Below, piece after piece: positions 1-26,956 of a stretch of 26,956 bases of DNA. Positions within the stretch are counted from its first letter, which is position 1. Each line of letters opens with the position of its first letter. This DNA is from an uncultured bacterium (lineage in GTDB: Bacteria > Planctomycetota > UBA8108), in NCBI GenBank assembly GCA_913050545.1, contig CAJWZY010000001.1:1-26956 (forward strand). The letters are read 5' to 3'. Position numbers and translations under genes: made by a program. The notes under the pieces were generated by a model that saw only the letters and a list, made by a program, of their open reading frames with translations, was not told the DNA's origin and searched no databases.

Positions 1-1
1 C

Positions 2-1963
2 CCGGCCGCAGATCGGCCTACGGACACCCCGGCCGGGATGGCGCTCTGGGAGATTGAGGTGGTCATTCCTGCGCAGCCTCCCGGCCTGGTCACTTTCGGC
101 CTGCGGGTCATCGATGAGCGCCAGGGACTCAATGTCCTCTTTGATGAGGACAACGCTCCCCGTGACAATCCCGCCATTGCGCCCGTGGTTTCATTCAGCT
201 ACCTCTCCGGTGGAGCTCCCCCCGGAGATTCGGTGGGGGTGAACGAGATCCTGCCTGACAATGAAACCGTGGAGCTTCCGGGCTTTGCCGGCTTTTTTTC
301 CGACAGGTCGCCGGATTACATAGAAATTCATTTCCCGCAGGACTCCGAGGCTGATTTCTACGACCTGTCGGGACATTATCTCGCCGTGGAGCCCGGTCCG
401 GGCACCCCGATTGGAAGGCCGCGAGGCTTCGCGCTTCCGGATGGAATCGCGCCGGTCCCGCGGGGAGGATTCCGCCTGCTCGCTCTCGGACAGGTTCCCC
501 AGGGCGTACCGGTTGCCGAGCTCATCGGTTTTGATCTTCCCGACCCCTGTTCCGGCACACTCTACCTGGTAGGGCCGGATGACCTCGGCAATTGCGTTGT
601 AGACAGGATCTCCTGGGACTGCAGCACGGACATCGGTGGGGAGGTCACCAACGACCGGGCCTATGGAAAATTTTGTGGCGTTGTCGGTTCAGATTCGCGG
701 ATCAACCCATCACCCGGGGAGCCGAATGAGCTCGAGTCCCTGTTCTTTGGGGCTTTTCATACCGATGCCAACAACGCCAGCGATGATCCGAATTCGTGCG
801 TTGAAGGTGTCCTCGCGGTCCTGACGTCTGTTTTCTTTCTGGACGAAGCTATAGTTGGTTCGCAGGCAGCGTTGGGAGAAGATGCGATCACTGAAATCAC
901 CTTTGATGTCGAGGGAGCCACGAAGCTGGGATCTCCCATTATCGCGAACCTGGGGTCCAATGACGCGCCTGATGGATATGTCGCGATCAGCGTTGCCCAG
1001 TCCCTCTTGCTCAATGTCCCTGGAATCTCGAGGGTCGATTACTCGGTCTCCATCGTGGATGCCTGCGGCAACACAATTTCTTCATGCGACCCGGGACAAA
1101 GGTGCTTCAGCCTGGGCATTGGCTCCGAAGGGTTGCCGGGAGTGGTCATCAACGAGGCCAACAGGAAATCCGTCCTGCCTGGGAGCGGGGGCGTGGCTCG
1201 TCCCTGGCTTGAACTCTATAATGGATCCGCCGAAAGCATCGACCTTGGCGGCATGTTTCTCTCGGCGCAGGCGAGGGCTCCCCGTGACGTCCCGCTCCCG
1301 CAGGGAACGATACTTGCCGCGGGCGAAGCACTGGTTGTATTGACCGATGGAGGGCCCGCCCTGCAGGGAGTCGGGGTTCCCTCCCACCTGGTTGTCGAGC
1401 TGGATTGGATTACCCGGAAGGTGTTCTGTTTCAACCCGAATGAGCCCTGTGATCAACCAGGTTCAGCCAACCTGATTCGCAGCGTCTGCGGTATTGACCC
1501 CGATTCTCCCGAAGACACACCGGACCCGGTCCGGATCTATCTCACCGACCACATAGATCGTGGCTCCTGCCTGGTGGATGTATTCGGTTTCGAGTTCCCG
1601 AATCCGGATTGCTCGGATGGAACCAGCATGGGGCGCTTTCCGGACGGAGCAGAGGAGATTGTTGAGCTGGCGGAGCCTTCCCCGGGGGTGGGAGCAGCGC
1701 CGGTTACCTTTATCAGGGGAGATGCCGATGGAGACGGGGTTGTGGACAGTAAAGACGTGCAGCTGATCCTCGAGCTCGCCACCGGACAGGGAGTCCCACC
1801 CCCCTGCATGGACCGCTTCGACGTCGATGACAACGGCCAGGTGAACACCACCGATGGAATCTACCTTTTGACTTTCTTCAACTCCAATGGCCCTCCTCCC
1901 CCTCCTCCCTTCCCGGAAGAAGGAGAGGATCCCACTCCTGACCTCTTGAGCTGTACAAGGTGA
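2..1963 (+). CDS. Secreted/surface protein with two lamin-tail (LTD) domains and a C-terminal dockerin-like (double EF-hand) module; 5'-truncated by the window edge
   Basis: Frame is open from position 2 (no stop upstream of ATG 38). Two LTD-like segments: VGVNEILPDN...DYIEIH...DLSGHYL and VVINEAN...PWLELYNGSAESIDLGGMFLS. C-terminus FIRGDADGDGVVDSKD...CMDRFDVDDNGQVNTTD...PFPEEGEDPTPDLLSC has two Ca-binding-type loops (starts nt 1709). Confidence 0.8.
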   Translation, partial: PAADRPTDTPAGMALWEIEVVIPAQPPGLVTFGLRVIDERQGLNVLFDEDNAPRDNPAIAPVVSFSYLSGGAPPGDSVGVNEILPDNETVELPGFAGFFSDRSPDYIEIHFPQDSEADFYDLSGHYLAVEPGPGTPIGRPRGFALPDGIAPVPRGGFRLLALGQVPQGVPVAELIGFDLPDPCSGTLYLVGPDDLGNCVVDRISWDCSTDIGGEVTNDRAYGKFCGVVGSDSRINPSPGEPNELESLFFGAFHTDANNASDDPNSCVEGVLAVLTSVFFLDEAIVGSQAALGEDAITEITFDVEGATKLGSPIIANLGSNDAPDGYVAISVAQSLLLNVPGISRVDYSVSIVDACGNTISSCDPGQRCFSLGIGSEGLPGVVINEANRKSVLPGSGGVARPWLELYNGSAESIDLGGMFLSAQARAPRDVPLPQGTILAAGEALVVLTDGGPALQGVGVPSHLVVELDWITRKVFCFNPNEPCDQPGSANLIRSVCGIDPDSPEDTPDPVRIYLTDHIDRGSCLVDVFGFEFPNPDCSDGTSMGRFPDGAEEIVELAEPSPGVGAAPVTFIRGDADGDGVVDSKDVQLILELATGQGVPPPCMDRFDVDDNGQVNTTDGIYLLTFFNSNGPPPPPPFPEEGEDPTPDLLSCTR

Positions 1964-2096
1964 GTGGTAGAGGAGAGGACAGGACAACTCGTATTTCCGG
2001 AACATGGGGCCGACTTTATCGCTTTTTTCAGCCTGAAATTCTCTAACTGGCGTGGAACTGCCATGTTGCAGGCATTCTGATGCCGATACTTATCCT

Positions 2097-3665
2097 ATGA
2101 GCGAATTACCACACAGAATTTTTATCCCCGGGCGATGCGGCTTCCTCATGGTCGCATCCTTCCTGGCCGTTCTTTTCATTTTCCCCGCTCCTGCCTGGTC
2201 GCAGGCTCCCGCAAAGGGTGCAGATCTCGAGAAGAGGCTCGAAGACCTGGGCGAGGAGGTCGAGAAGCTCAAGGGCAAGCTCAAGAAGCTGAAGGATGAC
2301 AAGTCAGCCGAGACCCTGCTGACCCTCGGAGGCGTCGGGATGATGCTGGGGGGTAAGATCGAGTTCAATTTTCTCGCTCCCGAGGAAGATAATTCGCTGC
2401 AGGGTTTAGGGGCTGGTTTCACCACCGGGCAGGTTGACCCGCATCTCGAGCTGCAACGCCTCAGGCTATCACCCTCGTTTGAGCTCAACCGCTGGATCCA
2501 GGTCCAGTCGCAGATTGACTTCGAGGCGATGGCGGGTGACACAGTCCTCAAGGAGCTCGTTGTACGCCATGATGTACAGCCGTGGTGGTGGCTTCGGTCG
2601 CGTTTCCAGCTTGGCCTTGACGACAGGTTTATTCGACCGGCCCGCAGGACCAAGACCTATCCGCTCATCGGCAATGCCTTCTGGCGTGATGAGTCTCTTG
2701 CGACGGTCTGGCAATTGACCTTCGGTCATAAGAAAGGTGCTGCTGCCGGGATCGATCGCTTTACCAGGGACCTCGATAGCAGCGGTGCAGGAGGCGGTGG
2801 GGCCTTTACCGAGGGCTTCGAAGAGGATCTCGACAGAGATGACTCTCCGGGTGGAGCAGCCCTGAGGGGCCCCTTCGATTTTTCCAACAACTGGGGGGCC
2901 TTCAACCTGTTCCTCTCCCTCGGCCAGGGCTACCAGCTGGGTAATAAGGAGGTCGGCTTCGGCCAGGCGCGCTTTAATGACATCGTGCAGGATGACCGGG
3001 AGCTGGAGGACGATCTTGCGTTTGCAGAGCTGGGGATCGGCGTGGGCTGGCGTCGCAGCTTTGAGAGATTAGGAGAGTTCGGTATTTCAGGTTTTTATTT
3101 CAACGACAATCTTCGCCAGGGCTCGCTCGATTTTCTCCAGGGAGACCTGATGACCAACAGGGCTCCTGACAATTCCGTTGAATCAGGTTACGGCGATTCA
3201 ATCGATGACAATTCGAGCCGTTGCGGCATCAGCCTGGATTACTTTCTGCCGGCCTCTACCATCTTCCCGCGCTGGAGGAAGAACGTGCGCAAGCAGGATG
3301 GTCTGCGGCTGGGCTTTCAGTACATGAATGCCGAAGACGGGAAGATGAGCCGGGATGGCTGGTATACCCAGACCTCCTATCGATTTTCCTTCGGAAAGCT
3401 GCTGGCCGACCGCTACTTCCGCAGCATCGAGCCGCTGTTGCGCTATGGCGCACTTGATGTAGATGCTCCCGGTTCCGCTGGCCAGCCTTTCAAATCACCC
3501 AGCCTGCCCGGCACCTGGGATCGACAGGCGCTGACGGTGGGGGCCCTGCTGGAGGTCACCGGCGACATCTTCATGAAAATGGAATATTCCATGCACTCTG
3601 AAGATGGCGGCGGGGTCGATGTCGACAACGACGAGCTGCTCATCCAGTTGCTGTTGACCTTCTAA
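2097..3665 (+). CDS. Outer-membrane beta-barrel (porin-like) protein with signal peptide and N-terminal coiled coil
   Basis: Hydrophobic signal segment ending in PAPAWS|Q, then a coiled coil (LEKRLEDLGEEVEKLKGKLKKLK). Many alternating amphipathic strands and a C-terminal beta-signal ...ELLIQLLLTF. Start uncertain (GTG 2052, ATG 2097 or ATG 2148). Confidence 0.7.
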   Translation: MSELPHRIFIPGRCGFLMVASFLAVLFIFPAPAWSQAPAKGADLEKRLEDLGEEVEKLKGKLKKLKDDKSAETLLTLGGVGMMLGGKIEFNFLAPEEDNSLQGLGAGFTTGQVDPHLELQRLRLSPSFELNRWIQVQSQIDFEAMAGDTVLKELVVRHDVQPWWWLRSRFQLGLDDRFIRPARRTKTYPLIGNAFWRDESLATVWQLTFGHKKGAAAGIDRFTRDLDSSGAGGGGAFTEGFEEDLDRDDSPGGAALRGPFDFSNNWGAFNLFLSLGQGYQLGNKEVGFGQARFNDIVQDDRELEDDLAFAELGIGVGWRRSFERLGEFGISGFYFNDNLRQGSLDFLQGDLMTNRAPDNSVESGYGDSIDDNSSRCGISLDYFLPASTIFPRWRKNVRKQDGLRLGFQYMNAEDGKMSRDGWYTQTSYRFSFGKLLADRYFRSIEPLLRYGALDVDAPGSAGQPFKSPSLPGTWDRQALTVGALLEVTGDIFMKMEYSMHSEDGGGVDVDNDELLIQLLLTF

Positions 3666-3719
3666 TGGTCCGGCCCCGGGCTTGAGGAGAGTCGTTCAGC
3701 CTCCGCACTTTCCTGCTGC

Positions 3720-3748
3720 TTGACAACCAGGGAACTCCCCCCTAATAT
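3720..3748 (+). promoter_or_regulatory. Putative sigma70-type promoter upstream of the VTC gene
   Basis: Perfect TTGACA at 3720-3725, 17-nt spacer, TAATAT at 3743-3748, inside an AT-richer intergenic stretch. Confidence 0.55.
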
Positions 3749-3872
3749 CGAAATAGGCCTAATGCTTTTCTTCTTAAAGCTTTACGAGCCTATGGCGCAG
3801 TTGGATTTGTGTAACCGGCCGGGCAACCTGCCGGTTTTCGGGGGACTTGTTTCAGCGGAGGTGGGTTCTTTC

Positions 3873-4790
3873 GTGCTTCAGGGCAGGAGCGATAACGGCC
3901 GGATCTCCGGCGAAGAGACTTACAGCCGCAGCCCGAATTACATTCGGCGCTCTGAGACCAAGTATGAGCTCAGCCGGGCGGAATTGTCCGTTATAGAAGG
4001 TGAGTTTTCCCGCCGTCTTCCTGTTTTCGAATTCAATCCCGGCCAGCCGTTTACACACATTACGACGGTGTATTTTGACACCCCCGGGCTGGAGCTCTAT
4101 GAGCGGGCTTGTCGGCGCTACGATGACAACCTGAAGGTCAGGGTTAAGGAATATTACTACCTCGATCCCGACGGCAGGGAGCTTGTCTACCCCTATTGCT
4201 TTATCGAGCTGAAGCAGCGTCGCGATGGCATGGTCTCCAAGCAGCGCCTGCGAGTTGCCAAGGAATGCCTGGCGGATTTCATTCGTGGTGAGGATCTTCG
4301 CGACAGGCTCCGGCCGCAACCTGCTCCAGGTACCAGGGATGAAGGGGTGGTCCAGGATGATTTTGACAGGGCCTATGACGTCCTGCGGGAGAGGCTCGCG
4401 ATGACGCCCCTGAGGCCCGTGTCGGCGATCAATTACCGCCGCAGGGTTTACCAGAGGGATGAAAAAACCCTGCGGGTAACCTTCGATGACCGGATAACGG
4501 TTTATGAGCCGCCGCTGAATCTCTATTGTGAAAAGGCCGCCCTGGTGGCCTCCAGGCTGGGCAGGCCCGTGGGACGGACAGCAAAACTGATTGCTGAAAT
4601 TAAGTGTAGAAATTTGTCAGCAGGTTCCTTCCCGCGCTGGCTTGAAGTTATACTATGCACTCTTGATGCCAGGTCGCTGTCAAAGTTTACGACGAGCGTT
4701 AACTTCATATTGAACAAAGACCAGGAATCAACCCGGGTGCCGGGACCGGACGGTGTCGCCACCAGGGTTGATGGTCCAATGGAAAATTGA
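3873..4790 (+). CDS. VTC domain / polyphosphate polymerase domain-containing protein (CYTH-like triphosphate tunnel fold)
   Basis: Motifs RRSETKYEL (ExK), ITTVYFDTPGLELY, KVRVKEY, FIELKQRRDGMVSKQR, INYRRRVY, LRVTFDD, IAEIK and LSKF match the VTC family pattern. Start placed at GTG 3873 (SD GGAGGT at 3857-3862); the ORF track TTG 3720 lies on the -35 box. Confidence 0.85.
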   Translation: MLQGRSDNGRISGEETYSRSPNYIRRSETKYELSRAELSVIEGEFSRRLPVFEFNPGQPFTHITTVYFDTPGLELYERACRRYDDNLKVRVKEYYYLDPDGRELVYPYCFIELKQRRDGMVSKQRLRVAKECLADFIRGEDLRDRLRPQPAPGTRDEGVVQDDFDRAYDVLRERLAMTPLRPVSAINYRRRVYQRDEKTLRVTFDDRITVYEPPLNLYCEKAALVASRLGRPVGRTAKLIAEIKCRNLSAGSFPRWLEVILCTLDARSLSKFTTSVNFILNKDQESTRVPGPDGVATRVDGPMEN

Positions 4791-4793
4791 GCT

Positions 4794-6590
4794 ATGTCTG
4801 ATTCTGTTTCAGGAAGTCCCGACCAGGACTCTGCGGGGGCCATGGAGCCCGTCTTTATTGACTTTGAGGGTATCGACGGTAGCGGAAAGACCACTCTTTC
4901 CAACCGCATCGCTCAATATCTCATCGATTGCGGAATTCCCGTACATCACGCCAGGGACCAGGGCGTGTTTCGTTCGGAAATATCCAAGGCCATTCGTGAC
5001 CTGACCAGGGACCCTCGCTTCCTGCGCATGTCGGATGTTACCGAGTTCCTGCTCTATGTTGCCAGGGACACGCAGATGATCGACGAGTATATTCGTCCCA
5101 AGCTGCTCCCCGGCAACCTCGTCTTCTGCGACCGCTATCTCTACAGCGCGATCACCCATTCCCATCACGCCAGGGGCTTGTCGCGAGAGGGAGTCGACAA
5201 GGTGCTGGAGCTGGCAGCCAGGGATCTCTGGCCCGACCTGGTGGTCTACTGTGATGTAGATCCCCTGACCTCCCGCCTGCGTAAAAAGATCCAGAAGGTA
5301 CGGGACAAGAAGAAGGCGGGTGATTTTGGCCGCAAGGGGCTCATGGGGATCGGTTTCCGTGAAGAGATGCGCAAGGGCTTCCTCCAGCTGGCCGATGAAG
5401 ATCCAGACAACTGGCTGGTTATCGATAATGCCAATTCAACAATCGAAGAGTCCTTGCAGCGAATCTTCAACCGTATCAAGGATGTGCTGGCCCGCAAGGG
5501 CTACCCGGAAATACCTGATCCATGCTGGGCCGAGCTCAGCTCTGAAGAAAAGCCGCTTGGCGAGTTCGCTGCCGGCTCCCTCGAGATCTGCAAGGGAGAG
5601 GATGAAGAGGGGCGCAGGGTTGCCCTGACCGACCACTTCTATTCTGAACTCGACAGGCTTTGTGAAAATGCCGCGGGCTTCACCGCTCTCTTTACCTCCG
5701 GACTGGACACCCCTGAAGCTCACGCTCTTCGGGCGAAGGTCAAGGACCGGGAGCCGGGCATGGTTGCCAAGGGCCTGGGAGGATTGCGTTCAGAAGAGGC
5801 CATGGATCTTCGTGAAGAGCTCAAGGACACGGTGCCTGTTTTTGTTGCAGGTAGTCTCTCGGGAATGGGGAAAAACCCCCGCGCCTGCCAGCTGCGGCTG
5901 GAGCTTGCGGATGTGGCCCCCGAGCAGATCGCCCTGGCCGTTCGCGGCAGCGATTCTGAGCACGCCTGGGAGCTTCGCGACCAGCTGGACAAGAAGGTTC
6001 CGGACGAGGTGTTGATGAGCCTGCGGGGGCTTGAGACCGAGCGCGCCTGGGAGATGAGGAATGACAGGACCCGGGATAAGTACGCCCGGGCTCTCCTTGA
6101 GAGCCTTGGTGGGATTGACAGCGAGGAGGCCTGGGAGCTGCGCGAACGTTTCTCCGACGAGTTCCTTCCCTGGGTGTTGATCAGCCTGAGGGGGTTGAAA
6201 TCCGAGCGCTCCTGGCAGCTGCGCGAGGAGCATGTATGCCGGGCTCCGAAAATCATCATCAAGACGATTGGTTGCAGTAACGATCCCCGGGCCTGGGATG
6301 TCCGCAACGCCTCCAAGCTCTACGCCAAGGAGGTTCTTGATTCTCTCAGCGGGCTTGATTCCGGCGATGCCTGGCGTCTTCGAATGGAGCTGAAAGACAA
6401 GTGGCCCAACACGGCGGTTTCCAGTATTGGGGCGGGTGCCCAGTCGGAGAGGGACTGGAAATTCCGGTGGGAGATACTTGAGGGGCATCCCGGCAACCAC
6501 CTGCTTGCCAAGCACCTGGTCAAGGCCCAGCTGAAGAGTCTTTCGCGGCGGGCCAAGGAAGAGGCCAGGAAGGAAGAAGGGGCCGTCTGA
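4794..6590 (+). CDS. Thymidylate-kinase-like P-loop domain fused to a C-terminal alpha-helical repeat (HEAT-like) domain
   Basis: N-terminus FIDFEGIDGSGKTT (P-loop), LVFCDRYLYS (DR motif) and WPDLVVYCDVDP are TMK-family hallmarks. About 370 extra C-terminal residues contain a repeated SLxGxxSExAWxLR motif. Starts 3 nt after the VTC stop. tmk symbol withheld because dTMP-site residues deviate. Confidence 0.8.
   Translation: MSDSVSGSPDQDSAGAMEPVFIDFEGIDGSGKTTLSNRIAQYLIDCGIPVHHARDQGVFRSEISKAIRDLTRDPRFLRMSDVTEFLLYVARDTQMIDEYIRPKLLPGNLVFCDRYLYSAITHSHHARGLSREGVDKVLELAARDLWPDLVVYCDVDPLTSRLRKKIQKVRDKKKAGDFGRKGLMGIGFREEMRKGFLQLADEDPDNWLVIDNANSTIEESLQRIFNRIKDVLARKGYPEIPDPCWAELSSEEKPLGEFAAGSLEICKGEDEEGRRVALTDHFYSELDRLCENAAGFTALFTSGLDTPEAHALRAKVKDREPGMVAKGLGGLRSEEAMDLREELKDTVPVFVAGSLSGMGKNPRACQLRLELADVAPEQIALAVRGSDSEHAWELRDQLDKKVPDEVLMSLRGLETERAWEMRNDRTRDKYARALLESLGGIDSEEAWELRERFSDEFLPWVLISLRGLKSERSWQLREEHVCRAPKIIIKTIGCSNDPRAWDVRNASKLYAKEVLDSLSGLDSGDAWRLRMELKDKWPNTAVSSIGAGAQSERDWKFRWEILEGHPGNHLLAKHLVKAQLKSLSRRAKEEARKEEGAV
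5697..6510 (+). repeat. Protein-level tandem repeat, about 10 units of ~27 aa (consensus SLxG[L/I]xSExAW[E/x]LRxxLxxxxPxxV)
   Basis: Units such as SLRGLETERAWEMR, SLGGIDSEEAWELR, SLRGLKSERSWQLR and SLSGLDSGDAWRLR are read directly from the translation. Confidence 0.8.
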
Positions 6591-6623
6591 CCGGTCTCTT
6601 TGCGGCTGCTCTTTTCCGAAGGG

Positions 6624-7499
6624 CTAGTGTGTGCAGTCGTCATCGCCACAATCGTGATCGTGATGGTCATCGTGATCGTGATCGTGATGGTGAGAGGAGA
6701 ACTCAGCGGTTTCCCCTCCATCGGTTTGTGCCCGGTTCACCCGGTGACTTTCGAGGTCTTCTTCGAAGATCCATCCGTAGCATTCTTCCCAGGGTGAGAT
6801 GGTGGGGATGAAGGGGATGCTCTCCGGGTTTTCTTCCAACAGCTCTATCGAATCCTGCAGGCCGGGATTCACTCCTCCATAGTCCTTCATGAAGATCCTG
6901 CGCAGGTCATCAAGGAAGCCGTAGTCGCCGAGCCGGGCGATCGCGGCCGCGGCCTCTTCCAGGGCGCGTTCGCCGGCTGGTTTGCCCAGCTCCCTGGCGA
7001 TCCTTGTTCGCAGAAACTCCCTGATCTCCTCGATGTATTCTTTTTCTTCGAGGGCACCGCAGTCTCCCAGGAGGCCGTAGGTCTGTCGGCGGAGATCAAG
7101 CCCCGGCTCCTCGTCGACCCATTCCATCAGGGCCTCCAGGGCGGGAACCCCGATCCTCAGCAGTGCAATCCCCGAGGCCTGGGAGAGGCTCTCCTCGTCC
7201 TCCAGCGCGAAGCTCCTCAGCAGGGTATGAATTGCCGCCTGGGAGCGGGATTCGGCCAGGATGGCAACGATCCAGAGTGCCGCCTCGTCCTCTCCGAGGT
7301 TTTCATCGACAGCCACCTCGAGCGCGTCAGCCAGTCGGCCCTGGAAATCTCCGTCTTCGAGGGCACTGTTAACAAGGCCGCGTACGGTGCGTGCGATATC
7401 CTGCCTGTCATCGCTGAAGAGACCGGACAGCTCGGGTTCGTCCACCAGGTCTTTTAACGAGGGGCTGTTTAAAAGGTCATCGAGTTCGGAGTCGGGCAT
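6624..7499 (-). CDS. HEAT-repeat-like acidic helical protein with C-terminal His/Asp/Cys-rich tail
   Basis: HEAT-like helices (ALWIVAILAESRSQAAIHTLLRSF; ALLRIGVPALEALMEWV; AAAAIARLGDYGFLDDLRR). Ends HHHDHDHDDHHDHDCGDDDCTH. Confidence 0.7.
   Translation of the reverse strand: MPDSELDDLLNSPSLKDLVDEPELSGLFSDDRQDIARTVRGLVNSALEDGDFQGRLADALEVAVDENLGEDEAALWIVAILAESRSQAAIHTLLRSFALEDEESLSQASGIALLRIGVPALEALMEWVDEEPGLDLRRQTYGLLGDCGALEEKEYIEEIREFLRTRIARELGKPAGERALEEAAAAIARLGDYGFLDDLRRIFMKDYGGVNPGLQDSIELLEENPESIPFIPTISPWEECYGWIFEEDLESHRVNRAQTDGGETAEFSSHHHDHDHDDHHDHDCGDDDCTH
6627..6692 (-). repeat. Low-complexity (ATCGTG)n-type repeat encoding the His/Asp tail
   Basis: Imperfect hexamer repeats atcgtg between 6651 and 6691; the 22 terminal codons encode HHHDHDHDDHHDHDCGDDDCTH. 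Confidence 0.8.
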
Positions 7500-7558
7500 G
7501 GTTTCAGCTGCAGGCTCCGAATGATCCAGGGCGGGTCAGCATCGGCTTAGGTATTCTC

Positions 7559-9385
7559 TTATTCCTCGAGGTCCTCGAGCTCTTTATCGAGGTCTTCAGG
7601 AATACCGCCTTCTTCAGGATCGCTGGCCTCTTCTTTGTCATCTTCCCCGCTGCTGTTCTGGATAGCCAGCTGGCTTTTGATGGACTCGATGTATTGCTCG
7701 GCCCTTTTTCGAATGGTGCCATCACCGTATTTAGCGGCCTGCGCGGCGACAGCAATAGCCTTCTGCGGCTCATCTCCAGCGAGATCCTGGATCTTCAACT
7801 CGTCCGTCTCCCACTGCTTGACCATGGCATTTTCAGCCTTGAAGAACATCTCGTCGATTTCTTTTTCATGCTTCTGCCCGTACTCATTTTCAGCATCACG
7901 GATCTTGTCCATGGCCGGGGCCCAGAGTCCGGTCGCGTAGAGATCATTGAAGGTTTTGACGTAGCTCTTGAAGCTGCCCTCTCTTCCTGTTTCAGCTTCT
8001 TTAGTAGCCGCCCTGTCTTCCTCTGCCCTTGCATGGACCTTGGCGTAGAGTGTGCTTAGCATCACCGCGCCGGGCTTGTTATAGAAACGGGCCTCGATCT
8101 GCTGTTCGAGATGGCCTTCTATCATGCTGGCACTCTCACGGGCCTCGAAGCGTCCTGTCTGGGTGAGATGGTATTTTTCGACCTCTGCGCGTTCGGTGTC
8201 ATACCGCTTTTTGAGGAGGTTTTTCCTCTTCTGGTTTTTCTCCTGCCCAATCACGAGGCTGCTGTCAGCGTTGGCCTCAAGTTGTTGATTGCTGGTCTTG
8301 TTGGTCATGACCAGCACGAGGCCTGCGATCACGACCCCGACCGCCGCCCCGCCCATGATGAAGGGGTGGCTCTTTCTGCTGCCGCTGCCCACCGCGTAAT
8401 CGATGTTCGCTTCCTCTTCGAACCGGTCTTCGAAGATATCCGCATCATCTCCGCGATCGATGAGCTGGCCAGAGAGCTGCGCTCCTGTCCCGGAGGATTT
8501 CCCCTTGCGGCTGCCGCCAAAGGACTTCTTTGTCTCGGGGCGTTTGAATTTGCCGGCTTTGCCGGGGCCTTTTGAGGTGGAGGTCTCGGTTTTCTTTTTG
8601 CTGAAGGAGGGGGGCTTGCGGCCAGTTCTTGTTGCAGGTTGCCCAGCCTTCTTTTCGGGGGTCCTGCTCCCGGTTTTTTCGGTGGATCCCTCAGCTCTCT
8701 TCTTTTTCGATGAGAACTTGATCTTGGGAGGGGAGGCTTTGATCTTGGGAGGGGAGGCTTTCTTTTTTTTCTTTGTGTCCGAGGCCTCGGAATTTTCTTC
8801 CTGTGGAGGCGCCGGCGGGGCGCCTTGCTCACTGCTGGCTCCCTGCCTCAGGCAGATCTTCAGGCGCCGCAGGAGTTCGGGGACGCTCTGGATCCTCTGC
8901 TCAGGGTTTTTTCTCAGGAGCTCCTGGATAGTACGGCTGAGCTCGGCGGAGATGCCGGTCCCCTTCTCTGCAGGGTCAGGGACATCTTCCTTCAGATGTG
9001 CCTTCAGGATGTCCTTGGGAGATTCTCCGTTGAAGGGCAACCCTCCTGTGGCGATCTCAAAAAGAGTACACCCGAGTGAGTAGAGGCTGGATTTGAAATC
9101 ACCTTCTTCACCACGTATTTCCTCGGGGGATGCGTGCTGGGGGAAGCTGGCGACAATCGGCAGTCCCAGGTCTGTTTCATCCGAAGGTGTGATGTCAATC
9201 TTACCGCTGGTGGTGATGATGATACGCCCGGTATGGAGAACAGGAGCTCTGCTGCCAGTCTCGGACTCCGATTCCTCGCCGATCATCTGGGCCAGTTGGA
9301 TGGCGAGTTTTGCCACCTGGGGACCGGGTAAAGGACCCTTGGTTTCAAGATATTCAGCCAGCTTGATCCCTGGTTTGTCTGTCAT
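7559..9385 (-). CDS. Membrane-anchored Ser/Thr kinase-like (pseudokinase) protein: kinase C-lobe, Lys-rich linker, one TM helix, helical extracytoplasmic domain
   Basis: Hanks-kinase subdomain VIII-XI motifs are present (QHASPEEIRG, SLYSLGCTLFEIATGGLPFNG, LLRKNPEQR) but HRD and DFG are absent. TM FIMGGAAVGVVIAGLVLVM at about 8307-8363. Confidence 0.75.
   Translation of the reverse strand: MTDKPGIKLAEYLETKGPLPGPQVAKLAIQLAQMIGEESESETGSRAPVLHTGRIIITTSGKIDITPSDETDLGLPIVASFPQHASPEEIRGEEGDFKSSLYSLGCTLFEIATGGLPFNGESPKDILKAHLKEDVPDPAEKGTGISAELSRTIQELLRKNPEQRIQSVPELLRRLKICLRQGASSEQGAPPAPPQEENSEASDTKKKKKASPPKIKASPPKIKFSSKKKRAEGSTEKTGSRTPEKKAGQPATRTGRKPPSFSKKKTETSTSKGPGKAGKFKRPETKKSFGGSRKGKSSGTGAQLSGQLIDRGDDADIFEDRFEEEANIDYAVGSGSRKSHPFIMGGAAVGVVIAGLVLVMTNKTSNQQLEANADSSLVIGQEKNQKRKNLLKKRYDTERAEVEKYHLTQTGRFEARESASMIEGHLEQQIEARFYNKPGAVMLSTLYAKVHARAEEDRAATKEAETGREGSFKSYVKTFNDLYATGLWAPAMDKIRDAENEYGQKHEKEIDEMFFKAENAMVKQWETDELKIQDLAGDEPQKAIAVAAQAAKYGDGTIRKRAEQYIESIKSQLAIQNSSGEDDKEEASDPEEGGIPEDLDKELEDLEE
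8718..8759. repeat. Exact 21-bp tandem duplication (encodes ASPPKIK x2)
   Basis: ttgatcttgggaggggaggct at 8718-8738 and 8739-8759. Confidence 0.9.
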
Positions 9386-9540
9386 TTTCGAAGCCTGTGG
9401 TTGTTCCTGGTGGAGTTTTGAGCACCCTTGGGGGAAAAGCCATCCCCGGCGCCAAGCTCTGCTTTTTCAGGGGCTCGATAGCGGTTCTCCAGGCAAATCG
9501 ACCCATGTCATTCGCCGTGAAGGAGCATTTCTGTTCCCAT

Positions 9541-10446
9541 TCATAATACTACCTTCTCGAGGATGACCGAAGTCATAAAAACGAGGCTGACAATGCCGTT
9601 GAGGGTAAAAAAGGCAAGATTGACCCTGGAAAGGTCTCCTGGCTTCACCAGGGACTGTTCGTATACAAGCAGCACAGCGACGGTGCCGGTCCCAATCCAG
9701 TAAAAGGTACCATATTCGGCTCTGAGTCCGAGGTTCACCAGCAGCGCGATCGCCAGCAGGTGAAACAGGCGGGAAATTAACAGGGCCCGGGGCAGGCCAA
9801 GCCTGGCGGGGATCGAATGGAGCCCTTCCCGGCGGTCAAAGTCGTAATCCTGGCAGGCGTAGATCACGTCGAAGCCTGCTGTCCAGAAGGCGACCGCCAG
9901 TCCCAGCAGGATGGGAAGGAGCTCTATTTCTCCGTGAACAGCCACCCAGACACCGACGGGAGAGAGTCCCAGTGCAACTCCGAGCAGAAGGTGGCACAGG
10001 GCGGTGAATCTCTTTGTATAGGAGTAGCCCAGCAAAACAGTGAGTGCGGCCGGGCAGAGATAGAGGGCGAGGTCGTTGATCCACCAGCAACAGAGAGCGA
10101 AAAGACAGCACGCCGTGATGGTCGCCCCCGCCATGAAGGTGCGGGAGAGGTCGCCGGCTGCTACCGCGCGTGAGCTCGTCCGCGGGTTCAGCGTGTCAAT
10201 ACGGGCATCGGCAAGGCGGTTGAAGCTCATCGCCGCCGTTCGCGCGAAGACGCAGGCCGCCACGATTTTTGCCAGCAGGAGCCAGGAAGTCTCCTCGCTG
10301 TCTGCCATGAAGAAGGCCGCGAGCGCGAAGGGCAGGGCAAAGATGGAATGGGAAAACTTGATCGATTCAAGAAAGAGTCCAGCCCTGCCCTGTTGGCGAG
10401 TTTCACTTTTTTGCAGCCCGCCCGGGCTCTCATCCTGGATGGTCAT
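9541..10446 (-). CDS. ubiA: UbiA-family prenyltransferase (4-hydroxybenzoate polyprenyltransferase-like / MqnP type)
   Basis: IKFSHSIFALPFAL, ARTAAMSFNRLADARIDTLNPRT, YSYTKRFT and AGFDVIYACQDYDFD (Asp-rich motifs); multi-TM. Confidence 0.9.
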   Translation of the reverse strand: MTIQDESPGGLQKSETRQQGRAGLFLESIKFSHSIFALPFALAAFFMADSEETSWLLLAKIVAACVFARTAAMSFNRLADARIDTLNPRTSSRAVAAGDLSRTFMAGATITACCLFALCCWWINDLALYLCPAALTVLLGYSYTKRFTALCHLLLGVALGLSPVGVWVAVHGEIELLPILLGLAVAFWTAGFDVIYACQDYDFDRREGLHSIPARLGLPRALLISRLFHLLAIALLVNLGLRAEYGTFYWIGTGTVAVLLVYEQSLVKPGDLSRVNLAFFTLNGIVSLVFMTSVILEKVVL

Positions 10447-10452
10447 GCCGTC

Positions 10453-11061
10453 TCATTCTCCCCAGCGGTCAATCAGCTGGTTGTCAAGCTCCAGGGCATC
10501 GAGGATCCGCGAGACGATGAAGTCGACGCTGTCTTCGAGAGTCTTCGGATGCTGGTAGAAGGCAGGTGAAGGAGGCAGGATCACAGCCCCGGCTTGTGAG
10601 AGCTTGAGCAGGTTCTCGAGGTGGATTGTAGAGAAGGGCGTCTCACGCGGGACCAACACGAGCTTCCGCCTCTCCTTCAGGCAGACATCCGCTCCCCGGT
10701 GGATCACGTTGATGGAAACTCCACTGGCTATTGCGCCAACGGTACCCATCGAGGCTGGAACGACGACCATTCCCTGGAAACGGAAGGTTCCACTGCAGAA
10801 GGGAGCGTTGAAATCCTTCTCGGCAACCAGCTCGAGCAGATCCCTGTTCACATCGCCCCAGGGATCCTCGCCGGCGTCGATGGTGAGCTCCTGCTTGATA
10901 ACCAGCCGGGCAGCCGAGCTCATGGCCAGCAACACACGTCGCTCACTTCTGAGCAGGTGCTGGACAAGTTTCTGTGCGTAGACAATTCCGGAGGCGCCGG
11001 TTACCCCGACGATGACCGGGAGCTTCTCCCTGTTGCCGGCAGTTGTTTCTTTCTCAGTCAT
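10453..11061 (-). CDS. ubiX: Flavin prenyltransferase UbiX
   Basis: IVGVTGASG, APFCSGT, VVPASMGT, RGADVCLKERRKLVLVPRETP, ILPPSPAFY. Confidence 0.95.
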   Translation of the reverse strand: MTEKETTAGNREKLPVIVGVTGASGIVYAQKLVQHLLRSERRVLLAMSSAARLVIKQELTIDAGEDPWGDVNRDLLELVAEKDFNAPFCSGTFRFQGMVVVPASMGTVGAIASGVSINVIHRGADVCLKERRKLVLVPRETPFSTIHLENLLKLSQAGAVILPPSPAFYQHPKTLEDSVDFIVSRILDALELDNQLIDRWGE

Positions 11062-11930
11062 GAGCCTGCTTCCGTTGAAGGGTCTTCCATTAGTTCGGAT
11101 GGTTCCCCGGCTGCTGCGTTTTCCAGGTGCCAGAGGAGCGAGCGGTCTGAACAGGCCACCTCGTTGTCACCTGACAACAGGATAGCGAGTGGATCGGGGT
11201 CGTTGAGGAAATCTTCCACCTGTCGGAGGTATCCCGATCCAGGCATCCAGCCCAGCAGCTTCTCAAGCAGTCGAAGGTAGTTCTCCAGGCTATTATCCGA
11301 TTTGTTTTCTCCCAGGCACGAGTAATCGAACTCATCTTTATCGATTTTAAGCACCGCCAAGGGGTTCGTTGAGTAGAGCCTGAGCTGAAACGCGAGGTCT
11401 TTTAATCCAGGGTCATTGAGACGTTCGACAAGCACCTGCAGCCTGCGCTGGCATTCTTCCTCCTGGTGACTCTCACGGGGGGACTCCAGGGTGGAGCTGT
11501 GTAGTGGGCTTGCGGCGGTGTCTTCTTCCTCGGCTGCAGGGTTTTCCGGCAGCAGGGCTATCGCCCGGATCCCTGAGAGGCTTGACCTCGGGACAGGCAT
11601 TCTCTTTCCGCTCGGGGTTTGTGCGATCAATTCCCCGTCGTTGAAATCGAGACCGCTTGTTCGCCGGGGGCGCGGCAGGTTTTCAAGTTCAGCACTGTGA
11701 ACGATGCTGCCGGTTGCGCCGAGAGGCTTGATCGTTGCCGCCAGCTTCTCCAGCTTCCCGTAGCTTTCCCTGTTTGCGAGTACACCTCCTCCATAAAGTG
11801 CCCGGGGCAGGGCCTCACTGCGATGGAGTCCGAGCTCGTCCTGGAGAGCGGTCGCTATTTTCTCCGCCTCCACAGCGGTACCCGGTGGCAGGAGGAGGGA
11901 GTAGAGCAGCAGGTCTTCACCGTCTTGCAT
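11058..11930 (-). CDS. Hypothetical soluble protein embedded in the quinone cluster
   Basis: Long ORF overlapping both the ubiE stop (14 nt with ATG 11930) and the ubiX start (4-nt ATGA overlap); no recognisable catalytic motif. ORF track start 11975 is probably too far upstream. Confidence 0.65.
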   Translation of the reverse strand: MQDGEDLLLYSLLLPPGTAVEAEKIATALQDELGLHRSEALPRALYGGGVLANRESYGKLEKLAATIKPLGATGSIVHSAELENLPRPRRTSGLDFNDGELIAQTPSGKRMPVPRSSLSGIRAIALLPENPAAEEEDTAASPLHSSTLESPRESHQEEECQRRLQVLVERLNDPGLKDLAFQLRLYSTNPLAVLKIDKDEFDYSCLGENKSDNSLENYLRLLEKLLGWMPGSGYLRQVEDFLNDPDPLAILLSGDNEVACSDRSLLWHLENAAAGEPSELMEDPSTEAGS

Positions 11931-12705
11931 GGGATACCTGTTCAGTCTCCGTACGGCAACCGAGGTGGAGAGCAACGATCCCCGCTGTCATCCGGTGATG
12001 TCGCACCGAGTCGAAGCCGGCCTTGCGGATCAGCTCTTCGAGCTCCTGCGGTCCCGGGAACTCTTTAACTGAAGCGGGGAGGTAGGAATAGGCCTCCGCT
12101 CCTTTCGAGCTGCGCGAGAAGATCCTCCCGAGCCACGGCAGGATACGGAGAAAATACAAGGCAAAGAGGCTGCGCAGGATAGCTCCGCGGGGGGGCGTGA
12201 ATTCCAGCAGGGCGATTCGCCCACCTGGCTTGAGGACCCTCCTGAGCTCGAGAAGGCCAGCCTCGAGATCGCAGAGGTTCCTGATTCCGAAGGCCACTGT
12301 GGCACCATCGAATGTTTCGTCTGCAAAGGGCAGGTTGAGGGTGTCTGCAAGGAGGAGGGTGCAGCGGTCCTCTTTTTTCTTCAGCCGCTTTTGTTCTCCC
12401 AGGCAGACCATCTCGGCACAGAAATCGGTTCCGATGACGTGGCCGCCTGAGTCCGTGTCGACATAGCCGCTGAGCTCAAGGGCCAGGTCGGCTGTGCCCG
12501 TACAGGCATCGAGAATCAGTTCATTCCCTGCAGGCGCCAGCTCACGAGCCGCTCTTCTGCGCCAGCTGCGGTCCCTGTTAAGGCTCAGCAGGTGGTTGAG
12601 AAAGTCGTATCGCCTCGAGATGCCCGAGAACATCCCCCGGATCCGTTCACGGTCTTTCGATAAATCCACGGTTGCTGGAGGGGGTTTTGTTGAAGACTTG
12701 GACAT
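11917..12705 (-). CDS. ubiE: Ubiquinone/menaquinone biosynthesis C-methyltransferase (UbiE/MenG)
   Basis: RYDFLNHLLSL, ILDACTGTADLA (SAM motif I), LPFADETFDGATVAFGIRN, YSYLPASVKEFP. Confidence 0.95.
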   Translation of the reverse strand: MSKSSTKPPPATVDLSKDRERIRGMFSGISRRYDFLNHLLSLNRDRSWRRRAARELAPAGNELILDACTGTADLALELSGYVDTDSGGHVIGTDFCAEMVCLGEQKRLKKKEDRCTLLLADTLNLPFADETFDGATVAFGIRNLCDLEAGLLELRRVLKPGGRIALLEFTPPRGAILRSLFALYFLRILPWLGRIFSRSSKGAEAYSYLPASVKEFPGPQELEELIRKAGFDSVRHHRMTAGIVALHLGCRTETEQVSHARR

Positions 12706-12774
12706 TGGGCTGCGTCATACTTAATGTGGATTGCGCAGGAAGCAAGTATCCTAACCCATGGGGAGGAAACATCC

Positions 12775-13773
12775 ATGCGGCAGGCTTCGGCACGGTCGGT
12801 CGGTTCTCAGCAGGGGCGGAGTGTATTTTTTCTGCCGGTGATTACATCTCTCTTCTTTGGTCTCTTTTTTGCCACTGCGGCAGGCCTTGGAGCCCTGGAG
12901 GTGAAGCGGGCCGATGACCCCGTAGTGGTCAAGCTCGGCGGGGTGGAGTGGCAGGGCATTGAGCAGGGGCTGGCCGGTATTCGCCAGCGCTACAAGCCTG
13001 CCCTGGTCTGGTATTCCGGCAGCTCAGGCAAGGCTGACCTGGGCCTTCTCAAGCGGCTGGAAAGTTCCTCGTTTCGACGGCTTGTTCAGAAATATATCCT
13101 GATCCGCCTCACTCCTGATGACCTGAAAAAGACCTATTCGCCCAGGCCTGAAGGCCCCCGGACAAGGAAGGCAGGCAAGAAGCGCCCTGCGGTTAAGCCT
13201 CTTCCTGCCGCAGCCGACGGCCCGACGGTTTCTGCTGAACTTCGCCTGCCGCCGGGAGACCCGGCCCTGGTGGTTCTCGATTTCCGCGAACGCCTCATCG
13301 AGCGATACGACAGGGAGCTCCCGGGGAAGGATACCCTGAGCTCCCGCCTCAAGAAGATCCTCAAGATCAGCGATCACTACGCCCGCCAGGGCATTCCTTT
13401 TGAAAAGCTCCTCCTGGAATCGAAGGATGCCTTGAAGCTCGGCAACAAGCGGATTGCAGTTCTCAAGGTCAGGGATCTCGAGAGTCCCTCCCTGCGCAAG
13501 AGGATGGACCCTGTCCTGCAGTCCTGGGTTGCCACGGTTATACGGGATTACAGGCAGGCAGCTCGCAAGGCGCTGGAGAAGGCCATCGCGCTCGAGAAGG
13601 AGGGCGACAAGCTCAAATCCGATAGCGGGTTGAAGTACACCAAGGCCATCGATGCCTTTGAGAAGGTGTCGAAGGATTATCCTTTCAAGGACATCATGGT
13701 TGAGGCGAACCGGCACTCCGGAGACATTCTCCGGAAGATGACGGCTTTCGGTAACAATCCCTTCCCGAGGTAG
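12775..13773 (+). CDS. Exported hypothetical protein, thioredoxin-like fold without CxxC plus C-terminal helical region
   Basis: SD GGAGG 12762-12766 before ATG 12775. Signal-like hydrophobic segment. VEWQGIEQGLAGIRQRYKPALVWYS resembles the start of thioredoxin-like domains; no Cys in the protein. Confidence 0.6.
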   Translation: MRQASARSVGSQQGRSVFFLPVITSLFFGLFFATAAGLGALEVKRADDPVVVKLGGVEWQGIEQGLAGIRQRYKPALVWYSGSSGKADLGLLKRLESSSFRRLVQKYILIRLTPDDLKKTYSPRPEGPRTRKAGKKRPAVKPLPAAADGPTVSAELRLPPGDPALVVLDFRERLIERYDRELPGKDTLSSRLKKILKISDHYARQGIPFEKLLLESKDALKLGNKRIAVLKVRDLESPSLRKRMDPVLQSWVATVIRDYRQAARKALEKAIALEKEGDKLKSDSGLKYTKAIDAFEKVSKDYPFKDIMVEANRHSGDILRKMTAFGNNPFPR

Positions 13774-13790
13774 ACTGGAAACCGCAGCCA

Positions 13791-14717
13791 ATGAATCCAG
13801 GTTCTCCATCTCGTGCGGAAGAGGATCTTCCCTCAACGGAGTCTGAGAACCCTGCATCGAGGGGGCTCGATTCCAGGACGGCCCGTGAGATTGCAGGGGT
13901 TATCCATGCCGAGGATCTCAAGGCCTGGGAGTCCCTGCACTCCGAGCTCGACACCATCGCTGAGGTGGTGGACGTGGTGGCGGAGGCTTTTGACCGGGGA
14001 GGCCGCCTCATCTATCTTGGTGCCGGCACCAGTGGGCGCCTTGGTGTTCTCGATGCTTCTGAATGCCCGCCTACCTTTGGTGTAGAGCCAGGGCTGGTGG
14101 AGGGTTTCATAGCAGGTGGCGACCGCGCCCTGCGCTGCGCTGTTGAAGGAGCGGAAGATTCTTCAGAGGACGGCTCCAGGATTATCAGCGAGGCGGCTGT
14201 TGGGGAGCGTGATGTCGTCTGCGGGATTTCAGCCAGCGGCCGGGCTCCCTTCGTCCAGGGAGGCCTCGAGGAGGCCCGGGCCAGGGGTGCGGTGACAGTC
14301 CTGGTTGCAGCCGACGGTGGCCTCAGGGAGATGTCCGCGGGGCCCGACTGGGATCACCTGGTCATCATTGATGTGGGGCCGGAGTGCATCGCGGGCTCCA
14401 CCAGGATGAAGGCCGGGACAGCCACCAAGATGGTACTGAATATCATCACCACGGCGGCGATGGTTCGCTGGGGGAAGGTCTATGACAACCTCATGGTCGA
14501 CCTGGTCGCGGCCAACGAAAAGCTCAGGCACCGTTCGCGGCGCCTGGTTGAGCAGATTGCCGGGGTCGATTCGAGGCGGGCGCTTGAGCTCCTGGGGGAA
14601 GCCGACGGCAGCGTCAAGCTGGCGATTGTCATGGGGCGAAGGGGCTTGGATCCGGTTGCCGCCGGTGATCTCCTGGCGGCTCACAAGGGCCATCTGCGTC
14701 CTGCCCTTGAAGAGTAG
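13791..14717 (+). CDS. murQ: N-acetylmuramic acid 6-phosphate etherase
   Basis: YLGAGTSGRLGVLDASECPPTFG, GISASGRAPFV, GSTRMKAGTATKMVLN, VYDNLMVDL. Confidence 0.95.
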   Translation: MNPGSPSRAEEDLPSTESENPASRGLDSRTAREIAGVIHAEDLKAWESLHSELDTIAEVVDVVAEAFDRGGRLIYLGAGTSGRLGVLDASECPPTFGVEPGLVEGFIAGGDRALRCAVEGAEDSSEDGSRIISEAAVGERDVVCGISASGRAPFVQGGLEEARARGAVTVLVAADGGLREMSAGPDWDHLVIIDVGPECIAGSTRMKAGTATKMVLNIITTAAMVRWGKVYDNLMVDLVAANEKLRHRSRRLVEQIAGVDSRRALELLGEADGSVKLAIVMGRRGLDPVAAGDLLAAHKGHLRPALEE

Positions 14718-14733
14718 GGGGTCTCTCGATTCT

Positions 14734-14802
14734 GTAAGTCTCTTCCGGGGAAACGACTTGCGGCAACCTGCCCGGCTCAATTGGATGCCTTTCGCAAGTC
14801 GT
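14734..14802. promoter_or_regulatory. Intergenic overlapping inverted repeats (possible operator or alternative hairpins)
   Basis: GTAAGTC(14734-40)-N14-GACTTGC(14755-61), plus a perfect 10-bp inverted repeat ACGACTTGCG (14753-62) / CGCAAGTCGT (14793-802). Confidence 0.45.
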
Positions 14803-14863
14803 GGTATCCTCTTGCATTGGATTTTTATTCTCTTTTGAGTCGCTTCGCGCGGGGAATTGCAGA

Positions 14864-15220
14864 ATGCCGGTTTATGAAACTCATGCAGCGGATGCTTTTG
14901 GCACCAACTGGAAGGGTGAAATTGCCGCCAGGGTAAATGATATCCTGAAGCGCAGCACGGGCGAGGTTACGCATAAACTCGAGGAGATCTCTGCCTTTAT
15001 CGAGAGAGGACTGGCCAATGCCCTTTCTCCTCAGCAGCTGAAGTCTTCTATCAAGGGATTGCTCAGGTCCCTGAAAAACCGGCAGAAAGAAAGCTCAGGG
15101 GGGCAGGCCGAGGCAGAGCTCGAAGTTTTTTTCGAGCAGATTGCGCACTACCGCAATAACAACCGGATCGAAGAGTATTCGTCCTTTCTCTTCTCGGTAG
15201 ATCTGGACCTCGAAATCTGA
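14864..15220 (+). CDS. Small helical hypothetical protein (118 aa)
   Basis: Fills the gap after murQ; ATG 14864 preceded by a purine-rich stretch; no known motif. Confidence 0.55.
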   Translation: MPVYETHAADAFGTNWKGEIAARVNDILKRSTGEVTHKLEEISAFIERGLANALSPQQLKSSIKGLLRSLKNRQKESSGGQAEAELEVFFEQIAHYRNNNRIEEYSSFLFSVDLDLEI

Positions 15221-15430
15221 GGAGTATTCGGCAGGATCGCCAGGAACGTGCTCGCGGTAATGTCGCGAAGCCAGGTTGCCGGCGGCAGGGGGGCAGGAAG
15301 TGAATACCAGGGAAGTGCAGCAGTTGAAGAGCGCGAGCGATTCGTCCAGTTGGATCCGGCTCCCGGGAGCTTTTCCTCCAGGGTGCCTTGCCCGGGTCAG
15401 TCTGCAGAAACAGGGGAGGTAGAGGTAGAA

Positions 15431-15943
15431 ATGAAGACTCTTAAAAATGCCGGGACTCTTGCCCTTGTGCTGCTTGCCGGTGCCGGCGGGTATTTTCTCT
15501 TTTTCCCCAACGGGCTGGAAATAGAGGTCGAGCAACAAGGCAAGCGAATCGATGATGTGGAGGATAAGGCCCAGGTGCAGCAGGGCCGGATTACAGGGAA
15601 CACTGATGATATCGAGCTTCTCAAGAAGGAGGTCGCGGCTGCCCGGCAGAGTCTCATCGAGGTAAGGGGAGCACTCGACCAGGCGAAACAGCGCCTGGGA
15701 GCGGCCGAGGCTGATTTGAAGAAGGTTGTCGAGGGCGCTCTGAAAAGTGATGAGCAGGTCACCACGCTTAGCCAGCGGGTTGAGAAACTCTCCCGGCAGC
15801 AGGAGAACCTCTCCGGGGAGCTCCAACGCCGGGCACTCAAGGTGCAGACGCTCGATGAGCGCCTCAAGATCCATGCGCTCGAGACTGACCGCCGCCTGCG
15901 ATTGCTCGAGGACAAGGCCGGGCTGAGGCAGCCTAGGCCCTGA
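15431..15943 (+). CDS. Membrane-anchored coiled-coil protein
   Basis: GGAGGT/GAGGT SD-like sequence before ATG 15431. MKTLKNAGTLALVLLAGAGGYFLFF is a signal/anchor followed by about 140 aa of heptad-rich sequence. Confidence 0.7.
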   Translation: MKTLKNAGTLALVLLAGAGGYFLFFPNGLEIEVEQQGKRIDDVEDKAQVQQGRITGNTDDIELLKKEVAAARQSLIEVRGALDQAKQRLGAAEADLKKVVEGALKSDEQVTTLSQRVEKLSRQQENLSGELQRRALKVQTLDERLKIHALETDRRLRLLEDKAGLRQPRP

Positions 15944-16703
15944 GCCTGAAGAGCCTGCGGGTATTTTCCGTTGCTGCGTTCTCTACCTCTGAGGCAGGTA
16001 AGTCGATGAGCCCGGCGAGGAAATCACGGGTCAGGGCCACGAAGGCCGGCTCGTTGCGCTCTCCCCTGTGCGGATGAGGGGGCAGGTAGGGGCTGTCGGT
16101 CTCCAGCAGCAGGCGGTTGAGCGGGACAGCTTTCGCGGCCTGTTGAAGGCGCTCAGCGTTTTTATAGGTAACGTTGCCGGCAAAGGAGATGTGGTAACCC
16201 AGGGCGAGCCCTCGTTCGGCCTCCCCGGGTCCGCCCTCGAAACAATGGAACACCCCGGGAGGGATTTCGCTTCGTTCCTCGAGGATTTTCAGCAGCTCCT
16301 CGATCGCATCCCGGCAGTGGAAAATTACCGGCAGGCCGACTTCCAGGGCGAGGTCAAGCTGGCAGTCGAGGACCTCGAGCTGCTTTTGCGGCGTGACGGT
16401 GTCCCAGTAATAATCCAGCCCGATTTCTCCTACAGCTACGGTTTGCTCCGGGTTGGCCGCAATGAGCTCACGAATACCTGCAAGGGCACCCTCGAGGTCT
16501 TCGACGGGTGACTGGGGGTGGATCCCGGCGCTTGCAAAGAAGCCTTCACGGTCCCGGGCCATGTTGATTGCGCTGGAGCTGGTCTCAACATCGATACCGA
16601 TATTGATAATGGAGCTGACCCCGGCTTCCTCTGCCCGCCGGATGACGGAATCCCGGTCTTCGTCGAATTGTTCAAGATATAGGTGGGCGTGGGAATCGAT
16701 CAT
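15933..16703 (-). CDS. tatD: TatD-family metal-dependent hydrolase (DNase)
   Basis: IDSHAHL, VGEIGLDYY, IFHCR, GVFHCF, LLLETDSPYL, RNEPA. Confidence 0.92.
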   Translation of the reverse strand: MIDSHAHLYLEQFDEDRDSVIRRAEEAGVSSIINIGIDVETSSSAINMARDREGFFASAGIHPQSPVEDLEGALAGIRELIAANPEQTVAVGEIGLDYYWDTVTPQKQLEVLDCQLDLALEVGLPVIFHCRDAIEELLKILEERSEIPPGVFHCFEGGPGEAERGLALGYHISFAGNVTYKNAERLQQAAKAVPLNRLLLETDSPYLPPHPHRGERNEPAFVALTRDFLAGLIDLPASEVENAATENTRRLFRLRA

Positions 16704-16739
16704 GTCACCTGCAGGGGGAGAAGGTAGCTCCCTTTATTC

Positions 16740-17876
16740 TCAGGGCTCGAGAAGCCATCCTTTTTCGCTGTGATAACCGGCCTTTCCGATCGATTTGCGC
16801 AGCCCTCTCAGGAAAGCCAGGGCGCCTTCCTTGCCCTTTCCGGGGGGATTGAGGGCGTAGAGCCCTGGATTGTCTTTCTCGGCAAAGAGGGCCGTCAGTG
16901 CGCGCTGAAAGAGGAGAGCATCTCCGTGGTATTCCAGCGAGAGCACCAGGAGCTCTCGCATGTTTTTTTTCGTTCCCCGGCTGGCCGACCAGGCCAGGTA
17001 GAAAACGCGGGGCGCGATGCTTCCATCTGAATCGAGTGCTGCCATGTCTGTTTCGTCGAAGCTGTCGAGGTGGGGGAGGAGATTCGAGACGAGGGCTGCC
17101 TTGTTCTTCGATTTTCCCAGCCTGGCGATCAGCAGGCGCCGCGTTCTTTTCAGCTCGGTTTCAGTTAAAACCCCGGTGTCGAGAAAACCCGCAAGCGCCT
17201 GGTAGTGCTGTTCGAGGGGAACCCGGGGGCGTTTCATCTCATCCAGGAGCGCTGCGGCAGCTTCTTCACGAAGGAATCTCACCAGCATTGGAGCCGTAGC
17301 CTTCACAGCAATCTCTTTCTCTCCCTTGTTACGCAGGTTGCAGGCAGCTTGCACCTGGCCGGCAGCGCCCGGCAATTCACCGATGGACAGGTCGATAATC
17401 CAGTCACTTTGCGGATGCAGCTGGTAAATCCTCCCGGGCAGTACCGCCTCGTTTTCCGGGGCAGCTGGGTTTTCTGCTGCGGTTGTCCTGGCTTGCTGGA
17501 GGGCAGAGAGCAGGGCAGTGAGCTCTTCGCGCGCTTTTGCTGGAGCCTTCTGCAGGGAAGAATTCATCGCTACGTGGCTAGGTGGGTTGCCGTCCTGGAA
17601 AAGACAACGGCTGGCGACAAAGGAGGCTCCAGCTGCCAGGTCGGTCAGGGGGCGGTTGCCGATTTTTCTGAAAACCTGCCCGGCGACAGGGTCTCCCTGT
17701 TCTGCTGCGGGGCGTTTACCTGTACCGGCGGGTGAGCCGCAGGAGGATAATACCGCCAGCAGCAACGGTGCCGAGGCCGCAAACAGGTGGAGGAAGAAAT
17801 TTTGTTTCTGTCGTTCGACCATCCGGATTTTTTCCAGCCTTTCTTGCAGGTGGATGACTCCAGCTCCCGACGACAT
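16740..17876 (-). CDS. Hypothetical lipoprotein
   Basis: Lipobox-like LLAVLSS|C after a hydrophobic stretch; start codon overlaps the nagB stop (TGATG). Confidence 0.6.
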   Translation of the reverse strand: MSSGAGVIHLQERLEKIRMVERQKQNFFLHLFAASAPLLLAVLSSCGSPAGTGKRPAAEQGDPVAGQVFRKIGNRPLTDLAAGASFVASRCLFQDGNPPSHVAMNSSLQKAPAKAREELTALLSALQQARTTAAENPAAPENEAVLPGRIYQLHPQSDWIIDLSIGELPGAAGQVQAACNLRNKGEKEIAVKATAPMLVRFLREEAAAALLDEMKRPRVPLEQHYQALAGFLDTGVLTETELKRTRRLLIARLGKSKNKAALVSNLLPHLDSFDETDMAALDSDGSIAPRVFYLAWSASRGTKKNMRELLVLSLEYHGDALLFQRALTALFAEKDNPGLYALNPPGKGKEGALAFLRGLRKSIGKAGYHSEKGWLLEP

Positions 17877-18667
17877 CAGATCGTATTTTCTTCCCGCATG
17901 CGGATCCCTTCCGCTCTTGATCTTCGGAAGTAATCGATCATTTCCAGCTGCGCTGCGGAATCTTCATCCAGGATGAAGGTGGTATCGGCGTGCATCTGCA
18001 AAGCACTGCCGGGCCAGAAACTGGAAATGGGTCCCTCGACGCTGGCCTTGACGGCTTCGGCTTTCTTCTCCCCATAGGCCTGGAGGAGGATGCTCCTGGC
18101 GTCGAGGATGGTTCCGATTCCCAGCGTGCTCGCAACCTGGGGTTGCTGTGCCGGGTCCTCGTAGAACCGCGAGTTGTCACGGAGTGTCTTTTCGGTAAGG
18201 GTCTTGATGCGGGTCCTGGAGGCCAGAGACGAGGTCGGTTCGTTGAAGCCAATGTGGCCGTTGGATCCGATTCCGAGCAGCTGGATGTCAATGCCGCCGG
18301 CCTGGCTGATTTCTTCCTCGTGCTGCAGGCACTTTTCAGCCAGGGCGGGGCCTTCGTTCGGAGGAAAGTGGATGTTTTCTCCGGCAATATTGATCCCCGA
18401 AAAGAGATGCTTCTGCATGAAGGTCCTGTAGCTCTGGGGGTGGCCCGCAGCAAGTTCGCAGTATTCATCGAGGTTGAAGGTCTGTACCGAGGAGAAATCG
18501 ACCCCGTCTTCCCGGTGGGCCGTGACCAGGCGCTCATAGACTCCGATGGGGGTCGACCCGGTAGCGAGTCCCAGCACGAGACCCGGCTTCCGGGAAAGGG
18601 CGTTGAGAATTTCCCTGGTGACGATTTCGGCGCCTTCACAGGCATCTTTACAGACTACGACTTGCAT
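17876..18667 (-). CDS. nagB: Glucosamine-6-phosphate deaminase
   Basis: LGLATGSTP, TFNLDEY, SYRTFM, QLLGIGSNGHIGFNEP, PGSALQMH. Confidence 0.95.
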   Translation of the reverse strand: MQVVVCKDACEGAEIVTREILNALSRKPGLVLGLATGSTPIGVYERLVTAHREDGVDFSSVQTFNLDEYCELAAGHPQSYRTFMQKHLFSGINIAGENIHFPPNEGPALAEKCLQHEEEISQAGGIDIQLLGIGSNGHIGFNEPTSSLASRTRIKTLTEKTLRDNSRFYEDPAQQPQVASTLGIGTILDARSILLQAYGEKKAEAVKASVEGPISSFWPGSALQMHADTTFILDEDSAAQLEMIDYFRRSRAEGIRMREENTI

Positions 18668-18827
18668 GGGTGTTTCTTACATCTCCCGGACAGATTGCTG
18701 GATAGATATCATATTAAACAGGAGGGAGGAACTCGTATTATGCAAACTGCGGCCCCTGCTGGCAATGGTTGAGGCTGGAGTTGACCGTGTCCGGGGCGGG
18801 AATTCCCATCCGGCTGGCGCCGAGTAT

Positions 18828-20399
18828 TCAGCGTTTTTTCCAGAAGGTTGGCAGCAGCAGGATCAGGAGGCTGTAGATCTCCAGGCGTCCCAGCAGCATA
18901 CAGAATGCGAGGGTGAGTTTTCCAAAGGGGTGGACAAAGGCGTAATTCTTGACGGGGCCTACGTTTGCCAATCCCGGGCCGATCGAATTGAGGGCGCTGA
19001 GGGAGGCGGAGGCAGCGGTATCAAGATCCATGCTCCATTTGCCGCCCTCAGGTACAGGGTTGGTGGGATTGTCGGGCATCTCGTGAGGAAGTGCACACAT
19101 GATGACTGTACAGAGAACCAGGGCCAGGATGTAGAGCGAGATGAACCCCATCACTCCCCAGATGATGGAGTCATCGATGGTTCTCTTGTCGACCGAGATT
19201 GGCTTGACGAGATTCGGTATCAGCAGGCGGCCGCATTCTCTCGCCATGTGCTTGAAGAGCACAAGGATCCGGATGACCTTCAGCCCGCCGGCGGTCGACC
19301 CGGCGCAGCCGCCGATGGCCATCATGATCAGGAGCAGCGACTTGGAGAAGAGAGGCCACTGGTCGAAATCCGCTGTGCCGAAACCTGTTGTCGTGAGGAT
19401 AGCCGCCACCTGGAAGCCGGCATAGCGCAGGGCCTGCATGAAGCCGGGTTCCACCGCCTGGCCCTTGGTTGTGTGGATGGCATCTTCTTCCCACCACAGG
19501 TTGAGGGTGATCAAGAGGGTGGCTGCCACGAGGATCAGGAAATAGATCCGCAGCTCGATGCTGTTCCACAGGCGCTTGAAATCGAGGTTCAGGAAGACCT
19601 TGTACTGAAGAGCGAAGTTCAGGCCGGCCAGGACCATGAAGAGGGTGATGATCGCTTCCACCCAGCCATTGTCGTAGCCGCCGATGCTCGCTCCGTTGGG
19701 GGAGAATCCACCTGTGGCGGTAGTGGCGAAGGCGTTATTGATCGCATCGAAGAAAGATAATCCGCCCGGGTACACCAGCAGGACGGTCTCCAGCCCTGTC
19801 AGGAGGGCGTAGAGCATCCAGAGCTTTCCGGCGGTTTCCCGGATCCGCGGGGCAAGTTTCTCTCCGCCCGAGAGTCCCGATGCCTCGGCTGAAAAGAGCT
19901 GCATTCCTCCCAACGCCAGCTCGGGAAGGATGGCTACCGAGAGCACAATGATTCCCATGCCGCCGATCCAGTGGCTCAATGATCTCCACAGGATAATGCT
20001 CCTGGGGGTGTTTTCAAAATCCGTAAGAACGGTGGCGCCTGTAGTCGTGAAGCCGGAGGCGGATTCAAATACTGCGCTTGCAAGATCCGGCGTTGCCTTG
20101 GTCAGGAGAAAGGGGATTGTTCCCCAGGCGATCATCAGGATCCAGGACAGGCCGACCAGCAGGAAGCCCTCTCTTCTTGAGAGACCGGGAAGATCCTCCA
20201 GCGCGTGATCCTTGAGGTATTTCTGCCGCAGGTAGAAGCCCAGGGAGCACATGATGGCCGCGGGCATGAGCCATGCCATCAGCATCTCCTGTCCGAGCTG
20301 CTTTTCGTAGATCAGCTCTACGAGAAGGGGGACCAGGAAGATGGAGCCGAAGGCTATGTGAAACTTGCTGAAGAATCTCAGCAGGTAGGGTGACCGCAT
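18828..20399 (-). CDS. trkH: Trk potassium uptake membrane protein
   Basis: Four P-loop filters: FESASGFTTTGAT, TTATGGFS, ILTTTGF, LNSIGPG. Also WIGGMGIIVL, GSTAGGLK, MLLGRLEI. Confidence 0.95.
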   Translation of the reverse strand: MRSPYLLRFFSKFHIAFGSIFLVPLLVELIYEKQLGQEMLMAWLMPAAIMCSLGFYLRQKYLKDHALEDLPGLSRREGFLLVGLSWILMIAWGTIPFLLTKATPDLASAVFESASGFTTTGATVLTDFENTPRSIILWRSLSHWIGGMGIIVLSVAILPELALGGMQLFSAEASGLSGGEKLAPRIRETAGKLWMLYALLTGLETVLLVYPGGLSFFDAINNAFATTATGGFSPNGASIGGYDNGWVEAIITLFMVLAGLNFALQYKVFLNLDFKRLWNSIELRIYFLILVAATLLITLNLWWEEDAIHTTKGQAVEPGFMQALRYAGFQVAAILTTTGFGTADFDQWPLFSKSLLLIMMAIGGCAGSTAGGLKVIRILVLFKHMARECGRLLIPNLVKPISVDKRTIDDSIIWGVMGFISLYILALVLCTVIMCALPHEMPDNPTNPVPEGGKWSMDLDTAASASLSALNSIGPGLANVGPVKNYAFVHPFGKLTLAFCMLLGRLEIYSLLILLLPTFWKKR

Positions 20400-20467
20400 T
20401 ATTTATTCTCCGGCGAACGCTCCCGGTTCAGATGGGAGCCCTGTTCTCGCCGCGACCATAATATCCC

Positions 20468-22006
20468 TTACTTGGAATCCGGGGCGAAGAGTTTCTCCAC
20501 GGTCTTGATATCCGTTGTTTTTACGCTGAGGATCACGTGATCACCCGGGTCGATGATCGTATCTCCACGCGGCAGCTCCGGTTCGCTGCTTTCTCCCCGC
20601 AGGATGGCGCCGATCATGGCTCCTTCGGGCAGTCGTTTCTGCTCGTTCAGCTCCGACATGGGCGTTCCGCAGACCTTGTCGTTTCCTTCCGGGGGGATCT
20701 TGAAATCGAGGATCTCTATTTCGTTGTCTCCCAGGACGATAGTGTCCTGCATGTTTTCAGTCAGGGTAACACGGCGAACCTCCTCGATAATCCGCTGGGC
20801 GAGAGCGCGCTGCGGGCTGATGAGGCTGTCGACCCCGGCCTGGTAGGCAATCGGGGCGTACTTGAAGTCATCTACCCGGCAGATCACCTGGCTTGCCTTG
20901 AGATGCTTGGCGTACATGCTGATGAGGAGCGCGGTCTCTTCCTGCTTCAGCAGGACGGCCACTGCATCTTTTCCCTCCTGTTCGACCTGTTCCCTGATGA
21001 TGTCGATCTTGGTGGCATCGTATTGCATGACATTGGCACGCTTGAACCGCGATGCGGCCCACTTGGCCCGCTCCGGATCGGACTCGATGATGGTCGGCGC
21101 GTAGCCGATCTCCTCGAGGTAGCGGGCGGTGTGGTAGCCGATCGTTCCACAGCCGACGATGAGTATCTGGTGAACTTCCTGCTTGGGGAATCCGAAGAAT
21201 TCGAGGTACTCGTCGACCTTCTCGTTCACCGTCAGGGTGAACACCTGGTCATTTTCTTTCAGCTCGGTATTGCCGTCGGGGATGATGAATTTTGATTCCC
21301 GCTGGATGGCGACCAGGTTCCCTGGCTCAGGGATCTTGTCCTTCAGGGCGCTCAGCTTCTGGTCGATTCCAGAGAAGTGGTCCTTGACGGAGTTCTCGAT
21401 GAGGACGAGCTTTCTACCGTGGAGGAATTGATGGGATGAGAGCCCCGGGCTCTTGATCATGTTGCCGATCTGTTGGGCGACCGTATCCTCGGTGCCGAGG
21501 GCGAGGTCGATCCCGAGATCCTTGGCGGCCCCTTCCTTTTCTTCTTCTTTCTCTTCTTCCAGCTCCTCTTCGGTCGCGGCCTCGGGTTTCTTTCTCTTGC
21601 GCTTCTTGTCCTTCTTCTTGTTGTCCTTCTTCTTGTTGTCTTTCTTTTTTTTCTTCTTCTTCCGGTCTTCCTCGGTGAGCTTGAAGTTCTCGTCCGAGTA
21701 GGTGCTGTCGCGCATCCCGGCGATCGTGATCGGGTTACCGAGCTTCTTCGCCGTCATGCAGCTGAGCATGTTCACCTCGTCGAGATTCGTGACGGAGATG
21801 AAAAAATCGGCATTGGCGATGCCGGCCTCTTCAAGGGCGCTGGTGCTCGAACCATTGCCATTGACGGCCGTGAGCCCTTCGAGCTTGTTCGCCTCATCGC
21901 AGGCAGATTCGCTGCTGTCAATAACGATGATCTGGTGGCCTTCTTCAGCCAGGATTCGTGCGAGGTAGATTCCTACCTCGCCGGCTCCGACGATGATTAC
22001 GTTCAC
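20468..22006 (-). CDS. trkA: Trk potassium uptake regulatory subunit with two RCK modules and a Lys/Glu-rich insertion
   Basis: IIVGAGEVG and ILIVGCGTIG nucleotide-binding motifs; DEVNMLSC; RCK-C segments (IPDGNTELKENDQV; LPRGDTIIDPGDHV). Start placed at GTG 22006 (after AGGAA) because family homology begins there. Confidence 0.92.
   Translation of the reverse strand: MNVIIVGAGEVGIYLARILAEEGHQIIVIDSSESACDEANKLEGLTAVNGNGSSTSALEEAGIANADFFISVTNLDEVNMLSCMTAKKLGNPITIAGMRDSTYSDENFKLTEEDRKKKKKKKDNKKKDNKKKDKKRKRKKPEAATEEELEEEKEEEKEGAAKDLGIDLALGTEDTVAQQIGNMIKSPGLSSHQFLHGRKLVLIENSVKDHFSGIDQKLSALKDKIPEPGNLVAIQRESKFIIPDGNTELKENDQVFTLTVNEKVDEYLEFFGFPKQEVHQILIVGCGTIGYHTARYLEEIGYAPTIIESDPERAKWAASRFKRANVMQYDATKIDIIREQVEQEGKDAVAVLLKQEETALLISMYAKHLKASQVICRVDDFKYAPIAYQAGVDSLISPQRALAQRIIEEVRRVTLTENMQDTIVLGDNEIEILDFKIPPEGNDKVCGTPMSELNEQKRLPEGAMIGAILRGESSEPELPRGDTIIDPGDHVILSVKTTDIKTVEKLFAPDSK
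21611..21640. repeat. Exact 15-bp tandem duplication within the TrkA insertion (DNKKK x2)
   Basis: cttcttcttgttgtc at 21611-21625 and 21626-21640, next to a T8 run at 21645-21652. Confidence 0.9.
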
Positions 22007-22225
22007 TTCCTGATTCGTCCTTGGGTTGATTCCTCTGCCCGTCGGCCAACTCCAGACGGGCAAGGATACAGAGACCTTTTGCTCCTGCCACATCAAAATA
22101 CAGGTCAGGAGACGATGTGCAAGAGTGCTCTCAAGAACCAAAAAAATTCATAAAACAGGGGTGATTGGTTTAGAATAGTTGACTCAAGTCCTTGCAGTTT
22201 AAATGGTTTGGAGATTCTCCGGGCG

Positions 22226-22588
22226 ATGGCAAAACTACTAATCATCCTGCTTTTATCGATCTTATTTATCAATACAGCGACCTTCCTGGTCGTTCTTTCC
22301 GATGATCCGGGGGCACAGGAGGCGCAGGAGGGCGAAGCGAAGCCCGATCCTGCCGCTGTGCTGAAGCCGGAAATTCAGAAGATAGGAAGCCAGGTGGGCT
22401 CAATGGGCAAGGAGCTGAGGGCGATATCGACCTCCCAGAAAAGCCAGCTGAGCGCGATCAGCAGGAAAGTGCAGAGCCTCGAGGCGGCGGTCAAGGCGCT
22501 CGCTGAACCGGTGGAGCAGGGGGAGCCTGCTGAAAATACCGGCGACCGGGAGTTCAAGGAATCGAGGGCTCCGGCGGATGGAAAGTAG
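22226..22588 (+). CDS. Small membrane-anchored coiled-coil hypothetical protein
   Basis: MAKLLIILLLSILFINTATFLVVL N-terminal TM followed by heptad-like IQKIGSQVGSMGKELRAISTSQ...VQSLEAAVKAL. Confidence 0.65.
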   Translation: MAKLLIILLLSILFINTATFLVVLSDDPGAQEAQEGEAKPDPAAVLKPEIQKIGSQVGSMGKELRAISTSQKSQLSAISRKVQSLEAAVKALAEPVEQGEPAENTGDREFKESRAPADGK

Positions 22589-22715
22589 TATCTGGCAGTG
22601 TGCCCGCCGGAGATCTTCCGGCAGGCTGCCAAGGGAGTACTCGAAACCCAGCGGCTCTTGCTTTAGTGTGGTGGGCCGGGTGAAGGAAAAAATAACCAAG
22701 CGGAGGGTGCCAGTG

Positions 22716-23693
22716 ATGAAGTCCAGTCTGAAGCCTGCCTTGATGCTGTTGAGCCTGGTGGCCGGGTTCCTGCCGGTTTGCGGTCCCCTCCTGTCACAGG
22801 ATGCCGCGCCAGCACAGAAGGAAGAGGCCGGCCCCGTTTTCAAAGCTGAAAAATACAAGGAGGCCTTCGATAAGGGGAAGGAAGAGTTCGCAGCCGGTGA
22901 TTACAAGGGTGCCGGCAAGTCCTTCAAGAAGGCCCTGAGCGGAGGCAAGGAGAAGGCTGACAAGGCCCTGGTGAACAAATGGGTCCTCGGCTGCAGGGGA
23001 GCGCCAACCCTGAAGAAGCTCCAGCTGATGCAGAAACGCAATCTCTGGAACGAAGCTTACGACCAGCTCGTCAATATCGCTCTTCCGCGTTATGGCGAGA
23101 CCCCGCTTAAAACTCAGCTGTACAGGCTCCATGCCGACCTCGATGGAGCCCTGTTTCAGCGGCTCGAGAATTTTAATTTCGCCAATAAGAGCCTCTTTTC
23201 CGCGAAGTATGGCAAGAGCTTCGTTAATGATCCCCGTTATTTCTGCCCGGTTGGAACCCAGTGCCTGCGCTGGGAAAATACAACCGATGGTAAGCCCGGC
23301 ATGCTGAAGCTTGTCAACGTACCGAAGGACTGGAGCCAGTTCCATTCGGTCGAGTTCTGGATGGCCCTCCAGGTTGCCGCCACTCCCGAGGTGGTCCTGA
23401 TGTCCTCTGGCACTGCCAAGAAGAAGGCTGGCGTGGCCCGGGCAGTCGTTCCGGCCGGCCAGGCTTTGCGTACCTTCCTGATGGGCAAGGTACCCCTGAA
23501 AAGGACCAAGGCCTGGCAATTGGTTCGGATCTCGATGGCTTCCTTTAAATCCCAGGGTGGTGGTACCCTTGAGGCGGTTACAGATTTCCGCCTCCAGGTT
23601 CCCGGGGGCAAGGCCTTTAATTTCCTGATCGACGAGATCCGGTTGCGGAGGAAGAATCCCAAGCCGGCGGCCGGAGGGGCGAGGAAGCGTTAA
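22716..23693 (+). CDS. Secreted protein with TPR-like helices and a C-terminal galactose-binding-like/CBM11-like beta-sandwich
   Basis: SD GGAGG 22702-22706 before ATG 22716; signal peptide. TPR-like AFDKGKEEFAAGDYKGAGKSFKKAL. CBM-like PKDWSQFHSVEFWM...WQLVRISMASF...FLIDEIRL. Confidence 0.65.
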   Translation: MKSSLKPALMLLSLVAGFLPVCGPLLSQDAAPAQKEEAGPVFKAEKYKEAFDKGKEEFAAGDYKGAGKSFKKALSGGKEKADKALVNKWVLGCRGAPTLKKLQLMQKRNLWNEAYDQLVNIALPRYGETPLKTQLYRLHADLDGALFQRLENFNFANKSLFSAKYGKSFVNDPRYFCPVGTQCLRWENTTDGKPGMLKLVNVPKDWSQFHSVEFWMALQVAATPEVVLMSSGTAKKKAGVARAVVPAGQALRTFLMGKVPLKRTKAWQLVRISMASFKSQGGGTLEAVTDFRLQVPGGKAFNFLIDEIRLRRKNPKPAAGGARKR

Positions 23694-23699
23694 CTGCCA

Positions 23700-24857
23700 G
23701 TGCCTGGGCGAGATACGGATTTACAGCATCTTGGGGAGGACAGGGAGAATTCGCCGGGGGCGATAGCGCCTCCGGTCTATCGCAGCTCCCTCTTTTCGTT
23801 CCCCGATTCCAGGAGCCTCGGAGAGGTGCTGCGTGGTGAAAAAGACGGCTACGTTTACACCCGTGTCGCCAATCCCACGATCGATGTTCTCGAGAAAAAG
23901 GTGGCGGCTCTCGAAGAGACCGAAGATTCCATCGCATTCTCTTCGGGAATGGCTGCGGTCAGTGCCGTGCTGTTCAGCCTCCTGCGCGCCGGTGACCACC
24001 TGGTCCTCTCTGCGAGCGCTTACGGTCCTACCCTGTCAATGGCGCGGGACCTCATCGAGCCGCTGGGGGTGGAGGTCAGCATGGTCAACCCCTCGGAGCT
24101 GGCGAGCCTTGGCGATCATCTCAGGGATAATACCCGCCTGGTCTACCTCGAGTCACCGGCCAGTCTCACCTTTGAGTTGACCGACCTGGCGGCAGTGGGA
24201 GAGGTTGCGCGTGCCCGCTCGATTCCCACCGTGGTGGACAATTCCTGGGCGACCCCCATCTACCAGAAGCCTGCCAGGTTCGGCATCGACCTGAGCCTGC
24301 ACTCGGGCACAAAATACCTGTCGGGACATTCCGATCTTCTGCTCGGGATGGTCGCCGGTAGCGGAGAGCTGCTGGAGCGGGTTCGGAAGACCGCTATCCT
24401 GCTGGGTGGATGTGTGTCGCCGGATGACGCCTTCCTCGCCACGCGTGGCCTGCGGACCCTCTCCCTGAGGATGCAGCGTCACCAGGACACCGGACTCTTT
24501 CTGAGCCACAGGCTCATGGACCATCCCCGGGTGCTGGAGGTTCTGCACCCGGCCAATCCCTTCTTCCCCGGCCACGCGATCTGGCGCGGCCATTTTGAAG
24601 GGGCGAGCGGGCTTTTCTCCTTCCTGCTCGACGGCGACCCTGAGCGCTTCTGTGACGCCCTCGAGCTTTTCCTCCTGGGGGTCTCCTGGGGGGGATTTGA
24701 AAGCCTGGCCCTGCCCTCCTCTATCCTTCCGGAGGTGGCCAGGGGGAAGGGGGTTCGGCTTGACCTGCCACGCAACCTTGTCAGGCTTTCGGCCGGGCTG
24801 GAAGACCCCGAGGATCTCTGGGAGGATCTCCTGCGCGGGTTCGCCGCTCTCGATTAA
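23700..24857 (+). CDS. metC: PLP-dependent Cys/Met metabolism enzyme (cystathionine beta-lyase/gamma-synthase family, MetC-like)
   Basis: APPVYRSSLF, YTRVANPT, FSSGMAAV, YLESPAS, VDNSWAT, SGTKYLSGHSD (PLP Lys), VSWGGFESL, VRLSAGLED. Family is certain; exact reaction is not. Confidence 0.75.
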   Translation: MPGRDTDLQHLGEDRENSPGAIAPPVYRSSLFSFPDSRSLGEVLRGEKDGYVYTRVANPTIDVLEKKVAALEETEDSIAFSSGMAAVSAVLFSLLRAGDHLVLSASAYGPTLSMARDLIEPLGVEVSMVNPSELASLGDHLRDNTRLVYLESPASLTFELTDLAAVGEVARARSIPTVVDNSWATPIYQKPARFGIDLSLHSGTKYLSGHSDLLLGMVAGSGELLERVRKTAILLGGCVSPDDAFLATRGLRTLSLRMQRHQDTGLFLSHRLMDHPRVLEVLHPANPFFPGHAIWRGHFEGASGLFSFLLDGDPERFCDALELFLLGVSWGGFESLALPSSILPEVARGKGVRLDLPRNLVRLSAGLEDPEDLWEDLLRGFAALD

Positions 24858-26954
24858 TCAGGTATTGCGGGCAGGGCGGAAGACCCCGACGATGACCTTT
24901 TTCACCCAGCGCGGCAGATCCTCGATGATGGTCACGGTCGTGGGCAGCAGGATCGAGGTCAGGAAGGTGGAGATGGTGATCCCGCCTATGATGACCAGCG
25001 CCATCGAATAGTAGTAGGTGCCCCCGAGGGCGGGGCGCTGGATGATGATCGGAATGAGGCCGAGGATCGTGGTCAGGGCTGTCATCAGGATTGGCCGCAG
25101 GCGCTCTCGGCCACCCCGCAGCATGGCCGCCTGGCGTGAGCTTCCCTTGCGCTGGTAGGAGTTGATGTGCTCGATGAGGACGATCCCGTTGTTGACGACG
25201 ATCCCGATCAGCAACAGCAGCCCGACCGAGGCAGGCCTGTCAAAATCTGTGCCGGTCAGGTAGAGGGTCCACCAGGCGCCCGAGAGGGCAAAGGGCAGGG
25301 CGATCATCAGCGCGATGGCTCTCTGTACCGACTCAAAAAGGCCGGCCATGACAGCGAAGATCAGGATCAGGGCGAGGATGAGGCTCTCGCCGAACTCCCA
25401 GAACCGCTCCTGCTTTTTCTTCGTTTCCTTGTGGAAGTCCCAGGTGTAGCCCGGTGGGAGCTCGATGTCCGCAAGGGCCACCTTGATCGCCTCGGTGTAG
25501 TCCTCGGCCGTCTTTCCCTTCTTGTAGTGCGATCCGACCCAGATACTTGTCAGGCGGTCCTCGCGTTCGATCCGGTAGCGTCCCCGGCGCCGGTTGACAT
25601 CGGCGACTGCGGCGATGGGAACCTTCCGGCTCCCGGAGGAAACGATCGGCAGCTGCTGGAGCTGGGAGAGGCTCTCTGTTTCCCTCTCGTCGAGGGTCAG
25701 GCGCATTTCCCGTTCACCGGAGGGAGTGCGGAATCTTGACAGGTGCCGCCCACGGAAGGTCAGGCCGACAGTCTCTGCTACGGCAGAGGAGGAGACACCG
25801 TAGTTGGCGGCGGCCTCCCGGTTGAACTCGAGGTGGAGCTCGGTTTTCTCCCGTTCATGAGTTGACCAGGTATGCTCGAGACCCTCGATCTCCCTGAAAC
25901 GTTCCCTCATCTTCTCGGCCCAGACCTTGATGACCTCGACATCTTCACCCGTGACCTGGACTCCTACCAGCCGTCGACTATCGCCTCGCCGGTAAGATAC
26001 CTTCGGTTCGGCGATCTTGAACTCGAGCCCCGCGATCGGCATCTGCTGGAGCAGGACATCGAGCCGGCTGCGGACCTTTTCGATATTGGCCTCGTTGACC
26101 ATCCCGTCCTTGAGGTAGATACGGGTCATGGTGTGGTGCTCGCTCCAGTAGCTGTAGATATTCTTGGCGAGCAGCTCCTCACGGTGGGGTTCGATGAGAG
26201 CCTCGACCTTGTTGATCATCTTCTCACGCGCCTGCATGCTGGCGCTTTCAGAATAGTCGTAGCGCACCTCGGCGTAGGATGCGATGCGGGAGTGTCCGAA
26301 GTCCATATCGACTGTCGACCAGGGGTAGTAGGTCGAGACCCCCATGCCCAGGAGGATCAGGGGGGTCAGCCACCGGTTGCGGAGATTGAACTTCAGCAGG
26401 CGCACATAGCGTTTCTCCAGCCAGATGATCCACCCCTGCTTCTTTCGAACCTGGGCCTTGATGACCCAGGAGGTCGCCAGGGGGATGAGGGTCTGGGAGA
26501 TAAAAAGCGATGCCAGCAGCGTGATGCAGATCGTGATGCCGATCTCGGAGAGGAAGATATTGAGCTCGCTGGACTTGTTGAAGATCAGCGGCAGGAAGGT
26601 GATTACAGAGGTCAGCGTCGCGGCGATGACCGCGGTGGAGACATCGCTGGCCCCGATCCGCGATGACTCCTTGCTGTCGTAGCCCATCTCCTGGTAACGG
26701 AAGATGCTCTCGATGACGACAACGGCGTTATCCACCAGCATGCCGATACCCACGATGAGCCCCAGCAGGCTCAGGGTATTGAGGGATGTGTCCTGGCTCC
26801 ACATGAAGGCGCAGGTGACGATGAGCGAGAAGGGGATACAGAGCACGGAGATCAGGGTAGTGGAGAACCTGCGCAGGAAGATGTAGAGCACGATGCTGGC
26901 CAGCAGCGCGCCATAGACTCCGCTCATCAGCAGGTCCTTGAGGGTTCGCCTGAT
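24858..26954 (-). CDS. RND efflux transporter permease subunit (AcrB/AcrD/AcrF family), 5'-truncated by the window edge
   Basis: Frame is open to the window end. TM4 IGMLVDNAVVVIESI, TM10 IGIVVNNGIVLIE and RERLRPILMTALTT motifs; large periplasmic porter region. Confidence 0.92.
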   Translation of the reverse strand: MRRTLKDLLMSGVYGALLASIVLYIFLRRFSTTLISVLCIPFSLIVTCAFMWSQDTSLNTLSLLGLIVGIGMLVDNAVVVIESIFRYQEMGYDSKESSRIGASDVSTAVIAATLTSVITFLPLIFNKSSELNIFLSEIGITICITLLASLFISQTLIPLATSWVIKAQVRKKQGWIIWLEKRYVRLLKFNLRNRWLTPLILLGMGVSTYYPWSTVDMDFGHSRIASYAEVRYDYSESASMQAREKMINKVEALIEPHREELLAKNIYSYWSEHHTMTRIYLKDGMVNEANIEKVRSRLDVLLQQMPIAGLEFKIAEPKVSYRRGDSRRLVGVQVTGEDVEVIKVWAEKMRERFREIEGLEHTWSTHEREKTELHLEFNREAAANYGVSSSAVAETVGLTFRGRHLSRFRTPSGEREMRLTLDERETESLSQLQQLPIVSSGSRKVPIAAVADVNRRRGRYRIEREDRLTSIWVGSHYKKGKTAEDYTEAIKVALADIELPPGYTWDFHKETKKKQERFWEFGESLILALILIFAVMAGLFESVQRAIALMIALPFALSGAWWTLYLTGTDFDRPASVGLLLLIGIVVNNGIVLIEHINSYQRKGSSRQAAMLRGGRERLRPILMTALTTILGLIPIIIQRPALGGTYYYSMALVIIGGITISTFLTSILLPTTVTIIEDLPRWVKKVIVGVFRPARNT

Positions 26955-26956
26955 CT

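Follow-up and report, generated by a model that had tools for sequence, protein, structure and literature searches.

A conserved VTC-domain and thymidylate-kinase-fold gene cluster of a marine planctomycete, probably involved in handling phosphate polymers across the cell envelope

The window analysed here is a stretch of 26,956 nucleotides that starts at base 1 of its own contig, so sequence further upstream is unreadable in the current assembly; in an 87%-identical relative an unrelated amidohydrolase gene sits upstream of the LTD gene. As the first-pass annotation had described, the window opens with four co-oriented genes, which occupy + strand ORFs at 2..1963 (5'-open), 2052..3665, 3720..4790 and 4794..6590. 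They encode an LTD/dockerin-like secreted protein, an outer-membrane porin, a VTC-domain protein and a thymidylate-kinase-fold P-loop kinase fused to an alpha-solenoid (TMKf). The gap of 3 nt reported between the last two genes is also correct: the VTC gene ends with TGA at 4788-4790, and TMKf starts with the ATG at 4794. This gene order is repeated in every relative of the same taxonomic order with enough flanking sequence, which is far beyond chance. The four-gene cluster of this marine planctomycete is confirmed as real and conserved.

The first gene (2..1963, + strand) is cut by the contig end, and what is left encodes the C-terminal 653 aa, only half of a protein that is about 1,300-1,376 aa long in relatives. 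Pfam detects LTD (1.1e-7) and Dockerin_1 (8e-4) in this fragment, both slightly under their gathering scores, and finds LTD at 6e-27 to 8e-32 in full-length orthologues. The protein has an N-terminal signal and LTD region and a C-terminal dockerin-like module in common with the LTD-CotH-dockerin paralogues of the genome, and no CotH domain was found by Pfam in the cluster's exported protein, full-length orthologues included. Judged from its sequence, the product of gene 1 is a secreted multi-LTD protein with a predicted dockerin-like Ca-binding tail.

A Pfam search with the second gene (2052..3665, + strand; likely start ATG 2097) gave no match, and its structure model is a 16-strand outer-membrane porin with a signal peptide and an N-terminal coiled coil. 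It lies directly upstream of the VTC gene, a position conserved in relatives. The porin had earlier been proposed to be dedicated to phosphate or polyP, and such selectivity is not supported. Its top Foldseek matches are indeed OprO/OprP (PDB 4rjw, 2o4v), the phosphate-/pyrophosphate-selective porins of P. aeruginosa, which share the 16-strand barrel, but the OmpF fold fits equally well. The window's porin is net acidic, and the invariant residues of its family comprise 13 basic and 18 acidic positions. Porin_O_P (PF07396) is matched by the Myxococcota and deeper-relative porins in the equivalent operon position but not, at E<=1, by the window's porin or its order-level orthologues. The Porin_O_P-positive Myxococcota operon porins show no sequence kinship to the window's porin family (hhalign probability 1%).

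To our knowledge, bacterial VTC-domain proteins are the sole prokaryotic relatives of the eukaryotic polyP polymerase. Apart from the third gene (3720..4790, + strand; likely start ATG 3762 or 3792), no VTC gene was found in the window's genome. The product of this gene is a soluble protein of ~300-330 aa in which Pfam finds the VTC domain alone (PF09359, E 1e-29; 3948-4703), with neither an SPX domain nor a fused membrane channel domain. In this it differs from the eukaryotic VTC complex (PDB 3g3q, 7ytj, 8i6v), and its presumed membrane partner, DUF4956, is a family unrelated to the eukaryotic channel (Vtc1/2/3). The catalytic tunnel domain, in contrast, is alike, with every key residue kept. 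A profile built from 16 orthologues matched the Vtc4 catalytic domain at 1.7e-19, compared with 4e-11 to 6e-8 for Vtc2/3, and its best PDB match was catalytic Vtc4, aligned over the whole domain. The motifs R-x-E-x-K, K-x-R, E-x-K-x-R, Y-x-R, R-x-T-x-D, E-x-K and S-K-F are invariant in these orthologues, as are the equivalents of the Vtc4 tunnel residues K200, R264/R266, K281, Y359/R361, R373, E426 and S457/K458. By these comparisons, the VTC profile fits catalytic Vtc4 better than the inactive Vtc2/3. The bacterial proteins do retain the ancestral ExExK-type glutamate (in R-x-E-x-K), unlike eukaryotic Vtc4, which has Thr there. A promoter-like site (TTGACA-17-TAATAT, 3720..3748, + strand; 10/12 consensus match) lies just upstream of the probable VTC starts, and is weak evidence because 3 such sites were found where 2.7 were expected.

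The fourth gene, encoding TMKf (4794..6590, + strand), matches Pfam Thymidylate_kin at 2.2e-24 over residues 24-224, and its C-terminal ~370 residues have no Pfam match. The kinase domain spans residues 20-234 (4851-5495) and the solenoid residues 273-598 (5610-6587), the latter made up of about ten 27-28-aa helical repeats with an AWxLR anchor. Within the TMKf family the P-loop FEGIDGSGKTT, the DRY motif and three phosphate-binding Arg are invariant. The dTMP-recognition motifs REPGG and S(S/T)xxYQG, by contrast, are replaced by RDQGV and SAITHSH, the second at a position not conserved within the TMKf family, whereas the genome's own canonical Tmk reads CREPGG and SSVVYQG. TMKf differs from bacterial Tmk (EC 2.7.4.9; PDB 5x7j, 2pbr) in the loss of these motifs, in a basic insert of 11 residues in the lid, which contains an invariant FGRKGLxG and brings the lid to a net charge of +9, and in its C-terminal solenoid of 360 aa. 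The two coexist as paralogues: a canonical 200-aa tmk is present on another contig of the same genome (G000:C33; 158 bits versus 90 for TMKf), and one accompanies TMKf in 22 of the 25 TMKf-carrying relatives. The earlier concern that TMKf might be the sole dTMP kinase of its genome is thereby removed. TMKf is not the housekeeping kinase, but a cytoplasmic paralogue of thymidylate kinase on a helical-repeat platform. Databases name it dTMP kinase because its score against the NCBIfam equivalog TIGR00041 (93 bits) exceeds the cut-off of 83.25. TMKf neither matches Pfam PF03976 (PPK2) nor has PPK2 as its closest structural neighbour. PPK2 (PDB 6aqe, 3czp) is nevertheless a lid-bearing P-loop kinase of related fold, and its role, polyP-nucleotide phosphotransfer, would suit the gene context of TMKf.

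Two minus-strand genes face the cluster. The nearer (6624..7499), convergent with TMKf, encodes a HEAT-repeat-like protein that is acidic (net -47) and has a C-terminal tail rich in His and Asp. It was recognised by an Atlas feature search (HEAT_2/HEAT_PBS clusters at 0.93), has no Pfam match, and shows synteny both in the order and in family f5. The other (7559..9385) encodes a membrane protein in which a Ser/Thr kinase is reduced to its C-lobe (Pkinase 3.5e-8, profile positions 162-253 only), a probable pseudokinase. This gene is syntenic across the order, and a kinase/response-regulator fusion occupies its position in the distant relative L026.

The earlier doubt as to whether the cluster genes co-occur is likewise resolved. 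A VTC gene is in the cluster at 29/31 informative TMKf genome loci, from Planctomycetota and Myxococcota, and on 3/3 informative metagenome contigs of deeper TMKf relatives; the sampled kin are not independent, and some five to six deep lineages underlie the linkage. Across a phylum sample of 251 genomes, TMKf was found in 13, all of which carry VTC (69/251 overall) and 12 of which carry strong CotH matches (40/251 overall). CotH, DUF4956 and LTD, named in the first-pass annotation as VTC-associated, are all present in relatives' clusters. Its interpretation is partly supported: it stands as regards linkage and the status of TMKf, and lacks support as regards a phosphate/polyP-selective porin.

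The companions of the cluster vary by lineage and include a porin, DUF4956, CotH kinases, a small LTD protein and a Na/Pi cotransporter. LTD-porin-VTC-TMKf, with the HEAT-like and pseudokinase genes opposite, is kept across three families of the order, and a fourth has porin-VTC-TMKf-DUF4956. Other Planctomycetota show VTC-TMKf-(DUF4956)-CotH x4, Myxococcota show Porin_O_P-VTC-TMKf-DUF4956, and relatives at ~30% identity have CotH-Porin_O_P-TMKf-DUF4956-LTD-VTC-Na/Pi cotransporter. The clades of the TMKf tree match these layouts, which fits an old module rearranged along lineages. TMKf is also found without VTC: one Myxococcota locus reads porin-TMKf-DUF4956, and relative G018 has LTD-porin-TMKf, with no VTC found anywhere in its single-contig 9.2 Mb assembly (marker-gene completeness 91%).

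Neither the window nor its own 55%-complete genome yielded DUF4956. This gene adjoins TMKf in family f5, Myxococcota and deep relatives, and relatives in the window's genus encode a homologue elsewhere, beside a MutS-like gene, that is 32% identical to the TMKf-adjacent DUF4956 of f5. Similarly, no CotH kinase gene was found in the window's cluster; 16 CotH matches lie elsewhere in its genome, CotH adjoins the cluster in other lineages, and four TMKf-carrying families have 12-70 CotH genes per genome. In 3 of the 4 TMKf-carrying families neither PPK1 nor PPK2 was found; the search covered 20 relatives from f1, f3 and f5 and also the window's genome (55% complete). The VTC route would therefore be the only recognisable polyP synthesis there. 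These lineages, in which neither classical polyP kinase was found, and TMKf itself, as a strongly conserved cytoplasmic partner, are two new handles on bacterial VTC proteins.

A trio of CotH, polyP-polymerase-domain and MgtC-type membrane proteins has been described in the Pel locus of Streptococcus intermedius, where deletion of SIR_1592 and SIR_1594, two of its three genes, altered Pel levels and aggregation (PMC12345266). This Pel-adjacent set of Gram-positives (SIR_1592-1594; PMC12345266, bioRxiv 10.1101/768473) has the same VTC-type enzyme, and its partner families (DUF4956/MgtC-like with a C-terminal cytoplasmic domain, and exported CotH) are found in the clusters of relatives and elsewhere in the genus. 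The window's cluster, by contrast, is Gram-negative, includes an outer-membrane porin and has no Pel locus. It also lacks DUF4956 and CotH, with the multi-LTD/dockerin protein in the exported-protein position, and has a cytoplasmic TMK-fold/solenoid protein, putatively translationally coupled to VTC, that is absent from the Pel-adjacent set.

These data allow us to propose that the cluster probably handles phosphate polymers across the cell envelope. For the VTC product, the TMKf substrate and the direction of transport we infer the following. Working on the cytoplasmic side of the inner membrane, VTC would convert NTP into polyP or a related phosphoanhydride. TMKf, which would be translationally coupled to VTC, appears to retain ATP binding; it keeps the arginines that bind phosphate, and its lid is very basic. 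Since thymine recognition is lost while these sites are kept, its acceptor would be a phosphate-rich molecule other than dTMP, either in polyP priming or in PPK2-like polyP-nucleotide phosphotransfer, and its solenoid may dock partners or polymer. The inner-membrane step would fall to DUF4956, encoded elsewhere in the genus, and the porin would provide the outer-membrane path. Likely extracytoplasmic users are the multi-LTD/dockerin protein and the many LTD-CotH-dockerin paralogues of the genome. On balance we favour this reading: the cluster would work as described and would represent, in a TMKf-carrying sub-variant, the Planctomycetota version of the widespread, published bacterial VTC/DUF4956/CotH-LTD module, which often includes an outer-membrane porin. 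Were polymer indeed delivered to the envelope, it could be a source of phosphoryl donor for many exported CotH kinases, with a bearing on the phosphorus economy of open-ocean planctomycetes. We think it unlikely that the stronger version holds, with TMKf as a new phosphotransferase class that forms with VTC a PPK1/PPK2-independent polyP cycle, carried across the envelope by DUF4956 and a dedicated porin and supplying phosphoryl donor to dozens of exported LTD-CotH kinases, so that protein phosphorylation would be powered outside the cytoplasm, where ATP is absent.

The system could instead serve import and storage, with the porin bringing in phosphate or short polyP (in relatives together with the Na/Pi cotransporter), VTC storing cytoplasmic polyP, TMKf standing in for PPK2 by moving polyP phosphate onto nucleotides, and the LTD/CotH proteins being scavenging or unrelated surface proteins. 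We regard this as possible, if on the improbable side. A Na/Pi cotransporter lies inside the operon of two deep relatives, Myxococcota and deep-relative versions have Porin_O_P-type porins, PPK1/PPK2 were not found in families f1, f3 and f5, and the closest relatives come, by their record titles, from deep and open-ocean samples, a phosphate-poor setting. Import, however, leaves the recurrent linkage to exported CotH/LTD and the DUF4956 membrane protein unexplained, and any anion selectivity of the window's porin is only putative given its net acidity and OmpF-like match. In addition, polyP synthesis by yeast VTC is described as coupled to translocation of the product out of the cytosol (PMC9911596).

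Two further alternatives concern the enzymes themselves. TMKf retained where VTC is absent, HEAT-like neighbours in two lineages, a repeat type that occurs fused to other domains elsewhere, and a large, strongly conserved solenoid with a high-confidence model would all suit a nucleotide-dependent regulator or scaffold, whose solenoid brings VTC, DUF4956 and the HEAT-like protein together and whose kinase domain acts as a sensor of ATP/ADP or of phosphate status. The invariance of the P-loop Lys/Thr, DRY Arg and lid Arg over ~30-100% identity argues instead for kept phosphotransfer chemistry, and makes a purely regulatory role doubtful. That VTC is a triphosphatase or a nucleotide/phospho-sugar enzyme, serving envelope decoration or signalling without polyP, we hold to be very unlikely; the many activities of the TTM superfamily, the retained R-x-E-x-K glutamate and the lack of an attached TM channel or SPX domain would allow it, but the whole-domain match to catalytic Vtc4, including the S-K-F and E-x-K motifs, speaks against it, and the Porin_O_P and Na/Pi cotransporter of relatives point to inorganic phosphate species. 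Scarcely credible is a TMKf that is a genuine second dTMP kinase, adjacent to VTC without functional meaning: its own genome and most TMKf-carrying relatives have a canonical tmk besides, the base-reading REPGG and YQG are lost, the lid is remodelled, and adjacency to VTC is retained over two phyla despite rearrangements. Even conservatively read, these results mean that several hundred proteins are probably misannotated as 'dTMP kinase'.

The window opens contig C1 of a 2.36-Mb metagenome-assembled genome that is 55% complete, and whose close relatives are recorded as Planctomycetota of deep or open-ocean samples. Reading of the open frames and of the VTC/TMKf junction bore out the four co-oriented genes, the last two only 3 nt apart, that the first-pass annotation had described. 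On the plus strand these encode an LTD/dockerin-like protein (2..1963, 5' end open; Pfam LTD 1.1e-7 and Dockerin_1 8e-4, both scores slightly below the curated cut-offs), a porin (2052..3665, no Pfam match), a VTC protein (3720..4790; Pfam VTC 1e-29) and TMKf, a thymidylate-kinase-fold domain fused to an alpha-solenoid (4794..6590; Pfam Thymidylate_kin 2.2e-24 over residues 24-224). Three bases separate the VTC stop codon, TGA at 4788-4790, from the TMKf ATG at 4794. Two conserved minus-strand genes, convergent with the cluster, follow and encode a HEAT-repeat-like protein (6624..7499) and a kinase C-lobe membrane protein, probably a pseudokinase (7559..9385). Given that unrelated housekeeping genes (UbiA, UbiX-like, UbiE, TatD, TrkAH, a Cys/Met PLP enzyme and AcrB) occupy the window beyond 9.5 kb, we place the end of the cluster at about 9.4 kb.

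A profile built from 16 VTC orthologues aligned over its full length with the catalytic domain of yeast Vtc4 (1.7e-19), and more weakly with the inactive Vtc2/Vtc3 domains (4e-11 to 6e-8). The residues lining the Vtc4 tunnel are invariant in the VTC proteins (R-x-E-x-K, K-x-R, E-x-K-x-R, K-x-R, Y-x-R, R-x-T-x-D, E-x-K and S-K-F), and neither an SPX nor a membrane domain was found in the protein. A sigma-70-like sequence, TTGACA-17-TAATAT, lies at 3720-3748 (+) between the porin and VTC genes and overlaps the TTG at 3720; with three promoter-like matches found and 2.7 expected, it is weak taken alone. As this TTG coincides with the promoter-like site, the true start of VTC is probably the ATG at 3762 or that at 3792. 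If the promoter is real, VTC and TMKf would form a separate transcription unit and the annotated TTG start would be wrong.

The predicted structure of TMKf (pLDDT 90, pTM 0.84) combines the kinase-fold domain with a solenoid of about ten units of 27-28 residues, anchored by A-W-x-L-R. The P-loop, R54, R91, D113-R114 and S118 are invariant among 18 family members with identities down to 38%. Compared with the canonical Tmk of the same genome, TMKf has RDQGV in place of REPGG and SAITHSH in place of SSVVYQG, the latter segment varying within the family. In its lid a basic insertion of 11 residues precedes an invariant FGRKGLxGxGxR, and the net charge of the lid is +9. By this residue comparison TMKf keeps the ATP-side and phosphate-binding machinery and has lost base recognition. 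TMKf is labelled a dTMP kinase in the sources because it scores 93 bits against the NCBI equivalog cut-off of 83.25. The possibility, raised at first pass, that it is the sole dTMP kinase of the genome does not hold, since a separate 200-aa tmk (158 bits) is present, as it is in 22 of 25 TMKf-carrying relatives; TMKf is thus not the housekeeping enzyme, and a widespread annotation is probably to be corrected. A full-length relative is found in the AlphaFold DB cluster representative A7HFR3, an Anaeromyxobacter protein (TM 0.85/0.90, 34% identity).

The AWxLR repeat is an undescribed family with no Pfam model. Used alone as a query, the repeat domain matched 385 clusters at 50% identity, the best matches being mostly proteins 530-600 aa long in which the repeat covers roughly residues 240-560. 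Other architectures (P0132, P0146 and P0147) have the repeat fused to transglutaminase-like domains in proteins of 1,000-1,600 aa, or free-standing in proteins of about 340-380 aa. In a 2.2-Mb, 93%-complete planctomycete of family f56, the TMKf homologue (G097:C49:16389-17333) spans two in-frame TGA codons; it may have decayed to a pseudogene, or the organism may recode TGA.

We evaluated the linkage of these genes by scanning one genome per species, which gave 32 loci from Planctomycetota and Myxococcota, and by mapping the genes around them with seed proteins. The cluster includes VTC at 29 of the 31 loci that have upstream sequence, and in 28 VTC is immediately upstream of TMKf. Throughout the window's order (families f1-f3) the arrangement LTD - porin - VTC - TMKf is kept, with the HEAT-like gene and the pseudokinase opposite, at identities of about 60% for TMKf and down to 30-40% for its neighbours. 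In family f5 the genes run porin - VTC - TMKf - DUF4956, and the HEAT-like gene lies opposite. Other Planctomycetota have VTC - TMKf - (DUF4956) - four CotH genes - a 400-aa protein, or, in a second form, VTC - three CotH genes - a further gene - TMKf. The Myxococcota have Porin_O_P - VTC - TMKf - DUF4956. The 221-aa neighbour of TMKf is DUF4956/MgtC-like (6e-10, 9.5e-8). Three deep relatives, whose repeat domains share no more than about 30% identity, show CotH - Porin_O_P - TMKf - DUF4956 - LTD - VTC - Na/Pi cotransporter; TMKf - DUF4956 - LTD - VTC; and a further gene - TMKf - a further gene - VTC - Na/Pi cotransporter - CotH. Clades of the TMKf tree coincide with these layouts (window's order, 85/91; family f5 and the other Planctomycetota, 100; Myxococcota core, 100/99), and so fit a module that is old and has been rearranged along lineages rather than recently transferred.

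In a phylum sample of 251 genomes, drawn evenly, TMKf was present in 13, from families f1-f3, f20, f32, f56 and f75. All 13 carry VTC, compared with 69 of the 251 overall, and in each lineage outside the window's order VTC and TMKf share one contig. A strong CotH match was found in 12 of the 13, beside TMKf in most, compared with 40 of the 251. Because the genomes are kin, we count this as independent support from about five to six lineages. The co-occurrence of VTC with the kinase fusion, proposed from the window alone, is thereby confirmed in both surveys. We regard the cluster as a lineage-specific layout of the VTC/DUF4956/CotH envelope module, a sub-variant carrying TMKf.

TMKf is not strictly dependent on VTC, given two exceptions. 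The first is G018 (L040; C1 at about 5.22 Mb), a single contig of 9.2 Mb that is 91% complete by marker genes; it has LTD - porin - TMKf - HEAT-like - pseudokinase, and no VTC was found in the cluster or anywhere in the genome. The second is a Myxococcota locus (L058) with porin - TMKf - DUF4956. An apparent VTC-TMKf fusion in L058 was rejected, as the extension is open frame upstream of the start and holds no VTC domain. With VTC lost from both cluster and genome, G018 offers a natural "VTC deletion" for comparison.

The porin begins with a signal peptide (…APAWS/QAP), contains a coiled coil and ends in Phe, and its AlphaFold model, made from 12 sequences, is a beta-barrel (pLDDT 63, pTM 0.64). 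Porin_O_P did not match this protein or its order-level orthologues. It did match the gene that takes this place in the operons of Myxococcota and deeper relatives (3e-5; 1.2e-6, 28.5 bits, above the cut-off). A profile-profile comparison of window-type porins with these Porin_O_P-positive porins found no relationship (probability 1%). We dropped an OprO/OprP identity for the window's porin, which sequence, profile-profile and fold comparisons do not uphold. Since the position is kept and the sequence groups are unrelated, a barrel beside VTC appears to be conserved, its family having been replaced or having diverged past recognition.

DUF4956 is absent from the window's cluster and was not found in its incomplete genome. 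Genus relatives carry a DUF4956-like gene outside the cluster, which scores below the Pfam cut-off (1.8e-6 to 1.7e-4) and shares 32% identity (5e-26) with the TMKf-adjacent DUF4956 of family f5, C-terminal cytoplasmic domain included. This protein has four TM helices and an ACT-like C-terminal domain (L067:7670-8533). Its gene is translationally coupled, by a shared ATGA-type junction at 7670, to one for a MutS-domain-V protein of 700 aa, an unexpected pairing (L067:5571-8533, G006:C222; L068, G002:C113).

Of the LTD protein, whose orthologues have 1,266-1,376 aa and match LTD at 6e-27 to 8e-32, just the last 653 residues fall inside the window; in an 87%-identical relative the gene upstream is an unrelated amidohydrolase. 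The large CotH paralogues of the same genome are built as LTD - Fn3-associated - CotH - LTD - dockerin-like. BLASTP of the LTD protein against one of them aligned the N-terminal signal peptide and LTD (31% identity, 3e-11), at least three more LTD-like modules and the C-terminal dockerin-like DxDxDG pair. A CotH domain hidden in the LTD protein was rejected, as only the LTD and dockerin-like modules align. With these modules shared and CotH absent, the LTD protein belongs to the modular exported-protein family of the CotH paralogues, minus the kinase. There is no CotH gene inside the window's cluster; the 55%-complete genome has 16 CotH matches (e.g. L074:1957-3420, L075:714-4304 and L076:1626-5327). 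Scored matches number 25-41 in genus relatives, and first-look candidates reach 70 in larger relatives of families f1-f3 and f5. CotH genes are massively expanded in these TMKf-carrying families, compared with 0-2 in the sister families f4 and f6, both without TMKf.

Searches for PPK1 (PF02503) and PPK2 (PF03976) found neither in 20 relatives from families f1, f3 and f5, of which seven reach at least 90% completeness, nor in the window's own 55%-complete genome (relatives named: G001-G013, G015, G017, G019 and G022-G028). Since neither was found there, VTC is the only recognisable polyP synthase of the window's lineage. One or both are present in three of four f2 genomes (one without TMKf), both f4 genomes (without TMKf) and part of f6. 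The idea that TMKf and PPK2 are strictly complementary was rejected, as G014, G016 and G018 carry both. The main rival explanation is phosphate import and storage, with TMKf standing in for PPK2; the lack of PPK1/PPK2 favours it, as does the Na/Pi cotransporter of the deep relatives, but it leaves the linkage with CotH, LTD and DUF4956 unexplained.

The envelope-linked polyP system put forward by the first-pass annotation is partly upheld, in its linkage and in a non-housekeeping TMKf; the analysis establishes the genes, folds, residues and linkage, and chemistry, transport direction and partners we infer. In the envelope module, VTC most likely forms polyP at the inner membrane. TMKf would work on a phosphate-rich acceptor other than dTMP, or prime or recycle for VTC, and its solenoid would offer a surface for docking. 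The membrane steps would fall to DUF4956 and the porin, and the LTD and CotH proteins would work outside the cytoplasm.

Full-text literature searches turned up no work on the function of bacterial VTC proteins, DUF4956 or the kinase fusion, and nothing relevant on thymidylate kinase with VTC or CotH or on CotH in Planctomycetes. [quoted passage not shown] The cluster adds assayable proteins for the question of what bacterial VTC proteins do.

The minus-strand gene at 6624-7499, whose synteny with TMKf holds across families f1-f3 and f5, encodes a very acidic HEAT-repeat-like protein (net -47) whose His/Asp/Cys-rich terminal tail, HHHDHDHDDHHDHDCGDDDCTH, suggests metal binding. The gene at 7559-9385 (-), kept beside the cluster throughout the order, encodes a membrane protein. 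Its kinase part, the C-lobe alone of a Ser/Thr kinase, matches Pkinase profile positions 162-253 and leads through a Lys/Ser-rich linker and a TM segment to a helical C-terminal domain. At the equivalent place, a distant relative (L026) carries a kinase/response-regulator fusion.
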